Source: an uncultured Bdellovibrionales bacterium (lineage in GTDB: Bacteria > Patescibacteriota > Minisyncoccia > Moranbacterales > UBA2206). From it: DNA of 64,000 nucleotides. Under the pieces are notes generated by a model. That model was not told where the DNA came from, did no database searches, and saw only the letters and a list, made by a program, of their open reading frames with translations. Positions 1 through 64,000 of this stretch are shown here, in pieces (positions within the stretch are counted from its first letter, which is position 1; the number at the start of each line of letters is the position of its first letter). The stretch is taken from contig CAZIFD010000001.1 of assembly GCA_964538685.1 (NCBI GenBank), positions 13,221-77,220 on the forward strand. The letters run 5' to 3'. Position numbers and translations under genes: made by a program.

Positions 1-28
1 TACGCGGGAATGACAAAATAACAAAAAT

Positions 29-541
29 ATGACACAAAAAACAAAAATCATCACAGTCAATGACAAGATGCAAAGGGGATACAAATATGAACTGACCGAG
101 CCGATGGGGAAGAATTTTGATCCGGATTTTGGGCCGGAACTCACACCCAAAGAAATGCTTACGCTTGGAGTTTTTGGCGGAAAATATATGACCGATTGCC
201 AAAAGGAATTTCCCGCCGATTGGTTCCGGAAAGCCAAGCTCAATTCCAAGTTTCATGATCCGAAACTTAATTTTTTTGGCGTCAACGCTTCGCAGCCACT
301 TTCGGTCTGGAAAAAGAAAGGTTGGATTTGGGCAGACGATCCCAGAGGTTGGTTCCAATGGTATTGCCGTTATTATCTAGGAAGAAGATGCGAAGATGAC
401 GAGCGACAGATTAAAAGGTGGAAAGCCATCGTCCGGCATATCGCCCAGATAAAAAAGAATTGCCGAAAGGGCGACTTTTCTTGTCGGGCTCGTCAAAGAC
501 AAGCGGTTTTGCATTGGGCGTACGATTCCAGGAAGATGTAG
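29..541 (+). CDS. conserved hypothetical protein (170 aa; Trp/Arg-rich C-terminus)
   Basis: Long ORF with ATG start and no overlapping alternative. I do not recognise a family. Confidence 0.45.
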   Translation: MTQKTKIITVNDKMQRGYKYELTEPMGKNFDPDFGPELTPKEMLTLGVFGGKYMTDCQKEFPADWFRKAKLNSKFHDPKLNFFGVNASQPLSVWKKKGWIWADDPRGWFQWYCRYYLGRRCEDDERQIKRWKAIVRHIAQIKKNCRKGDFSCRARQRQAVLHWAYDSRKM

Positions 542-666
542 GGAGAATGAATATGCTGTTGTTGAACAACGAAATATCTTATTTTCCAATTTCTTCTTTC
601 TTTTGCCAAAAATCTATTTTTCCGCTATACTTAAGGAGTCAGAAAAAGGCAAAATAAAGATAAAAT

Positions 667-1038
667 ATGACACTTAGATCCTATATTTGGGGACTTCGGA
701 TTATTAATCTGATTTCCTTATCTGCTTTGGCTTTGGTAATTATTTTCATTGATCCGGAAAAATCGGGAGTTTTAGGAATAGCTATTTTTTATGCAGTTCT
801 TTTTTTTGCCCTAAGCGGACTTTTTAATTTAATACTTTTGTGGATCAGAAGGTCAACTCTGGGAAGCGAAGCGGCCTTTTCTAGTGTTAATCTAAGTTTT
901 CGCCAAGGAATTCTTTTGGCAATTTTTGTGGTTGGACTTTTGATTTTACAAAGTTTTAGGATTTTAGTCTGGTGGGACGGACTGTTGCTTTTGGGAGGAG
1001 TTTTTCTGGTTGAATTATATTTTTTGTCTAGAAAGTAA
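667..1038 (+). CDS. small integral membrane protein (3-4 predicted TM helices)
   Basis: Hydrophobic 123-aa ORF between two + strand genes. Confidence 0.4.
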   Translation: MTLRSYIWGLRIINLISLSALALVIIFIDPEKSGVLGIAIFYAVLFFALSGLFNLILLWIRRSTLGSEAAFSSVNLSFRQGILLAIFVVGLLILQSFRILVWWDGLLLLGGVFLVELYFLSRK

Positions 1039-1054
1039 TTTTTTTATTTGTTAA

Positions 1055-3079
<2,025 letters not shown>

Positions 3080-3133
3080 GTTTGCTTATTTTTCTCGGAA
3101 AAATTATAATTGAGGAAGATATAAATATAAAAT

Positions 3134-5728
3134 ATGAGCGGTATGGAAAACCAAAAAGAAGAGCGTTCTTTGTTTCGGGGTATGTCCCAAAATAATCTTA
3201 AAATTTCCAAAGAAGAAAAAGAGGGCGGTTTGTTGGTGAGAATGGCTGATTTTATTTTGCGTTTAAGTTTCTTTTTTCTTTTTCTTGGTATCCCGTTATT
3301 TTTTTTGGGAACTTCTTTTCAGGGAATAGCTTTTGAAAAACAATATTATTTCTTTTTCTGGTTTTTAGTAGCACTTATTTCTTGGGCATTTAAGAGTGGT
3401 TATTTGGGCGAGATGAAAATCAGAAAAACTCCGCTTGATTTCCCTTTGCTTGCTTTTTGGTTAGTTTATGTTTTGGCGACAATTTTTTCAGCTGATCGCT
3501 GGCACAGTTTGCTGGGCTTTTTTGGAGATCCTTCGCGCGGATTGATTGGTATCACAGCTCTCATAATGACCTACTATTTGATTTTAAGTAATTTTAACAA
3601 AAAAAATTTTCGCTGGATTTTGTCGGGAATATTAATGTCCGGAAGCATAGTAATAATTTGGACATTGGCGGTGGTTTTTAATTGGATAGGCTTTCTGCCG
3701 GATAAATGGCTGACATATTTTCCGATTAATACTATTGGTTCAATGGGAGGATTGACTTTGTTTTTGGGAGCTTTTATTCCGATTTTGATGATGGAAATAT
3801 TCAGAATTCAAGAAAAAGAGAATAGCAAATTTAAAAAACCACTCTCAATTTTTTGGACAATTTTTATTTTCTTGGACATTCTGGCTATTTTCTCTCTTTA
3901 TTCTTATGCGCCTTGGTTGGCAATTTTGGTGGGCGTAGTTTTGTTTTTGGTTTTTATTTTAGCTAAAATAGTCCGTCCCAGAGGACACTGGACTTTTGTT
4001 TCCATGGCATCTTTCTTTTTGATCTTAGTTGCATTGATGGTTGGACGAGTAAATATTGCCAAAGTCAATTTACCGATAAATGTGAGTGTTCCGTATGAAA
4101 CTTCCTTGAAAATTGCCAAAGAAAGCATTAAAGAAAAATTTTTCTTGGGTTATGGATCGGGAAATTATGGAATGGCTTTTTCCAAAAATTTTCCTGTTGA
4201 ATTTGACAATTCAGGAGTCAGATTTTTTCAGGATAACGGAATTGTTTTGGAGGCAGTTTCTTCTGTCGGAGTTTTGGGCGCAGTCGTTTTGATTGTCTTG
4301 ATACTTACTTTTTTAGGGGTGGTATTGTTTCTTCTGTCTAGGGATAAGGAAAAAAATAAGTTAATTTCTTTGGGTTTGGTTTCTTCAATGATTTGCCTCT
4401 TGGCAGGAGTTGTTTCTCAAAGAACAGAATCTTCAATATTAATTTACACCGTTCTTTTGGGAGCTTTTTCTATGGCGGTTCTTTATTTGGAAAGTAATGT
4501 GGAAAAAGAGTTTTTCACATTGTCGCTCAAGGCATCGCCAAAATTCGCTTTGACTCTGGCTTTTATTTATTTATTAATTCTTTCTTCGGTTATTTTCCTC
4601 TTTGTTTTTTTGGGAAAAATTTTTATTGCTGATATTCAAGCGGGAAGTGCTGTCAGGGAAAGTTCGGTTAGAGAAGACGGTTCTGTTGCCAAAATGTATC
4701 AAGCTGTCAAAAATAATCCTAGAGAAAGTCGCTATTATATGCGATTGGGGCAAGAATATATGTCTCTTACCAATCAAGAAATGCTTAAGCCGGAAAATGA
4801 ACAGGATGTTAATAAAATTCAGAACTATTTGTCTTTGGCGATTCAATTTGGAAAAGTTGGAGAAAGCTTAGCTCAAAAAGATGTTCAGTCTATAGAAGGA
4901 CTTGCCTCATTGTATGAAAACTCTGGTCTTTACATTAAAGATGCACTCAAATCGGCTGAAGATGAATATAGAAAAGCAAGTGAGTTGGAACCAAATAATC
5001 CCGACTTTTATATCAAATTAGGTCAAATAAAACTGAAAATGCTGGAGCAGGGAGATGACAAGCAGGAAGCTAATAAAAAATTAATTGAGGAATCAAAGGA
5101 GCTTTTTCAGAAAGCCATATCGGTTAGAAAAAATTATCCGGTTGCTTATTATAATTTAGCTATTGCTCAAGAAAATCTTGGACAATTGGATGAAGCTATT
5201 GAAAATATGCAAATAGCAATTAACTTGCAAAGAAATAACGCCAATTTCATTTTTAATTTAGCCAGACTTTATCAAACCAGAGGCAAGGAAAATGATGGCA
5301 AGATGGCAGAAAGCTTGTACAAGTTTAATTTAGCCAGACTTTATCAAACCAGAGGCAAGGAAAATGATGGCAAGATGGCAGAAAGCTTGTACAAGCAGAT
5401 TTTAAGTGCCGATCCGAAAGAAATTAATACTCACTTCGGATTAGCCACTCTTTATGAAAAAGAAAGCCGAAAAGAAGATGCAATCAGCGAACTGGAAGAA
5501 GTAAAAAAACTTTTGCCGGAAAATTCCGAAGAGGCAAAGCAGAGAATTGAAAAGATGATTCAAAATATCAAATCGGGAATTCCCAATACTGTAGAAAATT
5601 TAAGAACAGAAAATCCGGAACCGACATCTGAAAATGTTGTTGAAGAAAATGCTCCAACTTCTTCAGCTGAGCCTTTAAATGAAGGAGCAGTTGTTGCTAA
5701 TCCGGATGATTCAATCAATAACCAATAA
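3134..5728 (+). CDS. polytopic membrane protein with C-terminal TPR repeat domain (N-terminal part resembles O-antigen-ligase/Wzy-like multi-TM domain)
   Basis: About 10 hydrophobic helices in the first 500 aa. The C-terminal third contains repeated 34-aa TPR-like units (AYYNLAIAQENLGQLDEAIENMQIAINL...). It also contains a perfect 72-bp tandem duplication. Confidence 0.6.
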   Translation: MSGMENQKEERSLFRGMSQNNLKISKEEKEGGLLVRMADFILRLSFFFLFLGIPLFFLGTSFQGIAFEKQYYFFFWFLVALISWAFKSGYLGEMKIRKTPLDFPLLAFWLVYVLATIFSADRWHSLLGFFGDPSRGLIGITALIMTYYLILSNFNKKNFRWILSGILMSGSIVIIWTLAVVFNWIGFLPDKWLTYFPINTIGSMGGLTLFLGAFIPILMMEIFRIQEKENSKFKKPLSIFWTIFIFLDILAIFSLYSYAPWLAILVGVVLFLVFILAKIVRPRGHWTFVSMASFFLILVALMVGRVNIAKVNLPINVSVPYETSLKIAKESIKEKFFLGYGSGNYGMAFSKNFPVEFDNSGVRFFQDNGIVLEAVSSVGVLGAVVLIVLILTFLGVVLFLLSRDKEKNKLISLGLVSSMICLLAGVVSQRTESSILIYTVLLGAFSMAVLYLESNVEKEFFTLSLKASPKFALTLAFIYLLILSSVIFLFVFLGKIFIADIQAGSAVRESSVREDGSVAKMYQAVKNNPRESRYYMRLGQEYMSLTNQEMLKPENEQDVNKIQNYLSLAIQFGKVGESLAQKDVQSIEGLASLYENSGLYIKDALKSAEDEYRKASELEPNNPDFYIKLGQIKLKMLEQGDDKQEANKKLIEESKELFQKAISVRKNYPVAYYNLAIAQENLGQLDEAIENMQIAINLQRNNANFIFNLARLYQTRGKENDGKMAESLYKFNLARLYQTRGKENDGKMAESLYKQILSADPKEINTHFGLATLYEKESRKEDAISELEEVKKLLPENSEEAKQRIEKMIQNIKSGIPNTVENLRTENPEPTSENVVEENAPTSSAEPLNEGAVVANPDDSINNQ

Positions 5729-5744
5729 ACGAACAAGCGGGCCC

Positions 5745-5773
5745 TTGACAGATTTTCAGGGCCTTGCTAAGAT
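5745..5773 (+). promoter_or_regulatory. candidate sigma70-type promoter (TTGACA-17-TAAGAT) upstream of the rRNA leader
   Basis: TTGACA at 5745-5750, a 17-nt spacer, TAAGAT at 5768-5773. A T-tract hairpin region follows at 5860-5890, so its assignment to the rRNA operon is uncertain. Confidence 0.3.
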
Positions 5774-6341
5774 GATTTTGCGTGCTAAAGAACACTTGAT
5801 GATAAGATTTGTTGAACAATTCAATAGGAAAAAAAGCGGGTGAATTTTAGGTTTTGTCTCTTGACAAAGACCCCGCTCCTGGCGCGGTTTTTTTATTTCT
5901 CAAATTTTGGCTCTGAAACAAATTTTTATTAAAGATTATTAATGAAAACTGTTTCCGCACCAAGCGAACTTTAAAAATTCAGAGGTCTTAATCAAAAGCT
6001 TTCTTTGCTTCTCGCGGAAAGAGAACAGGGTGGGCAAATTTTGATTAGTCTTAAATTAAGCAGTTGGTTTTCTTTGGTGATTACTAACTGCTAATCGAGT
6101 TTAATTTTATGAGCGGTAACACTAATGCATATGGTGGATGCCTTGACTCATGCAAGCGATGAAGGGCGTAGCTAGTTGCGATAAGCTTCGGGGAGTTGCT
6201 AAGCGAACTTTGATCCGGAGATTTCCGAATGGGATAACCCCTCCGACGTTATGTCGGAGATCCATGGCTGAATACATAGGCCATGGAAGCGCACCCTGGG
6301 AACTGAAACATCTTAGTACCAGGAGGAATAGAAATCAATAG

Positions 6342-6373
<32 letters not shown>

Positions 6374-8027
6374 ACAGCCTCGAGTCTTTAGCAATTGTGT
6401 TAATTGAACGGATTGGAAAGTCCGGCCAAAGAGGGTGAAAGCCCCGTAAATGAAAACACTTTTGTGGAACTAAGTCTCGGATAAGTAGGGCGGGACCGGA
6501 GAAATCCCGTTTGAAGATGGGAGCACTATCTTCCAAGGCTAAATATTGCATGAGATCGATAGCGAACCAGTACCGTGAGGGAAAGGTGAAAAGTATCCCG
6601 ATGAGGGAGATGAAATAGTATCTGAAACCATATGCTAACGAAGAGTCAGAGCGGCAGCTTGCTGCCGTAATGGCGTGCTTTTTGTAGAACGATCCAACGA
6701 GTTAGCTCTGTGTCGTTGGCTAAGCAACTTTGTTGCGGAGCCACAGTGAAAGCGAGCCTGAAAGGGCGAACATAATGGCACAGACTAGACCCGAAGCCAG
6801 GCGAGCTATTTATGAGCAGGGTGAATTTCGAGTAAAATCGAAAGGAGGCCCGAACCCACTGACCGTGCAACATCAGGGGATGACTTGTGAATAGAGGAGA
6901 AATTCCAATCGAGCTTGGCGATAGCTGGTTCTTCCCGAAATAGCTTGAGGGCTAGCGTCCTTTAAATGAGCACAAGAGGTAGAGCTACTGAATGAGATTG
7001 GCGCGGGCAACCGTAGCCGTTTCAACCAAACTCCGAATGCTTGTGTTTCTTATCTGGACAGTCAGAAATCCGGGGCTAAGCTCGGATTTCAAAAGGGTAA
7101 CAGCCCAGATCGCAATCTAAGGTCCCTAAATCTATGTTAAGTGGAAAAGGAAGTGAAGTTTCTTATACACCTAGGAGGTTGGCTTAGAAGCAGCCATCCT
7201 TTAAAGAGTGCGTAATAGCTCACTAGTCTAGAGACTTTGCGCCGAAAATGTAACGGGGCTAAAACATAGTACCGAAGATGCGGGTTCAGTATTGCGCTTG
7301 CGCAATATTGTCCGGTAGGGAAGTGTTCCATGTGCGCTGAAGCGTAAGGCGTGAGCCACCGTGGAGTGCATGGAAGTAAGAATGTTGGAATTAGTAACCG
7401 CAATTGGGGTGAGAACCCCCAACACCGAAAGTCTAAGGTTTCCTGGGCAATGCTGATCATCCCAGGGTTAGTCGGGCCTAAGGCGAGGCCGAAAGGCGTA
7501 GTCGATGGACACAAGGTTAATATTCCTTGACTTAGGTATTGTTCGATGGAGTGACGTATTTCAGTATGTTTTGCGCCTTATTGGATTGGCGTAGGCGCAC
7601 TTAGGATGTTTCCCAGGCAAATCCGGGAAACACAAGTCCAAGGTGTGACTGGAAGCTTTGCTATGGCAAGGTTAACAAAACAAAGCGGAGTACCGAGAAA
7701 AACTTCTAAGGCTAGCAATATCTAATCCGTACTAAAACCGACACAGGTAGACTGGGCGAGTAGCCTAAGGTGAACGAGTGAACCTTCGTTAAGGAACTCG
7801 GCAAAATAGCTAGACGTAAGTTCGCAAGATGTCTTCCCTAATAGCAATATTAGGGCGCAGCGAAAGCTTTTCAAGCAACTGTTTACCAAAAACACAGGTC
7901 TCTGCAAACTCTCAAGAGGAGGTATAGGGGCTGACGCCTGACCAGTGCTGGAACGTTAACGGGAGCGGTTCACGCCAATCCCCGAAGCGCCAGTGAACGT
8001 CGGCGATAACTATAATCGTCCTAAGGT

Positions 8028-8841
8028 TTCGAAGCTTTTTTAGGAAGGCTTCGGAAGGACTGGGACGATTGTAGGAAAAGGTAAATAGAAAGTAAATCTA
8101 GATACGCAACAAGGAGAAAGTAACTGCTTATCTCGCATAAGCGAGATGTCCAAAAACATTCAGCTATATGCTGGAAGATCTGGTGAATCTGTAGCTACTA
8201 TGGTATAATTGTTCCATAGATTATTATCAAACGGATCCTCGTTTCCGCGAGGACAAGATTATGCCAAGTAAAAATGCTAACAGTGCAGAAAATCAGCAGG
8301 AAAGACTAAAAACAATTGGTTGGATAATTGGTTTCGTTGACGGAGAAGGATGTTTTTCAGTCAGTCTTTTTAGAAATAAAACTACGAAATTTGGATGGCA
8401 AGTGTTTCCAGAGTTTGTAGTGACGCAAGGAGAGAAAAGTAAAAATTCTCTCAAAATTCTTGATGAATTTTTCAAGTGTGGAAAGATTTATGTCAATAAA
8501 AGACATGATAACCACAAAGAGAATATTTATCGGTATTGTGTTAGGTCTAAGAAGGAACTGACAGAAATAATCATTCCATTCTTCCAAAACAATCAATTAA
8601 GAACAACCAAAAAAGAAGACTTTAGGATTTTCTCAAAAATTATTAAAATGATGAATAGAAATGTTCATTTAGAAATAAAAGGAATTAGAAAAATTGCAAA
8701 AATGATTGAGAAAATGAATCATAAAAAATCTTCCCAGTTTTTAGAATCCTCAGAGACTAAATGCTGAATCCAGTCCTTTGTTATGAAAGAGCTGGAAAAA
8801 TATAGTCCGATCTCTTGGGCGACCAAGAGCTAACACGAATG
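8028..8841 (+). mobile_element. group I intron inserted in the 23S rRNA cctaaggt|agcgaaattcc site (E. coli ~1917 region), carrying a homing endonuclease ORF
   Basis: The conserved 23S sequence cctaaggt (ends ~8027) resumes as agcgaaattccttgtcgggtaagttccgacc at 8842. About 814 nt intervene and contain the LAGLIDADG ORF. The boundaries are approximate. Confidence 0.7.
8261..8767 (+). CDS. LAGLIDADG-family homing endonuclease (intron-encoded)
   Basis: Motif IGWIIGFVDGEGCFSV (a LAGLIDADG block). The 168-aa ORF lies wholly inside the rRNA insertion. Confidence 0.8.
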   Translation: MPSKNANSAENQQERLKTIGWIIGFVDGEGCFSVSLFRNKTTKFGWQVFPEFVVTQGEKSKNSLKILDEFFKCGKIYVNKRHDNHKENIYRYCVRSKKELTEIIIPFFQNNQLRTTKKEDFRIFSKIIKMMNRNVHLEIKGIRKIAKMIEKMNHKKSSQFLESSETKC

Positions 8842-8876
<35 letters not shown>

Positions 8877-9250
8877 TCAATGGCGTAATGACTTGAAAAC
8901 TGTCTTAACGAAGAGCTCGGTGAAATTGCAATGACGGTAAAGATGCCGTCGACCTGCAGCAAGACGAAAAGACCCCGTGGAGCTTTACTACAACTTGGTA
9001 TTGATTTAGAGTTTGAGTTGTCTAGAATAGGTGGGAGACTTTGAAGTTCCGACGCTAGTCGGAATGGAGTCGCAATGTGTAATACCACTCTGTTTAAGTT
9101 TTAAATCTAACCCTGGTCTGTTATGAGTCAAGAAAGACGCATAAATGATGAACCAGAAAACTATACTCAATTTGTTTAGTGGTATTTTTCATGGTTCAAA
9201 AAATTTATGACGACTTGGTGATTCATACCAGACCGGGGACAGTGCCTGGT

Positions 9251-9296
<46 letters not shown>

Positions 9297-9444
9297 TTTA
9301 CAAAGGTTGGCTAACTTCGGATGGAAATCGAAGTGATAGTGCAAAAGCATAAGCCAGCTTTACTGCAAGACTTATTAGTCAATCAGTCACGAAAGTGGAA
9401 TTTAGTGAACCGACCATCCCATATAGGAGGATGGAAGATCATCA

Positions 9445-9477
<33 letters not shown>

Positions 9478-9503
9478 CCTCCCAAGAGTCCACATCGACG
9501 GAG

Positions 9504-9563
<60 letters not shown>

Positions 9564-10100
9564 TGGCTGTTCGCCAATTAAAGCGGTACGCGAGCTGGGT
9601 TCAAACCGTCGTGAGACAGGTTGGTCTCCTATCTGCTGTGGGCGCAAATTGCTTGCGAGGATTCTTTCCTAGTACGAGAGGACCGGAAAGAACGAACCTC
9701 TGGTGTGCCAGCTGTTCCGCCAGGAGCACCGCTGGGTAGCTAGGTTCGGTAAGGATAACCGCTGAAAGCATATAAGCGGGAAGCCCCCCTCTAGATTAGG
9801 CAATGCACAAGCTTGCTTGTGCCAATTTCCTGGAAGATGACCAGGTTGATAGGTCTCAGGTGTAAGCCGAGTGATCGGTTAAGCCAAGAGATACTAATGA
9901 ATTGAGCGTTATTCTCATAAAATTAAACACATAGCCCATAAAATTGAGTGCGTAAGGTGCCTTCCCGGTATTTTGCGAACCAACTTTATGCGTTATGCTT
10001 TCGGTTAGCGGTTAATAATTACCAAATTGATTTTTTTGTCAGTTTGTTGTATAATTATAAACAGGAAGAAATAAGATTAAAGACCTTAAAATTAGAAAAA

Positions 10101-10211
10101 ATGGCTAAGAAATACAAAGAAAGCCTGCGATTTATTTTGATAATATTTTCCGTAGTAGCTATTTCCGTGTTTTCGTTTTTGTTTTTTTCACCAGTCATAA
10201 AAGCATTTTAA
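10101..10211 (+). CDS. possible 36-aa single-TM micro-protein in the 23S-5S spacer (MAKKYKESLRFILIIFSVVAISVFSFLFFSPVIKAF)
   Basis: ATG with a hydrophobic helix. No clear Shine-Dalgarno. The tool's longer ORF (9948-10211) overlaps the 23S 3' end and is not credible. Confidence 0.2.
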   Translation: MAKKYKESLRFILIIFSVVAISVFSFLFFSPVIKAF

Positions 10212-10221
10212 TTTTTTGAAG

Positions 10222-10351
10222 GCATAGTATCCGGTGCTTCTAGCGAAGTGGGTACACCCGATCCCTTTCCGAACTCGGTCGTTAAGCACTTCAGCGCTGA
10301 TGGTATTCTTGAGCAATCAAGATAAGAGTAAGCCAGTGCCGGGTACTATGC
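10222..10351 (+). rRNA. rrf: 5S ribosomal RNA
   Basis: cacccgatccctttccgaactcggtcgttaagc...gcgctgatggta core. The ends ggcatagtatccgg and ccgggtactatgc pair as helix I. Confidence 0.8.
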
Positions 10352-10369
10352 TTTTAAATTTTTCTAAGA

Positions 10370-10400
10370 TAATAGGCGCCCAGAAATAGGCGCTCTTTTT
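10370..10400 (+). terminator. intrinsic terminator after 5S rRNA (GGCGCC-based hairpin + T6)
   Basis: taggcgcccagaaataggcgctctttttta. Confidence 0.5.
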
Positions 10401-10430
10401 TATTTAAGAAAATATGCTAAAATTAAGACT

Positions 10431-11276
10431 ATGGATAAAAATCAAAGAATTAAAAAAAGAATCATCATAATCGGAGTTTATTGTTTTATTTTATTTTTCG
10501 TTTTAGGAACTTTGTATTGGATTTTTAAAACCAAAGAAACTTGTTTTGATGGCATTAAAAATCAAGATGAAACGGAAATTGATTGTGGTGGATCAATGTG
10601 CCAAATATGCCGTCCTGAAGAGGTGATTGCTGAAACTTTGGCAATTGAAAAAGCTTTTTTTCTAAAAAGCGACAAGTTGGACAATATTGAAACCTTGGCT
10701 TTGATAAAAAATTCCAATGCCGATTTTGGTTCCGGAAGTTTTTCTTATCGTTTTGATCTCAAAAATTCCAAAGGAGAAGTCATTGCTTCCAGGAGCGGTA
10801 AAAGTTTTATTTTGCCGGGAGAAAATAAATATTTAGTTGAAAATGATATTGCTGTTTCTGAATATCCTTCCGAAGTGAAATTGGAAATTTTTGATGTGAG
10901 TTGGACAAAATCCAATGACTTGTATGAAAAGCCTCAACTTAAGATAGTTAACAAGCGTTACGACGAAACCAAAAACGGAGTTATTTTTGGAGAGGCGGTG
11001 GGCGTGCTTAGAAATGACAGTCCTTTTGATTTTAGTTTAATAAATGTGAGAGTGATTCTTTTTGATAGCAATGATATGATTTTGGCGGTCAACTCAACAG
11101 AAATGAGGACGGTAAAGTCCGGTGAAGAAAGAGAGTTTAGAGTTATTTGGCCGAACAAATTTTTGGGTTCAGAGTCAGTGAGCAGAATGGAAGTTCAAAG
11201 TGAGGTTAATGTTTTTGATTCGCAGATCTTTTTTGAAAGATACTTTGAGACGCAAAAATTCCAAGAGAATTTTTAG
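10431..11276 (+). CDS. hypothetical membrane-anchored/secreted protein (N-terminal TM, Cys-rich CxxC..CxxC stretch)
   Basis: 281-aa ORF with N-terminal hydrophobic helix IIIIGVYCFILFFVLGTLYWIF and the stretch CFDGIKNQDETEIDCGGSMCQIC. Confidence 0.5.
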   Translation: MDKNQRIKKRIIIIGVYCFILFFVLGTLYWIFKTKETCFDGIKNQDETEIDCGGSMCQICRPEEVIAETLAIEKAFFLKSDKLDNIETLALIKNSNADFGSGSFSYRFDLKNSKGEVIASRSGKSFILPGENKYLVENDIAVSEYPSEVKLEIFDVSWTKSNDLYEKPQLKIVNKRYDETKNGVIFGEAVGVLRNDSPFDFSLINVRVILFDSNDMILAVNSTEMRTVKSGEEREFRVIWPNKFLGSESVSRMEVQSEVNVFDSQIFFERYFETQKFQENF

Positions 11277-11288
11277 TCGGGAGCTTTT

Positions 11289-12392
11289 ATGTCAAAATTT
11301 GCAAAACTGGATTGGGTTATTGTGGTAGTGGTTTTTTTGCTGTTGCTTATTGGTAGCATAGTTATTTTCACTATTTCTTCCAATCCCGAAAGCCAAGCCT
11401 CTTTTTGGCAATTTAATAATTTTCACAAGCAGTTAGTCGCTGTGTTTTTGGGTTTGGTTTTGATGTTTTTATTTTCTTTCTATGATTATAGAATTCTCAA
11501 TTCTATGAGTACTAAGTTATATTTTTTGATGCTTATTCTTCTTGTTTGGGTTATTATTGGTGGAACGAACATCAGAGGAACTACCGGATGGATTCAATTG
11601 GGAGTATTTAATTTTCAGCCGGTTGAAGTGGCTAAATTGATTATGATAATCTTTCTGGCTAGTTTTTTGTCCAAAAAAAGAACCGAATTAAGTATTTTTG
11701 TTAGGATTGTTTCTTCTGTTGTTTTGGTAGGGCTTCCAATAGTGTTGATTATGCGCCAGCCGGATTTGGGTTCATCTTTGATTATTCTTGGCACTTGGGC
11801 GAGCATGTTGCTTTTTTCCGGAATTGGTAAAAAAAATATATTAATCTTGGGAGTTTTGGGTTTGGGAATTATTATTTCCAGCTGGTTTTTTTTGGAAAAT
11901 TATCAAATAGAACGGCTGACTAATTTTGTTAATCCTTACAGCGATCCAAAAGGCAGTGGCTATAATGTTATTCAGTCAATGGTGGCGGTGGGGTCAGGCG
12001 GAATTTGGGGAAAGGGCTTGGGACACGGATCACAGTCGCAACTCAATTTTTTGCCGGAAAAACACACTGATTTTATATTTGCGGTTATTTCAGAAGAGCT
12101 GGGATTTGTGGGAGCGTTGGTTGTTATCGTTCTTTTTGCCATTTTGTTTTTTAGAATCAAAGAGACGGCCAGATTGTCTCGGGACAATTTAGGTTATTTA
12201 ATTTGCGTCGGTTTTTTAACAATGCTTTTTCTTCAGACTTTTGTGAACATTGGAATGAATATCGGCTTGGCTCCGGTTACCGGAGTACCTTTGCCATTTT
12301 TGAGTTATGGAGGATCGGCAGTGATGGCTAATCTTTTGGGAATCGGAATTATTCTCAATATCGGGCGAAGAAAGATAAAATCTCTTGACTAA
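11289..12392 (+). CDS. ftsW: SEDS-family peptidoglycan glycosyltransferase (FtsW/RodA)
   Basis: Motifs GLGHGSQSQLNFLPEKHTDFIFAVISEELGFVGA and PLPFLSYGGSAV; 10-TM profile. Confidence 0.85.
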   Translation: MSKFAKLDWVIVVVVFLLLLIGSIVIFTISSNPESQASFWQFNNFHKQLVAVFLGLVLMFLFSFYDYRILNSMSTKLYFLMLILLVWVIIGGTNIRGTTGWIQLGVFNFQPVEVAKLIMIIFLASFLSKKRTELSIFVRIVSSVVLVGLPIVLIMRQPDLGSSLIILGTWASMLLFSGIGKKNILILGVLGLGIIISSWFFLENYQIERLTNFVNPYSDPKGSGYNVIQSMVAVGSGGIWGKGLGHGSQSQLNFLPEKHTDFIFAVISEELGFVGALVVIVLFAILFFRIKETARLSRDNLGYLICVGFLTMLFLQTFVNIGMNIGLAPVTGVPLPFLSYGGSAVMANLLGIGIILNIGRRKIKSLD

Positions 12393-12490
12393 AGCTTATT
12401 TTGTGCTAAAATGAGAAGACTTGTTTAATTTAATTCTAATTCGTTTGAGAGGTCTATATTTTAATATTAGACAGGTAGAACGGTAAAAAA

Positions 12491-13153
12491 ATGGATAAAA
12501 TATTATTGGAAGCCCAGAAACGGGAAGTTTTTGGAAAAAAAGTTAACAAAGAAAGACGAGCCGGACTTATTCCCGGAGTAGTGTACGGAAAAGGAATTGA
12601 TTCAAGAAGTCTTTGGGTGGATGCCAAAAATTTGAAAAAGCTTTTGAAAGTTTCCGGAGAAAGCTCGGTTATTGAACTTTCTTTAGAGGGAAAAAAATAT
12701 AATGTTATTATTAATGAAATTCAGAAAAGTCCAGTAAGGGGAGTGTTATCGCACATAGATTTTTTTAATGTTAATATGGACGAAAAGATTAAAAAAGAAG
12801 TGGAATTGGAATTTGTTGGAGAATCTTCAGCCATTAAGGAAATGGGAGGAATGTTGGTTAAAAGTATTGATGCTGTTGAGGTGGAATGTTTGCCAGCTGA
12901 TTTGCCGAGCGAAATTACAGTGGATATTTCCGTTCTCAAAACTTTTGAAGACAGAATTTGCATTAGTGATTTGAAAATAAGCGACAAAGTGACTATTGAT
13001 TTGGATGGAGAAACAGTGGTTGCAACCATAGCTGCTCCCAGAACTCAAGAGGAGTTGGAAGGCTTGGAGGAAAAAGTAGAAGAAGATATTTCCAAAGTTG
13101 AAGGAGTAATCAAGGAAGATCCGAAAGAAGAAGAAAAATCAGATAAAAAATAA
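12491..13153 (+). CDS. rplY: 50S ribosomal protein L25 / general stress protein Ctc form with acidic C-terminal tail
   Basis: N-terminus MDKILLEAQKREVFGKKVNKERRAGLIPGVVYGKG; 220 aa with a Glu/Lys-rich tail. Confidence 0.85.
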   Translation: MDKILLEAQKREVFGKKVNKERRAGLIPGVVYGKGIDSRSLWVDAKNLKKLLKVSGESSVIELSLEGKKYNVIINEIQKSPVRGVLSHIDFFNVNMDEKIKKEVELEFVGESSAIKEMGGMLVKSIDAVEVECLPADLPSEITVDISVLKTFEDRICISDLKISDKVTIDLDGETVVATIAAPRTQEELEGLEEKVEEDISKVEGVIKEDPKEEEKSDKK

Positions 13154-13176
13154 GTTTTTCTAAAATATGCAAAAAA

Positions 13177-13210
13177 CCGCCAAGGGCGGTTTTTTGTTGT
13201 ATGGTATAAT
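13177..13210 (+). promoter_or_regulatory. terminator hairpin (ccgccaagggcgg + T-run) immediately followed by an extended -10 promoter TGgTATAAT
   Basis: ccgccaagggcggttttttgttgtatggtataat. The same hairpin + TGnTATAAT architecture recurs at 18561-18597, 19661-19697, 20507-20542 and 41678-41695. Confidence 0.55.
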
Positions 13211-13216
13211 AAAGCA

Positions 13217-14509
13217 ATGAAAATAAACACAAAAACAGGCAAAAAATTGAACTTGTTTATTTTGTTGATTGTTTTTCTTTGGTTTTTTTCTTTGGAATTT
13301 CTTACAAATGTTTCGGCTTCTGATGAAGCGGAAGAAATTGAGGGTGATATAAAAAGTATTCAAAAAAAGATTGATGCCAAGGAAAAGATTTTAGAAGAAA
13401 ATCAATCCAATTTGCAAGTGACTGAAAATCAAATATATAAAACAGCCGATCTGATTAAAAAAACCGCGACTGAAATTGAAAGAAAAGAAACGGAAATAAA
13501 AAGTCTGGAACAAAGAATTGAGCTTAACAAACAAATTCTTTCTTCCTATATTCAAGAAATGTATTATAACGACCAAGAAGCGGTTTCCGCTCTGATTCTC
13601 CGAGAGGAAAATTTTAACCAATATTTTGGAAATTTTGATCAAATATTAAACGCCAAAGAAAAAGTTTTGGCAATTGTTTCCGAGATTGAAGAGGATCACA
13701 ATAAACTTCGGGGAGCCAAAGAGGAATTGGCTGAGAAAAAAGAGGAACACGAGGATCTGTTGGCCAAAAAGGAAGAAGAAAAGGATGAGATAGAAGAAAA
13801 TATTATTGAAACGCAAGCCAGTCTTTCCGAATTGAATGAAAAAATGAACACTTTGCGATCTGATTTAAGTCGGATTTTGGGAAAGGCTTATGATACCGGA
13901 GAAATTAAAGATGCTATCAAATTTGCCAACAAAATAACCGGTGTCAGAAAAGGTTTTCTCTTTGGAGTATTATCAATGGAATCAGGCGGAAATCCCGAAG
14001 CGGGAAAATGTACCTACAAAAATAGCGGGATGAGTAGTGCTAGGCAAAAATATTTCAAGGCTATTTGTGAGGAATTAGATTATGACTACAAAAAGCGTCC
14101 AGTTTCTTGTTCTCCGGCCGGTTATTCGGGAAGCGGAGGAGCGATGGGGGCGGCTCAGTTTATGCCTGATACTTGGGCGGGCTACAAAAGTAAGATTGCC
14201 AAGGCGACTGGTCACAATCCGCCTGATCCGTGGGATTTAACTGACGGAGTGATGGCAATGGCGCTCAAATTGGAAGCAGATGGAGCGACTGGAAGTAAGG
14301 TGAGAATAACAGTTCCAAGAGCTGTCAATGCGGAACAATTTAAAAAATATCCCCAATGTAGCAGTTATAAATCTTCAGTTGCTCAAAAAAAAATAAAAGT
14401 GAAGGGTGAGATTTATGCTTCTATGCGATACCTTGGTTGGAATTGTTATGGATATGCCAACTATGCTCCAGGCATTCAAAATTTAGCCAATGGATATGAC
14501 AAACTATAA
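13217..14509 (+). CDS. PcsB-like secreted coiled-coil protein with C-terminal MltB/Slt35-type lytic transglycosylase domain
   Basis: Signal/TM segment, then ~200 aa of heptad-rich coiled coil. The C-terminal block is MESGGNPEAG...GGAMGAAQFMPDTWAGY, matching the catalytic E-S and GAxGxxQFMPxT motifs of MltB-family transglycosylases. Confidence 0.6.
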   Translation: MKINTKTGKKLNLFILLIVFLWFFSLEFLTNVSASDEAEEIEGDIKSIQKKIDAKEKILEENQSNLQVTENQIYKTADLIKKTATEIERKETEIKSLEQRIELNKQILSSYIQEMYYNDQEAVSALILREENFNQYFGNFDQILNAKEKVLAIVSEIEEDHNKLRGAKEELAEKKEEHEDLLAKKEEEKDEIEENIIETQASLSELNEKMNTLRSDLSRILGKAYDTGEIKDAIKFANKITGVRKGFLFGVLSMESGGNPEAGKCTYKNSGMSSARQKYFKAICEELDYDYKKRPVSCSPAGYSGSGGAMGAAQFMPDTWAGYKSKIAKATGHNPPDPWDLTDGVMAMALKLEADGATGSKVRITVPRAVNAEQFKKYPQCSSYKSSVAQKKIKVKGEIYASMRYLGWNCYGYANYAPGIQNLANGYDKL

Positions 14510-14527
14510 ATTTATTAGGAATAAAAA

Positions 14528-15477
14528 ATGACTTTAAATTTGATTATTTATTTAATTTCTTTTTTTGGAGTTTGGGTTGGATCTGGAATAGCCATTCGTT
14601 CAGTTGAACGCTTGTCTAAAATTTTAGGGATATCTTCTTTTCTAATTTCTTTTTTAGTGTTGGGAACATTAAGTTCCACTTCTGAATTATCCGTCGGAGT
14701 CAACTCAATTTTAGAAGATAATCCCAAAATTTATATTGGAAATCTTATTGGAGCTTCTATTGTGATTTTTATGCTCATTATTCCATTATTAACTGTTTTT
14801 GGAAAAAAAATTCCTGTTCATTCCCGATTTCAAGGTTTTAATCTGCCAGCCTCTTTGGTGGTTGTTTTTTTGCCAGTCTTCCTTGTTCTTGATGGAAAAA
14901 TTGATAGAATTGACGGAGATTGATTGCCTTGGGTGTATTTCTATTTTTCTTGATTGGAGTTCAAATGAAAAGAAGCTCATTCATTAGAAAGAGAAAATAT
15001 AAAAAACAAGAATTGATTTTGGCCATAAAAGAATTATTGAGAATTATATTTGGAGCAGTAATTATTTTTGTTGCTAGTAAGTTTATAGTCAATCAAACTG
15101 AATATTTTTCTCAAATTTTCGGTTTCCCTCAGTTTATTATTAGTCTTTTGCTTATTTCTTTGGGAACCAATGTGCCTGAATTATCCTTAGCTTTTCGTTC
15201 TATTTCAATGAAAAACAATAAAGTGGCTTTTGGTGGTTATATTGGTTCTGCGGTTATCAACACTTTACTTTTTGGAGTTTTAACTATAATTTACGGAAAA
15301 GATATTATTTTGGACAGGGAATATATGATAAGCTTGGCATTTTTTATGTTGGCTTTGTTTCTTTTTTATCGCTTTTCCAGAAGTAATAATTCCATTTCCA
15401 GAAAAGAAGGGCTTGTACTCATTTTCCTTTATGTGATTTTAGTTGTAGCGGAAATAACCATTCCTTTAATATTTTAA
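14528..15477 (+). CDS. CaCA-family Na+/Ca2+ antiporter (YrbG-like), split into two ORFs (14528-14923, 14920-15477) by an apparent 1-nt frameshift
   Basis: alpha-1 repeat GTLSSTSELSVGV...GNLIGASIVIFML in part 1 and alpha-2 repeat GTNVPELSLAFRSI...GGYIGSAVINTLL in part 2. Parts 1 and 2 are contiguous in protein order, with frames offset by -1 at 14914-14922. Confidence 0.7.
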
Positions 15478-15487
15478 TATTTAAAAA

Positions 15488-17946
15488 ATGATTTCTAATT
15501 TTAAGGGTCTTTCAGCAAAAGAAGTTTTTTCTAAACAGAAAAAATTCGGACTCAATATTTTGCCGGAAGAAAAAAAAGCGTCTTCTCTAAAAATATTTTT
15601 ATCTCAATTTGCTAACCCGTTGGTGTATATTCTGGTTTTGGCGGGATTGATTTCTCTTTTTTCCGGAAAATATGTTGATATTGCTATTATTTTTTCAGTA
15701 GTTTTTTTGAATGCTATTATGGGGTTTTTTCAGGAATATAAAACTCAAAAAACTCTTTTAGCTCTCAAAAAATTAATTCGTCCCAGTGCTAAAGTTTCCC
15801 GAGATGGAAAACACAAAGAAGTTCCAGTTTCCGATTTAGTTCCTGGGGATATAGTAATTCTTTCCGCCGGCGACAGAGTGAGTGCTGACGGACGGATTTT
15901 AGAAGCAGTATCTTTTTTGTTAAATGAAGCTGTTTTGACCGGAGAAAGTGAAGCAGTAGAAAAAAAGATTGATCAAGAAGTTTTTATGGGTACGGTTGTT
16001 GTTTCCGGTAGAGCGATTTTTAGAGTTGAGAAAATTGGCAAGAAAACTAAAATTGGCGAAATTGCCGAAACATTAAGAGAAACCAAAGAGCCGGAAACCA
16101 CTTTGCAACTTCGTCTAAAAAGATTAACCCGCTTTCTCATAGGAATTTCAATCGGACTTTCTTTTTTAGTTTTTCTTTTTGGTTTTTTCGTTGGTAGGGA
16201 TTTTTGGGAGATGGCGGAAATTTCGTCGGTTCTTTTGGTGGCGGTTATTCCTGAGGCGCTTCTTATTGTTATTACTTTGGTATTGGTTTTGGCAATGCGA
16301 GACAGTCTCAAAAGGAAAGCGCTTATTAGAAAGATTTTGGCGATTGAAACTCTGGGTTCAGTAACTACTATTTGTACTGACAAAACGGGAACGCTGACTG
16401 AAGGAAAAATGCGGATTACCGAATCCCAGTTCGTTGACAAGGAGAATGGATTGCTTTCAATGTGTCTTTGTAATGACCGAAGCGATACGGTGGAAATTGC
16501 TTTGTGGGAATACCTAGAGAAACAAAAAAATTTTGATGCAGAAAAAAATTTGAAGAATATGAGCGGATTTTTGAAATTCCCTTTAATAGTCAACATAAGT
16601 TTATGGCAACCGTCAATGTTTTTGGTGAAGATTGCATTCTGACGGTCAAAGGAGCGCCGGAAGTGGTTTTAGAAATGGCGAATATTTCCAAAGAGGAAAA
16701 ACAAGAAATAATGAAAGCAGTCAACGCTTGGGCTCGCCAAGGACTCAAAGTTTTAGCATTAGCTTCAAAAAACATTTCCCGAAAAGAAGCGGATCAATTA
16801 AGCATAAAATCTTTTCCCAAAGTTTCTTTTGTTGGTCTTCTGGGTCTTTGGGATCCGCCCAGGAAGGAGGCCAAAGAGACTTTGGAAGTAGCCCGTTCAT
16901 CCGGACTGAAAATAAAAGTCGTTACTGGAGACTATCACGAAACGGCAGTTAAAGTGATGAATTATTTGGGCTTGGAAGTTTTGCCAAAAGAAATTTTGAT
17001 TGGAGAAGAAATGGCCTCCTTGAAAGGAGAAAAATTAAGAAAAAGAATTCTTGAAAGCGTTCTTTTTGCCAGAGTGACTCCTCAACAAAAACTTGAAATT
17101 GTTACTGCTTTTCAAGAAGTGGGCGAAATTGTAGCTATGACTGGGGATGGCGTGAATGATGCTCCGGCACTCAAAAAATCCAATATTGGAATTGTAGTGG
17201 GAGACGCTTCGGAAGTATCCAAAGAAACAGCCGATCTGATTCTTCTTGATAATAATTTTAAAACTATTGTGGCAGCAATTGAATCAGGAAGATTGGTTTT
17301 TGAAAATATTAAAAAAATTCTTCTGTTTATCCTTTCCAATTCTTTTGCCGAAATTGTGGTGATTTTGGGTGCTTTAGTTTTAGGGTGGCCTTTTCCATTG
17401 AGTGTGATTCAGATTCTCTGGTTGCATCTTTTAAGTGATGGACCGGAAGATTTTGTTTTGGGATTTGAACCAAGAGAGAAAGAAACAATGCTTGATGGTC
17501 CGAAAAAAATGGACGAGCCTCTTTTGGGAAAGGTGAGTATTGTTTTAATTTTTATTATTTCATTTCTTTCCGGATTTATTTCGCTTGGGTTTTATTGGTT
17601 TTTCGGAATTCGGGGCGGGGATCCGGTCTTGGGAAGTACTATGACCTTTATGTCCTTAGCCTTCACCTCCATAATTTATATTTTTTCTTGTCGGACTCTC
17701 AGAAAACCATTTTGGAAATATGAAAATTTTTGGAAAAATAAGTGGCTTTTCACAGTCGTGTTTTTTAGCTTGATTTTGGCGGTCGTTATTACTTATTTGC
17801 CATTTACTCAAAAAATTTTAGGATTATCTCCTCTCCATCCGCTTCAGTGGTTATTGTTATTTTTCAACGCAGTTATTCTGGTGATGGTCATTGAGCTGGC
17901 TAAATTTAAATTTTATGGTAATGGAAAAATAGAAAACAAAATTTAA
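15488..17946 (+). CDS. P-type cation-transporting ATPase (P2-type, Ca2+/cation ATPase-like), split into two ORFs (15488-16642, 16603-17946) by a frameshift in an A7 homopolymer
   Basis: Part 1 carries the phosphorylation motif ICTDKTGTLTEGKM. The part-2 frame, read upstream, gives EYERIFEIPFNSQHKFMATV then KGAPE, MTGDGVNDAPALKKSNIGI and C-terminal TM helices. The frames switch at 16542-16548. Confidence 0.8.
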
Positions 17947-18030
17947 TTTTTAGCTTTTTCTTTTTTGTCGTAAAATAATAGTATAAAAAAATTGGCGTTT
18001 ATTTATGAGGGAGAGTTTTTGTTCTAATAA

Positions 18031-18345
18031 TTGAAATATTGCAAACATATGATTAAAAAATACATCGCTTATTTTAAAAACAATCCAGAAGGTTATTGGT
18101 TTAAGGCTAAAATTTTTGGTTGGGGTTGGACTCCGGTCACTTGGCAAGGCTGGTTAATAACCATTATTTTTGTTTTAATGATTTATATTATTTCAGTGAT
18201 TAACAAGGCATTTCCTAGTTTCAATAATGATTGGCCTTTCGTTTTAGCAGTAATTGTTTTGGCGGGAGCCTTTATTTTTATTGCTTACAAAAAAGGAGAA
18301 AAGCCAAGTTGGCGTTGGGGCATACCCAAAGATAAAAATAAATAA
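18031..18345 (+). CDS. small hypothetical membrane protein
   Basis: 104-aa ORF with two hydrophobic helices; ATG start. Confidence 0.35.
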   Translation: MKYCKHMIKKYIAYFKNNPEGYWFKAKIFGWGWTPVTWQGWLITIIFVLMIYIISVINKAFPSFNNDWPFVLAVIVLAGAFIFIAYKKGEKPSWRWGIPKDKNK

Positions 18346-18546
18346 TTTTTTAATAAAAAATATGCAAAAAATAAAAATAGAACAACACGGATTTACGGCC
18401 TTTTCTTGGTTTGCCGGCTGGCTTTTTACCGTTGGCTTTTTGCATCTTTCTTTTTGGAAAGGTGTCTTGGCTATTTTGCTCTGGCCGTATTTTATCGGAC
18501 TCACCTTGAGTGCTATGTGAGAAGTAAGTATCAGAGATTTTATTGT

Positions 18547-18597
18547 TTATCCACAACCTTGCAACTGGCAAGGTTTTCTTTTGGTGATATAATAACA
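18547..18597 (+). repeat. 51-bp direct repeat copy 1: DnaA-box consensus (TTATCCACA) + hairpin (ccttgcaactggcaagg) + extended -10 (TGaTATAAT)
   Basis: ttatccacaaccttgcaactggcaaggttttcttttggtgatataataaca. Identical except for 1 nt to the copy at 19647-19697. Confidence 0.8.
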
Positions 18598-18656
18598 CTA
18601 TAACAATTTCAAAAGTTGATTCTGGCTTGGGAGCTGGAATGGTGCAATAAAATCTT

Positions 18657-19637
18657 ATGAGGAGGGAAGATAAAAAAGAGGTGATAATTTATCAAGCGAA
18701 AAATGGAGCTATTGAATTTCAACATGATACTAAGAAAGAAACTATCTGGGCCAATATTAATCAAATAGCCGATCTTTTTGGTGTGCAAAAGTCAGCTATC
18801 TCTAAGCATCTTAAAAATATCTTTGATTCTCGAGAGCTTTCTAAAAAAGTAACTGTTTCCAAAATGGAAACAGTTCAATTGGAGGGTCAAAGGAAGGTGC
18901 GTCGTTTTATAGAAAAATATAATCTAGATGTTATTGTCGCTGTTGGTTATCGTGTAAATTCTAAAAAAGCAACCCAGTTTCGTATTTGGGCGACCAAGGT
19001 TTTGCGTCAATATATCACCAAAGGCTTTGTTATAGACAAGAAAATTATTGCTAAAAATTATTCCGAGTTTCAAAAAGCGATTCAGGATGTTAAAGAAATT
19101 TTGCCGGCTGGGACAAAAATAGACAATAAAAGTATTATTGAGTTAATTTCGGCTTTTGCTGAAACATGGCTTTCTCTGGATGCCTATGACAAAGACATAT
19201 TGACTGTCAGGGGTTTTACCAAAAAATCAGTAAAATTTTCGGCTGAAGATTTAAATAAGGCTCTTTTGGATTTTCGGGAAATTCTTATTAAGAAAAAAGA
19301 AGCGACGGAAATTTTTGGAAGAGAGAGGGAATCAGATGCGGTTGGAGGAATATTTGGAAATGTTATGCAGTCATTTTCTGGACGAGAACTTTATCCGACA
19401 GTAGAAGAAAAGGCGGCTCATCTTTTATATTTTATGGTCAAAAATCATTCTTTTATTGATGGCAACAAGCGAAACGGAGCTTATGCTTTTGTTTGGTTTT
19501 TGAAAAAAGCCGGAATTTTAGATTTTTCAAAAATTAACCCAGCTTCATTGACAGCTATTACTCTTTTGTTGGCGGAAAGTAATCCTAGGCATAAAGATAA
19601 AATGGTTCGTTTAGTTCTTCAATTTCTCAAGAAATAA
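18657..19637 (+). CDS. RhuM-family virulence/defence-associated protein fused to a C-terminal Fic/Doc (death-on-curing) domain
   Basis: N-terminal RhuM-like block IEFQHD...WANINQIADLFGVQKSAISKHLKNIF...VAVGYRVNSKKATQFRIWATKVLRQYITKGFVIDK. C-terminal Doc motif HLLYFMVKNHSFIDGNKRNGAYAF (HxFx(D/N)GNKR). Confidence 0.75.
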   Translation: MRREDKKEVIIYQAKNGAIEFQHDTKKETIWANINQIADLFGVQKSAISKHLKNIFDSRELSKKVTVSKMETVQLEGQRKVRRFIEKYNLDVIVAVGYRVNSKKATQFRIWATKVLRQYITKGFVIDKKIIAKNYSEFQKAIQDVKEILPAGTKIDNKSIIELISAFAETWLSLDAYDKDILTVRGFTKKSVKFSAEDLNKALLDFREILIKKKEATEIFGRERESDAVGGIFGNVMQSFSGRELYPTVEEKAAHLLYFMVKNHSFIDGNKRNGAYAFVWFLKKAGILDFSKINPASLTAITLLLAESNPRHKDKMVRLVLQFLKK

Positions 19638-19646
19638 TTTTCAAAC

Positions 19647-19697
19647 TTATCCACAACCTTGCAACTTGCAAGGTTTTCTTTTGGTGATATAATAACA
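19647..19697 (+). repeat. 51-bp direct repeat copy 2 (DnaA-box + hairpin + extended -10), exactly 1100 bp from copy 1
   Basis: ttatccacaaccttgcaacttgcaaggttttcttttggtgatataataaca. Confidence 0.8.
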
Positions 19698-19768
19698 TTG
19701 CAATATAACACTAATTCTTAGCTGTCATTCTTGCAAAAGCAAGGATTCGGTGTGAGAGATAAAAAATT

Positions 19769-20434
19769 ATGGAAAAATTAACTTCCAAACAAAATATGGT
19801 TTTGGATTGTATCCGAGAATTGATTGATCAAGAAAAAGTCAATCCCACTACTTACAAAGTTCACAAATGTCTTAAGGGACAAGGAATTGAAGTTGGCAGT
19901 CTCAAGGGGACGGTACAAGTGATTGAGGCTTTGGAAAAAAAGGATCTAATCAAAAGAGACAAGGATAAAAAAATTTATTTAGTGGAAAACAAAAGCTTTG
20001 CCAATCTTCGCAATATTTTTTCTATTCCGATGTACGGTTTGGCTTCTTGCGGAGAGGCTTTGGCTTATGCTGAAGACAATGTGGATGGATATCTTCAAAT
20101 TTCCAAAAGTCTTTTCCGGCAGGATGATCCGGCCAAACTTTTTGCGGTTAAGTCGCTGGGAGACTCAATGGACAAGGATCAAATTTCCGATGGTGATTAT
20201 GTGGTTTTTGAAAAGAAAGATGCAGATTTTGATTTTGAGAACAAAATTGTCGTGGCGGTTATCAATGGGATGGCAACCATCAAACGCTACCGGAAACTTA
20301 AGGGAGGACTGATTGGACTTTTTCCAAATTCCACCAACAAAGTTCATCAACCGATCTACTTGGATGAATCCGACTCAATTTTGATTGCCGGAATTTTCAG
20401 AAAAGTATTGCCAGTGAGTTTTGTGAGTTTGTAA
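19769..20434 (+). CDS. lexA: LexA-family repressor (wHTH + S24 peptidase domain)
   Basis: C-terminal VKSLGDSMDKDQISDGDYVVF...NGMATIKRY (Ser/Lys dyad); 221 aa. Confidence 0.8.
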   Translation: MEKLTSKQNMVLDCIRELIDQEKVNPTTYKVHKCLKGQGIEVGSLKGTVQVIEALEKKDLIKRDKDKKIYLVENKSFANLRNIFSIPMYGLASCGEALAYAEDNVDGYLQISKSLFRQDDPAKLFAVKSLGDSMDKDQISDGDYVVFEKKDADFDFENKIVVAVINGMATIKRYRKLKGGLIGLFPNSTNKVHQPIYLDESDSILIAGIFRKVLPVSFVSL

Positions 20435-20553
20435 GTTTTTTAAAAACCGCATCTTATTTTGATTAATCCGAGAGCGGTGTGGATAAGTTCAATTCTTGGC
20501 TTAAAACCTGCTACTTGGCAGGTTTTTATCTTGTGGTATAATAAGCATTACCT

Positions 20554-20569
20554 ACACAATATATAGTGT
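20554..20569 (+). promoter_or_regulatory. NrdR-box-like 16-bp palindrome ACACAATATATAGTGT between the extended -10 (20534-20542) and the nrdR start codon
   Basis: Matches the published NrdR operator consensus acaCwAtATaTwGtgt, as recalled from memory. Positioned to overlap the transcription start. Confidence 0.5.
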
Positions 20570-20591
20570 AAAAAATCCTAAACTTAAATAA

Positions 20592-21044
20592 ATGCTTTGT
20601 CCATTTTGCAATCATAAAGAAACGAAAGTAGTTGACTCCAGGGAAACCAATGAAGGCAAAATTACCCGAAGAAGAAGAGAATGCCTTAAATGTCAGGCCA
20701 GATTCAGCACTTATGAAGAAGTGGAACTTTTACACTTGACCGTTATCAAAAAAAATGGAGAGAAAAAAGAATATGATAAAAATAAAATTGAAGACGGAAT
20801 CAGAAGAGCGTTGGTCAAGAGACCGGTTGGTGAGGAAAAAATTGCCAAGTTGATGGGAGATATTGAATATGCCATTCGGGCTTTGGAAAAATCAGAAGTA
20901 ACCACACGGGAAATCGGAAAAATTGTTCTCAAAAAATTAAAAGAATTGGATGAAGTGGCTTATGTTCGTTTCGCCAGTGTGTACAAATCATTTGCCAGTA
21001 TTGAAAGTTTCAAAAAAGAACTTGATCGTTTGGAAAATGAGTAA
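20592..21044 (+). CDS. nrdR: transcriptional repressor NrdR (Zn-ribbon + ATP-cone)
   Basis: MLCPFCNHKETKVVDSRE... CLKCQARFSTYE; 150 aa. Confidence 0.9.
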   Translation: MLCPFCNHKETKVVDSRETNEGKITRRRRECLKCQARFSTYEEVELLHLTVIKKNGEKKEYDKNKIEDGIRRALVKRPVGEEKIAKLMGDIEYAIRALEKSEVTTREIGKIVLKKLKELDEVAYVRFASVYKSFASIESFKKELDRLENE

Positions 21045-21120
21045 TTTTTATAAATATTTTTTAATTAATTTCAAAAAAGGTACAGTTTGAAGGGGAAACT
21101 GTTAAGACCTAAAAAGAAAA

Positions 21121-23367
21121 ATGGCCAAAACAAAAATCGGGGGAAAGAAAAAAAAGACTCAAAAAAAAGTTGTAAAGGCGGGCGGAAAAGGGATAGTTAA
21201 AAAAGCGATTAAAAAAAAGGGTTTTCAAAATAAGATTAAAAAAATTATCAAAAGAAGTGGCGACACGGTAGCTTTTGAAAAAGGAAAAATTGAAAAGGCG
21301 ATCCAGAAAGCTTTTCAAGCAACTGGTGAAGGTAGTCAAAAAGATGCTAGGGAGGTGGCGGACAAAGTAGTGCGTTTGCTGAACAAGAATTACAAGCTGG
21401 GATACATTCCTCAAATTGAGGAGCTTCAAGATATGACAGAAAAGGTTTTGATGACTTTGGATTTTGATGAAACCGCCAAAGCTTATATTCTGTATCGCGA
21501 ACAGCATCGAAAAATGCGGGAAGCCGAAGAGTCGCTTGATGAAGCTGTGTCTTTGGTAGACAAATATATTGAAGAAATTGATTGGAAAGTTAAGGAAAAT
21601 GCCAATATGGCTTATTCTTTGCAAGGACTTAACAACTATATTTCATCTATTGTCAGTTCAAAATATTGGATGAATCGGGTTTATACTCCGGAAATAAAAA
21701 AGGCTCACGAAAACGGAGATTTTCATATTCATGACCTTCAGCTTGTGGCGGCTTATTGTTGCGGTTGGGATCTTCAGGATTTATTAAGAAGAGGTTTTAC
21801 TGGAGTGGCGGGAAAGGTGTCATGTAAGCCGGCTAAGCATTTCGGTTCAGCTTTGGGACAAATGGTCAATTTCATCTACACGCTTCAAGGAGAGGTGGCC
21901 GGAGCGCAAGCCTTTTCCAATTTTGACACTCTGCTTGCTCCATTGGTCAGATATGATCAATTGTCTTACGAAAAAGTAAAGCAAGAAATTCAATCTTTTG
22001 TTTTTAATATGAATGTTTCCACCCGAGTTGGTTTTCAAACGCCCTTTTCCAATATTACGATGGATATTGTGGCTCCCAAAACATTGGCCAAAGAAGCGGT
22101 GGTTGTTGGTGGCGTTCCTCAAAAAGAAACTTACGGTGATTTTCAAGAAGAAATGAATATGATCAATAAGGCTTTTGCGGAAGTAATGAGTGAGGGAGAT
22201 GCCAATGGAAGAATTTTCACTTTTCCCATTCCAACCTACAATATTGGAAAAGATTTTGATTGGAAAGATGATCGTTTTGATCCGATTTGGGAAATGACTG
22301 CTAAATACGGCATTCCTTATTTTGCTAATTTTGTGAATTCGGATATGGATCCGGAAGACGCTCGTTCAATGTGTTGTCGGTTGAGGTTGGATAACCGAGA
22401 GCTTCATAAGCGAGGAGGCGGACTTTTTGGAGCTAATCCGCTAACCGGTTCTATTGGGGTTGTGACTATTAATCTTCCGCGTTTAGGGCACACTTCCAAA
22501 GACAAGAAAGAATTTTTGAAAAAGCTGAATCATCTGATGGATTTGGCTAAGGAAAGTTTGGAAACGAAAAGAAAAATGGTGGAAGGGCTTACTGATAAAG
22601 GGCTTTATCCTTACACTAAATTTTATTTAGATGCAATCAAAATGAGGCGAGGAGAATATTGGGCGAATCATTTTTCCACTATTGGTTTGGTTGGAATGAA
22701 TGAGGCTTTGCTTAATTTGATTGGGAAGGATATTACCACGAAAGTTGGACAAAAATTAGCTGAAGAAATCTTGACTCATATGCGAGAAAGAATCATTGGC
22801 TATCAAGAAGAAACCGGAAATTTATTTAATCTAGAAGCAACACCCGCTGAAGGAACGGCTTATCGTTTAGCTAAAGCGGATAGAGAAAAATATCCTAAGA
22901 TTATTTTTGCCAACAATGAATCAGTGCTTGAAGGAGCAGAACCATATTATACCAATTCTTCGCAACTCCCGGTTTCTTTTACTGAAGATATTTTTGAAGC
23001 GCTGGATCTTCAAGATAAATTGCAAACCAAATATACCGGAGGAACAGTTCTTCATGGATTTTTGGGGGAAAGAATTTGGGACACGGAAACTACCAAAAAA
23101 TTAATAAGAAAAATTGCCGAAAATTATGCGCTTCCGTATTTTACTCTCACACCAACTTTTAGTATTTGTCCGGTGCATGGTTATTTAGTAGGAGAGCATA
23201 TCACTTGCCCCAAGTGTGTTGTTGAACAAAAAACCGAAGTTTATTCTCGCGTAGTTGGATATATTCGTCCAGTAGAACAATGGAACAAAGGAAAGAAAAC
23301 GGAATTTGGCGATAGAAAGACCTTTTTAGTCAAAGAAGGAGTAAAAGCAACTAAGGGCAAAAAATAA
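21121..23367 (+). CDS. nrdD: anaerobic ribonucleoside-triphosphate reductase (class III RNR) NrdD, with N-terminal ATP-cone, C-terminal Zn-ribbon and glycyl-radical loop
   Basis: ATP-cone IIKRSGDTVAFEKGKIEKAIQKAF. C-terminus CPVHGYLVGEHITCPKC...TEVYSRVVGYIRPV (glycyl radical motif RVxGY). Confidence 0.9.
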   Translation: MAKTKIGGKKKKTQKKVVKAGGKGIVKKAIKKKGFQNKIKKIIKRSGDTVAFEKGKIEKAIQKAFQATGEGSQKDAREVADKVVRLLNKNYKLGYIPQIEELQDMTEKVLMTLDFDETAKAYILYREQHRKMREAEESLDEAVSLVDKYIEEIDWKVKENANMAYSLQGLNNYISSIVSSKYWMNRVYTPEIKKAHENGDFHIHDLQLVAAYCCGWDLQDLLRRGFTGVAGKVSCKPAKHFGSALGQMVNFIYTLQGEVAGAQAFSNFDTLLAPLVRYDQLSYEKVKQEIQSFVFNMNVSTRVGFQTPFSNITMDIVAPKTLAKEAVVVGGVPQKETYGDFQEEMNMINKAFAEVMSEGDANGRIFTFPIPTYNIGKDFDWKDDRFDPIWEMTAKYGIPYFANFVNSDMDPEDARSMCCRLRLDNRELHKRGGGLFGANPLTGSIGVVTINLPRLGHTSKDKKEFLKKLNHLMDLAKESLETKRKMVEGLTDKGLYPYTKFYLDAIKMRRGEYWANHFSTIGLVGMNEALLNLIGKDITTKVGQKLAEEILTHMRERIIGYQEETGNLFNLEATPAEGTAYRLAKADREKYPKIIFANNESVLEGAEPYYTNSSQLPVSFTEDIFEALDLQDKLQTKYTGGTVLHGFLGERIWDTETTKKLIRKIAENYALPYFTLTPTFSICPVHGYLVGEHITCPKCVVEQKTEVYSRVVGYIRPVEQWNKGKKTEFGDRKTFLVKEGVKATKGKK

Positions 23368-23416
23368 ATTTTTTTCTGTCATTCACATATTATTAATAAA
23401 AAACTAACACAAAAAA

Positions 23417-23683
23417 ATGAAAAATGAAAAAATAGTTTGTCATGATTGCGGAAAAGTTTTGAAACACAATGAAGAGTTTATGGCCTATGAATTTGAAGGA
23501 AGAAGTTATGCCAAATGCAAAGCTTGTCATCAAACTGATCCAATGCTTCGAAATGTCAGAAAAACCGAAGTTTATTCTCGCGTAGTCGGCTATATTCGTC
23601 CAGTAGAACAATGGAACAAAGGAAAGAAAACGGAATTTGGCGATAGACAAGTTTTTTCTCTTGGTGAGCCGGCTTGTTGCTAG
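23417..23683 (+). CDS. autonomous mini glycyl-radical protein: Zn-ribbon (CHDC...CKAC) + exact copy of the NrdD glycyl-radical C-terminus (GrcA/YfiD-like spare part for NrdD)
   Basis: 88 aa. Residues ~57-85, TEVYSRVVGYIRPVEQWNKGKKTEFGDR, are identical to the NrdD C-terminus. The underlying ~87-bp DNA (23561-23647) is near-identical to 23230-23326. Confidence 0.6.
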   Translation: MKNEKIVCHDCGKVLKHNEEFMAYEFEGRSYAKCKACHQTDPMLRNVRKTEVYSRVVGYIRPVEQWNKGKKTEFGDRQVFSLGEPACC

Positions 23684-23745
23684 AAAAATTTGAAAAAGAT
23701 GGTGGGGCAATCTTATTTCTGATAAGATTGCCCTGATTTAAAGCT

Positions 23746-24438
23746 ATGAATATTGGAGGTTTTCAAAAATTAACACTGATTGATTATCCGGGAAGATTGG
23801 CCACAACCGTTTTTACGATTGGTTGCAGTTTTCGTTGTCCTTTTTGCCATAATCCGGAATTAATTGGTTTTAATCCGAATCACAACAATCAAGCGGAAGA
23901 AAATTTTTTTAAATTTCTGAAATCCAGAAAAGGAAAAATAGAAGGAGTGTGCATCACTGGCGGAGAACCAACCGTGCAAAACGATTTGATTGAATTTATT
24001 AGAAAAATTAGAAAATTGGGATTTTTTGTGAAACTGGATACCAACGGAACGCGTCCGGATGTTCTCAGAAAACTTTTTCAAGAAAATTTATTGGATTTTG
24101 TGGCGATGGATATTAAAAATTATCTTGAAAAATACGAAAAAACCGTGGGAACTAAGGTTGATTTGGGAAGAATAAAGCTTAGCGTTGAATTGATTAGAAA
24201 TAGTGGGGTAAATTATGAATTTAGAACCACGGTCGTTCCGGGACTGCACACTATCTCTGATTTTACGCGAATTGCGGAGTGGATCGGTGGTTCCAAAGCT
24301 TATTATCTTCAGGAATATCGGGAGGGAAAAATTCTTGACCAAAATCTCAAGAAAAAAACTCGGGGAAAATCAATTGATTTGGAAGAAATAAAAGCAAAAA
24401 TTGAGAAAAATTTTGATAAAATGGGTATTAGAAAATAA
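23746..24438 (+). CDS. nrdG: anaerobic RNR activating enzyme (radical SAM)
   Basis: CSFRCPFCHN (CxxxCxxC) radical-SAM motif, GGEPT; 230 aa. Confidence 0.85.
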   Translation: MNIGGFQKLTLIDYPGRLATTVFTIGCSFRCPFCHNPELIGFNPNHNNQAEENFFKFLKSRKGKIEGVCITGGEPTVQNDLIEFIRKIRKLGFFVKLDTNGTRPDVLRKLFQENLLDFVAMDIKNYLEKYEKTVGTKVDLGRIKLSVELIRNSGVNYEFRTTVVPGLHTISDFTRIAEWIGGSKAYYLQEYREGKILDQNLKKKTRGKSIDLEEIKAKIEKNFDKMGIRK

Positions 24439-24443
24439 GAATA

Positions 24444-24665
24444 ATGCGAATTTATATTAAAGTCATTCCTCGTTCTTCAGAAATAAAAGTGGAAAAATTT
24501 TCCGAGGGAGAATATCGGATAAAACTCACAGCTCCGCCGGTTGAAGGAGAGGCAAACAAACAATTGATGGATGTTTTAGCCAAGCATTTTGGTGTTTCTA
24601 AATCGCAAATTGCGATTGTCGGCGGGAAAAGCACTCGGACAAAAATAGTGGACATATTAAAATAA
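24444..24665 (+). CDS. DUF167/YggU-family small protein
   Basis: IKVIPRSSEIKVEKFSEGEYRIKLTAPPVEGEANKQL...FGVSKSQIAIVGGKSTRTKIV, typical of UPF0235. Confidence 0.65.
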   Translation: MRIYIKVIPRSSEIKVEKFSEGEYRIKLTAPPVEGEANKQLMDVLAKHFGVSKSQIAIVGGKSTRTKIVDILK

Positions 24666-24693
24666 TTTTTTAGCTTAAATTTTTCCAAGGAGG

Positions 24694-26160
24694 GTGGAAA
24701 CTTTGACTAAATCCAAAATTTTTATTTGGTGGGTTTTATTTTTTCTGGGAGGAGTTTCTCTGGTGTCTTTTTGCTATCCGAAAAAAATCAGTTCTATTTT
24801 TTTGGGAATTATTTTTATTTTCAGCTTAATTCTGATTTGTGTTTTTTGGGATAAAAAAAGAATAGTTTTTGGAGGTCTTGGATTTTGGTTTTTTTTGATT
24901 GGAATTATTATTTTCAATCAATCAGTTTCTGAGATCCAAAAATTCAACCAAGAAAAAGAGTTTTCCGGAGAAGTTAGAATTGTTAGAGAACCGGAAAACA
25001 AAAACGAAAAAAAGAGAATTGTGGCGGAAAGCGAAGACAATTTTCGGATTTTTATTTTTGAAAATCAATATTCCAATTATTCCTATGGTCAAATTTTGAA
25101 ATTGGATTGTCAATTGGAAATTCCTGAAAATCAAAAGGATAGTCGGTTTGATTACCGGATGTATTTAGCTAAAGATAAAATTTTTTATCTTTGTCAAAAA
25201 CCGAAAATAGAAATCATTTCCCAGGGGCAAGGAAAATTTTTGTATGCGACCTTAATAAAAATTAAAAATAAATTAGGAGAAAAAATTGAAAAAAGCCTTC
25301 CTTATCCTGAATCCGGATTGCTTTTTGGCCTTCTTTTGGGAGGTGATTCAAAAGTTTCCAAAAATCTTAAAGAGGATTTTTCTCGGACAGGACTGAGTCA
25401 TATTGTGGCTGTCTCCGGTTATAATGTGGCGATTATTGCTGATTATTTGATGGTAGTGGGAATATTTTTTGGGCTTTGGAGACAACAAGCTTTTTGGCTT
25501 GCAATTTTGGGGATAACGCTTTTTGTTTTGCTGATTGGCTTTCCGTCCAGTGCTGTCCGGGCTGGAGTGATGGGTGGGCTGTTGCTTTTGGCGATGAAAG
25601 AGGGGCGAATAGCCAATTCAAAAAACGCTATTCTTTTTTCGGCCGCTGTTATGTTGGCTTTCAATCCATTGCTTCTTCGCTACGATGTTGGTTTTCAACT
25701 TTCATTTTTAGCGACTTTGGGAATCGTTTACTTTTATCCGATTTTGGATGAATATCTCATCAAAAAACAGAAGCATTGGAATTTTGTCGGAGAACTGTTG
25801 GGCTTGACTTTGGCGGCTCAAATTTTTGTTTTTCCAATAATTTTCTATAATTTTGAAAGTTTATCTTTGGTTTCTCCGCTGGCTAATTTATTAATTTTAC
25901 CCATCATTCCGCTCACGATGCTTTTTGGATTTTTCTTGATTGTTTTTGGTTTGGTTTTTCCTCCGCTGGCAACCGTTTTTTCTTGGTTGGCATTTTTGCC
26001 ACTAAAATATGAAACTTTAATCATTCGCTGGCTTTCCGGTTTTCAGTGGGCTTCAGTCAAAGTATCCTTTTCCTTTTGGGGAATTATTATTTGGTACTTG
26101 GTTCTAAGCGTTTTCTTTTTTATAATTAACAAAAAAACAAAATGGTTAAAAGAAAAATAA
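24694..26160 (+). CDS. comEC: ComEC/Rec2 competence channel, membrane domain (DUF4131 + Competence); GTG start with AAGGAGG RBS
   Basis: LSHIVAVSGYNVAIIADYLM, multiple TM helices. Ends 3 bp after an A7 run where a +1 nt change fuses it to the following MBL-domain ORF. Confidence 0.8.
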   Translation: METLTKSKIFIWWVLFFLGGVSLVSFCYPKKISSIFLGIIFIFSLILICVFWDKKRIVFGGLGFWFFLIGIIIFNQSVSEIQKFNQEKEFSGEVRIVREPENKNEKKRIVAESEDNFRIFIFENQYSNYSYGQILKLDCQLEIPENQKDSRFDYRMYLAKDKIFYLCQKPKIEIISQGQGKFLYATLIKIKNKLGEKIEKSLPYPESGLLFGLLLGGDSKVSKNLKEDFSRTGLSHIVAVSGYNVAIIADYLMVVGIFFGLWRQQAFWLAILGITLFVLLIGFPSSAVRAGVMGGLLLLAMKEGRIANSKNAILFSAAVMLAFNPLLLRYDVGFQLSFLATLGIVYFYPILDEYLIKKQKHWNFVGELLGLTLAAQIFVFPIIFYNFESLSLVSPLANLLILPIIPLTMLFGFFLIVFGLVFPPLATVFSWLAFLPLKYETLIIRWLSGFQWASVKVSFSFWGIIIWYLVLSVFFFIINKKTKWLKEK

Positions 26161-27002
26161 TTTATGTAATCGTGGCAAGTCTTCTGATATTTGCCTCAAT
26201 TTTGGGGGCGAGGATAATTTTTGAAAAAAATCAAAAACTTGAAATAAATTTTCTGGATGTGGGGCAGGGTGATGCTATCTTGATCTCTCGGGGGGACAAT
26301 CAAATTTTGATTGATGGCGGACCAAGTGGCGAAGTGGTTTTGGAAAAGCTGGGAAAAATAATTCCCTTTTGGGACCGGAAAATAGAAGTGGTCATAGCCA
26401 CTCATCCGGACGCCGATCACATTAGCGGATTAGTAGATGTGCTTGAGCGATACGAAACTGATTTGATTTTGGAGTCGGGCATTGAAAGTGACAGTCAAGT
26501 TTTTCAAAAGTTGAAAGAAATAATTTCTCACAACAATTTTCGCCGAGAATTAGGAAGAGAAGGAATGAAAGTGCGAATTGGCGAAGAAGCGGAATTAGAA
26601 ATTCTGAGTCCCTTTGTTGATTTTCAAGGAGGGAAAAGCAAGGACACCAATTCCAACGGAATCGTTTCCAAATTAACCTTTGGAAAAAACAAATTTCTTC
26701 TGATGGCGGATGTTCCGGAAGAAAAAGAAAGGGAAATTATGGAAAAAGGAAAAAATATTGAAGCTCAAATTTTGAAAGTCGGTCATCATGGATCAAAAAA
26801 TTCCAGTGGGCAAGATTTTTTGAAAAAAGTCGGCGCCAAAGACGCTGTTATTTCGGTGGGTAAAACTAATCGTTATGGACATCCCAGTCAAGAAGCGTTA
26901 GATCGTTTGCAAGCGGAAAAAATGAATATTTTTCGGACAGATGAAATGGGAGATATTGTTTTTGTCTGTCAAAATTCCGAAGAAGATTGCGAATTGCAAT
27001 AG
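26142..27002 (+). CDS. ComEC C-terminal metallo-beta-lactamase-fold domain protein (separate ORF or frameshifted continuation of comEC)
   Basis: LDVGQGDAILI, ATHPDADHISGL, KVGHHGSKNSS; N-terminal hydrophobic anchor. Confidence 0.8.
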   Translation: MVKRKIIYVIVASLLIFASILGARIIFEKNQKLEINFLDVGQGDAILISRGDNQILIDGGPSGEVVLEKLGKIIPFWDRKIEVVIATHPDADHISGLVDVLERYETDLILESGIESDSQVFQKLKEIISHNNFRRELGREGMKVRIGEEAELEILSPFVDFQGGKSKDTNSNGIVSKLTFGKNKFLLMADVPEEKEREIMEKGKNIEAQILKVGHHGSKNSSGQDFLKKVGAKDAVISVGKTNRYGHPSQEALDRLQAEKMNIFRTDEMGDIVFVCQNSEEDCELQ

Positions 27003-27065
27003 AAATTTGCCCGGAAAAAAAGTTTGTGCTAGTTTTGAATAGTAAACAATAAATACATCAAAATA

Positions 27066-27668
27066 ATGGAAAATTCCAAAAGAGAAAGATCGTTTGTGTT
27101 AGTGAAGCCGGACGGAGTGCAGAGATCACTTGTCGGAGAAATTATCAAAAGAATTGAAAGAACCGGACTCAAGCTTTCGGCTGTTAAAATGTTAGTTCCC
27201 AATGAAGATCAATGCTGGAAGCATTACAACAAAGACGACGCTTGGTTTTTGGAAAAAGGAACCAAAACATTGGAGACAAGAAAGGCCAAAGGATTGGCGA
27301 TTGAAAAAGAGGCGATTGAATATGGAAAAGATATTATGCGAGGAAATGTTAGTTTTTTAACTGCCGGTCCGATTGTAGCAATGGTTTGGGAAGGTAATCA
27401 GGCTGTTGGTGTGATTAAAAAAATTGTTGGAGGAACTGAACCCCTAACCTCTGATGTTGGAACTATCCGAGGAGATCTAACCATTGATTCTTATGAGCTT
27501 TCCAATATTGACGGTCGTGCGGTCCGCAATCTAATTCATTGCTCGGATGAACCAAGTGAAGCAGAAAGAGAAATTAATTTGTGGTTTGATAAGAGTGAGA
27601 TTATTGATTATCGCTTGATTGGAGAAGCTATTCTCTACGATGTAAACTTGGACGGAATTTTGGAATAG
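27066..27668 (+). CDS. ndk: nucleoside diphosphate kinase (long form with ~40-aa insertion)
   Basis: VLVKPDGVQRSLVGEIIKRIERTGLKL ... NLIHCSD. Confidence 0.8.
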   Translation: MENSKRERSFVLVKPDGVQRSLVGEIIKRIERTGLKLSAVKMLVPNEDQCWKHYNKDDAWFLEKGTKTLETRKAKGLAIEKEAIEYGKDIMRGNVSFLTAGPIVAMVWEGNQAVGVIKKIVGGTEPLTSDVGTIRGDLTIDSYELSNIDGRAVRNLIHCSDEPSEAEREINLWFDKSEIIDYRLIGEAILYDVNLDGILE

Positions 27669-27931
27669 CAAATTTTATTTCACAAAAAGCCTTGCCGGAA
27701 CGCGAGGCTTTTTTTGTGGATAACTTTTCCTTGACGGGATTTCTTTTTCAATTAGAATGTAAATGTTATGCAAAATAATTCAATGAAAAACTTGCTAGAG
27801 ATTATTCTAGTCCTCATTATCAAGGACGGTTTTTCGCTGGGCAAGTCTAGAGCATAACAAATAACTTTAGAGAGGCCACCCCGGCGAAAGCCGAGGGTTT
27901 TTTGTTTTTTGACAATTTAAAGGAGAAAAAA

Positions 27932-28132
27932 ATGAATAAATTTGGAGTATTTATTTTCGGCTGGGGGACGCTAAGGCCAAATGGCGTTATATTAACCGAA
28001 AAGGATTTGGAAAGAGAATTAAAAGAAATAGGAAGGGTTATTCATCTTCCAGGGAAAATGGAAGATGAACAAAGCGGGAAAATACAATTGAAAGGAGGCA
28101 ATACTGTTCATTATATGATTTTCAGGTTATAA
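27932..28132 (+). CDS. small ORF (66 aa) behind leader-terminator + AAAGGAG RBS module (cassette 1)
   Basis: MNKFGVFIFGWGTLRPNG...KIQLKGGNTVHYMIFRL. RBS aaaggag, followed by the terminator ggcggggagccaaaaatggtcccgcc+T. Confidence 0.3.
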   Translation: MNKFGVFIFGWGTLRPNGVILTEKDLERELKEIGRVIHLPGKMEDEQSGKIQLKGGNTVHYMIFRL

Positions 28133-28399
28133 AAAGGCGGGGAGCCAAAAATGGTCCCGCCTTTTTTCCTGTCTGAAAATTTTCTTTTCTGTCAGCAAGT
28201 CTTGACATATTTTTATTGATCATTTATAGTTCCAATATGCAAAACAAACAACTAACAACTCGCTTTTGGTTTTATTTTACCAACAAAGAGTCGGTTGATT
28301 TGCGCGCAGTCTAAAAAGGACCAAAAAAGAAGCAAAACACCCGACTCAAGTCAAAGAGTCGGTTTTTTGTTTTTTGACAACTTAAAGGAGGAAAAAATA

Positions 28400-28588
28400 A
28401 TGAGAAAAAAAGGGTGTTTTTTCGTTTCAAGTCCTGCACCTCGTCGAGGTGCAGAGGTGGACGCAAAATCAGAAAAAAATAAAGAAGCGAACAATAATAA
28501 AAAGGGAGGGGAGAATGACACTCCCCCCATGAGTCCTTTGAGTCCTTATTGGAGCAACTCAGAGGGGGAGCCTCCCCCTCGGCAGTAG
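28400..28588 (+). CDS. small ORF (62 aa, low complexity, Pro-rich) behind the duplicated module (cassette 2); region may instead be a structured RNA
   Basis: RBS aaaggagg, ATG at 28400. The coding region contains four perfect GC-rich hairpins, which argues for RNA structure. Confidence 0.2.
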   Translation: MRKKGCFFVSSPAPRRGAEVDAKSEKNKEANNNKKGGENDTPPMSPLSPYWSNSEGEPPPRQ

Positions 28589-28680
28589 CTCAAAGCCCGG
28601 ATTCCCAGCGTGGAATCCGGGCGAAATTTTTTTCTGACGACAAAAAACCGCCCCAAGGGCGGATTTTTTTGAAAGTTTTT

Positions 28681-28857
28681 TTATTCTTTCACTTTGGAAA
28701 TAGTTTTGAGGCACTTGGTGCAGATCTTTTTCTTTTCTCCCTCAACTTTTTTCACTTGAAGATTGATCTGAAATTTTCTAAGGGTGGCAACATTGGAATG
28801 ACTTCTTTTGTTTCCGGTTTGAGATCCGCGTCCGCACATATCACATACTCTGCTCAT
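28681..28857 (-). CDS. rpmB: 50S ribosomal protein L28
   Basis: MSRVCDMCGRGSQTGNKRSHSNVATLRKFQINLQ. The true start is the internal Met of the tool ORF 28681-28944. Confidence 0.8.
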   Translation of the reverse strand: MSRVCDMCGRGSQTGNKRSHSNVATLRKFQINLQVKKVEGEKKKICTKCLKTISKVKE

Positions 28858-28936
28858 ATTTTTATAAAGTTTAAAATATTGCTTATTAACGAAATTTAGT
28901 GTATCATAGTTCCATAAATAAAGCAAGTATTCGTTT

Positions 28937-29626
28937 ATGCTCAATGAAATAATTCTTATTGTTTTTTATTTCACCATTTTTTTGTATTCGGTGATTATTC
29001 ACGAAGTAGCACATGGAGTTTCAGCTTTTTGGCAAGGTGATCCAACTGCCAAATATGCCGGTCGGCTCAATCTCAATCCTTGGAAACATATTGATCTTTG
29101 GGGATCAATTATTGTGCCGATTTTGATGTTTGTATCTTTGGGTTTTGCTTTTGGTTGGGCTAAACCGGTGCCGTACAATCCTTATAATCTTAAAAATCAA
29201 AAATGGGGTCCGGCCTTGGTGGCTTTGTCCGGTCCGGGATCAAATATTATCTTAGCTTTGATTTCTGCCATAATTGCCGGACTCATCAATATTCCTTTGG
29301 CAATGAAACAATCAATTATTGCTAATTTTTCCGATATGGAAGCGGTAGCTTCATTGATTCACGGCTCAGTCGGAGCGATTTTTTTTGAATTACTTATAGT
29401 GATTATTTTTTGGAATGTTCTTTTGGCTTTTTTTAATTTAATTCCTATTCCGCCACTTGACGGTTCCAAATTAATTTTTGCTCTTCTTCCAATTAAAAAC
29501 GAAACAGTGGCGATGATGGAACAATTTGGATTTATCTTCCTTTTGATTTTTATTATGTTTTTTTCCGGACCATTGAGTTATTTTCTAAATTTGATGTTGG
29601 GAATATTTTTAGGAATGACCTACTGA
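28937..29626 (+). CDS. M50-family (site-2 protease-like) membrane metalloprotease
   Basis: HEVAHG (HExxH) in the first TM; NLIPIPPLDGSKL (LDG motif). Confidence 0.7.
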   Translation: MLNEIILIVFYFTIFLYSVIIHEVAHGVSAFWQGDPTAKYAGRLNLNPWKHIDLWGSIIVPILMFVSLGFAFGWAKPVPYNPYNLKNQKWGPALVALSGPGSNIILALISAIIAGLINIPLAMKQSIIANFSDMEAVASLIHGSVGAIFFELLIVIIFWNVLLAFFNLIPIPPLDGSKLIFALLPIKNETVAMMEQFGFIFLLIFIMFFSGPLSYFLNLMLGIFLGMTY

Positions 29627-29848
29627 AAATACGAGCCTGATTTTTGTTCGGAGCGATTAGTTGACAATTATGTCTATTTCCCTTATGATTGTTTTACTGG
29701 CTAAAAAAGTCCAGTTTTAGTTTATTTGCGAATTTGAGCCTGATTTCGTACCGATTCCGAAAATTTTTATGAGTTGCTCGGAGTGGTTTTCCATGGCTGG
29801 CGAATCAAGGTTTGGAGTCCGAATTTTAAATTATTTTTTTTATTTTCT

Positions 29849-30265
29849 ATGCCTACAATAAATCAGCTTAAGAGAAAACCAAGAAAAACTGTCAAAAAGA
29901 AGACGAAGACGCCGGCTTTTAAACATGTTTTCAATACCATTCAAAATAAACCGATTGATACTGACGGTCCTTTCAAGCGAGGAGTTTGCGTGAAAGTGGG
30001 AACCACTACTCCGAAAAAACCAAACTCGGCTCTTAGAAAAATTGCTAGAGTCAAACTTACTAATGGAATGGAAGTTACTGCTTACATTCCGGGAGTAGGA
30101 CACAATTTACAAGAACATTCCATTGTTATGATTCGCGGAGGAAGAGTGAAAGATCTCCCGGGTGTGAGATATCACATTGTCCGAGGAGTTTTGGACACAG
30201 CCGGAACAGCTAATAGGAAACAAGGAAGAAGCAAATATGGAGCCAAAAAAGACAAGGCTAAATAA
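29849..30265 (+). CDS. rpsL: 30S ribosomal protein S12
   Basis: [13 protein letters not shown]...[59 protein letters not shown]. Confidence 0.9.
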
Positions 30266-30373
30266 ATAGGCTTTTATCCGAATAATACTTAAAAAATTAA
30301 AAATTTTTACGAATCAAAAGTTGAAAAAATAAACTGTACTGAATTTTGACTTTTGCATTTTTGTTTAATTTAT

Positions 30374-30841
30374 ATGCCAAGAAGAAAAAGAGTTTTTGAC
30401 AAGCACATCAAACCGGATCCTCGTTATGGTAATTTGTTGGTGGGAAAATTTGTCGGCAACATTATGCTTAACGGGAAAAGAACTGTAGCTGAAAATATAG
30501 TTTATGAAGCTTTTGATATTATTCACGAAAGAACTAAAAAGGGCGGATTGAATATTTTTGAACAAGCAATTAAAAATGTTTCTCCATTAGTAGAGCTTAA
30601 ATCCAAGCGAGTGGGTGGAGCTAATTATCAAGTTCCGGTTCCGGTAGCAGGAGAAAGAAGAATCACTTTAGCTATTCGTTGGATAAAATCAGCTTCCAAA
30701 TCCAAAAAAGGGAAAAAGATGGCAGAAAAATTGGCCGATGAGTTGATTGATGCGTCTAATAAAATTGGGGTTGCGATGAAAAAACGGGATGATGTTCACC
30801 GAATGGCCGAGGCTAACAAAGCTTTTGCTCATTTTGCGTAA
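30374..30841 (+). CDS. rpsG: 30S ribosomal protein S7
   Basis: MPRRKRVFDKHIKPDPRYGNLLVGKFVGNIMLNGKRTVAENIVYEAF. Confidence 0.9.
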   Translation: MPRRKRVFDKHIKPDPRYGNLLVGKFVGNIMLNGKRTVAENIVYEAFDIIHERTKKGGLNIFEQAIKNVSPLVELKSKRVGGANYQVPVPVAGERRITLAIRWIKSASKSKKGKKMAEKLADELIDASNKIGVAMKKRDDVHRMAEANKAFAHFA

Positions 30842-30870
30842 TTGATTTATAAATTATAAATATTCACTTT

Positions 30871-30973
30871 TGTCATCCCTGCGAATCTGCCGGTCGGCGG
30901 AGGGGATCTAGTGTAAAAACTTTAGAATATACAACTAGATTCCCGATCGGATCGGGAATGACACCTATAAATT
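30871..30973 (+). repeat. two copies (opposite orientation) of a dispersed GC-rich palindromic element family (tgtcat(t)ccc... / ...gggaatgaca) in the rpsG-fusA spacer
   Basis: tgtcatccctgcgaatctgccggtcggcggaggggatc (30871-30910) and gattcccgatcggatcgggaatgaca (30948-30973). Related copies are at 28596-28621, 53916-53942 and 54329-54354. Confidence 0.6.
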
Positions 30974-30975
30974 AT

Positions 30976-33066
30976 ATGCCCAGACAAACTCCTATTGAAA
31001 AATTAAGAAACATCGGAATTATTGCTCATATTGATGCCGGAAAAACCACAACTACCGAGCGCATTTTGTTTTATACCGGAATTACTCACAAAATCGGGGA
31101 AGTACACGAAGGAGAAGCAACAATGGACTGGATGGAGCAAGAACGGGAACGGGGAATTACCATTACTTCAGCGGCGACAACTTGCTATTGGAAAGATCAT
31201 CAAATTAATATTATTGATACTCCGGGACATGTTGATTTTACGGTTGAAGTGGAAAGATCTCTCCGAGTTCTTGATGGCGGAGTGGTTGTTTTTGATGGAA
31301 AAGAAGGAGTAGAACCACAATCAGAAACTGTTTGGAGACAAGCGGACAAATATAATGTTCCAAGAATTTGTTTTATTAATAAAATTGATAAAGAAGGAGC
31401 AGATTTTTTCAATGCGCTTTCTACTATTTGGAACAGATTGACTCCTAATGCGGTAGCTTTGCAAATTCCAATTGGAGAAAGAGGTGATTTTGAAGGAGTG
31501 GTAGATTTGATGACAATGAAAGCCTATACTTTTGACGGAAAAATGGGAGAAATTGTTATTGAGGGAGAAATTCCAGCGGAACTTATGGACAAAGCCAAAG
31601 AATATCGGGATAAAATGGTAGAAAAAATTGCCGAGAATGATGATTCTTTGGTGGAAAAATATTTGAACGGTGAGGAAATCAGCGTTTCGGAACTGAAAGA
31701 TGCTCTTCGCAGAGAAGTCTTGGCGGTTTCAGTCATCCCGGTTTTTACTGGAACAGCTCTCAGAAATAAAGGAGTTCAATTAGTGCTGGATGCTGTGGTG
31801 GACTATTTGCCATCGCCTTTGGATGTTCCTGCTATCAAGGCTACCGATCCAAAAGACGAGTCCAAAGAAATACCGATTATTCCCAATGACGAAGCTCCTT
31901 TTTCTGCTTTGGCGTTCAAGGTGGCAACAGATCCTTTTGTGGGACAATTGACTTTTTTTAGAGTTTACAGTGGAGTATTGAAAGCCGGTTCTTATGTTCT
32001 CAATTCAAGTAAAGGTGAAAAAGAAAGAATTGGTAGAATTCTCAGAATGCATTCAAATCACAGAGAGGAAATTGACGAAATTTATTCCGGAGGAATTGGC
32101 GCCTTGGTTGGACTCAAAGGAACTTCAACCGGAGACACTCTTTGTGATCAAGAACATCCAATACTTTTGGAGTCAATCACTTTTCCTGAGCCGGTTATTT
32201 CTATTGCTATTGAACCCAAAACTAAAGCCGATCAGGAGAAAATGGGCTTGGCACTTCGCAAGTTGGCTGAAGAAGATCCGACTTTTAGAGTGCACACTGA
32301 CGAAGAAAGCGGTCAAACCATTATTGAAGGAATGGGAGAACTCCATTTGGATATTATTGTTGACCGAATGAAAAGAGAATTTAAGGTTGAAGCTAATATT
32401 GGTCAGCCACAAGTAGCTTATCGGGAGACAATTAAAACCGAAGCTCAGGCGGAAGGTAAATACATTAAACAATCCGGAGGTCGGGGACAATACGGACACT
32501 GTTGGGTTAAAATTGAGCCACAGGAACCAGGGAAAGGTTTTGAATTTGTGGATGAAATTAAAGGTGGGGTCATTCCTCAGGAATATATTCAACCGATTCA
32601 CAAAGGTATTAAGGATGCGATGGACAACGGAGTTTTGGCTGGGTATCCTTTGGTTGATATCAAAGCGACAGTTTATGATGGGTCATTTCATGATGTTGAC
32701 TCTTCAGAAGCCGCTTTCCGAATTGCCGGATCAATGGCGCTCAAAGAAGCAGTGAGACGCGCTAATCCAATAATTCTTGAGCCAGTTATGAAAGTTAGTG
32801 TAACCACACCAGAACAATTTATGGGTGATATTGTGGGAGATTTGAATTCCAAACGAGGAATTATCAAAGAAATGAATGATCGTGGTGAAGGTAATGCGGT
32901 GGTTAAAGAAATTGATGCTGAGGTGCCACTGTCTTCAATGTTTGGTTATGCTACCGAGCTTCGTTCAATGTCGCAAGGTCGTGCCAATTATTCCATGGAA
33001 TTTGATCACTATGCCGAAGTTCCGAAGAATGTGGCGGAAGAAATAGTTAGTGGAGGCAAGAAATAG
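30976..33066 (+). CDS. fusA: elongation factor G
   Basis: [43 protein letters not shown], full five-domain length. Confidence 0.9.
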
Positions 33067-33210
33067 GTTTTAAATAATGAATTGATTAGGGGTAAAGTTA
33101 GATTTTGCTTGAAGTATTGCTATTTGTTTTTTTGACAATTTTTTAGTTTTATGATTGAATAGCGAGTTCTCGGATCTCTAAAATATCCAACTGGCAACTG
33201 GAGGATTGAA

Positions 33211-33702
33211 ATGAGGATAATTAGGCCGAATGGTTTTGTTGTGTCCAGTCCTACACTGGTGCAACTTTGTTACATTGGGGAAGATGGGCGACTCAAATAT
33301 AACTACATGGGAAATAGTGAATTTGAGTGGGGGGTTATTCCAGAAACTCTCAAACAAATATTTAACCTTGGCCTGGACAAGGCAGAAATAAGGATAGATA
33401 TTGATGAAAAAGAATTAACGGTATACTTAGTTTTTTGGAAGGGTTTCCCTTTCAATGGCTATATCGGGCATATTAAAGATATGGCTACTGGAAAGAGCAG
33501 GCATGTTGAGCCAATCTTTTTCAACAGAGCGGTGCAAAACATGCTCTATCCAAATCAATCTCAACAAATAATACCAGATAAAATAGACATCTGGTTTGAC
33601 ATAAAGAATGGAGTCATGTTTATGCTTTCTAAATTAAATCAAAGGAATTGCATAAAAAACTTATATGCGATTCAGAAAGCGTGGGAAACACAAAAAAAAT
33701 AA
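33211..33702 (+). CDS. hypothetical protein (163 aa)
   Basis: ORF followed by the strong terminator tccccggggcgttaaaacgcttccgggga + T-run. No family recognised. Confidence 0.45.
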   Translation: MRIIRPNGFVVSSPTLVQLCYIGEDGRLKYNYMGNSEFEWGVIPETLKQIFNLGLDKAEIRIDIDEKELTVYLVFWKGFPFNGYIGHIKDMATGKSRHVEPIFFNRAVQNMLYPNQSQQIIPDKIDIWFDIKNGVMFMLSKLNQRNCIKNLYAIQKAWETQKK

Positions 33703-33770
33703 AATTAGCAACAAAAGTCCCCGGGGCGTTAAAACGCTTCCGGGGATTTAATTTTTTTCAAAACCATTTA

Positions 33771-34055
33771 TTATTTCTTGTCTTTCTTTTTGGCCTTCAC
33801 TGCTTTTTTCTTTTCCGTCTTGGATTTAATCTTGGTAATTTTTTTCTTCTCTTTAGCTTTTTCAGCCAATTTTTTGAATCGGTCAACTCTTCCTGTTGTG
33901 TCAATAACTTTCTTTTTTCCGGTAAAAAATGGATGGCAAGCACTGCAAATTTCAATTTTCATATCTTCCACAGTGGATCCGGTTTCAATTACATTGCCAC
34001 AAGCGCAAGTTATTTTAGCCTTGTTGAAATACTTTGGGTGGATGTCTTTTTTCAT
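33771..34055 (-). CDS. rpmE: 50S ribosomal protein L31 with Lys-rich C-terminal extension
   Basis: MKKDIHPKY...CACG...[11 protein letters not shown]. Confidence 0.85.
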
Positions 34056-34288
34056 ACAAATTAATTAAATTCTAAAAATGTTAAATTTTGGATGGAAATC
34101 TTTTAACCTAACCAATCTAGCACAAAGGCGACAAATTGACAAGGGGAGAGCTAACTGCTATATTGTCTAGGTAATAAAACACATACTTTTTGGGTTTTGT
34201 CCTGTCCCGAACCTCGGGATTTATAAGCCAAATAAACAAAAAGTAGCGGTCTGCCCGAAAGGCGGAATAATTAAATTAAGGAAAAAAT

Positions 34289-35089
34289 ATGCAAGACAGT
34301 CAGAAGGTTGTCAAAAAACAGCCGGATCAAAAAATTGCTCCCAAAAAATCGGAAAAAGATGTTTTCGCCGATTTTGATTTTGGGGGATTGGAAGTGGACA
34401 TAAATGCTATGTTCAAAAGCGGAGTCTATTTTGGACATCAAAAATCCAGAAAGAATCCCAAAATGAACGAGTATATTTATGGAACCAGAAACGGAATTAA
34501 TATTATTGATCTCCAAAAAACAGCTGAGAAAATTAAGGAAGCGCAAGAATTTGTAAAAAAAATAGTTTCTGAAGGTCAGAATATTGTTTTTGTAGGAACG
34601 AAAAAACAAGCTAAAAATATTATCAAATCCGCTGCCCAAATTTGCGAAATGCCTTATGTTGTTGACAGATGGCTGGGCGGAACTTTTACTAATTTTTCTT
34701 CCATTTCCAAAAGAACTCGTTATCTCAAGGAAACTTGGGAAAAAATAGAAAAAGGGGAAATGGGAAAATATACCAAATTTGAGCAGATGAAAAAAAGAGA
34801 AGAGTTGGAGAAGTTGGAAGAAAAAATGGGAGGCATCAAAAATGTATCCAAACTTCCGGGAGCAATTTTTGTAACCGGAGTGATGGAAGATAGGTTGGCT
34901 ATTAAGGAAGCAATAAAAATGAAAGTTCCAATTATCGGATTAGTGGACACTAATGTTAATCCGGAAAATATTGACTATCCGATTCCGGCCAATGAAGACG
35001 CAGTTTCTTCTTTGAAACTTTTAGTAGCCTATATCACCAAAGCTGTTTTGGAAGGCAAAAAAACAGCTTCGGTTGTCGTAAAAAAATAA
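34289..35089 (+). CDS. rpsB: 30S ribosomal protein S2 (with ~40-aa N-terminal extension)
   Basis: SGVYFGHQKSRKNPKMNEYIYGTRNGINIIDLQKT ... VDTNVNPENIDYPIPANEDAVSS. Confidence 0.85.
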   Translation: MQDSQKVVKKQPDQKIAPKKSEKDVFADFDFGGLEVDINAMFKSGVYFGHQKSRKNPKMNEYIYGTRNGINIIDLQKTAEKIKEAQEFVKKIVSEGQNIVFVGTKKQAKNIIKSAAQICEMPYVVDRWLGGTFTNFSSISKRTRYLKETWEKIEKGEMGKYTKFEQMKKREELEKLEEKMGGIKNVSKLPGAIFVTGVMEDRLAIKEAIKMKVPIIGLVDTNVNPENIDYPIPANEDAVSSLKLLVAYITKAVLEGKKTASVVVKK

Positions 35090-35110
35090 ATAAGTAATAA
35101 GTTCAGAAAA

Positions 35111-35695
35111 ATGAGCAACTTAGAGCAAATAAAAAAATTAAGAGAAAGAACCGGTGCTGGAATTGTTGATGTCAAGAAGGCGTTGGAAGAAGCGTCCGGA
35201 GATGAAAACAAGGCGATTGATCTTCTTAGAAAAAGAGGTCAAGAAAAGGCACTCAAAAAATCCGATCGCGAAGCCAAAGAAGGGATTGTTTCCGCCTATA
35301 TTCATTCCAACAACAAAGTGGGCGCTATGGTCAAGCTTTTTTGCGAAACTGATTTTGTAGCTAAGAATGATGAGTTTAGAGCTTTGGGTCAGGACATCGC
35401 TATGCACATAACGGCAATGAATCCTCAATATCTAAGTCCGGAAAATGTGCCGGAAGAAATAGTTGAAAAAGAAAAAGAATTTTGGCTGGAAGAATTCAAG
35501 GATGGAAAAAAACCGGAAGACATTGTAGCGAAGATTTTAGAAGGAAAAGAGAAAAAATTCAGAGAAGAAATTTCTCTTTTGACTCAGTCTTTTGTCAAAA
35601 ATCCAGAGCAAAAAATAGGTGAATTGATTGCGGAAAAAATCGGAAAAATAGGAGAAAATATTCAGGTCGGAGAATTTACTAGATTTGAGTTGTAA
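35111..35695 (+). CDS. tsf: elongation factor Ts
   Basis: IKKLRERTGAGIVDVKKALEEASGDENKAIDLLRKRG (UBA-like N-terminus). Confidence 0.85.
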   Translation: MSNLEQIKKLRERTGAGIVDVKKALEEASGDENKAIDLLRKRGQEKALKKSDREAKEGIVSAYIHSNNKVGAMVKLFCETDFVAKNDEFRALGQDIAMHITAMNPQYLSPENVPEEIVEKEKEFWLEEFKDGKKPEDIVAKILEGKEKKFREEISLLTQSFVKNPEQKIGELIAEKIGKIGENIQVGEFTRFEL

Positions 35696-35716
35696 TTTCA
35701 AAAGTAATCCCTCATT

Positions 35717-36496
35717 ATGCAAAAATTTTTAGTCAGCGTTTATTCTTGGGAAAATCCCAGAGTGTATGAGAGCGACGCGGAGATTTCTTCGGGGGAGAAA
35801 GTGGTGGTGGCTTCGGAATTTTCCAATGAAATTGGAACAGTGGAAAAAAAAATAGAGAAAGAAACAGATGTTTTGTCTCAAGGAAATATTCTCAGAGTCG
35901 CCACATCAAGAGACAAGGAAGTTTTTGATGATTATGAAATTCAAAAAGAGGAAGCATTGAATTCTTGCAGACAAAAAGCCAAGGATTTGGGGTTGGAAAT
36001 AAAGCTCATTGATTCTAGAATTAGTTTGGATGGCCGGCAGATTTTGTTTGCTTTTACAGCAGAAGGAAGAGTTGATTTTCGCGAACTGGTTCGTTCTCTT
36101 TCCCGTGATTTAAGAAAAACCGTACGGATGCAACAAATTGGTTCCAGAGATGAAGCCAGAAAATTGGGAGGATATGGAATTTGCGGACGGGAGTTGTGTT
36201 GTGTTAATTTTCCGGGAAGTATTCAGAGCATTACGACTGATATGGCTAGGATGCAACAGATATCTCACCGGGGAGCGGAAAGAATATCCGGACTTTGTGG
36301 CAGGTTGATGTGTTGTTTGAGTTATGAAGCCGAACAGTATAAAAAAATGCTTGAAGGAATGCCTGAAATTTACAGCATAGTCAAAACCAAAGACGGTTCG
36401 GGAACAGTTATTGAAATTAATGCTGTCAAGCAGGAAATTAAAGTTAAATTGGAAAGCGGAAAATATGTTAATATTAAAAAAGAAGATTTAAAATAG
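35717..36496 (+). CDS. PSP1 C-terminal domain protein (YaaT/RicT-like)
   Basis: ICGRELCCVNFPGSIQSITTDMARMQQI...GLCGRLMCCLSYE Cys-rich PSP1 signature. Confidence 0.7.
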   Translation: MQKFLVSVYSWENPRVYESDAEISSGEKVVVASEFSNEIGTVEKKIEKETDVLSQGNILRVATSRDKEVFDDYEIQKEEALNSCRQKAKDLGLEIKLIDSRISLDGRQILFAFTAEGRVDFRELVRSLSRDLRKTVRMQQIGSRDEARKLGGYGICGRELCCVNFPGSIQSITTDMARMQQISHRGAERISGLCGRLMCCLSYEAEQYKKMLEGMPEIYSIVKTKDGSGTVIEINAVKQEIKVKLESGKYVNIKKEDLK

Positions 36497-36499
36497 ACT

Positions 36500-37174
36500 A
36501 TGTTTTATTCAATCTTGCCTCCAATTTTAGTGGTTTTGAGCCTCGTCGGTGTGATCATTTTTCTTTTCAAGAGAGCTTCCAAGGTAGCTTCTTTGAGAGA
36601 AGAAAAAGGTTTCTCGCTAGAGAGTCAAAATCAAAAAAGCGGATTCTTCGGAAGAATAGTTTTGTTTTTCAAATGTTCGCTTTGTCCAAAGATTGGCAAA
36701 TGGTTTGGATTATTTTTGGAAAAAATAGCCGAAAAAACCAAAAAAGCCTCATCTAAGTTGAGTGGAAGAATAACTGATGTTAGAACAAAGCGGGGAGTTG
36801 AAGAAAAGGATGAAGTTTTGGATAAAGTAAAAAAATATGATCTGAAAATTTTTTCCAGAAGAAAAAGAAATAAAGAAGAACTGATTGAATTGGAAAAAGA
36901 AGAAAAAGAAATCCGGCCAATGATAAGTGAGACAGTAGTTTCTCCAAGAAGCAAATCGGAAATCAAAGATATGCTGGAAGATGTTTTAATTGAAAGAATA
37001 GCTGTCAATCCAAAGGATGTGGAAGCCTATGAACGACTGGGCGAATATTATATAGAAATTGGAAATTATGAGCATGCCAAGGAATGCGTGAAGCAAGTAA
37101 TAAAACTTAGCCCAAGAAATAAGGATGCCAAGAACAAATTACGGCGCTTGGAAAGAATTATTTATGGACAATAA
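36500..37174 (+). CDS. membrane-anchored protein with C-terminal TPR-like helix pair
   Basis: N-terminal TM ILPPILVVLSLVGVIIFLF. C-terminal AYERLGEYYIEIGNYEHAKECVKQVIKLSPRNKDAKNKL. Confidence 0.45.
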   Translation: MFYSILPPILVVLSLVGVIIFLFKRASKVASLREEKGFSLESQNQKSGFFGRIVLFFKCSLCPKIGKWFGLFLEKIAEKTKKASSKLSGRITDVRTKRGVEEKDEVLDKVKKYDLKIFSRRKRNKEELIELEKEEKEIRPMISETVVSPRSKSEIKDMLEDVLIERIAVNPKDVEAYERLGEYYIEIGNYEHAKECVKQVIKLSPRNKDAKNKLRRLERIIYGQ

Positions 37175-37230
37175 TTTCTGTTGCTCTGACTTTTGCTCAA
37201 GGCCAAAGCAATAAACAATAGTTCATTATT

Positions 37231-37302
37231 GCCGCCCTAGCTCAATGGCAGAGCAACTGTTTTGTAAACAGTAGGTTATCAGTTCAACTCTGATGGGCGG
37301 CT
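37231..37302 (+). tRNA. tRNA-Thr (anticodon TGT)
   Basis: Acceptor gccgccc/gggcggc, anticodon stem actgt/acagt, loop tttgtaa. CCA not encoded. Confidence 0.8.
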
Positions 37303-37367
37303 CAGGATTTTGGAATATAATAGAATACAAGTAGGGCGCGACAAAAAACAATTGAATAAAAAATTAT

Positions 37368-37450
37368 GGGTCGGTGGCAGAGTGGTCAATTGCACCTGAC
37401 TGTAAATCAGGCGACTTCGGTCTACGGCGGTTCAAATCCGTCCCGGCCCA
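37368..37450 (+). tRNA. tRNA-Tyr (anticodon GTA), long variable arm
   Basis: Anticodon loop ctgtaaa, long extra arm cgacttcggtct, T-loop ttcaaat. Confidence 0.75.
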
Positions 37451-37467
37451 CCCCATATTTTGGAACT

Positions 37468-37540
<73 letters not shown>

Positions 37541-37572
37541 CAGGAACGATAATTATAATTCAAATTAATTTT

Positions 37573-37728
37573 ATGACACGAGAAAATCTAGCCAAAATGA
37601 AATGCGAAGTTTGCAAGAGTATAAATTATTACTCAACTCGCAACAAGAAAAAAATCAAAGAAAAATTGGAGATGAAAAAACATTGTCCCAAATGTGGCAA
37701 GCACACCATTCACAAAGAAATGAAATAA
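37573..37728 (+). CDS. rpmG: 50S ribosomal protein L33
   Basis: MTRENLAKMKCEVCKSINYYSTRNKKKIKEKLEMKKHCPKCGKHTIHKEMK (CxxC...CxxC zinc ribbon). Confidence 0.8.
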   Translation: MTRENLAKMKCEVCKSINYYSTRNKKKIKEKLEMKKHCPKCGKHTIHKEMK

Positions 37729-37787
37729 ATTATTTTTTTGCCTCCCCTTTCTAAGGGGAGGATTTCGGATGAATTAAAAATAAAAAA

Positions 37788-37858
37788 GCGGGGTTCGTAC
37801 AGTGGTAGTACGGGAGTCTCCAAAACTTCTGACGTAGGTTCGATTCCTACACCCCGTG
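37788..37858 (+). tRNA. tRNA-Trp (anticodon CCA)
   Basis: D-arm gtac-agtggta-gtac, anticodon stem ggagt/acttc, loop ctccaaa, T-arm gtagg-ttcgatt-cctac. Confidence 0.75.
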
Positions 37859-37954
37859 CATTGTGGAAACGGCCACTTATTGAGAGGCTGTTTTTGTTTG
37901 GGAAAAAGTTGTTGGATTAATAAAAAAAGCTTTTTAAGCGCAGGATATATTAAA

Positions 37955-37986
37955 ATTCCATTTTGGCATATTACAAATTGGAATAT
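37955..37986 (+). promoter_or_regulatory. C-box-like inverted repeat ATTCCATTTTG-N9-CAAATTGGAAT immediately upstream of the controller-protein gene
   Basis: attccattttggcatattacaaattggaat; arms are 10/11 complementary. It ends 14 bp before the ATG at 38000. Confidence 0.55.
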
Positions 37987-37999
37987 ATCATATATACAT

Positions 38000-38221
38000 A
38001 TGAAAAAAGATATTTATTCCAGCGGTCATAAATTTTTAGCACAGCAATTAAAGATAGCGCGTGAAGCGTCGGGTTTTGATCAAAAAAAGGTTGCTGAACT
38101 TTTAGACAAAACGCAGTCTTATGTTTCAAAAATTGAGACAGGTCAGCGCCGAATTGATGTGATTCAGTTGCAGGGATTTGCGAAGATTTATAAAAAGAAG
38201 ATAGAATTTTTTATTAAATAA
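38000..38221 (+). CDS. XRE-family HTH protein, R-M controller (C) protein-like, 73 aa
   Basis: LAQQLKIAREASGFDQKKVAELLDKTQSYVSKIETGQRRIDVIQLQGFAKIY. It is the internal start of tool ORF 37856-38221, whose upstream part overlaps tRNA-Trp. Confidence 0.65.
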   Translation: MKKDIYSSGHKFLAQQLKIAREASGFDQKKVAELLDKTQSYVSKIETGQRRIDVIQLQGFAKIYKKKIEFFIK

Positions 38222-38231
38222 ATTAAAATTT

Positions 38232-38678
38232 ATGTGGGCAAAAAACTTAACAGGTATTAATGATGGAATTTTTAGAACTATTAATGGCAACTCCGATGAG
38301 ATGATTGGGGTGGGGAGATGTATGAAGGCGGGATTTCCTTGTTCACGTGCCGATGTAACCAATGGAAGATATGATGCTATTATTGATGTGGGAAATAATA
38401 AACTTCTCAGGGTGCAAATAAAAGGCACATCTGGCGGTAGTGTTAGTTTTACTGGAGGAGGCAGAAGTGGAAAGCAGATTAGCAGGGAAGTCAAACAAAG
38501 AACTTATAAATATTCTCCGAATGATTGTGATATAATTTTAGTTGTTGATGGCAGAAGCGGAGAGTGTTATATTATTCCAATTGAGGATGTTCAAAAAATG
38601 AGCGTTTCTAATTCGCTGGAAAAATTAAAAGCTTATAGGGAGAATTGGGATTTGCTTAAAAAATTGGCTGGAGTTTAA
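38232..38678 (+). CDS. candidate restriction endonuclease (small PD-(D/E)xK-like protein) convergent with the m5C methyltransferase
   Basis: 148 aa; RYDAIIDVGNNKLLRVQIKGTSGG...CDIILVVDGRSGECYIIP is compatible with a D...(E/Q)xK nuclease core. Placement C-gene -> this ORF -> <- MTase with a 4-bp 3' overlap. The assignment comes from context. Confidence 0.35.
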   Translation: MWAKNLTGINDGIFRTINGNSDEMIGVGRCMKAGFPCSRADVTNGRYDAIIDVGNNKLLRVQIKGTSGGSVSFTGGGRSGKQISREVKQRTYKYSPNDCDIILVVDGRSGECYIIPIEDVQKMSVSNSLEKLKAYRENWDLLKKLAGV

Positions 38679-40240
38679 TTCATTGCTTTCATCATTTTTC
38701 GTGCAACTGCTTCCAAAACAGTCACAGTCACGGAATTTCCAGCTTGCTTGTAAAGTGCAGAGTCGGCCAAGGCTGGAAGCTTGAAATTTTTTGGAAAACC
38801 TTGCAGTCTAAAACATTCAATTGGAGTCAGCTTTCTGATTCCTTTTTTGTCTTTAATAATTGGAACATTGTGACCTCCCATGCCCATATTGGCAGTGAGA
38901 GTGGGGCATACACCCTTTTTATTTTCCCGGACATATTGTCTTCTCCATTGATAAACCTTTCCTTCTTCTTTCACAAATCCTTTAAGTTTTGCGAAAAGAG
39001 GCTTACCATTATAATAGTATTTTTCAGGCACATTTTTCTCTAAAAGATCCGTGACTTTAACTTTTAATTTTTGTGGCTCAGGAAATTCAAATTTATCTAT
39101 ATAATTCTTATTTTTGAATCCCACAATATAAATTCTTTCCCGATTTTGTGGAATGTTTCCGTATTCCATGCTATTCAAAACTTTAGTTTTTACATGATAT
39201 CCCAAGTCTTCCAATGTTTTGAGAATTATTTTAAAGGTTTTTCCTCCATCGTGTCCTCTTAAATTTTTTACATTTTCCAAAAGGAATCCGGTAGGACTTC
39301 TTGTTTCTAAAATTCTCGCGATGTCAAAAAATAAATTGCCACGATCTTTTTCATCATTGAATCCCTTGCGGTATCCAGCTATGGAAAATGCCTGGCAGGG
39401 AAATCCGCCTAAAAGAAAATCAAATTCCGGCAAATCACCAATGCTGATTTTTCTTATGTCTTCTACGATGAGTTTGGATTTTTTGAAATTCAAATCATAG
39501 GTAGCTTTGCAATTTTTTTCAAAGTCATTTGCAAAAACTGTCTCAAAGCCTGCATTTTCAAATCCAAGCCTGATGCCTCCGACTCCAGCAAACAAATCAA
39601 GCGTTCTAAAAAGTTTTTGCTTGGTTGCATTGTTATTTTCAAGGCTTCTTTTTATCTCAATAACCACGCCTCTAATTTCAACCTCTTTTCTGTAAATCGG
39701 AAGCATTGTTTGGTTTGCCGGTTGTAACCGGAACTTGTTTTTTTCTCGGTAAATTTTTTTTAATGTAGCCTCGTTGTCGTCAATTATTGCAACAACAGTC
39801 TGACCATTTTCCGCCACAGATTGTTTTTTAATGACTACAATGTCCCCGTCAAATATTCCATCATCAATCATACTATCTCCTTGCACTCTTAGGGCATAAT
39901 ATTTTCCAGATTTGTTTATGGTGCTAGTAGCAATCATTATATTTTCATCTCTTGTTTCAATAGCTTTAATCGGCTGTCCAGCTGCGATTGTTCCGACAAA
40001 TGGTATTTTGACTAAGTTATATGGGCTTTTCTTTTTCAATTCAATCCCTCTGGCCGAGCTTCCGTTTTTTTCTATAAATCCTTTTTTCTCTAATGTTTCA
40101 ATATGTTGGTGTACGGTTGATAGTGCAGATAGTTTAAAATGTTTCCGTATTTCTTCAATGGTGGGGGATAATCCTTTTTTGTTGATATAGGATGTTATAA
40201 AGTCCAGTATTTTTTTTTGCTTTTTTGTTAGTGTGGGCAT
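38675..40240 (-). CDS. LexA-like repressor (wHTH + intact S24 autopeptidase domain) fused to a C5-cytosine DNA methyltransferase
   Basis: N-terminal 200 aa: LexA DBD, cleavage-site-like AAGQP, RVQGDSMIDDGIFDGDIVVIKK...ATLKKIY (Ser/Lys dyad). C-terminal 320 aa: m5C-MTase motifs DLFAGVGGIRLGFENAG (I), GGFPCQAFSIAG (IV), ENVKNL (VI), QAGNSV (X). Confidence 0.8.
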   Translation of the reverse strand: MPTLTKKQKKILDFITSYINKKGLSPTIEEIRKHFKLSALSTVHQHIETLEKKGFIEKNGSSARGIELKKKSPYNLVKIPFVGTIAAGQPIKAIETRDENIMIATSTINKSGKYYALRVQGDSMIDDGIFDGDIVVIKKQSVAENGQTVVAIIDDNEATLKKIYREKNKFRLQPANQTMLPIYRKEVEIRGVVIEIKRSLENNNATKQKLFRTLDLFAGVGGIRLGFENAGFETVFANDFEKNCKATYDLNFKKSKLIVEDIRKISIGDLPEFDFLLGGFPCQAFSIAGYRKGFNDEKDRGNLFFDIARILETRSPTGFLLENVKNLRGHDGGKTFKIILKTLEDLGYHVKTKVLNSMEYGNIPQNRERIYIVGFKNKNYIDKFEFPEPQKLKVKVTDLLEKNVPEKYYYNGKPLFAKLKGFVKEEGKVYQWRRQYVRENKKGVCPTLTANMGMGGHNVPIIKDKKGIRKLTPIECFRLQGFPKNFKLPALADSALYKQAGNSVTVTVLEAVARKMMKAMN

Positions 40241-40541
40241 ATAATTAGCCTAATATAAGTTTATTATATTAGTATTATATACCGAAAATTTACCGAAGTA
40301 CAAATACATCCAATTACGGCTTAAAATAACCCAATAATATATTGAGTCGAGACCGTCATCGACCGGGATTTTCCTTAAAGCTTACCTAAAACTAGGTGCT
40401 AGACCGGAACGGTGTGCATAGTAAAATCAAACCAAATAGAGTCTTATTTAGGGCCTCTTTTTTGGTTCTAACTTTTTGCTAAGCGTGTATGATGTTAGAG
40501 CTTTGTGTGGCAAAAGAGAAATATAAATTTTAACTAATCCT

Positions 40542-41528
40542 ATGATTCCACAAAAACTAAGATGGGGAGATGAAATAAGAGTTGTCGCTCCCTCAAGCAG
40601 TCTTTCAATTATTTCTAAAGAAAATAGGGAATTGGCGATAAAAAAATTAAGCGAATTGGGTTTTAAAATATCATTTTCTAAAAATGTGGAAGAAATTGAC
40701 GACTTTAAATCTTCGTCAATTGAGTCAAGAATATCCGATTTGCATGAAGCATTTTCAGATAAAAATGTAAAAGGAATTTTAACAGCAGTTGGTGGTTTTA
40801 ATGTTAACCAGATATTAAAATATCTTGATTATGAATTGATAAAAAATAATCCCAAGATTTTATGTGGTTATTCAGATATCACCGCTCTATCTAATGCAAT
40901 CTATACAAAAACAGGACTGGTTAACTATTCAGGTCCTGTTTTTTCGACCTTTGGTATGATGAAAGGAAACGACTATACAGTTGAATATTTCAAGAAATGT
41001 CTATCAGAAGAAAAAGCATTTGAAATTGGGCCATCTAGAGAATGGAGTGATGATAAATGGTATTTGGATCAAGAGAAAAGAGAATTTATTAAAAATAATG
41101 GTGAAATGATAATAAATGAAGGAGAAGCAGAAAGTAAGATAATCGGAGGTAATTTATGTACATTTAACCTTTTGATTGGGACAGAATTTATGCCAAGTAT
41201 CAAGAATTCAATTTTATTTTTAGAAGATGATAATATGGTTGGAGAATTATTCATCAAAGAGTTTGATCGAAATTTGCAGTCATTGCTTCATCAGCCAGAA
41301 TTTTCTGCTGTAAAGGGGATTGTTCTGGGTCGTTTTCAAAAAAGTGGCAATATGAAAAAAGATAAGATTGTAAAAATGATTAAAAATAAAAGGGAGCTTG
41401 AGAATATCCCTATTGTGGCTAATTTAGATTTTGGGCATACTTCTCCGTTATTTACCTTTCCAATCGGTGGAATTGCCAAGCTTTCAGCTAATAAGGGTAA
41501 TGTGAAATTAGAAATTATTGAACATTAA
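40542..41528 (+). CDS. LD-carboxypeptidase (S66 family, LdcA/MccF-like)
   Basis: GDEIRVVAPSSS..., GILTAVGGFNVNQIL, CGYSDITAL (Ser nucleophile), C-terminal His/Glu region. Confidence 0.7.
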   Translation: MIPQKLRWGDEIRVVAPSSSLSIISKENRELAIKKLSELGFKISFSKNVEEIDDFKSSSIESRISDLHEAFSDKNVKGILTAVGGFNVNQILKYLDYELIKNNPKILCGYSDITALSNAIYTKTGLVNYSGPVFSTFGMMKGNDYTVEYFKKCLSEEKAFEIGPSREWSDDKWYLDQEKREFIKNNGEMIINEGEAESKIIGGNLCTFNLLIGTEFMPSIKNSILFLEDDNMVGELFIKEFDRNLQSLLHQPEFSAVKGIVLGRFQKSGNMKKDKIVKMIKNKRELENIPIVANLDFGHTSPLFTFPIGGIAKLSANKGNVKLEIIEH

Positions 41529-41812
41529 TAGAGGCAACCTAAGCTGGGAATGTAAAAATGCTCATTATTTAATTTCTAACATATTTCTAAAATCCTTCAC
41601 AATGCCTGCAAATCATCAATAAACGCCTGAAAGAGGGCGTTTTTTAGTGTTTTTGCACGACACAATATATATTGTGTCGTATCCGACTTGGTGATATAAT
41701 AAAGAAAATCATATGTGGTTAGATAGGGTTGTTTTCAGAAATTTAAATAAATATATTATAATTAACAAATTAATTTTTTGAGTAGAATTAATTATTAAAA
41801 AAATATAAACAT

Positions 41813-42205
41813 ATGTCAGAATTGGAAATGCCAAGTAGTATTGACGAGGGATTAAAATACAAAACAGAAAAAAATCAGGAATATATTCCCACGGCAGAAG
41901 AAGTGCTGTCTTTGTTTAAAGAATTGGTCGGAGAGAATGAATTTGTTGAAATAAGAAAATTGGAGGATGAGCAAGGACTGTATTTGTGGGAAATTGAAAT
42001 CACCCGAGAAGATGGAGGAATAACTAGGTATTCCTATATTAGAAAAGGTAATTATAGAGAGAAAGGTCTTCCTGGCGGTTCTGCGTCAGTAACGGCAATC
42101 CATGTTGCACATTTTAATAATGAAGGATTGCCAATCAGCGGACGTTCCGTATGTAAACTTATTGAAGGAGAATGGAAAAAAATTTCATATATTGGAAACA
42201 ATTAA
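41813..42205 (+). CDS. hypothetical protein (130 aa)
   Basis: ORF preceded by terminator + ACACAATATATATTGTGT palindrome + TGaTATAAT promoter. Confidence 0.45.
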   Translation: MSELEMPSSIDEGLKYKTEKNQEYIPTAEEVLSLFKELVGENEFVEIRKLEDEQGLYLWEIEITREDGGITRYSYIRKGNYREKGLPGGSASVTAIHVAHFNNEGLPISGRSVCKLIEGEWKKISYIGNN

Positions 42206-42485
42206 ATACAGAGATATCTCTTTTTTCAATAAGGTTAAAAAATTTCAATTATGTCATTATTTCCTTTATTCTTTTCACTTTGCTATTAATACTTTCTCAA
42301 ATTTCCAAAATATTGTTACGGGTCGTATCCATAAGTTCGTGCATAGTAATAAAGTGGGCTTAATTGCTCACTTTTTGCTTTTGTAGAATTATTTTTTGTT
42401 GATTCTAAATTTTTCTATCTTGGAATAGTTCTGAACGGTATTTTTTTTAATTCTTGACAACTTGAAAATTTTTTATAAAATATAA

Positions 42486-42512
42486 TTAGCAGTCTGGTGA
42501 TGTGAGTGCTAA
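42486..42512 (+). promoter_or_regulatory. CIRCE element (HrcA operator) TTAGCAGTC-N9-GAGTGCTAA upstream of hsp20
   Basis: ttagcagtctggtgatgtgagtgctaa: 8/9 + 9/9 match to TTAGCACTC-N9-GAGTGCTAA. Sits directly downstream of the TATAAT at 42481-42486. Confidence 0.65.
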
Positions 42513-42697
42513 TCGTTGATTTTGTTAGTTTCAGTTTGGTTTTGTTGGTGCTAAAAAAATAGAAAAAATATAAAGCTGAAATCTTTTTATGACAATATAT
42601 GCAACAAGAGATGTGCTGGAAACGATGTGATAATAAAAAGTTACTGTAATAATTATGAAAAATTTTGTTTAAATTTGGAAAGGAGGTGATAATAGTT

Positions 42698-43105
42698 ATG
42701 CCAAGAGGATTAATGCGATGGTCTCCAATGTGGGACATGGAAAAATTTTTCGATGATGGTTTATGGGAAAGAAGCGATTTCTCCCCGGCTATTGATGTTC
42801 GCCAAGACAAGGACAATGTGATTGTGGAAACATCTCTTCCTGGTATTGATCCTGATAAAGTTGAGATTTCAGTGGAAAATGATGTTCTTACTATTTCAGG
42901 ACACACCGAAGAAAGGAAGGAAACCAAAAGAGAAGATTATTATCGTAAAGAAATTAGAGAGGGAAGTTTTTCACGCTCCGTGATTCTTCCGATGGGCGTC
43001 AAAGCTGATCAGGCTGAGGCAAATTATGAGAAGGGTATACTTAGAATTTCTTTGCCTAAGGCCGAAGAAGCCAAGCCGAAAAAGATTGCTATTAAGGCAA
43101 AATAA
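42698..43105 (+). CDS. Hsp20/alpha-crystallin family small heat-shock protein
   Basis: Strong RBS aaaggaggtga. PAIDVRQDKDNVIVETSLPGIDPDKVEISVENDVLTISG...GSFSRSVILP. Confidence 0.85.
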   Translation: MPRGLMRWSPMWDMEKFFDDGLWERSDFSPAIDVRQDKDNVIVETSLPGIDPDKVEISVENDVLTISGHTEERKETKREDYYRKEIREGSFSRSVILPMGVKADQAEANYEKGILRISLPKAEEAKPKKIAIKAK

Positions 43106-43187
43106 TTTTTTCTTAGGTCGCTTGATTTTCAAGCGGCCAATAGAAAAAATTATTTTTTAAAATTTTAATTATTAAGATTGAAAAAAT

Positions 43188-44471
43188 ATGAATTGGAAAA
43201 AAAATTTTAACTTATCACTCAAGATTTTGATAATTATATTATTAGTAATTGCTTTTCTCGGTGGAGGTATGTTTTATATTGGAATTAGGTCAATAGGATG
43301 GAGTGTGGAAAAATATCAAGAATGGAAAACGGAAAAAACTGAAAATTTTTTTGTAGGAATAAAAGATATATTCAAGAAAAGAGAATTGAAAAATTTACAA
43401 CCAGTGAAGGTGGTCGATGAGCAATCGCAAGTGATTGAAGTTGTCAAAAAAGCTTCGCCAGCCGTAGTGAGCATAGTAGCAACTGCTGAAATTCCTACTT
43501 TTGAAAATTATTTCGATGTGCCGTTCGGCGTGCCTCAAGGCTTTGAGGAGTTTTTTGGTGTGCCGCGCCGCAGACAAAATGGAACACAAGAACAAAAGAT
43601 TGGAGCAGGCACTGGTTTTTTGGTTTCTTCTGATGGCTATATTATTACCAATAAACATGTGGTTAGCGATAAAGAAGCGGATTATACGGTCTATTTAAAT
43701 GATGAAAGCAACAAAGGAGAAAAAATCAAAGCCAAAGTGGTGGCGCGCGATCCCAAAAATGATTTGGCGGTTTTAAAAATTGATAAGAAAAACTTGCCAT
43801 TTTTGGAATTTTCCGATTCCGGCAAACTGCAAGTCGGCCAAACGGTTATTACCATAGGGTATGCTTTGGGAGAATTTGATAATACCGTTAGCAAGGGCGT
43901 GATTTCCGGACTTTCACGATCAATCACTGCTGGTGGTGGCTTTGCTCGTGCTGAAAATCTGAAAAATTTGATTCAAACAGATGCTGCTATCAATCCCGGT
44001 AATTCCGGCGGTCCGATGTTGGACATTGAAGGAAGTGTTATTGGCGTGAATGTGGCCATGGCTAGCGCCGAAAATATCGGTTTTGCTATCTTGGGTAACG
44101 AAGCCAAAGATGTTTTCGAACAAGTTAAAAATACTGGCAGTATTAAGGGCAAAGAAACCGCTTTTTTGGGTGTGCGCTATTTGCTGATAACTGAAGATAT
44201 AAAAACCAATAATAATCTGCCTTACAGTTATGGAGCTTTGGTTTCTCGCGGAGAAAGCCGATCAGATTTGGCGGTAACTCCAGGTTCTCCGGCCGATAAA
44301 GCTGGAATCATGGAAAACGATATTATTTTGGAAGTTGATGGAAAAAAAGTCAATGAAAGAAATCAATTGGCTGATTTGATTTCCGGATATAAGCCGGGTG
44401 ATGAAGTCAGTTTGAAAATTTATCACAAAGGTGATGAGAAGGAAATAAAAGTGACACTGGGTAAAAATTAA
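43188..44471 (+). CDS. htrA: HtrA/DegP-family serine protease (trypsin-like domain + PDZ)
   Basis: GTGFLVSSDGYIITNKHVV (His), TDAAINPGNSGGPM (Ser), C-terminal PDZ. Confidence 0.85.
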   Translation: MNWKKNFNLSLKILIIILLVIAFLGGGMFYIGIRSIGWSVEKYQEWKTEKTENFFVGIKDIFKKRELKNLQPVKVVDEQSQVIEVVKKASPAVVSIVATAEIPTFENYFDVPFGVPQGFEEFFGVPRRRQNGTQEQKIGAGTGFLVSSDGYIITNKHVVSDKEADYTVYLNDESNKGEKIKAKVVARDPKNDLAVLKIDKKNLPFLEFSDSGKLQVGQTVITIGYALGEFDNTVSKGVISGLSRSITAGGGFARAENLKNLIQTDAAINPGNSGGPMLDIEGSVIGVNVAMASAENIGFAILGNEAKDVFEQVKNTGSIKGKETAFLGVRYLLITEDIKTNNNLPYSYGALVSRGESRSDLAVTPGSPADKAGIMENDIILEVDGKKVNERNQLADLISGYKPGDEVSLKIYHKGDEKEIKVTLGKN

Positions 44472-44539
44472 AAGGCTAATAGTTCTATTGACAAATTAAT
44501 ATAATGGGTATATATTCATAATATAGGATATATATAAAA

Positions 44540-44812
44540 TTGCCTAAAGAAAATAAAATAGAAAGGCAGGTGATAAATATGCCCAAACAAGATAAAACAG
44601 GACCAACAGGAGCCGGACCGGGAACCGGAAGAGGAATGGGTGTTTGTGGAACCGGATTTGGGATCGGACGGAGTTGTGGAAGAGGATTTGGCAGAAGGAG
44701 CTTTAATGCTTTAAGCGGATATGAAAAAAAAGAATTATTAAAAGCGGAGATTGAAGAATTGAAACAAGAGCTTCATTTGGCGGAGGAAGAATTGAAAGAA
44801 TTGGAAAATTAA
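44540..44812 (+). CDS. DUF5320-like small protein (Gly-rich segment + coiled coil)
   Basis: GAGPGTGRGMGVCGTGFGIGRSCGRGFGRR, followed by LKAEIEELKQELHLAEEELKELE. Confidence 0.5.
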   Translation: MPKENKIERQVINMPKQDKTGPTGAGPGTGRGMGVCGTGFGIGRSCGRGFGRRSFNALSGYEKKELLKAEIEELKQELHLAEEELKELEN

Positions 44813-44909
44813 AAAAGTTCCGTTGAAAATAAAATTCCTTTTTCTTTGGTTGGCAAGGAAGAAGGATTTTATTTTTGATGATATAATAAAATAAACTAAG
44901 AAATATTTT

Positions 44910-45185
44910 ATGGTTAGACCAAGAATGTGTCGAAAAATCAGATTCAAACCAAAAGCTTACTATTTCAAGCCCCAAGGGATTCCAATGCATCAATTGGAAG
45001 AAGTTATTTTGGCAAAAGAAGAATTGGAAGCCATCAAGCTAAAAGATTTTGACGGTTTGGAACAAATTGAAGCGGCTAAAAAAATGAATACTTCGCAAAG
45101 CACTTTTCAACGGATTTTAACTTCTGCCAGAAAAAAGCTTGCCGAAGCGATTATAGCGGGAAAAGCCTTGAAAATAGAGGAATAA
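44910..45185 (+). CDS. DUF134/UPF0251-family putative DNA-binding protein (sigma-70 region-4-like HTH)
   Basis: RPRMCRKIRFKPKAYYFKPQGIP ... EELEAIKLKDFDGLEQIEAAKKMNTSQSTFQRIL. Confidence 0.55.
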   Translation: MVRPRMCRKIRFKPKAYYFKPQGIPMHQLEEVILAKEELEAIKLKDFDGLEQIEAAKKMNTSQSTFQRILTSARKKLAEAIIAGKALKIEE

Positions 45186-45319
45186 GCTTTGGGTAATAAT
45201 TGCAAGTAAGGAAGCTGTTTTTTTTGCTTCTCAAAATGTGCTAAAATCAAAAGACAATGGGTTGAATATGCTAATGAAAACTAGGAAAAAATTGTTTTAA
45301 ATCCAGATAAATATTTTTT

Positions 45320-45862
45320 ATGTCCAAACCGGAAAAAAAATTTGTGGATGATGATTTGCAAGGAGCTGTGGAGTTTCTGAATAGCACTTCAGAAAAAATC
45401 ATTGACACCACACGAAATGTTGACAGTCATGCCAATGTTCTTTTGGGATTGGGAATGGCGGTTTTTGCTTTGGCCATCAATGAAATGATGACCTCGGAGA
45501 AATTGCATATCACTTTTTCTCTGATTGCTTTTTTTTCGGGAGTAAGTTCTATTGTAGCGCTTCTTGCTATCCGTCCGCCACGATTTTTGATTAAAAAAGG
45601 CCAAAAAGAAAGTTTAATGTATACCCGAGAAATCGCTTCTTTTGAATCTTCTGAAAAATATGCCCAAGCGCTTAAAAAAACTGTTTCTTCGGACGACAGT
45701 CTTTTTAATGAATTTGCCACCGAGATTTACAATCTTTCTCGCTATTACTATTTGCCCAAAAGAAAATTATTTTCTCTTTCCAGAAATATTTTTCTTTTTG
45801 GAGTGGTTTTGAGTTTGTTTGTGCTTCTTTTGGAAGTCAAATTTAAATTAAATATTTTTTAA
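45320..45862 (+). CDS. hypothetical membrane protein (3 TM)
   Basis: 180 aa ORF with hydrophobic segments. Confidence 0.45.
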   Translation: MSKPEKKFVDDDLQGAVEFLNSTSEKIIDTTRNVDSHANVLLGLGMAVFALAINEMMTSEKLHITFSLIAFFSGVSSIVALLAIRPPRFLIKKGQKESLMYTREIASFESSEKYAQALKKTVSSDDSLFNEFATEIYNLSRYYYLPKRKLFSLSRNIFLFGVVLSLFVLLLEVKFKLNIF

Positions 45863-45867
45863 TCCGT

Positions 45868-46632
45868 ATGAATAAATTAGTAGTTGGTAATTTGAAGATG
45901 AATTTGGTTTCTCCGGAAGAAAGAGAAAAATATATTGAACTTTGCAAAAGGGAAATAAAGGGGAAAAAACTGGAAAAAATAGAAATGGTTCTTTGTCCGC
46001 CTTTCGTTCATTTGGAAAATTTTTCTAAAAAATTACCCAAAAAAATTTTTTTGGGCGCCCAAGATTGTTTTTCTGAAGAAAAGGGATCCTACACCGGGGA
46101 AATTTCTCCTTCAATGCTTAAAAATTTGGGTTGCGAATTTGTCATTTTGGGACATAGCGAGCGAAGGCGCTTTCAAGGAGAAACCGAAGAAGAAATTGGA
46201 CTCAAAGTTTCCGCTTCGCTCAAGGCCGGACTCTCTCCGATCATTTGTATAGGAGAAAATATTCAAGAAAGAGAGTCGGGCGAATTTGCGAAGATAATTG
46301 CGGAAGAACTTCTAAGTGCCCTAAGCAATCTCAAGCCGGTTCAGTTGGAAAAAATAGTTGTTGCCTATGAACCAATTTGGTCGGTTGGAACAGATGTTGT
46401 TCCGGCTTCCAATGACATAATGGGTGCCAAGTTGCTTATTCGCAAAGTATTGATTGATAATTTTGGAAAAAAATATGGAAATTTACCTCGGATAATTTAT
46501 GGTGGAAGCGTGAGCTCAAAAACAGTTGAAGCGGTTTGCATCAAATCGGATATGGACGGAGTGCTTGTTGGAAGAGAAAGTCTTTTTCCTGGTGAGTTTA
46601 TGCGTATTGCAGAAATAATTGATAAAAATTAA
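45868..46632 (+). CDS. tpiA: triosephosphate isomerase
   Basis: LVVGNLKMN, ILGHSERR, IYGGSV. Confidence 0.85.
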   Translation: MNKLVVGNLKMNLVSPEEREKYIELCKREIKGKKLEKIEMVLCPPFVHLENFSKKLPKKIFLGAQDCFSEEKGSYTGEISPSMLKNLGCEFVILGHSERRRFQGETEEEIGLKVSASLKAGLSPIICIGENIQERESGEFAKIIAEELLSALSNLKPVQLEKIVVAYEPIWSVGTDVVPASNDIMGAKLLIRKVLIDNFGKKYGNLPRIIYGGSVSSKTVEAVCIKSDMDGVLVGRESLFPGEFMRIAEIIDKN

Positions 46633-46637
46633 AAAAT

Positions 46638-47501
46638 ATGATTGTCAAAGTCAAAGATATTTTGGAAAAAGCAAAAACTGAAGGATACGCAGTTGGAGCT
46701 TTTAACACAACCAACTTGGAAATCACCCAAGGAATAGTTGAGGCGGCTAGTGAGATGAAATCGCCTATCATTATTCAAATCACTGAAAAGACCATGGATT
46801 ATGCCGGAGGACGGATGATTTTTGAAATTATCAGAAAGTTAGCCGAAGACTATTGTCCAAACACTCAGATTGGAATTCATTTGGATCACGGAAAAAGTAT
46901 GGAAATAGTGCAACGGGCGGTGGAAATCGGTTTTTCTTCAGTGATGTATGACGGATCCAGAAAGGATTATGCTGACAATGTTCGCATTACCAAGTCAGTT
47001 GTAGATTATTGTCACGGAAAAGAAGTCTTTGTTCAGGGAGAGTTGGGAAATGTGCCATATCTTAGCGAACAACAATCCGGAGAAGTGGATTGGGATAAAT
47101 ATATGACTGTTCCCGAGGAGGCAAAAAAATTTGTTGAAGAAACCGGAATTGACGCTTTGGCGGTGGCCATTGGGAACGCTCATGATTTTTTCAAAGAAAG
47201 AGAGGTTCCAGATTGGGATAGATTGGCTAAAATTAAATCACTAATTAATATCCCGATAATTTTGCATGGAGCTTCGGATTGGGAAGACGGAAAAGCTGCA
47301 GAAGCCGTGAGGCAAGGAATAAATTGTTTTAATGTGGATACTAACACTCGGTTGGCGTTCACTAACACGCTTAGTCGGCTTTTCAAAAACAATGGTGATG
47401 CTGGATTTGATCCGCGAAAATATTTGGGTCAAGCTCGCGAAGCGGTCAAGGATAGTGTCAGAAAAAAGATAGAGCTTTTTGGCAGTGCGGGAAAAATATA
47501 A
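46638..47501 (+). CDS. fba: class II fructose-bisphosphate aldolase
   Basis: AVGAFNTTNLE, IHLDHG, ILHGASD. Confidence 0.85.
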   Translation: MIVKVKDILEKAKTEGYAVGAFNTTNLEITQGIVEAASEMKSPIIIQITEKTMDYAGGRMIFEIIRKLAEDYCPNTQIGIHLDHGKSMEIVQRAVEIGFSSVMYDGSRKDYADNVRITKSVVDYCHGKEVFVQGELGNVPYLSEQQSGEVDWDKYMTVPEEAKKFVEETGIDALAVAIGNAHDFFKEREVPDWDRLAKIKSLINIPIILHGASDWEDGKAAEAVRQGINCFNVDTNTRLAFTNTLSRLFKNNGDAGFDPRKYLGQAREAVKDSVRKKIELFGSAGKI

Positions 47502-47509
47502 AAACAAAA

Positions 47510-47959
47510 ATGAAAACCGTTCAAAAAATTCTTTTGGAATATGAACCGGAAAAAAGAAACTTACTTTCAGTTCTTCGGGAAATAAATTCCGAGTTCGGAT
47601 ATATTTCGGAAAAATCAGCGAAAGTGGTGGCGGACTATTTTGAATTGCCGATGTCTCAAGTTTTTGAAACAGCTTCTTTTTATGATCTTTTGGAAACAAG
47701 AGAGGTTTCCGGAATTGACATAGAAGTTTGTTTCGGCGGGGGATGTTGCATTTCCGGTTCCGGAAAAATAATTAAAGAAATTGAAAAAATTTTCGGAATC
47801 AAAGAGGGGGATATGGCAAGCAAAAAAATAAGACTGCGAAAAATGAGTTGTGTCGGAATGTGTGATGAAGGACCAGTCGTCAAAATTAACGGAAAAATTT
47901 ATACCAAAGTGGATAAAAATAAATTGGAAAAAATTATTGCCGAAGTCGCAATTTTGTAG
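47510..47959 (+). CDS. NuoE/HoxE/HydC-like [2Fe-2S] thioredoxin-fold subunit
   Basis: CFGGGCCISGSGKI ... MSCVGMCDEGPVVKI. Confidence 0.8.
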   Translation: MKTVQKILLEYEPEKRNLLSVLREINSEFGYISEKSAKVVADYFELPMSQVFETASFYDLLETREVSGIDIEVCFGGGCCISGSGKIIKEIEKIFGIKEGDMASKKIRLRKMSCVGMCDEGPVVKINGKIYTKVDKNKLEKIIAEVAIL

Positions 47960-47961
47960 CA

Positions 47962-49203
47962 ATGATTCAAACAAAAAAAGAAATAAAAATATTAACCAAT
48001 CATTGGGATCAAATAAATCCGAGGAGCATCAAGGATTATTTGACAATGGGCGGATACGAGTCTTTGAAAAAGTTTCTTTTTGAGATGACAAGTGAAGAAG
48101 CTCTTTTTGAAATTGAAAAATCCGGTTTGGTTGGTAGGGGCGGGGCTGGATTTTCAACTGGCAAAAAAATGCGAATGGCAATTGAAAGTTTGGAAAAAAT
48201 CAAATATTTCATTTGCAATTTGGATGAATCAGAACCGGGAAACTGGAAAGATCGTTTGCTTGCCGGAAAAAATCCCCATTTGCTTTTGGAGGGAATAATT
48301 TTAGAAGCTTTGATAATCGGCGCCAAAAAGGCCATTATTTATATCAACGGCAACTTTGAAAAACAAAAAGAACTTTTAGAGTTTGCTGTTTCTGAAGCGA
48401 TCCAACATAATTTTCTGGGAAAAAAGATTTTGGGTTCAAAGTATTCTTTGGAAGTGGATATTTTTTCCGGTGCTGGTGCCTATATTTGCGGGGAAGAAAC
48501 CGCTCTTATTAATTCTTTGGAAGGAAACCGTGGGGAACCAAAAGCGCGTCCGCCTTATCCAACCGAAAAAGGATTTCTGGGAAAACCGACTGTAATTAAT
48601 AATGCTGAAACAGTTTCCAATTTACCTTGGATTATTCAAAATGATGGCGAAGCTTTTTCTCAAATTGGTTCCCAAAAATCTCCCGGAACCAAATTATTTT
48701 GTTTAAGCGGAAGATTTGAAAAACCTGGAGTTTACGAAGTACCAACTGGAATAACTTTGGAAGAATTGGTGGAAAAATATGGTGGCGGAATTGAATTGGG
48801 AAAAAAATTATGGTTTTTACAATTAGGCGGAGCTTCGGGGAGATTGGTTTTGCCGAAAGAAATGAAAACCAAATTGGAATATGATCCGGAAGCGGAATTT
48901 CCTCTTGGAGCGGGATCGGTTTTGGCGGTAACCAAAGAGGATGATATCAAGGAATTGCTTTTGTCTTGGACGGATTTTTTTCGCCGAGAATCTTGCGGAA
49001 AGTGTATTCCGTGTCGGGAAGGAACCTTTCGCCTTTGGGAAATTATGAAACGCTTTCAAGACGGAAAGATATCCGAAGCTGACCAGAAAGCGATACCGGA
49101 AATTATTTGGACTCTGGAAAATACTTCGTTTTGTCCGTTGGGAAAGTTTTCCGCTCAAGGAATAAAAGACGCCGTAGAAAAATTAAAAATTTTATGCAAA
49201 TAA
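47962..49203 (+). CDS. NuoF/HoxF/HydB-like NAD(P)H- and FMN-binding subunit
   Basis: GRGGAGFSTGKKM, CNLDESEPGNWKDR, soluble-ligand-binding domain, ESCGKCIPCREGT [4Fe-4S] site. Confidence 0.85.
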   Translation: MIQTKKEIKILTNHWDQINPRSIKDYLTMGGYESLKKFLFEMTSEEALFEIEKSGLVGRGGAGFSTGKKMRMAIESLEKIKYFICNLDESEPGNWKDRLLAGKNPHLLLEGIILEALIIGAKKAIIYINGNFEKQKELLEFAVSEAIQHNFLGKKILGSKYSLEVDIFSGAGAYICGEETALINSLEGNRGEPKARPPYPTEKGFLGKPTVINNAETVSNLPWIIQNDGEAFSQIGSQKSPGTKLFCLSGRFEKPGVYEVPTGITLEELVEKYGGGIELGKKLWFLQLGGASGRLVLPKEMKTKLEYDPEAEFPLGAGSVLAVTKEDDIKELLLSWTDFFRRESCGKCIPCREGTFRLWEIMKRFQDGKISEADQKAIPEIIWTLENTSFCPLGKFSAQGIKDAVEKLKILCK

Positions 49204-50630
49204 AAATAAACGGAAAAAAATACGAAGTTAATGAAGGCGAAACAGTTTTGGAAGTTTGTCGCCGAAACGGAATCAGAATTCCGACGCTTTGTCATTTTCC
49301 CGGTTTGTCCAAAGAGCAAGTCTGTCGGCTTTGTTTGGTTGAAACCAATCGGAGCGAAAAATTGGTAACCTCGTGCGGATTTAGAGTTTGTGAAGGTTTG
49401 GAAGTTAAAACGGAAAGCGAGCGAATTGAAAAAGCCAGAAAAATAAATTTGGAATTACTTTGGGCTGATCATGCTGGTCGTTGCGCCACTTGCAAAAAAA
49501 ATCGTCGTTGCGAGCTCCAAAATTTGGCCGAAGAATACAAGATTGAAAATTTTCATTTTGTTCCGAGGAGAGGCGATATTACTTCTGAAGAAGAGCTGGA
49601 TTTGCTTGAGGACAATTTGAAAAGAGATTTGGAGGATAACAATAATCCTTGTTTGGAAAAGAAGGGCGAGCTTTGTGTGGAATGTCGGCGGTGTATTCAG
49701 GTTTGTCCGACTCGGGAATTCGGATTCAATTATCGCTCGGGCGATGTCAAAGTGGAAACTCCTTATGGAAAACATTTGGATTGCATATTTTGCGGACAAT
49801 GTGTCAAAATTTGTCCGACTGCTTCTCTCAGTGACAAAAATGATTTGAATAAAATAGTTAATTTGTTGGATGATGTCAAAAAACAAGCTGTGGCAATTGT
49901 TGATCCGACTATTCTAGATTCCGTTTCCAATGAATTTGAAAAAATTGAAAAGAAAGAAGAGTTTATTGGTCTTCTTCGCGAAATCGGATTTGAAAAAGTT
50001 TTTGATTTGAGTTGGGGATTTCACGAATCAGCCAAAAGACAGTCCTTGGAAATTGAAAGAAACAATCATTCTAATTTGATTCTCAGCCATTGTTCAGCGC
50101 TTATTTTTTATATTGAAAAATATTTTCCGGAAATGAAAAAAAATATATTGGAAACCGAAATTCCCGATGAACTTATGGCCAAGAGCATTAAAAGTGAATA
50201 TGTCAAAGAGCGCAAAATAAATTCGGAAGACTTGGTTGTTATTTCCATTTCCTCTTGCGTAGCTAAGAAAAAGATGATTTCTGATAATCTGGATTTTGTT
50301 TTGACGATGCGTGAAGTCGGGCGGATTGCCAGAATAAAAAAAATAAATGAAGAAAAAATCAAAAAATCAGATTTTGACAAGGAAAAGTATTCTTTGGCGG
50401 AAAATCCAAGCGGTCTTTTGAATTCCGGTCAATTGAGCGAGTTGATTGAAGAACAACTTTCCAAAGAAAAGAAACAAAAAATAGCCAAGACTTGGAGTGT
50501 AAAAAATATCAAAACAATTTTGGAAAAAATAAAAACGAAAGAAAAAAATTACAATTTTTGTGAATTGATGATTTGTCCTGGCGCTTGTCAGGGTGGTGGA
50601 GGAAAATCCATAAAAATTAAGGAAAAATAG
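49194..50630 (+). CDS. [FeFe]-hydrogenase-like protein (CpI-type ferredoxin-like N-terminus + compact H-cluster domain with non-canonical L1/L2 motifs)
   Basis: N-terminus: 2Fe-2S (CHFPG..C..C), HAGRCATCKKNRRCE, CVECRRCIQVCP, CIFCGQCVKICP. H-domain: GFEKVFDLSWGFHES..., LSHCSAL (vs TSCCPGW), SSCVAKKKM (vs MPCxxKxxE), MICPGACQGGGG (vs MACxGGCxxGGGQP). The tool ORF start at 49107 overlaps nuoF; the ATG at 49194 is preferred. Confidence 0.7.
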   Translation: MQIKINGKKYEVNEGETVLEVCRRNGIRIPTLCHFPGLSKEQVCRLCLVETNRSEKLVTSCGFRVCEGLEVKTESERIEKARKINLELLWADHAGRCATCKKNRRCELQNLAEEYKIENFHFVPRRGDITSEEELDLLEDNLKRDLEDNNNPCLEKKGELCVECRRCIQVCPTREFGFNYRSGDVKVETPYGKHLDCIFCGQCVKICPTASLSDKNDLNKIVNLLDDVKKQAVAIVDPTILDSVSNEFEKIEKKEEFIGLLREIGFEKVFDLSWGFHESAKRQSLEIERNNHSNLILSHCSALIFYIEKYFPEMKKNILETEIPDELMAKSIKSEYVKERKINSEDLVVISISSCVAKKKMISDNLDFVLTMREVGRIARIKKINEEKIKKSDFDKEKYSLAENPSGLLNSGQLSELIEEQLSKEKKQKIAKTWSVKNIKTILEKIKTKEKNYNFCELMICPGACQGGGGKSIKIKEK

Positions 50631-50834
50631 ATGTGTTTGGCAATTCCGGGAAAAATTAAAAAATTGAAAGGCGAATTGGCAACGGTTGATTTTGACGGAC
50701 TTCAAAAAGAAATCAATGTTTCTTTGGTAGATGCGAAAAACGGAGACTGGGTGGTGGTTCATGCTGGCTTTGCCATTCAAAAACTGGAAGAAAAAGAAGC
50801 GGAAGAAATCAAGGTTTTATTCAAAAAACAATAA
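50631..50834 (+). CDS. hypC: hydrogenase maturation factor HypC
   Basis: MCLAIPGKI N-terminus, 67 aa. Confidence 0.8.
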   Translation: MCLAIPGKIKKLKGELATVDFDGLQKEINVSLVDAKNGDWVVVHAGFAIQKLEEKEAEEIKVLFKKQ

Positions 50835-50851
50835 TTTTTTAAAAATTTTTT

Positions 50852-51265
50852 ATGAAAATAGGAATAATCGGCTCAATGCAGTTTACTGATAAAATGCTTG
50901 AGTATCGTGAAAAACTTCGGGAGTTGGGGCATGATGCATTCGTTACGGATTTGCATAAAGCAATGGTAGGAAAAACCGATACCGAAATTGAAGAAATTAA
51001 GCTTCATCAAAAATATAACATGGACGCCATTCGTGAATTTTGGCGTATGATGCAAGGAGCGGATGCTGTGCTTGTTCTGAATCTTGATAAAAATGGTGTC
51101 CAAAATTATGTTGGTGGAAACACTCTAATGGAAATTGGTTTTGCCCATGTGCTGAATCAAAAAATATTTATGCTGAACCCAATTCCGGAAATGCCGTATT
51201 GCAAAACCGAAATTGAAGCGGTTAAGCCGATTATTATTAATGGCGATTTGAAAAAAATTATTTAA
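50852..51265 (+). CDS. nucleoside 2-deoxyribosyltransferase-like (Rcl/NDT-fold) protein embedded in the hyp cluster
   Basis: MKIGIIGSM...ADAVLVLNLDKNGVQNYVGGNTLMEIGFA (catalytic-Glu motif E-I/L-G-F/Y-A of the NDT family). Confidence 0.45.
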   Translation: MKIGIIGSMQFTDKMLEYREKLRELGHDAFVTDLHKAMVGKTDTEIEEIKLHQKYNMDAIREFWRMMQGADAVLVLNLDKNGVQNYVGGNTLMEIGFAHVLNQKIFMLNPIPEMPYCKTEIEAVKPIIINGDLKKII

Positions 51266-51325
51266 TCTTTCGTATTTGCGCTTTGTAGAAATATCAAAAT
51301 CTTTTTTACCAAGAACCATAGCTGA

Positions 51326-52363
51326 ATGAGAGAAACTAAAAACATAATTGAAAGCATTAATGAAAAAGCGAGACTTATCAGAAAGCCTGTTATTTTTATG
51401 GAGCTTTGCGGGACTCATTCGGAATCAGTGGCGGAAAATGGGCTCAAAAATATTTTGCCGGAAAATGTGAAACTGGTTTCTGGTCCGGGGTGTCCGATTT
51501 GTGTAACCGATCAAGCGGATGTGGATGTGATGGTGGGTTTGGCAAAAAAAGGAATTCCGATCGCTAGTTATGGTGATGCGGTTTCAGTTCCTGGAAGCAA
51601 GGGAAGTCTTGAAACTGCCAGGCAAAACGGAGCCAAAGTTTTTGTGGTTTACGACACAGCAGAGGCGCTTAGACTTCAAAAAAAAGAACCGAATTTGATT
51701 TTTTGGGGAGTTGGCTTTGAAACTACCGCTCCGGCAACTGCTTGGGCAATTAAAAAAGGACTTCGGGTTTTTTCCAGTCATAAAATTTTTCCACCGGCGA
51801 TGAAAGCGCTTCTTTCCGAAAAAGAAACAAAAATTGACGGTTTTTTGAATCCCGGACATGTGAGTGCAATTATCGGAACAGAGGTTTATCAAAATTTTTC
51901 CATTCCTCAAGTGATAGCCGGATTTGAGGCTCAAGATATTCTTTTGGCGATTGAAATGCTTCTTGCTCAAATTCTCAAAAAAGAAAAAAAAGTGGAGAAT
52001 GAATATGAAAGATTGGTGAAGAAAAATGGAAATGAGAAAGCGCAAAAGTTTGTCAGGGAAGTTTTTGAGACGCGAGACAGTTCTTGGCGGGGGCTGGGAG
52101 AAATCAAAAAATCGGGACTCAAAATCAAAGAAAAATATAGGAATCAAGATGCGGAATTTGTTTATCAAAAAGAAATTGAAGAGATTAAAAAAAATAGCCA
52201 AACCAAAAAATCGGCATGTCGTTGTGGAGAAGTTTTGCGGGGAAAAATCAAGCCCCAAAGTTGTCCGCTTTTCGGAAAAGCTTGCTCGCCGGATAATCCT
52301 CAGGGAGCCTGCATGGTTTCCAGAGAAGGGAGTTGCAATATAGAATATAGGTATGAAAAATAA
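51326..52363 (+). CDS. hypD: hydrogenase maturation factor HypD
   Basis: MELCGTHSE, GPGCPICV, C-terminal CxxC motifs. Confidence 0.85.
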   Translation: MRETKNIIESINEKARLIRKPVIFMELCGTHSESVAENGLKNILPENVKLVSGPGCPICVTDQADVDVMVGLAKKGIPIASYGDAVSVPGSKGSLETARQNGAKVFVVYDTAEALRLQKKEPNLIFWGVGFETTAPATAWAIKKGLRVFSSHKIFPPAMKALLSEKETKIDGFLNPGHVSAIIGTEVYQNFSIPQVIAGFEAQDILLAIEMLLAQILKKEKKVENEYERLVKKNGNEKAQKFVREVFETRDSSWRGLGEIKKSGLKIKEKYRNQDAEFVYQKEIEEIKKNSQTKKSACRCGEVLRGKIKPQSCPLFGKACSPDNPQGACMVSREGSCNIEYRYEK

Positions 52364-52402
52364 AAATACCCCTGGCGCGAATGCACCAGGGGTGAGTGAA
52401 TT

Positions 52403-52681
52403 TTAGTGAATAGTCATAGTCGCTGATGCTATTATCACTGATGCTAGAAGGATAATTATTCCAATGAGACCGATTGCTCTTATTAGCTTTGACTCAGCTG
52501 AAATCATGCTCGTTGTGATTGGTCCAATCATGCAGAGTGTATACACTCCGCATGCGAAGAACATTGTTAGACCATCAAGCAACTTGAATTGGCGCAAATA
52601 TGCCATTCCAAGTACAATAGCGAAAAAAGCCGTCAATATTAGTAATATCCCAGCAAGAAGCTCTATCATACTGTTTTTCAT
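52403..52681 (-). CDS. small membrane protein (92 aa, 3 TM) between hypD and hypE
   Basis: The only minus-strand ORF filling the 420-bp gap. The bidirectional hairpin cccctggcgcgaatgcaccagggg lies between it and hypD. Confidence 0.35.
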   Translation of the reverse strand: MKNSMIELLAGILLILTAFFAIVLGMAYLRQFKLLDGLTMFFACGVYTLCMIGPITTSMISAESKLIRAIGLIGIIILLASVIIASATMTIH

Positions 52682-52781
52682 TTTGTCTTCTCCTTCTTGC
52701 TATTACATTGTTTTTAACTCTCTCAGATTCGCTTTGAATTATACTTATTTTTAAAATATTGTCAAGAACAATTAGCCTTAT

Positions 52782-53771
52782 ATGAAGCAAAACCAATCAA
52801 AAAATATTTCTCTGGAAGAAGGAGCGGGAGGCAAAAAATCGGAAGATTTGATTTCTGAAATCCGGCAGGCTTTTGGAACAGGAAAAAAATGGCAGAATAT
52901 TGAAGACGACGGAGCGACTTTCAAGCTCGGAAAAGAAAATTTGGTTTTCACAGCCGACGGTTTTATTGTGGACCCGATTTTTTTTCCTGGAGGCGACATT
53001 GGAAAAATTGCTGTTTGCGGAACACTCAACGATTTGGCGGTGATGGGAGCGTGCCCTGTTGGATTGTCGCTTAGTCTCATCATTGAAGAAGGTTTTTCCC
53101 GAGAGGATCTCAAAAAAATTATTCAATCAATTGCCAAAATTTCCAAAGAAACCGGAGTGCCGATTGTGACCGGTGATACCAAGGTGACGGAAAAAGGCAA
53201 GTTGGACAAAATTGAAATCACAACTTCCGGAGTGGGCTTGGCTAAAAAAATTATTACCAACTCCGGAGCGCGAGCAGGAGATCAGGTGATTGTTTCGGGT
53301 GACCTTGGGGAACACGGCGTGGCCCTGCTTTCCAAAAGGTTTAATTATAAAACTAAAATCAAGAGCGATTGTCAGCCATTGGTTCAAGAAATTCAAAAAG
53401 TAGGCAAATATCTGTCGGCTTGCAAGGATCCGACCCGAGGTGGATTGGGAGCAATTCTTAATGAAATTGGGGAGAAATCAAAAGTAAAAATTATTATTGA
53501 TGAAAAAAACTTGCCATTCAAAAAAGAAACGGAAGCCCTTTCCGGACTTTTGGGAATAGACAAATTTTCTTTTCCTTCGGAAGGTCGGTTTGTAGCGACG
53601 GTTCCTGAAAAAGATTCCAAAAAAGTTTTGAGCGTTCTTAGGAAATTTAATCCTGAAGCCAAGATCATTGGAAAAGTGGAGAGAGGACAAGGGGTTTATC
53701 TTGAAACTAAATTGGGAAGTCTCAAAAAAATTGAAACTCCGAGAGGAAAACTAATCCCGCGGATCTGTTGA
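52782..53771 (+). CDS. hypE: hydrogenase maturation factor HypE (AIR-synthase-related)
   Basis: VCGTLNDLAVMGACPVGLSLSLIIEEGF, GDQVIVSGDLGEHG. Confidence 0.85.
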   Translation: MKQNQSKNISLEEGAGGKKSEDLISEIRQAFGTGKKWQNIEDDGATFKLGKENLVFTADGFIVDPIFFPGGDIGKIAVCGTLNDLAVMGACPVGLSLSLIIEEGFSREDLKKIIQSIAKISKETGVPIVTGDTKVTEKGKLDKIEITTSGVGLAKKIITNSGARAGDQVIVSGDLGEHGVALLSKRFNYKTKIKSDCQPLVQEIQKVGKYLSACKDPTRGGLGAILNEIGEKSKVKIIIDEKNLPFKKETEALSGLLGIDKFSFPSEGRFVATVPEKDSKKVLSVLRKFNPEAKIIGKVERGQGVYLETKLGSLKKIETPRGKLIPRIC

Positions 53772-54965
53772 CAAATAAAAAACAATTTGTCCGAAAGAAA
53801 TTCCGGCGTCGCCAGCGGGAATTTTTTTATTTAAATAAACATTTTGCGATTTCAGATATTCGCTGATTATTTTGTTGGTGGAAAGACCGCCGGAGGCGAA
53901 GATATTGGGAAGACTGGATTCCCGATCAAGTCGGGAATGACAATTGGAAACAATTTTAAACAAACCTTCAACAATATAATTTTGAACTGTGGCAGCCAAT
54001 CTTTTTTTGTCTCTTTTTCGTACATACGCTAGTACATACGAGAGTAAGTATGTTGTGTTAAGAATATTTTTCTTGATTATTTTTGGTTTCAAATCGGAAA
54101 AAGGTTGAGTAGAATTTTTTTCCAAGAGGATGGTTGGTTCGTGCTTAAAGTTTCTTTCGTTCTGGCAAAAGCCTAAAAGAATTGAAACAGTATCCAGAAT
54201 CCGTCCGGCAGAAGAAGTTTCCGGGCAATTGAATTTTTGTTCTAATTGATTCCAAAGAAGTTCAAATTCGTTTTGGGAATAATATTTTTTTAGAAATTTA
54301 TAGATGGATTTTTTTTGTATCTCTTTCTTGTCATTCCCGCGGAAGCGGAAATCCAGTGCGGAAGCTTTGAGTTTTGAGACAGGATCCCCGTTTTCACGAG
54401 GATAACATTTTTTCAATATGCCAATAAGCATACGAGCCGGCTCTTTGATAGCCAGTTCTCCGCCAAGCAAAAACTGATTTTCCAGATGTCCAATTCGTTC
54501 AATTTTTTTGTTTTTTAAATCTATTTTGAAAACTTCTCCTCCCCAAATTTTTCCGTCAGTTCCCAGTCCGGTGCCATCCATAACGATGGAGTAATTGATA
54601 TCAATAAGTTTGTGATTGGAATTGCTTATTAATTTGTCTCCAATTGAAGAAAAAGTGTGAGCCAAATGATGCTGGACTTGAATATGTTTAGCTTTGAATT
54701 TTTTGGCTAATTTTTCTCCCCAAAGAGTGGTTCTGAAATCAGGATGAAGATCAGTCAAAATAAAGTTTGGTTTGAGCTTATTGTTTTTAAGGAATTTCAA
54801 AACTTCTTGTTGGAAATTTTGCCAATTTTTTTCTTCCAAAAGATCGCCAAAATTTTGGGAAAAAAATATTTTTCCATCCCTAAAAACCGAAAAATTTCCG
54901 GCTGATTCGGCGCCAAGCGCCAAAAGGATTGAATTATTTTTAAATTTCGTATCAAATTCAAGCAT
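53751..54965 (-). CDS. HypF-like carbamoyltransferase consisting only of the Kae1/TsaD-like domain (no acylphosphatase, Zn-finger or YrdC domains); contains two in-frame palindromic-element insertions
   Basis: ILLALGAESAGNFSV...SQNFGDL, VQHHLAHTFSSIGD, IVMDGTGLGTDGKIWGGEVF, NIFASGGLSTN. The palindromes at 53916-53942 and 54329-54354 encode CHSRLDRES and LDFRFRGND. Confidence 0.65.
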   Translation of the reverse strand: MLEFDTKFKNNSILLALGAESAGNFSVFRDGKIFFSQNFGDLLEEKNWQNFQQEVLKFLKNNKLKPNFILTDLHPDFRTTLWGEKLAKKFKAKHIQVQHHLAHTFSSIGDKLISNSNHKLIDINYSIVMDGTGLGTDGKIWGGEVFKIDLKNKKIERIGHLENQFLLGGELAIKEPARMLIGILKKCYPRENGDPVSKLKASALDFRFRGNDKKEIQKKSIYKFLKKYYSQNEFELLWNQLEQKFNCPETSSAGRILDTVSILLGFCQNERNFKHEPTILLEKNSTQPFSDLKPKIIKKNILNTTYLLSYVLAYVRKRDKKRLAATVQNYIVEGLFKIVSNCHSRLDRESSLPNIFASGGLSTNKIISEYLKSQNVYLNKKIPAGDAGISFGQIVFYLSTDPRD

Positions 54966-55102
54966 AGTCTGATTATATCATCATATCATCTGAAGAAATA
55001 TATATAATTTTTGAAAGAATAAATTTTTTTTATTGATAATAACAAGAAGAGGATATAAAATAAAATATGTTAGACCAAATTTAATTTTTTTAAGCCAAAT
55101 TT

Positions 55103-55774
55103 GTGCGTATTTTGATTGTTGAAGATGATGAACGAATAGCCAATTCTTTAAAAAAAAGTCTGGAAGAGGCTTGTTTTTCAGTTGATATTTCCGGGGACGG
55201 CGAGGAGGGTTCTTTTTTGGGGAGAACCAATAATTATGATTTAATCGTTTTGGACAATATGTTGCCCAAAAAGAATGGGCTAAGAGTTTGTCAGGAGATT
55301 AGAAAGAAAAATAAAGCAACAAAAATATTGATGCTTTCGGTCAAAAAGGAAATCCAAGAAAAAGTAGCACTTCTTGATGGCGGAGCGGATGATTATATGA
55401 CCAAGCCATTTTCTTTTTCGGAACTTCTTTCCAGAATAAAAGCTCTCTTGCGTCGGTCGGACATATTTGCAGATGACTCTTTGAATGTTCAAGACCTGAC
55501 TCTTGATCTGAAAACTTTTGAAGTGAGACAAGGAAAAAGAATTATTAACCTTACCAGAAAAGAATTTATGTTGCTGGAATTTTTAATTAGAAACATTAAT
55601 AGAGTAGTGACGCCGGAAGAGATTATGGAACATGTTTGGGATGGAAATCTGGATGTTTTTTCCAACACACTCCGTTCTCATATGGGTAATTTGAGACGCA
55701 AAATTGAAAAAGAAGGAAACAAAAAATTAATTGAAACAATTTGTGGCCGAGGTTATATTATAAGAGCGGATTGA
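55103..55774 (+). CDS. OmpR-family response regulator (receiver + winged-helix), GTG start
   Basis: RILIVEDDERIANSLKK, LDNMLPKKNG, C-terminal winged helix RKEFMLLEFLIRN...GYII. Confidence 0.85.
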   Translation: MRILIVEDDERIANSLKKSLEEACFSVDISGDGEEGSFLGRTNNYDLIVLDNMLPKKNGLRVCQEIRKKNKATKILMLSVKKEIQEKVALLDGGADDYMTKPFSFSELLSRIKALLRRSDIFADDSLNVQDLTLDLKTFEVRQGKRIINLTRKEFMLLEFLIRNINRVVTPEEIMEHVWDGNLDVFSNTLRSHMGNLRRKIEKEGNKKLIETICGRGYIIRAD

Positions 55775-56045
55775 GTTTATTCTTTTTTTATATTTTCTTT
55801 ATTTTGATTTTAGTATAATAGGAATATCAATCCGAGGTCGGGGATTGATATTCAATTAAAACAACAATAAAAAAATGAAAAAAGAAGTTATTAAAAAACT
55901 TTTAACTAGCAAAGTTGCCAGAAAGACTTCCACTCTCAGCGCTTTTGTTCTGAGCGTAGCCAGTGTAGCCACTCCCTGGGAGGGCGCAGCTTAAATTTTC
56001 AAAAATTTTTATACAAGCGGGCAATTAATATTTTTTATAAAAACA

Positions 56046-57464
56046 ATGTTTCAAAAATTTTATAAATCACTTATTTTAGTTGCTCGTTTTTTTTATGATA
56101 AATTTTTGAAACCAAAATCAAGAAACGATGATTTGAAACGCAAAGAATTTATTTTAAACATATTATTGGGATCAATAATTTTTTTATTGGGAATATTTTC
56201 TTTTTTTATTGTTGGCAGATATTTAGAAGAAAAGGGGAATTTTAACGGAATTCCCTTGGTTTATTTTTTCTCCATACTCGGATTTTTTATTATTTTATAC
56301 TTGCTCTCAAGGTGCAGACTTTTCGTTTTGAGCTCCTATTTTTTTATCGGGGTGCTTTTTTTGTCAATTACCGGCGGTGTTTATTATTGGGGAATAGATC
56401 TTCCTCAAGTTTTATTGTCATACGCTCTTGTTATTGTAATGTCGGGAGTGCTTGTTGATACGGCTTTCGCTTTTTTTATAACACTAGCAATAAGCGTCAG
56501 TTTGATTGTTATTGGTTATTTGCAAATAAATAATATAATTTTTGTTAATTCTTATTGGAGATATGAATTTGCTACGATGAGCAATGCTATAGAATTTTCC
56601 ATTACACTGTTAGTTATTGCCGTCGTTTCTTGGCTTTCTAATCGGGAAATTGAGAAATCTCTGAAAAGAGCTAAGCGGTCGGAAAAAGAGCTCAAAGAGG
56701 AGCGAGATTCTTTGGAAATAAAAGTGGAAAAAAGAACGAAAGAATTGCAGAAAGCTCAGATTGAAAAAGTGCGTCAACTTTATCGTTTTGCCGAGTTTGG
56801 AAGACTTTCATCGGGACTTTTTCATGATCTTTCCAATCACTTGACGGCCTTGTTTTTAAATTTGGAAATGGCCGATCCTAAAAAACAAAAAGAGGCTGGC
56901 AAAACTAAAGAATATTTGGAAGAAGCTAGAATAATAATGAATCAAACAGAGGATTTTATTGAAGCTATGCAGAAACAGCTTCGCAGAGAAGGAAATTTAA
57001 AAGTGTTCTCTCTCAATAAAGAAATAGAACATGTAATTCAAATTTTTGGCTATAAAATGAATCAGGAAAAAATCCGCTTGGAATTTGTGGCGGAAAGCGA
57101 AGTAATAATGTTTGGAAGTTTAATTGGATTTAATCAAATTGTCACCAATTTGCTTTCCAACGCTGTGGATGCTTGTTCTCGGGTAGATGAGGCGAGGGAG
57201 AGTAGATTTATTGAAATTAGAATTGGACAAACTAAAGAAAAAGCCATTTTGATTGTCAAAGATTCAGGTTGCGGAATTAAGAAAGAACTAAATGAAAAGA
57301 TATTTGATCCCTTTTTTACTACCAAAGAAATAGGCAAGGGAACAGGAATTGGACTTTCTTCCACCAAGAAAATTGTAGAAAAGGATTTTGGCGGAGTTAT
57401 TCATTTCAAGAGTCAAGTGGGCGAAGGAACTGTTTTCACGGTGGAACTACCAATAAAAAAATAA
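56046..57464 (+). CDS. sensor histidine kinase (5-6 TM sensor domain, HisKA, HATPase_c)
   Basis: H-box LSSGLFHDLSNHLTAL; N/G boxes NLLSNAVDA, KDSGCGIKKELNEKIFDPFFTTK, GTGIGLSSTKKI. Confidence 0.8.
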   Translation: MFQKFYKSLILVARFFYDKFLKPKSRNDDLKRKEFILNILLGSIIFLLGIFSFFIVGRYLEEKGNFNGIPLVYFFSILGFFIILYLLSRCRLFVLSSYFFIGVLFLSITGGVYYWGIDLPQVLLSYALVIVMSGVLVDTAFAFFITLAISVSLIVIGYLQINNIIFVNSYWRYEFATMSNAIEFSITLLVIAVVSWLSNREIEKSLKRAKRSEKELKEERDSLEIKVEKRTKELQKAQIEKVRQLYRFAEFGRLSSGLFHDLSNHLTALFLNLEMADPKKQKEAGKTKEYLEEARIIMNQTEDFIEAMQKQLRREGNLKVFSLNKEIEHVIQIFGYKMNQEKIRLEFVAESEVIMFGSLIGFNQIVTNLLSNAVDACSRVDEARESRFIEIRIGQTKEKAILIVKDSGCGIKKELNEKIFDPFFTTKEIGKGTGIGLSSTKKIVEKDFGGVIHFKSQVGEGTVFTVELPIKK

Positions 57465-59435
57465 ATGGAAGAAAAAATTAAAAAAACAATCAAAGAAAGC
57501 ATCAACTTTATTTTCCAAAAACAACAAAAAGACGGAAGTTTTTTCAGTTTATCATCGGAAAAACAGAACCTTTCTTCAGGCGAAAAATACACAACTTCTC
57601 TTGGCGCTTCTTTTATTTTGAGTTGCTTGTCGGGATTTTCCGATTTTACTTCGGAAAAAATCAAGAAAAAAATTGTCAGATTTTTGCTCAAAGAAAAAAG
57701 TGATATGAATTCATTTAATTATTGGAGTCGTTCATCCAAGGAAGCTCGTGAGCTTCCTTATCCAGATGATTTAGACGATACTTTTTGCGTTTTAGCGTCC
57801 TTGTTTTCGTATGATAAAAAAATAATTAATGCAGAGATATTGACTAGTGTAATCTCTCTTTTGTCTCATTCTGAGATCCAAGAGGGCGGTCCGTATCAAA
57901 CTTGGTTAGTCGGAGAGAATGCCGGCAAGGAATGGCGAGACATTGACTTGGCCGTTAATTCCAATGTGGCTTATTTTTTATTTCTCCAAGAAATTGAACT
58001 TCCTAATCTTGGATCCTTGATTGAAACTGCCATAAAAAAAGAAAAATATTTTTCTCCCTATTATGCTTCTCCTTTTTCAGTTATTTATTTCATCTCCCGT
58101 TTTTATCAAGGAAAAAATAAAGACAAAATAATAGGATATCTTTGGAAAGAAAAAAATGAAAATCATTCTTGGGGCAATTCTTTGGATAGTGCTTTAGCAA
58201 TTTCCGCTCTTTTGAATTTGGGTTTTTCGGCCAAAAAATTGGAAAAAAGTATAAATAATTTGATCGCAGAAAAAGGCGAGGCGGAGAATTGGAAGGCGTA
58301 TTCTTTGGTGGTGGAAAAAATCAATGGCAAGACCAAAACTTATTCCGGTTCCAATGAGCTTACAACAGCTTTTTGTCTTGAAGCTATCGGAAAATATTCA
58401 AAAAAAATTAAAACTGAAAAAAACAAAAACGGAGGAAAGGAGAAAATTTCTAAAAAAGAGCAAAAAATTTATGAAAGAGTAATTCGTCTTTTTGAGTCCA
58501 GAAAAATAAAATGTTTTGGAAATTCAGCTAAGGAACCGGAATTAGATTTGAAAAAAATTCTCAGGAAAAAAAATAGTCAATCAGTGGTTCTTTTGCCTTT
58601 CCATTTTCAAAAATCACTAGGTAAAAAAGGCGAGAAAATTCCGACGGAAATGGTAGTGCAATTAGGTCTGGCTAATTTGTTGGGTTGGATAGCCTATACT
58701 ATTTATGATGATTTTTTGGATGAAGAAGGTGAAGCAAAAAAAATAGCTTTAGCCAATTTGTGTCTTCGGGAATTGACCAAAATATTTTACCTTATTTTGC
58801 CGGACAAAGGAGATTTCTTATCTATTTTTGAAAGGATCATGGATGAAACCGAATCGGCTAATTTTTGGGAGATCAAAAATTGCCGAATAGAAATTTCTGA
58901 GGATAATCTTTCACTGCCGGCAAAATTGCCGGATTATCAAAAAAATATTTTTTTGACCAAGCGTTCAATGGGACACGCTCTTCCGGCTTTGGTCTGTTTG
59001 TCATTTCTCGGTGAAAAAAATGATTCTCCGGATATGAAAAATTTAATTATTTTTTTTCAAAATTACTTACTTGCCCGTCAACTTAACGATGATATGCATG
59101 ACTGGGAAGATGATTTGAAGAGGGGACAATTAAGTCCTGTTGTAAGCGCTATTTTAGAAACTTGGAAGAATAAAATAAGCCGTAAAAAAATAAATCTAAA
59201 AAAAGATTGGGAAAAATTGCAAGAAATATTTTGGTATGAAACAGTTTTGGCAATTTGCCGGGAGATTTTGTATTCAGTTAAAAAGGCTAGACGAGTAGCA
59301 AAAAAAATTTCCTTGGCAGAAAGCCAAAATTTTTTTGAGGAGTTGATTTTGCCAATGGAAAGATTGGCGCAAAATACTATTTCTGAACAAAAAGAGATGA
59401 GTGATTTTTTGGAAATTTACAAAAGAAAAAAATAA
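57465..59435 (+). CDS. two-domain terpene-synthase-like protein: N-terminal class II cyclase-like alpha/alpha-toroid (DxDDT-like motif) + C-terminal class I-like domain (DDxxD/E and NDxxHxxxE-like motifs)
   Basis: N-domain: QKDGSF, YPDDLDDTFCVLASL, ENHSWGNSLDSALAISALLNLG. C-domain: WIAYTIYDDFLDEEGE and LARQLNDDMHDWEDDLKRGQ. Motif-level inference only. Confidence 0.45.
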   Translation: MEEKIKKTIKESINFIFQKQQKDGSFFSLSSEKQNLSSGEKYTTSLGASFILSCLSGFSDFTSEKIKKKIVRFLLKEKSDMNSFNYWSRSSKEARELPYPDDLDDTFCVLASLFSYDKKIINAEILTSVISLLSHSEIQEGGPYQTWLVGENAGKEWRDIDLAVNSNVAYFLFLQEIELPNLGSLIETAIKKEKYFSPYYASPFSVIYFISRFYQGKNKDKIIGYLWKEKNENHSWGNSLDSALAISALLNLGFSAKKLEKSINNLIAEKGEAENWKAYSLVVEKINGKTKTYSGSNELTTAFCLEAIGKYSKKIKTEKNKNGGKEKISKKEQKIYERVIRLFESRKIKCFGNSAKEPELDLKKILRKKNSQSVVLLPFHFQKSLGKKGEKIPTEMVVQLGLANLLGWIAYTIYDDFLDEEGEAKKIALANLCLRELTKIFYLILPDKGDFLSIFERIMDETESANFWEIKNCRIEISEDNLSLPAKLPDYQKNIFLTKRSMGHALPALVCLSFLGEKNDSPDMKNLIIFFQNYLLARQLNDDMHDWEDDLKRGQLSPVVSAILETWKNKISRKKINLKKDWEKLQEIFWYETVLAICREILYSVKKARRVAKKISLAESQNFFEELILPMERLAQNTISEQKEMSDFLEIYKRKK

Positions 59436-59487
59436 CGATTGTTTGACGCAGGTGGAATTTAATTAATTTTTTTGCTAAAATGATTTT

Positions 59488-60294
59488 ATGGGAAATGAAA
59501 ATAAAAAAATATCAGTTCAAATTACAGACGATTCAAAGTTAAAAAAACAAAAACCGAAAGTCGCCATCATATCTCTCACTTCTTGCGAGGGTTGCCAATT
59601 TGCTCTTTTGGATTTGGGGGAAAGGTTTTTGAATTTTTTGGAGGGTGTTGATTTGGTGGATTTTCGCTTAATTGAAGATGAAGAAGATTCTGGCGAACAA
59701 CTGGATGTTGTTTTTGTGGAAGGAAATCCTGTAGATGATGACAATGAAAAAACGCTTCTTGAAGCAAGAAAAAGAAGCAAAATCTTGGTGGCTCTCGGGA
59801 ATTGCGCCGCAATGGGAGGAATTCCGGAAATCAAAAATTATCAAGAAGGGCAAAATACCATCAAGCATGTTTACAAATATATTCAAGGAATCAACAATCC
59901 GGAAATTAAGGAAATTGATAATTTAGTCAAAGTAGATTTTGTTTTGCCGGGTTGTCCGATTAATGCTGAGGAATTTTTAAAATATGCTCCCGAGCTTTTG
60001 GAAGGGCGTATTCCGGAAATTCCCGACAATCCGGTTTGTGTGGAATGTCGAGCGAAAGGTAATCGCTGTTTTCTTTTGGATGGCAAACCATGTTTTGGGC
60101 CGATGATTTTGGGCGGTTGTGAAGCGGTTTGTCCGAGTGCCGGTATGATGTGCCAAGGTTGTCGGGGGCTTCGCAAAAAAGCTGATGTGAAAGCAATGAA
60201 AAAAGCTCTCAAAAACAAAATGACTGATGAAGAATTTGAAAATGTGAGTGAAATCTACGGACTGCGAGATGATATTGAAGCAAGAAGCAAATAA
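59488..60294 (+). CDS. [NiFe]-hydrogenase small subunit, cytoplasmic group-3 type (no Tat signal)
   Basis: VAIISLTSCEGCQ, GNCAAMGGIPE, PGCPINAEEF, C-terminal CxxC cluster motifs. Confidence 0.8.
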   Translation: MGNENKKISVQITDDSKLKKQKPKVAIISLTSCEGCQFALLDLGERFLNFLEGVDLVDFRLIEDEEDSGEQLDVVFVEGNPVDDDNEKTLLEARKRSKILVALGNCAAMGGIPEIKNYQEGQNTIKHVYKYIQGINNPEIKEIDNLVKVDFVLPGCPINAEEFLKYAPELLEGRIPEIPDNPVCVECRAKGNRCFLLDGKPCFGPMILGGCEAVCPSAGMMCQGCRGLRKKADVKAMKKALKNKMTDEEFENVSEIYGLRDDIEARSK

Positions 60295-60311
60295 TTTAGT
60301 ATTAAATCTTT

Positions 60312-61571
60312 ATGCAAATCAAAATCAATCATGTTGCCAAAATGGAAGGACATACCGGTTTTATGGCTAGCGTTCTAAAAGGCGATGTCAAATCGGCTAA
60401 AATGGAAGTTCAAGAAGGAATTCGTTTGATTGAAGGAATTTTAATTGGACGACACTTTGTTGATATGCCGGTTGTGGCGCAAAGAATTTGCGGGATTTGT
60501 CCGGTAGTGCATAATCTGACCTCAATTAAATCAATTGAGAACGCTTTTGGAATTCAGGTGAGCGAAGAAACTGAAAAAATCAGAAAACTTTTGGAGTATG
60601 GACAAATTATTCATTCTCACGCTCTACATCTTTTCTTTTTGTCTTTGGCAGATTTTTTGGATATGGATAACGATATTGAACTAATCACTAAATATCCGGA
60701 AGAAACTAAAAAGGCAATTGGAATTAGAGAATTTGGAATGGAAATCGTCAAGATTTTGGGAGGAAGAGTGGTGCATCCTCTAACCAATGAAGTGGGGGGA
60801 TTCAAAAAAGTTCCGACTCCGGAAATGCTTCGTGGAATTTTGGAAAAAAGCCAATATGCTCTGAAAGATGCTCTTGAATTAGGAGAATTTTTCCGAGGAA
60901 TAAAGGTTCCTGATTTTGAAAGAAAAACTGAATTTGTGGCACTTTCCAAAAAGGGAGAATATGCCGTTTATGACGGTGATATCATTTCTTCCGAGGGCTT
61001 GCATATTCCGGTTTCCAAATTTGAAAACAATTTCAGTGAACTTCAAAAGCAAAATGAAGTAGTGAAGAGAGTGGAGCACAACGGAAAAAGCTATATGAAC
61101 GGAGCTATTGCCAGAATTAATCTAAATAGGGATAAGTTAAATCCGGAAGCTCAAAAATATTTAAACAGTTTGCGTTGGAAGTTTCCCGACTATAATCCTT
61201 TCCATAATATTCTGTCGCAGATGGCAGAAGTCATTCATTCCATTGAAGAATCAATCCGGATTATGCGGAGTCTTATTAATTCTGATTTGAATCTGGCTTT
61301 GACCGGAAAATATAAAATCAAAGAAGGAATCGGGGTGGCAGCGGTTGAGGCTCCGCGCGGGACACTTTATTATCACACCGAGATAGATGGCAGGGGCTAC
61401 ATTAAAAACGCCAATATCATTACTCCAACCGCTCAATGTCTGGCTAATTTGGAAGATGATATTACTGAATACATTCCCAGTATTTTGGATCTGAATGAAG
61501 CGACCCGAGAAAAAAAATTACGAGGTTTTATTCGGGCTTATGATCCTTGTATCAGCTGTGCCGTTCATTAA
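60312..61571 (+). CDS. [NiFe]-hydrogenase large subunit (group 3 L1/L2 motifs)
   Basis: L1 RICGICPVVH (RxCGxCxxxH). C-terminal L2 DPCISCAVH (DPCxxCxxH) followed by stop. Confidence 0.85.
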   Translation: MQIKINHVAKMEGHTGFMASVLKGDVKSAKMEVQEGIRLIEGILIGRHFVDMPVVAQRICGICPVVHNLTSIKSIENAFGIQVSEETEKIRKLLEYGQIIHSHALHLFFLSLADFLDMDNDIELITKYPEETKKAIGIREFGMEIVKILGGRVVHPLTNEVGGFKKVPTPEMLRGILEKSQYALKDALELGEFFRGIKVPDFERKTEFVALSKKGEYAVYDGDIISSEGLHIPVSKFENNFSELQKQNEVVKRVEHNGKSYMNGAIARINLNRDKLNPEAQKYLNSLRWKFPDYNPFHNILSQMAEVIHSIEESIRIMRSLINSDLNLALTGKYKIKEGIGVAAVEAPRGTLYYHTEIDGRGYIKNANIITPTAQCLANLEDDITEYIPSILDLNEATREKKLRGFIRAYDPCISCAVH

Positions 61572-61591
61572 CCAAAATTAACACTAAAATT

Positions 61592-61867
61592 ATGCATGAT
61601 TTTATGCTAGCCAAAGAAATAGTGGATGAAGTTATTCGCATTGCCAAAGAAAAAAATTTAAAAAACATTAAAAAAATATCACTGGAAATCGGAATTGTTT
61701 CCTTGGCTCACGATGGACATGAGGAACACACAGAGGACATTTCAATTGAAAATCTGGAATTTGGAATTAAAAACATTATCAAAAACACTGAGCTTTCAGA
61801 AGCTGTTTTTGAAATAAGAAAAACGACGGAAAAACATTGGAAAATAACTGATATTGAGGTAGAATAG
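61592..61867 (+). CDS. HypA-like nickel-insertion protein lacking the Cys4 zinc site (His-rich loop instead)
   Basis: N-terminus MHDFMLAKEIVDEV and C-terminus ITDIEVE resemble HypA (MHE...IEVE). No cysteines. HDGHEEHTED loop. Confidence 0.45.
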   Translation: MHDFMLAKEIVDEVIRIAKEKNLKNIKKISLEIGIVSLAHDGHEEHTEDISIENLEFGIKNIIKNTELSEAVFEIRKTTEKHWKITDIEVE

Positions 61868-61894
61868 GGATATATAAACATAAAACATAAATAT

Positions 61895-62887
61895 ATGCTA
61901 AGAATTGCTATTAATGGCTTTGGACGGATTGGACGGCCGAGCTTTAAAATCGCTTTTGAAAGTGATGATGTTGAAATCGTGGCCATAAATGATTTAACCG
62001 ATGCTTCAACTTCGGCTCATCTTCTTAAATATGATTCTTCTTTTGGAATTTGGAACAAAGAAATAGTGGTGGACGAAGAAAATTCGGAAATCGTGGTTTC
62101 CGGAACCAGAATTAAATATTTTCAAGAAACTGATCCGGAAAAACTTCCTTGGAAAGAATTGGAGGTAGATGTAGTTTTGGAATGCACCGGAGTTTTTAAC
62201 AACCAAGAATCAGCCGGCAAACATTTGAAAGCTGGTGCTAAAAAAGTAATTCTTTCTGCTCCGGCCAAAGATGAAATACCGGTTTATCTTTTAGGAGTGA
62301 ATGATCAGGAATATTCGGGAGAAGCCATAATTTCCAATGGTTCTTGCACAACTAATTGTTTGGCGCCGATGATAAAAGTTTTAGATGAAAATTTTGGAGT
62401 GAAAAAAGGATTTATGACAACTACTCATTCTTACACCAATGACCAGCGTCTTCAGGACTTGCCTCACAAAGATTTGCGTCGAGCTCGGGCGGCCGCGCTT
62501 AATATTATTCCAACTACAACCGGAGCAGCTAAAACAGTCGGAAAGGTTTTAAAAAAGTTTTCCGGTCAATTGGATGGAATCGCACTTCGGGTTCCGACGC
62601 CAGTGGTTTCAATTACTGATTTTGTTTGTATTTTGGAAAAAGAAGTGAGAGCCGAAGATATTAATGAAGCAATGAAACAATCGGAACAAAATGGGCTCAA
62701 GAAAATTTTAGCCACAACCGATGAACCTTTGGTTTCTATGGATTTTAAGGGAAATCCGCACAGTGTAATTGTTGATTTGGGACTTACAATGGCTAACGGC
62801 AATTTGGCCAAGGTGGTTGGTTGGTATGATAATGAATGGGGATATTCTTGTCGCTTGGTGGATATGGCAAAATATATTGGAAAATAA
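61895..62887 (+). CDS. gap: glyceraldehyde-3-phosphate dehydrogenase
   Basis: MLRIAINGFGRIGR, SNGSCTTNCLAP, WYDNEWGYS. Confidence 0.9.
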   Translation: MLRIAINGFGRIGRPSFKIAFESDDVEIVAINDLTDASTSAHLLKYDSSFGIWNKEIVVDEENSEIVVSGTRIKYFQETDPEKLPWKELEVDVVLECTGVFNNQESAGKHLKAGAKKVILSAPAKDEIPVYLLGVNDQEYSGEAIISNGSCTTNCLAPMIKVLDENFGVKKGFMTTTHSYTNDQRLQDLPHKDLRRARAAALNIIPTTTGAAKTVGKVLKKFSGQLDGIALRVPTPVVSITDFVCILEKEVRAEDINEAMKQSEQNGLKKILATTDEPLVSMDFKGNPHSVIVDLGLTMANGNLAKVVGWYDNEWGYSCRLVDMAKYIGK

Positions 62888-62922
62888 AAATAAAAATAAA
62901 AATAATAATTGCCAATTAAATT

Positions 62923-64000
62923 ATGTATGATGTTTTAATTAAAAATGGTTTTGTCATTGACGGAACCGGCAAGCCGATGTACCGAGCCGACATTGGTATT
63001 AAGGATGAGGAAATTGTCAAAATTGGCGAGCTTCAAAATGACAAAGGCGAGGTGGAAATTGATGCTGAAGACAAAGTCGTTTGTCCTGGTTTTATTGATG
63101 TTAATAATCACAGCGATACTTTTTGGAGGTTATTTCTGAATCCCGATTTGGAGAGTTTAGTTTATCAAGGCATTACGACTATTGTTGGTGGAAATTGCGG
63201 ATCTTCTTTGGCGCCACTTTTTGATTTTGAGACAATAACTTCCATTCAAAAATGGATTGATCTTCAAAAAATTAATATTAGTTGGCTTACGATGGAAGAA
63301 TTTTTTCAAGTTCTTTCCAAAAATAAGTTGGCAGTAAATTTTGCCACTCTTACCGGACACGCCACCCTAAGAAGAGGGATTCTCAAAGACGAGATGCGCA
63401 GTATGAATCCGAATGAATTGGTGGCTATTGAAAAATTGCTCAAGGGAGCGCTCAAGGACGGAGCAATCGGAATGTCAACCGGACTTATTTACACTCATGC
63501 CAAACTGGCTTCAACCGAAGAACTGACTGAATTAGCCAAAGTAGTTAGAAAATATGACGGAGTGTATGCGACTCATATCAGGGGAGAGGAAAACGAATTG
63601 ATTGAAGCGGTCAATGAAGCTTTGACAGTGGCGAAGAATTCCGGAGTCAAGTTGCATATTTCTCATCTCAAAGCAATGGGTGAAAAAAACTGGAATCTTT
63701 TTGATCAAGCTCTCCATTTGATTGAAAGGGAAAAAGAAACCGGCGCAGATGTGTCTTTTGATGTTTATCCTTACACCAATACCGGTTCAGTTCTTTATGT
63801 GCTTCTTCCTGATTGGGTTTCTGATGGAGGAAGAAAGGTGATGCTATCACGACTTAGAAATCCTTCCATTCGGAATAAGGTTATTCAGGAAATGAGAGAG
63901 AGCGGATTTGATTATTCCAAAGTGGAAATTGCCATTTCTCCTCTGGATAAAACTTTGGCCAGAAAGAAAATTTCCGAAATTGCTGTTTCTCAAGGCAAAG
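62923..64000 (+). CDS. amidohydrolase, N-acyl-D-amino-acid deacylase (D-aminoacylase) family; 3' partial (runs off window)
   Basis: MYDVLIKNGFVIDGTGKP...VVCPGFIDVNNH...GAIGMSTGLIYT...YATHIRGE...KLHISHLKA. Not in the ORF table because there is no stop before the window end. Confidence 0.65.
   Translation, partial: MYDVLIKNGFVIDGTGKPMYRADIGIKDEEIVKIGELQNDKGEVEIDAEDKVVCPGFIDVNNHSDTFWRLFLNPDLESLVYQGITTIVGGNCGSSLAPLFDFETITSIQKWIDLQKINISWLTMEEFFQVLSKNKLAVNFATLTGHATLRRGILKDEMRSMNPNELVAIEKLLKGALKDGAIGMSTGLIYTHAKLASTEELTELAKVVRKYDGVYATHIRGEENELIEAVNEALTVAKNSGVKLHISHLKAMGEKNWNLFDQALHLIEREKETGADVSFDVYPYTNTGSVLYVLLPDWVSDGGRKVMLSRLRNPSIRNKVIQEMRESGFDYSKVEIAISPLDKTLARKKISEIAVSQGK

Follow-up and report, generated by a model that had tools for sequence, protein, structure and literature searches.

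Why should a genome whose class III ribonucleotide reductase (RNR) gene, nrdD, is intact carry just behind it a much smaller gene that repeats the glycyl-radical loop of the enzyme? Glycyl radical enzymes are irreversibly destroyed by oxygen, and the autonomous glycyl radical cofactors GrcA (YfiD) of E. coli and Y06I of phage T4 are spare parts of pyruvate formate-lyase (PFL). To our knowledge, this GrcA/YfiD spare part is the sole repair route known. The possibility of spare parts for glycyl radical enzymes was raised in 2021 (PMC8683613), and a review of June 2026 names PFL as the only one of these enzymes with a known spare part (PMC13450708), which agrees with the statement of the first-pass annotation that no such module had been described for NrdD. 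A literature search, with most subscription journals outside its scope, brought up neither a spare part for NrdD nor a split form of this enzyme. The locus described here lies in a window of 64,000 nt (the whole stretch of DNA that was analysed) and offers, together with its relatives, a concrete candidate for a spare part of the class III RNR, which is essential to DNA synthesis in strict anaerobes. From sequence comparisons, we consider it probable that the product of the 88-aa gene is a glycyl radical domain (GRD) of this enzyme that is autonomous and exchangeable.

The nrd block and its small protein

The NrdD of this genome matches the NCBIfam model NF006126 with 1084 bits over model positions 2-682 of 684, and it is intact, with a GRD of its own. 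It shows a Lys-rich N-terminal extension, an ATP-cone, a double-Cys finger loop SMCCR (aa 416-420, nt 22366-22380) and a zinc site similar to the CxxxH-x6-CxxC site of T. maritima NrdD, the zinc domain of NrdD having been conjectured to be the docking site of NrdG (PMC4493059). NrdD tails are rich in Lys and without Cys. The MCCR lineage, which includes this NrdD, is able to use thioredoxin (PMC9669993), and the GRD of P. copri NrdD, made up of zinc site, Gly loop and tail, behaves as a mobile, near-rigid unit (PMC11226230). The activase encoded downstream reaches 219 bits against the NrdG2 model TIGR02495 (cutoff 131).

Table 1. Features of the nrd block, in window coordinates
Feature	Position	Strand	Remarks
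nrdR	20592..21044	+	Zn-ribbon and ATP-cone repressor; Pfam Zn_ribbon_NrdR, ATP-cone; opens the conserved nrdR-nrdD-small gene-nrdG block
nrdD, class III RNR catalytic subunit	21121..23367	+	748 aa; Pfam NRDD (E 5e-199), ATP-cone
NrdD own zinc site CPVH-x9-CPKC	23167..23217	+	aa 683-699
Repeat copy 1, NrdD glycyl-radical loop KTEVYSRVVGYIRPVEQWNKGKKTEFGDR	23229..23316	+	radical Gly713 codon 23257-23259
Small gene	23417..23683	+	88 aa, putative free-standing glycyl radical domain: zinc ribbon, Gly loop, Cys-Cys tail
Small protein zinc ribbon CHDC-x22-CKAC	23438..23527	+	C8, C11, C34, C37; longer than the NrdD ribbon
Repeat copy 2, Gly loop of small protein	23560..23647	+	radical Gly58 codon 23588-23590; gene-conversion tract common to nrdD
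C-terminal Cys87-Cys88 pair	23675..23680	+	conserved in close homologues
Hairpin, 14-bp	23704..23734	+	GGGGCAATCTTAT...ATAAGATTGCCC, then TGATTT; AAAGATGG directly before
nrdG, radical-SAM activase, NrdG2 type	23746..24438	+	Pfam Radical_SAM, Fer4_12; TIGR02495

The small gene lies between nrdD and nrdG, where the first-pass annotation had placed it, and its description there as an 88-aa ORF with a zinc ribbon of its own is borne out by the ORF calls and by a Pfam NRDD match. The protein is laid out as MKNEKIVCHDCGK...CKACHQ...KTEVYSRVVGYIRPVEQWNKGKKTEFGDR...PACC, in which RVVGY takes up residues 55-59 and the C-terminus follows 29 residues later, a GrcA-type feature of small stand-alone proteins (RVxGY about 25-30 residues from the C-terminus). 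It aligns with positions 510-562 of the 562 of Pfam NRDD, which comprise zinc ribbon and Gly loop (E 1.6e-12; 47.4 bits, gathering score 26.2), and covers only the last ~50 positions of the NrdD models TIGR02487 (38.8 bits against a curated equivalog cutoff of 326) and NF006126 (28.9 bits, cutoff 548). No model specific to it was found in NCBIfam, Pfam or PHROGs. In the AF2 monomer the zinc ribbon is the best predicted part (pLDDT 86-93) and the Gly-loop half is moderate (pLDDT 57-73), with two predicted strands (51-54 and 59-62) flanking Gly58, followed by a helix (63-75). Fold searches with the small protein returned generic zinc ribbons only, and a profile search of the PDB sequences with alignment A2 gave no match at E<=0.01.

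With the GRD of NrdD the small protein shares Pfam NRDD homology and the order of zinc site, buried Gly loop (RVVGY) and surface tail. Unlike the GRD of this genome's NrdD, it is a separate polypeptide, whose ribbon reads CxxC-x22-CxxC instead of CxxH-x9-CxxC, with a spacer of 17 residues, against 10 in NrdD, from the ribbon to the Arg of RVVGY, and whose tail ends in a Cys pair rather than being rich in Lys. The likeness to GrcA and Y06I is of another kind: in each case the C-terminal half of a small protein is a second copy of the domain that bears the radical in a large glycyl radical enzyme and, by analogy, would be activated by the activase of the parent and take the place of a domain that O2 scission has removed; Y06I also has its parallel in phage-encoded versions of the small protein. 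The first-pass label of GrcA-like is apt for an analogue, a small stand-alone radical domain, but not for a homologue of the GrcA/YfiD family, InterPro IPR011140: in Pfam, searched at E<=0.1, the sole match was NRDD (PF13597), with none to Gly_radical (PF01228), and BLASTP against E. coli GrcA gave E = 1.2 with the Gly motifs unaligned. The parent of the small protein is NrdD whereas that of GrcA is PFL, and its N-terminal half is a folded zinc ribbon where that of GrcA is disordered. Moreover, its gene sits inside the nrdD-nrdG operon, swaps sequence with the parent gene by gene conversion and encodes the only radical domain of a whole clade, which is not known for GrcA.

The order nrdR-nrdD-small gene-nrdG recurs in L001-L010, L241, L245 and L247, and same-strand co-location of the small gene with nrdD and nrdG, seen in the window and in all of these loci, extends to L014, L019 and L024; eight metagenome loci have the three genes together too. 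Many independent assemblies contain the block with both Gly loops and unique flanks, and the arrangement in the window is therefore no assembly artefact, a doubt that the first-pass annotation had voiced. It had likewise raised the question of small RVxGY ORFs beside nrdD in other genomes, which do exist (L001-L010, L014, L019 and L024, among others), and of the state of the small ORF in close relatives (L241, L244), where it is intact and neither absent nor disrupted. A consensus promoter and terminator scan of this genome predicted no promoter of the small gene's own and did not flag the hairpin 3' of it, whose T-run is below the length of the rule. As RNA, this hairpin folds at -21.1 kcal/mol (z = -5.0), and at least 11 related loci have AAAGATAG and GGGGCAA...TTGCCCC with compensatory changes in the inner stem. 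Rfam gave no match within 20400-24800, hairpin included. The element, which separates the small gene from nrdG, probably acts in termination or attenuation.

An old family and a recent repeat

By the breadth and constraint of its relatives, the small ORF is a genuine gene that is conserved and under selection. Its close homologues, by whose names the source is Moranbacteria-like, number 467, the best 120 of which all measure 80-113 aa, and it belongs to a family of at least 150 clusters at 50% identity; a profile search of 1.84e9 representatives gave 564 matches at E<=1e-10, the top 150 being all 42-159 aa long. Its omega is 0.09-0.2 where dS is computable. The invariant columns are C8, D10, C11, K33, C34, C37 and EVY-RVVGYIRP-QWN-K-E-R, with the four Cys and the Gly loop invariant in 40 homologues, and two CxxC pairs precede the Gly motif in 114 of 151 family representatives. 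With members in several phyla and in phages, the family is, on this evidence, old and diverse.

Of 117 close homologues, 97 have two or more Cys at the very C-terminus (ACC, CxC or CxxC), a conserved pair that had gone unmentioned in the first-pass annotation, and this tail is absent from Minisyncoccales-type (L014, L019, L024), Desulfobacterota and phage members. Some class II RNRs, through a Zn finger and Cys pair, and class I alpha, through a Cys pair, resemble the small protein in the terminal pair and, like the MCCR lineage to which this NrdD belongs, have a disulfide-forming active site (PMC9669993); the zinc element of class II shares with it the succession of zinc ribbon and terminal Cys pair. 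The small protein differs from these tails in carrying a Gly loop as well and in being separate, and a redox role of its tail would be an idea by analogy.

The direct repeat covers 88 nt, 86 of them matching, with the copies 331 nt apart, and no such match appeared in 100 dinucleotide-preserving shuffles of the window (0/100). Both mismatches are synonymous (GTT/GTC for Val, GGA/GGC for Gly), and 29 residues, KTEVYS...GDR, are identical between NrdD and the small protein, just as the first-pass annotation had read the two loops. Its repeat of ~87 bp with 2-3 substitutions is real too, although copy 1 ends at 23316 and not at 23326. What failed was the proposal that this duplication created the gene, since the family is ancient and the tract recent, with independent tracts elsewhere. 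The flanks of the two copies are unrelated. When the Gly-loop segments of nine genomes are compared as DNA, each segment is closest to the other copy of its own genome in six to seven of them, and L244 (86/87) and L014 (80/87) have conversion tracts of their own, whose sequence differs from genome to genome; those of L244 and the window are only 72-75/87 identical. Read together, these comparisons identify the near-identity as a recent gene-conversion tract over two old paralogous segments, and the Gly-loop segments as evolving in concert, with independent conversion patches in other genomes.

NrdD relatives without a glycyl loop

In L006-L010 and L083, NrdD ends 13-30 aa past the zinc ribbon, with relics such as EQKTEVFLKVGEE, and the sole RVxGY motif within 10 kb is on the small ORF. 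The first-pass annotation had not noticed that no radical domain but that of the small protein appears to be left in these relatives. When NrdDs are clustered at 90% identity, 43 of the 120 closest clusters are Gly-less, and in two of these, seen on 5 and 10 contigs of which one measures 557 kb, the small gene and then nrdG come next downstream. Their nrdDs end roughly at the expected O2 scission site, the zinc site is kept even where the Gly loop is gone, and a few shortened NrdDs end in CC themselves (P0283, P0302). The Gly-less cores are 76-93% identical, with dS saturated and omega 0.03-0.07. A six-frame scan 3' of the shortened nrdDs found no hidden frameshifted Gly loop. Fusion of nrdD to the small gene by readthrough or frameshifting was considered and rejected, since the frame changes from one gene to the other in the window and in L006, L007 and L008, and several stops lie between them in L010; a single in-frame stop occurs only in L009. 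In other phyla, split NrdDs with a separate mini-GRD have arisen independently (L063, L053, L059/L074).

Because the Gly-less nrdD is under strong purifying selection and the small gene and nrdG are kept, the small protein would supply the radical in trans in these relatives, which indicates that it is able to replace the radical domain of NrdD; the Gly-less NrdDs are a natural version of the key deletion experiment. As the only radical domain there, the small protein is, on the sequences at hand, more than an emergency spare. The arrangement recalls the alpha and beta subunits of class I RNR, with the stable radical on a separate, docking subunit. Beta (NrdB/NrdF) differs in its unrelated fold and in relying on a metal/tyrosyl cofactor. 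Here a radical-SAM activase would produce a glycyl radical instead, and the radical loop would enter the barrel directly, with no long-range radical transfer.

A proposed mechanism and its alternatives

In the mechanism that we propose, NrdG, encoded directly downstream, would act on the small protein while it is free and take a hydrogen from its Gly58; the activated module could then put its Gly loop into the NrdD barrel, facing the SMCCR finger loop, whenever the C-terminal loop of NrdD is missing or destroyed. Attack of O2 on the Gly713 radical would cut the NrdD chain 13 residues past the zinc site, and a new part of 10 kDa would then do in place of a new enzyme of 85 kDa. With the NrdD loop kept in this genome, the small protein would here be a spare or alternative radical module, and in the large sister clade, where that loop was lost, the sole radical subunit. 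Repeated gene conversion between the Gly-loop segments would keep the spare fitting its socket, the 86/88-nt identity being the latest patch. A docked complex of NrdD and small protein would contain two zinc ribbons. A pure spare-part role leaves the conserved C-terminal Cys pair unaccounted for.

The small protein might instead be the regular, primary radical subunit here too, disposable by design, with the NrdD loop redundant and on its way out. The share of Gly-less NrdDs among the closest clusters implies that nothing beyond the trans arrangement is needed, the small gene would be co-transcribed in the nrd block, where it has no separate predicted promoter, and the prevalent Cys pair is absent from the NrdD tail. 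We nevertheless find this unlikely, as the NrdD loop is intact here and in 15 type-A loci, conversion keeps it identical to that of the small gene, a match that a dead loop would not need, and some Moranbacteria-type genomes (L038, L077) have nrdD alone. Decidedly less probable is a regulator or decoy, which would compete for NrdG or fill the NrdD barrel and limit the radical load, or a Cys-Cys tail shuttling reducing equivalents to the double-Cys active site in the manner of the C-terminal Cys pairs of class I and II RNRs. Conservation of the tail as CC, CxC or CxxC speaks for a role of this kind, as do the shortened NrdDs ending in CC, the thioredoxin-capable MCCR lineage of this NrdD and the class II RNRs that reduce their active site via a Zn finger and terminal Cys pair (PMC9669993). 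A decoy, however, leaves the Gly-less clade unexplained, where some protein must hold the radical, and the tail is missing from members of several branches and is thus not the core function of the family; as an added function it would be compatible with the GRD explanation.

Taken alone, a near-perfect direct repeat with its copies so close together resembles a recent duplication, and the small ORF could then be without function, left over from a tandem duplication that took in part of the nrdD 3' end, or be a mis-expanded repeat in the assembly. This deserves next to no credence given the unrelated flanks, the purifying selection on the small ORF, the same intact gene in the closest relatives (L241, L244) and a different, longer zinc ribbon that hundreds of sequences, drawn from several phyla and from independent assemblies, have in common. 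It is just as hard to believe that the small protein gives its radical domain to some other glycyl radical enzyme, as the many family members far from nrdD (69 stand-alone loci) might suggest: its sole detectable homology is to the NrdD C-terminus and none is to PFL-type Gly_radical or GrcA, its loop is homogenised with that of nrdD, the Gly-less partners found are all NrdDs, and a six-frame scan of the window for R[VIL]xG[YF] gave the two loops and three chance matches only.

The autonomous GRD reading, if extended to the family as a whole, has a somewhat better than even chance of holding: CPR bacteria, Desulfobacterota, archaea and phages would share a widespread, unrecognised family of NrdD-type GRDs, the first spare parts outside PFL; a large Moranbacteria-related clade and, independently, a few other lineages would have discarded the GRD of NrdD in favour of a two-subunit class III RNR, with a disposable 10-kDa radical subunit matched by gene conversion; and phages would sustain host dNTP synthesis with their copies. 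If this is true, class III RNR can be a two-subunit enzyme with a separate radical subunit, the oxygen tolerance of minimal-genome CPR bacteria, which often have class III as their visible RNR, is partly explained, the PerR-linked and phage-borne versions are new oxygen-defence and auxiliary genes, and a 10-kDa substrate becomes available for the study of target recognition and activation by NrdG.

Oxidative-stress homologues, counted as four proteins (Fur family, Fe/Mn superoxide dismutase, rubrerythrin and hemerythrin), adjoin 17 of the 69 stand-alone small genes and none of 91 other loci (Fisher p = 2e-7), and the Fur-family neighbours match PerR models best. This linkage comes from Saccharibacteria and other CPR, not from Moranbacteria-type loci. 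Together with the Gly-less nrdD clade and the phage-borne versions, it lends weight to the spare-part idea of the first-pass annotation, replacement in trans being indicated at the sequence level. Beside the stand-alone Desulfobacterota genes we found no conserved partner beyond local synteny (S1 protein, AsmA). Stand-alone small genes also occur on phage contigs, in one case between the terminase and portal genes.

A free-standing glycyl radical domain beside nrdD

Between nrdD and nrdG in the window lies a small gene whose 88-residue product, MKNEKIVCHDCGK-x20-KCKACHQTDPMLRNVRKTEVYSRVVGYIRPVEQWNKGKKTEFGDRQVFSLGEPACC, aligns with NRDD model positions 510-562, precisely the stretch made up of the zinc ribbon and the loop carrying the radical glycine, here Gly58 (Pfam, E 1.6e-12, above the gathering score). 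The adjacent NrdD is itself complete, with an ATP-cone, a full NRDD domain (Pfam, E 5e-199) and a 1084-bit match to NF006126 over model positions 2-682 of 684, and it carries the SMCCR double-cysteine finger loop, the CPVH-x9-CPKC zinc site and RVVGY with Gly713. In the window, the small gene is simply one member of the nrd block. Its product is most likely a self-contained glycyl radical module that would be activated by NrdG and used by NrdD, serving as a spare or alternative part here and, in a sister clade, as the only radical-bearing subunit. NrdG would activate the small protein, and the module would then dock on NrdD to supply or restore the radical; we infer activation, docking and rescue alike from comparative genomics.

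The closest systems in function are GrcA/YfiD and T4 Y06I, the spare parts of pyruvate formate-lyase (PFL), but the small protein is not a member of the GrcA/YfiD family (no PF01228 match, no BLASTP similarity). It is homologous to the C-terminus of NrdD but fails every full-length NrdD model, and no model specific to it was found in Pfam, NCBIfam or PHROGs. The first-pass annotation knew of no NrdD equivalent of GrcA, in agreement with a June 2026 review (PMC13450708), where formate lyases are the sole glycyl radical enzymes for which spare parts have been identified, whether others have any being left to be settled, as already stated by Andorfer et al. in 2021 (PMC8683613); neither a spare part for NrdD nor a split NrdD was found described in the open-access literature. 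The small module bears directly on a question openly posed by the field, that of spare parts for other glycyl radical enzymes.

Far from being a one-off, the small ORF represents a conserved gene. Among 5.8 billion proteins, 467 matched it, the best 120 being all 80-113 aa long, mostly from Candidatus Moranbacteria or Parcubacteria where named, with an annotation that goes no further than 'anaerobic ribonucleoside-triphosphate reductase' or hypothetical. When an HMM was run exhaustively against 1.84 billion cluster representatives, 4062 matched at E<=1e-3, of which 564 reached E<=1e-10 (best 150 all 42-159 aa), and two CxxC pairs precede the Gly motif in 114 of the 151 representatives examined. 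Across 40 aligned members, the four Cys, Asp10 and EVY-RVVGYIRP-QWN-K-E-R never vary, and omega of the small gene is 0.09-0.2 where dS was computable. The two closest contig-placed relatives are 75% and 78% identical to the window protein. An assembly artefact, or a gene disrupted in relatives, had been considered initially; the gene is intact in both of these relatives, L241, with identical synteny (lexA-like/nrdR/nrdD/small/nrdG), and L244, whose contig begins within nrdD and continues with the small gene and nrdG, so neither applies.

Features of the window and of related loci (L numbers; mini-GRD, small glycyl radical domain)
Locus	Feature	Coordinates	Strand	Remarks
Window	LexA-like S24 peptidase gene	19769-20434		directly upstream of nrdR; same neighbour in L241, L247
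Window	nrdR	20592-21044	+	
Window	nrdD	21121-23367	+	748 aa
Window	Lys-rich N-terminal extension of NrdD	21121-21240		~40 residues (MAKTKIGGKKKKTQKKVVKAGGKGIVKKAIKKKGFQNKIKK), precedes ATP-cone
Window	Direct repeat, nrdD copy	23229-23316		
Window	Lys-rich C-terminal tail of NrdD	23320-23364		
Window	Small ORF	23417-23683	+	88 aa
Window	Direct repeat, small-gene copy	23560-23647		
Window	Cys87-Cys88	23675-23680		
Window	Hairpin element	23695-23740		between small gene and nrdG
Window	nrdG	23746-24438	+	TIGR02495-type activase
L063	Split nrd locus	252-4807		high-GC bacterium
L063	Unrelated ORF	2318-3763		481 aa, between nrdD and mini-GRD
L063	Mini-GRD	3804-4001		65 aa, no zinc ribbon; nrdG follows
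L092	PerR-like/small/SOD	3561-4913		
L032	Oxidative-stress-linked locus	4593-6102		
L011/L013	Oxidative-stress-linked loci	~4980-5856		
L023	Oxidative-stress-linked locus	4974-5778		
L249	nrdD (P0273)	38-2445		
L192	Phage small ORF	4838-5029		
L165	Phage small ORF	5004-5264		
L180	Phage small ORF	4932-5126		

The shared LexA-like gene suggests that the lexA-nrdR-nrdD neighbourhood is conserved in the clade of the window (L241 and L247 agree). The element preceding nrdG has the form 'AAAGATAG(C/T)GGGGCAA', a 12-16 bp hairpin and 'TTGCCCC(T)GATTTT', and recurs at the same place in L001-L004, L006, L008-L010, L241, L244, L247 and L249, with the outer stem kept and compensatory changes in a variable inner stem. 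It has no match in Rfam and probably serves as intrinsic terminator or attenuator, setting nrdD and the small gene apart from nrdG.

An AF2 model of the small protein (40-sequence alignment, mean pLDDT 77) gives a confident zinc ribbon (pLDDT 86-93) and, at lower confidence, strands 51-54 and 59-62 flanking Gly58 followed by a helix (63-75), as would be expected of a loop that becomes ordered only when inserted in the barrel; fold searches turned up generic zinc ribbons only. The glycyl radical domain of NrdD is described as a Zn site, a buried Gly loop and a surface tail forming a near-rigid, highly mobile unit (PMC11226230), whose Zn domain is conjectured to touch NrdG (PMC4493059), which is consistent with a self-standing module. 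A Cys pair (ACC, CGC, CxC, CxxC or CxSC) ends 97 of 117 close homologues and is missing in members of the Minisyncoccales type, from Desulfobacterota and from phages; NrdD's own tails are Lys-rich without Cys, and two truncated NrdDs (P0283, P0302) end in CC. The finger loop was found by motif search in 93 of 103 NrdD ORFs of the sampled loci, always as SMCCR. Since NrdDs of the SMCCR lineage can use thioredoxin (PMC9669993), it is an attractive idea that the Cys tail might work as a redox shuttle like the tails of class I/II ribonucleotide reductases.

NrdDs lacking the radical glycine

In six related loci (L006-L010 and L083), nrdD stops 13-30 residues past the zinc ribbon and lacks RVxGY, with loop relics still recognisable (e.g., CPKCVIEQKTEVFLKVGEEEL and CPKCKAEQSSTVYLKVVMAD), and the adjacent small gene keeps a perfect loop, followed by nrdG. 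A six-frame scan found one Gly motif per 10-kb locus, on the small ORF. Such loss is not rare: among the 120 90%-identity clusters nearest to one Gly-less NrdD, 43 lack the motif in like manner. Two of the 43, located on 5 and 10 contigs, of which one measures 557 kb, have the gene order nrdR/nrdD/small (96 or 105 aa)/nrdG. The cores of these NrdDs share 76-93% identity despite saturated synonymous sites (omega 0.03-0.07). Given a retained activase, a strongly constrained catalytic core and a sole radical glycine on the small protein, the straightforward reading is that this protein would deliver the radical in trans in this clade. Moreover, O2 scission at Gly713 is predicted to leave NrdD ending 13 residues past CPKC, essentially where the truncated NrdDs end, so that these would be natural mimics of the oxygen-cleaved enzyme. 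In this clade it is the small proteins (L009, L010, L245, L247) that bear the Lys-rich tail found on NrdD in the window.

A second split, in L063 (Gly-less nrdD, 481-aa ORF, mini-GRD and nrdG), arose independently of the CPR one. Other independent splits occur in an archaeon (L053) and in Desulfuromonadales (L059/L074); apparent splits in L068, L071 and L073 may be frameshift errors and were left out of this evidence. In nine other loci (L043, L113, L145, L146, L153, L200, L201, L205, L207), NrdD ORFs of 1026-1698 aa have their match to the window NrdD interrupted by several hundred residues, probably inteins.

Gene conversion between the two Gly loops

The duplicated Gly-loop DNA noticed in the first-pass annotation is real, with 86 of 88 bases matching, both differences synonymous, flanks unrelated and no such match in any shuffle of the window, although the nrdD copy ends at 23316 rather than 23326. 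The proposal that an ~87-bp duplication gave birth to the small gene does not hold, the identity being explained by gene conversion when 87-nt Gly-loop segments are compared in nine genomes having both genes. Within a genome, nrdD and small-gene segments share 85/87 positions in the window, 80 in L014, 76 in L019, 75 in L003, 74 in L005 and L024, 72 in L004, 67 in L001 and 63 in L002, against a mean identity of 0.71 (maximum 0.84) between genomes. Because, in 6-7 of the nine genomes, each segment is closest to its same-genome partner, and the close relative L244 has its own 86/87 tract just 72-75/87 identical to that of the window, the segments have been homogenised repeatedly and independently. 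Elsewhere the small gene stays distinct from nrdD, its ribbon being longer and its linker and tail different. From the spare-part interpretation, what stands is a real, conserved glycyl radical domain gene whose use in trans is supported by the Gly-less clade; its duplication origin does not.

Deletions, too, seem to arise through the repeats: in L249, nrdD carries after its loop the tail of the small protein (...VADSACGC) and is directly followed by the hairpin that usually comes after the small gene, as if a deletion between the Gly-loop repeats had fused the two genes.

Stand-alone genes, oxygen stress and phages

In 69 genome and metagenome loci the small gene stands alone, away from nrdD. 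In lineages other than that of the window, genes of oxidative stress recur as immediate neighbours in CPR-type stand-alone loci: one of the Fur family best matched by the PerR models of NCBIfam (E 1e-27 to 1e-29, below equivalog cutoffs, vs 1e-9 to 1e-14 for Fur models), Fe/Mn superoxide dismutase (SOD), rubrerythrin and hemerythrin. These four protein types occur in 17 of the 69 stand-alone loci vs none of 91 other non-viral loci (Fisher p = 2e-7), in a search seeded from CPR and less sensitive in other phyla. The order PerR-like/small/SOD is found in L092, L093, L099 and L117; such blocks are operon-like in Saccharibacteria and other CPR loci, and elsewhere rubrerythrin or hemerythrin follows the small gene. 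One Desulfobacterales MAG holds an unlinked small gene (L028) together with a complete nrdDG (L048), as would be expected if the small protein is a spare part.

A stand-alone subfamily of 110-125 aa from Desulfobacterota (L012, L017, L018, L021, L025-L031, L033-L036) and Methanophagales (L037) is set apart by an additional helix at the N-terminus (MT.ERLHELFDEN...) and by a ribbon of greater length (CHDC-x35-45-KCxxC), with no conserved neighbour beyond local synteny.

Phage-carried NrdD-type versions parallel T4 Y06I. In 64 of the 80 best IMG/VR loci the small Gly-loop ORF stands alone, with nrdD found nowhere within 5 kb; phage identity was checked with PHROGs for a few contigs. Some members keep the zinc ribbon (L161-L173, 77-120 aa), and many of 43-80 aa lack it and closely resemble the mini-GRD of L063, with the consensus NGDLLLDNGxVIPA..RTxTEVYSRVVGYLRPVSQWNKGKKAEWADR. 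In L192 the small ORF is flanked by the genes for the terminase large subunit and the portal; L161 also encodes an RNA ligase and a polynucleotide kinase, L165 an SbcC-like nuclease, and the contig of L180/L231 carries two small Gly-loop copies.

Follow-up and report, generated by a model that had tools for sequence, protein, structure and literature searches.

Organization of the locus

We analysed a window of 64,000 nucleotides (64 kb) from a Patescibacteria genome, in which gene structure, folds, conservation, linkage between genes, the conservation and co-variation of operators, and the depletion of short words were computed. Positions 37955-40305 of the window hold a compact, self-contained unit of 2.35 kb that reads as a Type II restriction-modification (R-M) unit. 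Its genes are:

38000-38221, plus strand: C gene, 73 aa, putative controller of the XRE-type helix-turn-helix (HTH) class
38232-38678, plus strand: R gene, 148 aa, candidate PD-(D/E)XK restriction endonuclease
38675-40240, minus strand: M gene, 521 aa, LexA-Dcm fusion methyltransferase of the C5 type

The gap between C and R is 10 bp, and the 3′ end of R overlaps the stop of the convergent methylase gene by 4 bp. The first-pass annotation of this DNA had described the same HTH gene, gap, open reading frame and overlap, with C then R on one strand and M convergent; the coordinates of all three genes bear this out. The call of the 521-aa methylase gene was identical in independent assemblies. 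When loci in differing genomic contexts were compared, homology between them spanned exactly the stretch from the operator of the C gene to the methylase promoter. Because it ends precisely at these two elements, the three genes appear to move as one unit.

The putative controller protein and its operator

The region upstream of the C gene contains the following predicted elements:

37955-37984, no strand: operator of the C protein, two abutting 15-bp imperfect palindromes
37955-37969: operator box 1, ATTCCATTTTGGCAT, ATTCCA-N3-TGGCAT, 5/6 palindrome
37970-37984: operator box 2, ATTACAAATTGGAAT, ATTACA-N3-TGGAAT, 5/6 palindrome
37963-37991, plus strand: C-R promoter, -35 TTGGCA, 17-nt spacer, -10 TATCAT (10/12 matches in a consensus scan)

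The 73-aa protein matched Pfam HTH_3 (E 5.5e-12). Its similarity to known controllers was weak: matches to PDB sequences included C.AhdI (E 0.002) and C.BclI (E 0.005), and the PADLOC Control_protein model matched with E 1e-5, generic HTH models scoring higher. Homologues of C were found upstream of, and co-oriented with, five different nuclease families. This position before unrelated nucleases, together with the conserved operator lying 15 nt ahead of the ATG, supports the earlier suggestion that the HTH protein behaves as a controller. The C gene is missing from most loci that carry the 148-aa nuclease and is, therefore, not obligatory.

The first-pass annotation had also placed, before the HTH gene, an inverted repeat with a 9-nt spacer, and likened it to a C-box. 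The repeat is present (ATTCCATTTTG at 37955-37965 and CAAATTGGAAT at 37974-37984, the arms complementary at 10 of 11 positions), but the spacer is 8 nt, one base shorter than proposed. By itself, such a repeat is of modest rarity: 39 of equal quality occur in the window, compared with ~16 in Markov simulations, and ~0.04 are expected per 140-nt intergenic stretch. The repeat corresponds to the outer arms of the two 15-bp boxes, and the operator is better described as these two abutting boxes than as one inverted repeat. What makes the operator convincing is that the block is conserved while its flanks diverge: a 31-bp block hardly varies in front of C homologues of 55-85% identity (in the window and in loci L001, L002, L009 and L020), whereas the flanking DNA is unalignable. 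More distant C proteins are preceded by a related two-box variant. As to the likeness to a C-box, the conserved two-box operator before the C gene agrees with it, but the sequence does not; the half-sites are ATTCCA/TGGAAT rather than of the classical GACT...AGTC type, and the words ATTCC and GGAAT are absent from the text, as distinct from the motif logos, of a C-box survey (PMC2632904).

The predicted C-R promoter overlaps the operator. Since the start codon of C lies 9 nt after the -10 element and no Shine-Dalgarno sequence precedes it, the C-R transcript is probably leaderless, which agrees with the spacing of 17-18 nt between C-box and start codon given for C genes in the text of the same survey (PMC2632904).

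The 148-aa nuclease

The product of the R gene matched Pfam PF11645 (PDDEXK_5) with 33.1 bits, above the gathering score of 26.1. A Foldseek search with its AlphaFold model gave the homing endonuclease I-Ssp6803I (2OST) as the best match (E 3e-7, TM 0.71), followed by Hjc resolvases; confidence in the model was moderate (pLDDT 70.7), and residues 1-19 and 77-89 were unmodelled. The link to I-Ssp6803I rests on the Pfam and fold matches, because searches of PDB sequences with the nuclease and with its profile returned spurious haemagglutinin hits only. The candidate catalytic residues, all four invariant in 16 homologues, are:

38298-38300, plus strand: E23
38373-38375, plus strand: D48
38415-38417, plus strand: Q62
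38421-38423, plus strand: K64

The D...QxK core and the PD-(D/E)XK fold that had been surmised for this protein were thus both recovered, with E23 as a further invariant residue. These results support the 148-aa protein as a candidate PD-(D/E)XK restriction endonuclease of an uncharacterised family. To our knowledge, this family has no characterised restriction member. No NCBIfam model matched the nuclease, and no relative of it is encoded on the plasmids of PLSDB. Some observations count against an R-M reading. None of the PADLOC Type II restriction enzyme models matched the protein; its closest characterised relative is a homing endonuclease and not a restriction enzyme; and its identity across Patescibacteria classes (63-94%) is unusually high for a restriction enzyme.

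Linkage of the nuclease to one type of methylase

We found a C5 methylase adjoining the nuclease or its relatives at 34 out of 34 related places examined, in several phyla (19/19 genome loci, 10/10 metagenome loci and 5/5 distant relatives). The distant relatives come from Campylobacter, Helicobacter, Flavobacterium and a Blautia phage, and show three different gene arrangements. The same methylase target-recognition region was present at at least 33 of the 34 linked places, and all five distant methylases carry the recognition-region motif YQ[WF]RR.YVR.NK..PTLTAN.G.GGHNV. Occurrence of the nuclease without an adjacent methyltransferase was looked for and never found at these places. With a nuclease fold and this linkage, the Type II-like operon proposed at first pass is supported. 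The nuclease gene itself can be lost: in locus L019, and possibly in L003, the methylase is intact and the nuclease gene next to it has been deleted or cut short.

We then compared 98 homologues of the methylase. The recognition region was the best conserved part of the protein, 83-91% identical to that of the window. In contrast, the convergent gene beside the methylase (hereafter, the slot) belongs to at least nine unrelated families. Models of Type II restriction enzymes recognise three of them (a Bsp6I-like, an NgoFVII-like and a 277-aa family), and five or six have no annotation whatever. When profiles were compared, no other slot family showed remote homology to the 148-aa nuclease (probability below 1% in every case). 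In locus L020 the chromosomal site, the C gene, the operator and the methylase are as in the window, and the nuclease gene alone is replaced; homology between the two loci breaks at 38214 and 38686.

Proposed target sequence

We infer that the target is GCNGC, methylated as G-5mC-NGC, because Bsp6I-like (GCNGC) and NgoFVII-like enzymes share the slot, the recognition region keeps 83-91% identity, and no other word of its class is as depleted as GCNGC. This assignment rests on word statistics and on how the families of adjacent genes at other loci are named, M.Bsp6I being a methylase of GCNGC (PMC2790894). GCNGC occurs 37 times in the window against 93 expected (0.40), and 723 times in 630 kb of related loci against 1265 expected (0.57), in both cases the lowest ratio of its word class. 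The depletion implies selection against the unmethylated target. The most depleted 4-mers of the window, ACGT and TCGA, were rejected as targets since the related loci do not share their depletion. GGCC is consistently depleted (0.56-0.66), though less than GCNGC, and no partner of HaeIII or NgoPII type was seen; we regard it as a weak alternative.

Alternative roles of the nuclease

The kinship to I-Ssp6803I, by Pfam and by fold, raises the question of whether the 148-aa protein is a free-standing selfish homing endonuclease, situated at the 3′ end of the methylase gene, which cuts a long target in alleles lacking it and has no partnership with the methylase. The sharp-edged swaps of unrelated genes in the slot also resemble cassette mobility. 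However, tRNAs were the sole hits when positions 36500-41500 were scanned with Rfam (E<=1), with neither a group I intron nor another RNA element in the region. Furthermore, the family tracks one type of recognition region over four phyla, whether the two genes converge, overlap in the same direction or lie apart. This fits functional coupling to the methylase better than attachment to a fixed DNA target. Restriction enzyme models match other families found in the slot, and the nuclease is preceded by a controller gene with its own operator. We, therefore, consider a homing endonuclease very unlikely.

A C5 methylase with a nuclease gene next to it is also the arrangement of dcm and vsr. The 148-aa protein could thus be an enzyme of repair or of the SOS response that is coupled to the LexA-methylase: either an analogue of Vsr, nicking the T:G mismatches left by deamination of 5-methylcytosine, or a junction resolvase. 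The LexA domain in the adjacent fused gene, the resemblance of the model to Hjc resolvases and the high sequence conservation of the nuclease are in line with such a role. However, the Pfam model of the Vsr family did not match the 148-aa protein. Several loci have separate, genuine Vsr genes along with the module, and in L005, L013, L017 and L093 these occur together with the nuclease, so that the role of Vsr is already filled there. Given also that restriction enzyme families share the slot and that the depletion of GCNGC implies selection against an unmethylated target, a repair function appears highly improbable. Finally, XRE-type HTH proteins are common antitoxins, and the best NCBIfam and PADLOC matches of the C protein include HipB-like and other non-R-M HTH families, but an independent two-gene module (toxin-antitoxin or abortive infection) that lies near the methylase by accident is hardly credible, as most nuclease loci lack the HTH gene while all have the methylase, the HTH gene is likewise found ahead of unrelated slot nucleases, and homology between loci takes in the methylase up to its promoter.

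The LexA-methylase fusion and its promoter

Pfam matched three domains in the 521-aa protein, and the features of the gene and of its promoter, all on the minus strand, are:

40298-40303, minus strand: -35 element TTGTAC, weak, read from the sequence
40281-40297, minus strand: presumed direct-repeat operator TTCGGT-N5-TTCGGT, abutting the -10 element
40274-40279, minus strand: -10 element TATAAT, read from the sequence and conserved in aligned upstream regions
40046-40240, minus strand: LexA winged HTH
39977-39982, minus strand: Ala87-Gly88, predicted cleavage site
39659-40003, minus strand: S24 peptidase domain
38690-39610, minus strand: C5 methylase domain
38831-39055, minus strand: target-recognition region

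The methylase domain was matched by Pfam DNA_methylase with E 1.8e-93, and the Cys of motif IV and the Glu of motif VI are kept in 98 out of 98 homologues. The N-terminal 200 residues scored 187 bits with the lexA model TIGR00498 (cutoff 111), and virtually every one of ~93 fused homologues keeps A87, G88, S123 and K161. Judged by its sequence, the N terminus of the methylase is a complete LexA with intact cleavage site and catalytic residues, and it is predicted to cleave itself. The fusion is widespread in Patescibacteria, where LexA also recurs joined to an N6/N4 methylase. The first-pass annotation, which dealt with the C and R genes, did not note the LexA part of the methylase and put forward no target site for the R-M system. 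No description of a LexA-methylase fusion was found in the literature searched, and a study of the SOS network of Patescibacteria (Sanchez-Osuna et al. 2017) may mention it; LexA is unmentioned in a 2025 review of R-M biology (PMC12707154).

The only exact copy of TTCGGT-N5-TTCGGT in the 64-kb window is the one in the methylase promoter. One copy was found at the same place in 8 loci, and variants of it in most of 86 loci; the type of the repeat co-varies with the recognition helix of LexA. Presumably, this direct repeat is bound by the LexA domain of the methylase itself. Direct-repeat LexA motifs have been reported for Patescibacteria in work cited in PMC7739468. Matches to the repeat with two mismatches were not above chance in the window, the best one lying inside a coding region, and recA is absent from the window. 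A second LexA paralog is encoded in the window; it is stand-alone, and the site upstream of it is different and palindromic.

Proposed working of the system

The above results make it likely, in our view, that the unit is a Type II R-M system under the control of a C protein. As for its working, cleavage specificity, DNA binding, regulation and self-cleavage are what we infer. The methylase would modify its target on host DNA, and the 148-aa protein, acting as a homo-oligomer, would cut the unmethylated form of the same site. The C protein would bind the two-box operator overlapping its own promoter, so that transcription of the C-R operon would first be delayed and later capped, in the manner of PvuII-type systems. 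The LexA domain would bind the direct repeat in the methylase promoter and repress the methylase gene, and the fusion protein may cut itself at Ala87-Gly88, presumably in answer to RecA and DNA damage.

We put forward more tentatively, and with more doubt than conviction, that the R-M system is responsive to DNA damage through the LexA module, and that the LexA-methylase serves Patescibacteria as a stable platform beside which unrelated nucleases of one specificity are swapped. A RecA-triggered cut at Ala87-Gly88 would free the DNA-binding domain from the methylase and derepress the methylase gene, so that the balance of modification and restriction would shift whenever damaged DNA is repaired or replicated. 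Such a shift would be the equivalent, in a Type II system, of restriction alleviation; if the cleaved methylase were degraded instead, the outcome would be a suicide switch triggered by damage. The putatively self-cleaving repressor on the methylase is predicted to tie the control of R-M to the SOS signal.

Comparison with known systems

The unit belongs to a familiar kind of system; its regulation is a new variant, and its nuclease family is uncharacterised. As in PvuII-type systems (C.PvuII, C.AhdI, C.EcoO109I), a small XRE controller gene directly precedes a small PD-(D/E)XK nuclease gene, a two-box operator lies near a probably leaderless start codon, and the methylase is on the other strand. 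Unlike those systems, the operator is of the type ATTCCA-N3-TGGAAT, the C protein is only weakly similar to known C proteins, and the methylase has its own fused repressor, so that two regulatory schemes occur in one system.

C5 methylases with an N-terminal DNA-binding repressor domain and an operator in their own promoter are known from SsoII, Ecl18kI, EcoRII and MspI (PMC2760811; PMC12707154). In the window, however, the domain appears to be a complete LexA (winged HTH plus S24 peptidase, predicted to be self-cleaving), and the operator is a direct repeat. Because R and M converge, this operator cannot also control R, for which a separate C protein would be responsible. Compared with the SOS repressor LexA, the fused domain passes the same equivalog model, has the Ala-Gly site and the Ser/Lys dyad, and has an operator in its own promoter, but it is joined to a DNA methylase, and its lone exact operator in the window is that at its own promoter.

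Nucleases of the Bsp6I family (GCNGC) occupy the same slot beside methylases with the same recognition region and the same proposed target, whereas neither sequence nor profile comparison related the window nuclease to them. At least nine unrelated nuclease families beside one type of methylase amount to a ready set of candidate GCNGC enzymes, and the series is a clean example of the exchange of nuclease cassettes. I-Ssp6803I shares with the window nuclease its Pfam family, its length of 148 aa and the best structural match. It differs in identity (~18%) and in its target of ~23 bp, where that of the window nuclease is probably a short palindrome; moreover, the window gene lies outside any intron and its family is always linked to a methylase. 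I-Ssp6803I has been reported to resemble R.PvuII, an enzyme of 157 aa (PMC3384342). If confirmed, the 148-aa nuclease would be among the smallest Type II enzymes, and its family a natural bridge between restriction and homing nucleases.

Gene layout and mobile unit

The restriction-modification (R-M) system in the window belongs to a known class, that of Type II systems under C control. Gene calls confirmed the gene order, the gap between the controller (C) and nuclease (R) genes and the overlap of the nuclease and methylase (M) genes that the first-pass annotation had described:

37788-37859, tRNA-Trp, upstream of the three-gene unit
37955-37965 and 37974-37984, arms of an inverted repeat upstream of C
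38000-38221, + strand, C gene, 73 aa
38232-38678, + strand, nuclease gene, 148 aa, after a 10-bp gap
38675-40240, - strand, methylase gene, 521 aa, convergent, its stop overlapping the nuclease stop by 4 bp

In independent public assemblies the same three genes are called, at equal lengths. By its base composition, neighbouring genes and closest relatives the window belongs in Patescibacteria, near Moranbacteria.

Upstream of these genes lies a cluster of tRNA-Thr/Tyr/Thr, rpmG and tRNA-Trp. In two of the related loci compared with the window (L001-L099), L001 and L002, homology to it begins at the C operator (37949 and 37955) and ends just beyond the methylase promoter (~40305); the genomic context of L002 is different, and L001 has only tRNA-Trp in common with the window upstream. 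These limits, from operator to methylase promoter, define the mobile unit. The unit often lies directly 3' of a tRNA gene, as in the window, L001, L012, L013, L015, L018, L020 and L062, and the tRNA varies by genome (Trp, Glu, Gly, Ser, Ile or Gln). This position may be a preferred insertion context.

The nuclease and its methylase

The 148-aa protein had been proposed as a nuclease with a D...QxK core. Indeed, D48 (start of the second strand), Q62 and K64 (third strand) are invariant among its homologues, as is E23 (first helix), and the protein matches Pfam PF11645 (PDDEXK_5) at 33.1 bits, against a gathering score of 26.1. Its AlphaFold model, made with 16 homologues (pLDDT 70.7, pTM 0.69), has an alpha-beta-beta-beta core, and a fold search identified a PD-(D/E)XK fold; the best PDB match was the homing endonuclease I-Ssp6803I (2OST; E 3e-7, TM 0.71), followed by Hjc resolvases and SPARDA-system nuclease domains. 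No PADLOC restriction model matches the nuclease, and we found no characterised restriction member of its family. The wider family is small (314 clusters among 1.84 billion representatives) and occurs in forms of ~150, ~220 and ~300 aa.

The nuclease is equal in length to I-Ssp6803I. The gene converges on a C5 methylase gene in all 19 genome loci, from many Patescibacteria classes, and in all 10 metagenome loci carrying it. Distant relatives, 34-39% identical and with an additional N-terminal domain, come from a Helicobacter pullorum prophage, a Blautia phage, Campylobacter jejuni, a Helicobacter species and a Flavobacterium; a C5 methylase adjoins each of the five, in co-directional overlapping, separated or convergent arrangements. 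None of these loci had the nuclease without an adjacent methyltransferase, as the proposed R-M pairing predicts, and all five relatives' methylases have the recognition motif of the window methylase, YQ[WF]RR.YVR.NK..PTLTAN.G.GGHNV. The nuclease thus tracks one methylase specificity type through four phyla and three gene orders, which fits a cognate restriction enzyme and would not be expected of a homing endonuclease or a repair enzyme. No group I intron was found in the nuclease region, and the role of the mismatch endonuclease Vsr is already filled, since several loci that carry the nuclease also have genuine Vsr genes.

When R-M systems decay, the nuclease is usually lost first and the methylase kept. 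In L019 the nuclease gene has lost an internal segment, and in L003 a stop codon (6415-6417) replaces the invariant Trp139, as an inactivating mutation or, with lower probability, a recoded stop; the methylase is intact in both.

Exchange of the nuclease

We surveyed the nuclease slot, the position of the gene convergent on the methylase, in 80 metagenome loci with methylases 63-90% identical to that of the window. The PDDEXK_5 nuclease occupies it in 10 of the 71 loci having enough downstream sequence, and in almost all the rest another gene converges on the methylase, a few bases past its stop. Genome and metagenome loci together, the slot genes form at least nine families.

Gene families in the nuclease slot
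PDDEXK_5: 29 loci
Bsp6I-like: 22 loci
349-aa: 8 loci
NgoFVII-like: 8 loci
281-aa: 7 loci
277-aa: 6 loci
360-aa: 6 loci
406-aa: 2 loci
323-aa: 1 locus

Profile comparison found no similarity of the PDDEXK_5 family to the other slot families. Pfam recognised RE_Bsp6I and the NgoFVII C-terminal domain, and the Bsp6I-like, NgoFVII-like and 277-aa families each match PADLOC models of Type II restriction enzymes. The 349-, 281-, 360-, 323- and 406-aa families (L020-L099) had no Pfam match, nor, in a test covering the first four, a PADLOC match; all five are candidate new restriction enzymes with the same target.

Exchange in the slot is seen directly in L020, which has the same tRNA cluster, C gene and operator as the window and a methylase ~84% identical in DNA and 90% in protein. 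Homology breaks at 38214 and restarts at 38686, and a 277-aa restriction-enzyme-like gene stands in place of the 148-aa gene.

Probable target sequence

No part of the methylase is better conserved than its recognition region (window residues 396-470), 83-91% identical regardless of slot family, so the surveyed methylases very probably modify the same sequence. NgoFVII (REBASE) recognises GCSGC. The target of M.Bsp6I is GCNGC (PMC2790894). Within its word class, GCNGC shows the strongest depletion both in the window (37 sites, 93 expected) and in 630 kb of related loci (723, 1265 expected), where it ranks ahead of GGCC. From the known sites of the slot families, the common recognition region and this depletion we infer, with reasonable though not high confidence, that the target is GCNGC. 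Two 4-bp palindromes, ACGT (8 observed, 49 expected) and TCGA (29, 133 expected), are much more strongly depleted than the others in the whole window; their depletion is not common to related loci and probably reflects other R-M systems of the genome or its phages.

The C protein and its operator

The 73-aa protein has an XRE-type helix-turn-helix (Pfam HTH_3, E 5.5e-12), weak similarity to the solved controllers C.AhdI (E 0.002) and C.BclI (E 0.005), and matches to PADLOC control-protein models (E 1e-5). Above all its context predicts a controller: members of five different nuclease families in the slot are preceded by a homologue in the same orientation. Most loci having the 148-aa nuclease are without a C gene, which is thus an optional regulator.

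The inverted repeat that the first-pass annotation placed before this gene is present, its arms complementary at 10 of 11 positions, with a spacer of 8 nt rather than 9. Repeats of equal quality are common in this AT-rich window (39, against ~16 in simulations; ~0.04 expected per 140 nt), so alone it is weak evidence. A 31-bp block, ATTCCATTTTGGCATATTACAAATTGGAATA, recurs unchanged or almost unchanged 5' of C homologues in L001, L002, L009 and L020, in surroundings that are unalignable between these loci and the window; such conservation argues strongly for an operator. The block divides into two boxes of 15 bp that abut, ATTCCA-N3-TGGCAT and ATTACA-N3-TGGAAT, both of them 5/6 palindromes. Upstream of C proteins 50-60% identical, an operator variant keeps the 15+15 layout and the TGGAAT half-sites. 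A promoter-like pair, TTGGCA-17-TATCAT, overlaps the boxes, and the C gene ATG lies 15 nt 3' of the operator with no ribosome-binding site, a distance similar to the 17-18 nt given for leaderless C genes (PMC2632904).

The LexA-methylase fusion

The methylase consists of a LexA DNA-binding domain (residues 1-65), an S24 peptidase (80-194) and a C5 methylase domain (211-517), as assigned by Pfam. Its N-terminal 200 residues pass the LexA equivalog model (187 bits, cutoff 111), and essentially all of ~93 fused homologues keep the Ala87-Gly88 cleavage site, Ser123 and Lys161. All 120 best database matches, some of them named LexA by NCBI, have this architecture, and the fusion is very common in Patescibacteria.

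Directly 5' of TATAAT in the methylase promoter is TTCGGT-N5-TTCGGT, its sole exact copy in the 64-kb window. The same repeat occupies this position in 8 loci, and variants do in most of 86. The two halves vary jointly, as a TTCGG or a TTCTA type, and the type correlates with the sequence of the LexA recognition helix (S-T-[IV]-H-[EQ]-H-I versus S-T-A-H-H-Y-I). Position and co-variation argue that the methylase gene is autorepressed, its LexA domain binding to the repeat. Work cited in PMC7739468 reports a LexA motif of direct-repeat form in Patescibacteria.

In the mechanism that we propose, the methylase would keep GCNGC sites modified and limit its own synthesis through the LexA domain, the C protein would set when and how strongly the nuclease is made, from a promoter that is weak and probably leaderless, and the nuclease would cut unmodified GCNGC in incoming DNA; strong comparative evidence and analogy with characterised systems favour these steps. 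Judging only from the conserved catalytic residues, the LexA module might also cleave itself after DNA damage, releasing repression of the methylase gene. A C protein together with a self-cleaving LexA-type methylase-repressor falls outside the regulatory schemes of a 2025 R-M review, in which LexA is unmentioned, and our literature searches found no description of this combination.

Other LexA genes and promoter elements

The fusion recurs with a second methylase class in L017 (7695-9560), where a 621-aa protein joins a LexA DNA-binding domain and S24 to an N6/N4 DNA methylase; its gene diverges from that of an unfused Dcm, which is accompanied by the same nuclease and a Vsr gene. In 16 of 80 metagenome loci (L023, L026-L029, L031, L036, L037, L041, L043, L052, L079, L084, L093 and others) a Vsr gene diverges from the region of the LexA-methylase promoter, a layout in which the direct-repeat operator could control both genes. 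In 58 of 86 loci a DnaA-box-like word, TGTGGATAA or, as reverse complement, TTATCCACA, stands ahead of the LexA-methylase promoter, ~21 bp 5' of the direct repeat; the window has it in degenerate form (~40304-40316).

The window also encodes a stand-alone LexA paralog that shares 31% identity with the methylase's LexA part:

19647-19655, DnaA-box-like TTATCCACA, upstream of the paralog
19657-19673, perfect palindrome CCTTGCAA-c-TTGCAAGG, upstream of the paralog
19769-20368, stand-alone LexA paralog, ~200 aa

The genome thus has two LexA-type repressors with different presumed operators, one palindromic and one a direct repeat.

What the first reader, a model, noticed from the sequence alone, without database searches (positions are those of the whole stretch)
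38675..40240. Complete autocleavable LexA fused to a C5-cytosine methyltransferase
One 521-aa protein carries an N-terminal LexA module. It has a winged HTH, an Ala-Gly cleavage-site-like AAGQP, the Ser (GDSM) and Lys (ATLKK) catalytic dyad, and a full beta-sheet dimerisation region. A ~320-aa m5C-MTase follows (FxGxG motif I, PCQ motif IV, ENV motif VI, QxGNSV motif X). HTH-MTase fusions that autoregulate are known, but a fusion to an intact S24 autopeptidase is distinctive. It implies the repressor part can be removed by RecA-stimulated self-cleavage, which would couple methyltransferase expression or activity to the SOS response. A separate canonical lexA is at 19769. Candidate operator: the direct repeat taccgaaaatttaccgaag in the gene's upstream region (40270-40295, minus-strand promoter side).
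Basis: partly seen in the sequence, partly recalled or inferred. Interest (0 to 1): 0.8.

Follow-up and report, generated by a model that had tools for sequence, protein, structure and literature searches.

The report
LexA repressor fused to restriction-modification methyltransferase
The DNA methyltransferase of a restriction-modification system carries a complete, apparently self-cleavable LexA (DNA-damage) repressor at its front end, and the same LexA type is attached to many kinds of methyltransferase across the Patescibacteria, which points to an undescribed way of tying DNA methylation to DNA damage.

Summary
ORF 38675-40240 (-) encodes a 521-aa protein with LexA_DNA_bind, Peptidase_S24 and C5 DNA_methylase domains. 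The Ala87-Gly88 cleavage site, Ser123 and Lys161 are intact.

It is not a chimera. Full-length relatives (63-92% identical) occur in at least 80 species-level Patescibacteria genomes, under strong purifying selection in all three parts.

It is the methyltransferase of a Type II restriction-modification (R-M) module, with a convergent PD-(D/E)XK nuclease and an HTH controller (C) protein. The target is probably GCNGC.

A direct repeat, TTCGGT-N5-TTCGGT with an 11-bp period, sits between -35 and -10 in most loci. Its sequence changes together with the LexA recognition helix.

The same LexA clade is also fused to D12, N6_N4 and Eco57I-type methyltransferases, or is encoded just upstream of methyltransferase genes, always with the same promoter cassette.

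Most likely mechanism: an autorepressor that RecA* can inactivate, which would make methyltransferase expression DNA-damage inducible. Autoregulation has strong comparative support. Cleavage and its physiological role are inferred.

I found no description of this in the searched literature. The "canonical lexA" at 19769 is in fact the more divergent LexA-like protein of the two.

The parts
38675..40240 (-). Gene for the 521-aa LexA-C5 methyltransferase fusion, stop codon included
   Evidence: ORF; domains; a 100% identical protein is in public assemblies
40025..40240 (-). LexA winged-HTH DNA-binding domain, residues 1-72; recognition helix S41-T-V-H-Q-H46
   Evidence: Pfam PF01726; the helix type covaries with the operator core
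39977..39982 (-). Codons for Ala87-Gly88, the predicted self-cleavage site
   Evidence: Aligns with E. coli LexA A84-G85; Ala in 208/210 and Gly in 210/210 fusion sequences
39659..40003 (-). Peptidase S24 catalytic and dimerisation domain, residues 80-194; Ser123 at 39872-39874, Lys161 at 39758-39760
   Evidence: Pfam PF00717 8e-31; Ser and Lys present in 209/210; 64-75% identical across all fusion classes
39611..39658 (-). Short linker between S24 and the methyltransferase, residues 195-210
   Evidence: pLDDT below 50 at residues 199-208 in the AlphaFold model; free-standing relatives end exactly here
38678..39610 (-). C5-cytosine DNA methyltransferase domain, residues 211-521; motifs I, IV, VI, VIII and X present; closest solved structure M.HhaI
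   Evidence: Pfam PF00145 1.8e-93; PDB sequence and fold matches
40274..40303 (-). Promoter with embedded operator: -35 TTGTAC (40298-40303), direct repeats TTCGGT (40292-40297 and 40281-40286, 11-bp period), -10 TATAAT (40274-40279)
   Evidence: Sequence; the cassette is conserved in 65/81 C5 loci and in loci of the other methyltransferase classes; no second exact copy in window intergenic DNA
38232..38678 (+). Convergent 148-aa PD-(D/E)XK protein, the probable restriction endonuclease
   Evidence: Pfam PDDEXK_5 6.5e-8; the same position is taken by other nuclease families, including RE_Bsp6I and an NgoFVII-like protein, in related loci
38000..38221 (+). 73-aa HTH_3 controller (C) protein gene, upstream of the endonuclease gene
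   Evidence: Pfam HTH_3 2e-11; PADLOC Control_protein 1e-5; present in 16 related loci
37954..37990 (+). Candidate C-box and promoter of the C-R operon (AATTCCA..TTGGCATA..TTGGAATA, then TATCAT)
   Evidence: Sequence; the same repeat pattern lies upstream of C genes in the 16 loci; promoter-like hit at 37963-37991
37788..37859 (+). tRNA-Trp, the last gene of a tRNA cluster that borders the R-M module
   Evidence: ARAGORN

Best explanation
This is the modification enzyme of a Type II restriction-modification module, probably GCNGC-specific. Its gene begins with a complete LexA repressor taken from a Patescibacteria LexA clade that is largely dedicated to DNA methyltransferases.

The LexA part dimerises through its S24 domain. 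It binds the direct repeat TTCGGT-N5-TTCGGT, which fills the spacer between -35 and -10 of its own promoter. In this way the protein sets its own level (autorepression).

When RecA-ssDNA filaments form, after DNA damage or cuts by the partner nuclease, the S24 domain cleaves the Ala87-Gly88 bond. This detaches the DNA-binding domain and derepresses the promoter. A burst of methyltransferase then re-protects the chromosome, which would be a Type II analogue of restriction alleviation.

The endonuclease is controlled separately by a C protein.

Shown here by sequence and comparison: the domain composition, the intact catalytic residues, the R-M context, and the operator with its covariation.

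Inferred, not shown: binding, cleavage, RecA dependence, and physiological role.
For: - **Domains and catalytic residues:**
- **Selection:** purifying selection on the DNA-binding domain, S24 and the methyltransferase alike, with dN/dS 0.01-0.07.
- **Operator position:** it lies inside the promoter in 65/81 loci, is exact in 52, and has no other exact copy in 657 kb of flanks.
- **Covariation:** the operator core follows the recognition helix whatever the methyltransferase class. ST[VI]H[EQ]H goes with TTCGG (53/57), and STAH[YHF][YH] or STVHFH goes with TTCTA (11/11).
- **Precedent for the repeat:** an 11-bp-period direct repeat is a known LexA operator architecture, GTTC-N7-GTTC (PMC8565304).
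- **Breadth:** the same LexA clade is fused to D12, N6_N4, Eco57I-type and C5+Eco57I methyltransferases. It is also encoded 2-25 nt upstream of methyltransferase genes, always with the same promoter cassette.
- **S24 conservation:** S24 is more conserved (64-75%) than the DNA-binding domain (41-64%) across classes.
- **R-M context and target:**; GCNGC depletion with O/E 0.40 in the window and 0.55 in the loci.
- **Known analogue:** methyltransferases with fused repressor domains that autoregulate are established (PMC12707154).
Against: - No experiment shows binding, cleavage or induction.
- recA is not in the window, so a RecA partner is assumed from general knowledge of these genomes.
- The benefit of inducing only the methyltransferase is conjecture. 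In at least one unfused relative (L095) LexA, the methyltransferase and a HinfI-type nuclease appear co-transcribed. There, damage would raise both.
- A free LexA of the wider clade with the same operator is not next to a methyltransferase (L190). The operator may therefore be the ancestral LexA box of the clade, and cross-talk with other genes elsewhere in the genome is not excluded.
- The AlphaFold model is only moderately confident (pLDDT 73) and says nothing about domain arrangement.
Confidence: 0.6

Rival explanations
1. The LexA part is only a dimeric autorepressor. The S24 domain supplies dimerisation, and self-cleavage does not occur or has no role in vivo. The system would then behave like SsoII/Ecl18kI/EcoRII-type methyltransferases that carry a fused repressor.
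For: The operator and promoter layout explains autoregulation without any cleavage. Fused-repressor methyltransferases are known.
Against: The Ala-Gly site, Ser and Lys are intact in 207/210 sequences across four methyltransferase classes. S24 is the best-conserved part of the module. A mere dimerisation scaffold would not be expected to keep the catalytic dyad and the scissile bond invariant.
Confidence: 0.15
2. The fused LexA is also, or mainly, the cell's SOS master repressor. The methyltransferase would then be a passenger on the housekeeping lexA gene, and the TTCGG direct repeat would be the genome-wide SOS box.
For: By HMM score the fused module is the canonical LexA of this genome, at 187 bits against 85.7 for the stand-alone gene. 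A free relative carries the same operator without a methyltransferase. NCBI names these proteins LexA.
Against: No other exact operator was found in intergenic DNA of the 64-kb window or in 657 kb of flanks. The module moves between unrelated R-M systems and lies beside swapped nucleases, recombinases and tRNA genes, as mobile defence genes do. The DNA-binding domain and operator diversify together, which would be hard to reconcile with control of a conserved regulon. A conserved stand-alone S24 repressor family coexists with the fusion in this genome.
Confidence: 0.12
3. Cleavage acts mainly on the enzyme rather than on transcription. Removing the DNA-binding domain would change the activity, localisation or stability of the methyltransferase, for example through protease degradation of the fragments. 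This could lower protection and let the nuclease kill a damaged or infected cell, or it could free the enzyme from the operator.
For: A translational fusion guarantees that every methyltransferase molecule is subject to cleavage. From my own knowledge, LexA fragments in E. coli become ClpXP/Lon substrates. The new C-terminus here would end in -IAA.
Against: Unfused lexA-methyltransferase operons with the same promoter cassette exist. In those, cleavage cannot touch the methyltransferase polypeptide. The shared function is therefore more likely transcriptional.
Confidence: 0.1
4. Assembly or annotation artefact: two adjacent genes, lexA and a methyltransferase gene, joined by a frameshift or a chimeric contig.
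For: Unfused lexA-methyltransferase gene pairs do exist in relatives.
Against: The open frame is continuous. The identical protein occurs in independent assemblies. There are 120 clusters and 80 genome loci with the same uninterrupted architecture and a conserved linker length.
Confidence: 0.01

Closest known systems
C5 methyltransferases with a fused N-terminal repressor domain (M.SsoII, M.Ecl18kI, M.EcoRII, M.MspI type)
   Same: An N-terminal DNA-binding region is fused to a C5 methyltransferase, and it binds an operator in the enzyme's own promoter to autoregulate an R-M system (PMC12707154 section 11; PMC3978073).
   Different: In those enzymes the N-terminal region is a short (about 70 aa) HTH with no peptidase. 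Here it is a full 200-aa LexA with an intact S24 self-cleavage domain. The operator is an 11-bp-period direct repeat. The nuclease has its own C protein and is convergent, not divergent.
LexA (SOS repressor; TIGR00498, PF01726 + PF00717)
   Same: The winged HTH, the Ala-Gly site, the Ser/Lys dyad, an operator in its own promoter, and a direct-repeat operator geometry like the alphaproteobacterial GTTC-N7-GTTC.
   Different: It carries a 310-aa DNA methyltransferase at its C-terminus. The operator was found only at its own promoter, so there is no sign of an SOS regulon. The gene sits in a mobile R-M module.
C (controller) proteins of Type II R-M systems
   Same: A small dedicated transcription factor with a private operator that times and balances expression of R-M genes. 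The free-standing relatives of this LexA occupy the first-gene position of the operon, as a controller would.
   Different: C proteins are HTH_3 activator-repressors of the nuclease gene and have no signal-sensing domain. This LexA controls the methyltransferase and carries a built-in damage-responsive switch. In the window both kinds coexist.
Restriction alleviation of Type I systems (ClpXP degradation of HsdR after DNA damage)
   Same: The proposed outcome is the same: after DNA damage the balance is shifted toward protection of the host chromosome (PMC12707154 section 25).
   Different: The mechanism is different. That is host proteolysis of the restriction subunit. Here the proposal is self-cleavage of a repressor fused to the methyltransferase. 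Nothing comparable was found in the searched literature for Type II systems.
DNA-damage-responsive regulators of other defence systems (CapH/CapP of CBASS; phage CI-type S24 repressors; UmuDAb, HdiR)
   Same: A repressor is inactivated by proteolysis in response to a DNA-damage signal, which switches on a defence or mobile-element gene set (CapH/CapP from my own knowledge; CI, HdiR and UmuDAb in PMC8565304).
   Different: Those regulators are separate proteins with different DNA-binding domains, and none is fused to its regulated enzyme or linked to R-M methyltransferases.

Membership tests
LexA repressor (TIGR00498) | N-terminal LexA-type winged-HTH DNA-binding domain | tested here: met
   PF01726 2.4e-17 over the whole model; TIGR00498 187 bits against a cut-off of 111; matches T. 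maritima and E. coli LexA structures
LexA repressor (TIGR00498) | S24 domain with Ser/Lys dyad and an Ala-Gly scissile bond | tested here: met
   S123, K161 and A87-G88 align with E. coli S119, K156 and A84-G85; intact in 207/210 relatives
LexA repressor (TIGR00498) | Binds a repeated operator in its own promoter (autoregulation) | tested here: met
   Comparative evidence only. The direct repeat lies between -35 and -10 in 65/81 loci and covaries with the recognition helix.
LexA repressor (TIGR00498) | RecA*-stimulated self-cleavage | not testable with these tools
   Needs purified protein; recA is not within the window
LexA repressor (TIGR00498) | Controls a multi-gene SOS regulon through the same operator | tested here: not met
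   No other exact operator in window intergenic DNA or in 657 kb of flanks. The rest of the genome could not be searched.
C5-cytosine DNA methyltransferase (PF00145 / TIGR00675) | Conserved motifs I (FxGxG), IV (PCQ), VI (ENV), VIII (QxRxR) and X (GNSV), with a target-recognition region between VIII and IX | tested here: met
   FAGVGG, GFPCQ, ENV, QNRER and AGNSV in the sequence; PF00145 over positions 1-323 of 324; M.HhaI full-length match 2e-58
Type II restriction-modification system | Adjacent restriction endonuclease gene | tested here: inconclusive
   The convergent 148-aa protein matches PDDEXK_5 only weakly (6.5e-8). In related loci the same slot holds RE_Bsp6I-like and NgoFVII-like nucleases. 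No activity test.
Type II restriction-modification system | Depletion of the target site in the host genome | tested here: met
   GCNGC O/E 0.40 (37 against 93) in the window and 0.55 (624 against 1127) in 644 kb of related loci; non-palindromic controls 0.9-1.3. The target itself is inferred from the partner nuclease families.
Type II restriction-modification system | Controller protein with C-box upstream of the nuclease gene | tested here: met
   HTH_3 73-aa gene with a conserved repeat upstream in 16 loci
Autoregulating methyltransferases with a fused repressor (SsoII/Ecl18kI/EcoRII type) | Short N-terminal HTH (about 70 aa) homologous to the SsoII-type regulatory region, with the operator in a divergent R/M intergenic region | tested here: not met
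   The N-terminal region is a 200-aa LexA+S24. The R and M genes are convergent and R has its own C protein. It works like this family but is not a homologous member.

The most novel reading that the evidence does not exclude
A phylum-wide, undescribed class of R-M control. A dedicated LexA paralogue, free-standing or fused to any of at least four methyltransferase families, acts as the controller of the modification gene. It would make DNA methylation (and in some operons restriction) directly responsive to RecA-sensed DNA damage, as a Type II counterpart of restriction alleviation. A conserved DnaA-box-like element (TGTGGATAA) beside the promoter possibly adds replication-state input.
Probability: 0.45. 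Interest if true: 0.85.

Novelty: new variant of a known kind. Interest (0 to 1): 0.8.

Why it matters
R-M systems must keep methylation ahead of restriction. The known controls are C proteins, short repressor domains fused to methyltransferases, promoter methylation and antisense RNA. A self-cleavable LexA would add a controller that reads a physiological signal, namely RecA filaments. It would link genome defence and epigenetic marking to the DNA-damage response in a directly testable way, because one protein, one 30-bp promoter, RecA and ssDNA are enough.

It also matters for annotation and for SOS-regulon reconstruction in Patescibacteria. Many proteins named "LexA" there belong to R-M modules, and the HMM-canonical LexA of this genome is the one on the methyltransferase.

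The helix-operator covariation across dozens of variants is a ready-made data set on how LexA specificity evolves on direct repeats.

Tried and rejected
- **Chimera or frameshift:** rejected, because the architecture is uninterrupted in 120 clusters and 80 genome loci.
- **Phage origin:** viral contigs hold only methyltransferase-only homologues. The LexA module is almost absent from them: 2 short contigs at 51-52% identity and none for the window's own module.
- **Genome-wide SOS box:** the only other exact operator match in the window (47594) is inside a coding region.
- **Palindromic operator:** none is present; the repeat is direct on one strand.
- **Operator containing the methylation site:** there is no GCNGC in the operator.
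- **Literature:** nine full-text searches and a 2025 R-M review found no LexA-methyltransferase fusion and no LexA-controlled R-M system. The 2017 paper on the Patescibacteria SOS network (doi 10.1111/1462-2920.13826) is not held. I could not check whether it noted these proteins or this motif.
- **recA and dnaA:** searched in the window, not present.
- **Structure:** the AlphaFold model (pLDDT 73) added only confirmation of the separate folds.
Full report
**1. The observation**

The ORF at 38675-40240 on the minus strand is continuous and encodes 521 aa.
- Pfam finds LexA_DNA_bind (residues 1-65, 2.4e-17), Peptidase_S24 (80-194, 8e-31) and C5 DNA_methylase (211-517, 1.8e-93).
- NCBIfam scores the first 200 residues at 187 bits on the LexA equivalog model (cut-off 111). 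The rest scores 341 bits on the dcm model.
- Aligned with E. coli LexA, the scissile Ala84-Gly85, Ser119 and Lys156 correspond to Ala87-Gly88, Ser123 and Lys161.
- The closest solved structures are M.HhaI for residues 211-519 and Thermotoga and E. coli LexA for residues 1-199. No solved chain covers both halves.
- An AlphaFold model (pLDDT 73) shows the expected folds, joined by a disordered linker at residues 199-208.

**2. Not an artefact, and not rare**

- An identical protein is present in independent public assemblies.
- The 120 best protein clusters (71-100% identity, 513-536 aa) all carry the same three domains.
- A scan of one genome per species returned 465 relatives. All 80 best loci encode residues 1-520 at 63-92% identity.
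- Nearly all come from Patescibacteria (Candidate Phyla Radiation) metagenome-assembled genomes: Moranbacteria, Paceibacteria, Uhrbacteria, Magasanikbacteria, Nomurabacteria, Shapirobacteria and others.
- The cleavage site and catalytic dyad are intact in 207 of 210 fusion sequences examined.
- Between close relatives, synonymous sites are saturated, while dN/dS is 0.01-0.07 in the DNA-binding domain, S24 domain and methyltransferase alike. All three parts are therefore under strong purifying selection.

**3. Context: a Type II R-M module**

- In the window the gene is convergent with a 148-aa PD-(D/E)XK protein (38232-38678).
- That gene is preceded by a 73-aa HTH_3 protein (38000-38221) that matches controller-protein models.
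- The module abuts a tRNA cluster.
- Upstream of the HTH_3 gene lies a repeat, AATTCCA..TTGGCATA..TTGGAATA, that recurs in the 16 related loci with this C protein. This is a typical C-box arrangement.
- In 81 related loci the slot immediately downstream of the fusion is filled by at least eight unrelated families. These include RE_Bsp6I-like (25 loci) and NgoFVII-like (8 loci) nucleases.
- Vsr lies upstream in 7 loci and a large serine recombinase lies nearby in 10.
- From my memory of the Pfam descriptions, Bsp6I cuts GCNGC and NgoFVII recognises GCSGC.
- Consistent with this, GCNGC is the most depleted of the short palindromes tested across the related loci. The counts are 37 observed against 93 expected in the window and 624 against 1127 in 644 kb of related loci. 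GCSGC and GCWGC are equally depleted, and non-palindromic controls lie near 1.
- The target GCNGC is an inference.

**4. The operator**

TTCGGT-N5-TTCGGT (11-bp period) fills the 18-bp spacer between TTGTAC and TATAAT, 34-57 nt before the ATG.
- In the 81 loci, TTCGG-N6-TTCGG is exact in 52 and within two mismatches in 65. It always lies between a -35-like TTGnnn and the -10.
- Outside these promoters there is no exact copy in 657 kb of flanking DNA. The only other exact copy in the window lies inside a coding region.
- The repeat sequence changes together with the LexA recognition helix:
  - ST[VI]H[EQ]H goes with TTCGG (53 of 57).
  - STAH[YHF][YH] or STVHFH goes with TTCTA (11 of 11).
  - SG[VI]YQH goes with TTCTG/TTCGG (5 of 5).
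  - ST[AI]HHH goes with TCGAA (2 of 2).
- The same covariation holds in 63 further promoters from metagenomes.
- A direct repeat with 11-bp period is an established LexA operator geometry, GTTC-N7-GTTC in Alphaproteobacteria (PMC8565304).
- This is strong comparative evidence that the LexA domain binds the repeat and occludes its own promoter.

**5. The wider picture**

- A search of 1.8 billion representative proteins showed that the same LexA module (55-65% identical) is also fused to D12 N6-adenine methyltransferases, N6_N4 methyltransferases, an Eco57I-type methyltransferase, and a C5+Eco57I protein.
- Their loci are R-M systems. Examples are a second methyltransferase plus an RE_Alw26IDE nuclease, or a C protein plus a small convergent gene.
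- All carry the same promoter cassette.
- Free-standing 196-aa LexAs, 61-70% identical to these modules, are common.
- All five that I could place on contigs sit 2-25 nt upstream of a methyltransferase gene and in the same orientation. One is lexA-N6_N4 methyltransferase-HinfI nuclease. Four are lexA plus an 840-aa C5/Eco57I-type methyltransferase with a convergent gene of about 395 aa. They therefore represent two system types. They have the same cassette.
- In a metagenome scan seeded with a free LexA, 72 of 75 recognisable relatives were fused to methyltransferases: about 54 N6_N4, 16 D12 and 2 of another N6_N4 type.
- Across classes the S24 domain is 64-75% identical and the DNA-binding domain 41-64%.
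- C5 fusions with alternative helices have DNA-binding domains closer to those on other methyltransferase classes than to the window's. The repressor-operator cassette and the enzymes have therefore been shuffled.
- The association is strong but not exclusive. One free relative on a predicted viral contig has the same operator and no adjacent methyltransferase.

**6. Mechanism**

- Best supported: the fusion is an autorepressor of the modification gene. Fusing repressor and enzyme makes promoter activity track enzyme concentration, as in the SsoII/Ecl18kI/EcoRII methyltransferases (PMC12707154).
- What is new is the intact S24 switch. Its invariance argues that cleavage is used.
- By analogy with LexA, RecA-ssDNA filaments would trigger cleavage at Ala87-Gly88. 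That would release the DNA-binding domain and derepress the promoter.
- I consider the most likely benefit to be protection. Damage repair, and cuts by the partner nuclease, create RecA filaments and unmethylated DNA. Extra methyltransferase would stop a runaway of self-restriction.
- This last step is conjecture. In operons where the nuclease is co-transcribed (L095), damage would induce the whole system, which fits a damage-induced or infection-induced defence equally well.

Rivals:
- S24 serves only as a dimerisation scaffold. The invariant dyad argues against this.
- The fused LexA doubles as the SOS master repressor. Against this are the private operator and the mobile context, but the rest of the genome was not searchable.
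- Cleavage acts on enzyme stability or activity. Against this is the existence of unfused operons.

**7. The second lexA**

- The gene at 19769-20434 is LexA-like, with a Cys-Gly site at the position of the scissile bond. By my own knowledge this resembles UmuD.
- It scores only 85.7 bits on the LexA model and is 31% identical to the fused module.
- It belongs to a conserved family of about 221 aa in which Pfam mostly sees only the S24 domain. NCBI names the family "S24 family peptidase".
- It lies next to nrdR-nrdD.
- Which of the two runs any SOS regulon is unknown.

**8. Novelty**

- Nine full-text searches and a 2025 review of R-M biology, which never mentions LexA, gave no description of LexA-methyltransferase fusions or LexA-controlled R-M systems.
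- The one paper on the Patescibacteria SOS network is not held, so prior mention cannot be excluded.
- Databases annotate these proteins automatically, either as LexA or as a methyltransferase.
- I rate it a new variant of a known kind: the known kind is a methyltransferase with a fused autorepressor, and the new feature is a damage-cleavable LexA. It is widespread and experimentally tractable.

Noticed in passing
Related loci L002-L188, about 45-85 nt upstream of the lexA or fusion start; window 18547-18555, 19647-19655, 20478-20486, 27715-27723: A perfect DnaA-box-like 9-mer (TGTGGATAA, the complement of TTATCCACA) sits 9-16 nt upstream of the first operator repeat in 51/78 C5 loci and 46/63 metagenome promoters. 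It is also present in the four loci of the other methyltransferase classes and in the unfused operons. The window's own fusion promoter lacks it. The four exact copies in the window are all intergenic: upstream of a Fic/DOC-like gene, upstream of the stand-alone lexA-like gene, upstream of nrdR, and after ndk. It may be a DnaA site or another promoter-proximal regulator site.
   Followed up: partly
window 18547-18600 and 19647-19700: A promoter block of about 50 bp is duplicated almost exactly upstream of the 326-aa Fic/DOC-like gene (PADLOC PDC-S23, 1e-107) and of the stand-alone lexA-like gene. It reads TTATCCACA, then the palindrome ACCTTGCAAC(T/G)TGCAAGGT, then GTGATATAAT. This suggests the two genes share a regulator, perhaps the 221-aa S24 repressor itself.
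   Followed up: partly
window 20554-20569: An NrdR-box-like palindrome, ACACAATATATAGTGT, lies just downstream of the -10 of the nrdR promoter, ahead of nrdR and the class III ribonucleotide reductase gene.
   Followed up: no
whole window: TCGA (O/E 0.22, 29 observed against 133 expected) and ACGT (O/E 0.16, 8 against 49) are much more depleted than GCNGC in this window but not in the pooled related loci. This suggests further R-M systems with these targets in this genome.
   Followed up: no
L002-L085, the gene immediately downstream of the fusion: One conserved methyltransferase (at least 63% identical) is paired with at least eight unrelated convergent gene families. Members are RE_Bsp6I-like, NgoFVII-like, PDDEXK_5 and five families with no Pfam match (271-360 aa). 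This implies repeated replacement of the nuclease beside a stable LexA-methyltransferase gene.
   Followed up: partly
L002-L085 flanks: Vsr (very-short-patch repair endonuclease) lies divergently upstream of the fusion in 7 loci. A large serine recombinase lies within 2.5 kb in 10 loci. In the window the module abuts a cluster of four tRNA genes (37231-37859). These are signs of mobility and of coping with 5mC deamination.
   Followed up: no
L190:1235-1828 (IMG/VR contig): A free 197-aa LexA, 52% identical to the R-M-linked clade, has the same TTCGGT-N5-TTCGGT operator and a TTGTCCACA box. It has a Cys-Gly in place of Ala-Gly and no adjacent methyltransferase. It may represent the ancestral or phage-borne form of the cassette.
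   Followed up: partly
L004, L017-L082, 5-20 nt downstream of the -10 of the fusion promoter: A further conserved block, AATTGTAGC(G/A)CAAA, follows the -10 in many C5 loci but not in the window. Many loci also have GTCAA shortly before the ATG. Function unknown.
   Followed up: no
L087-L090 (giant-virus MAG contigs) and L086 (phage contig): Methyltransferase-only homologues of the C5 domain, with no LexA part, occur at 44-46% identity on giant-virus metagenome contigs and at 65% on one phage contig.
   Followed up: no
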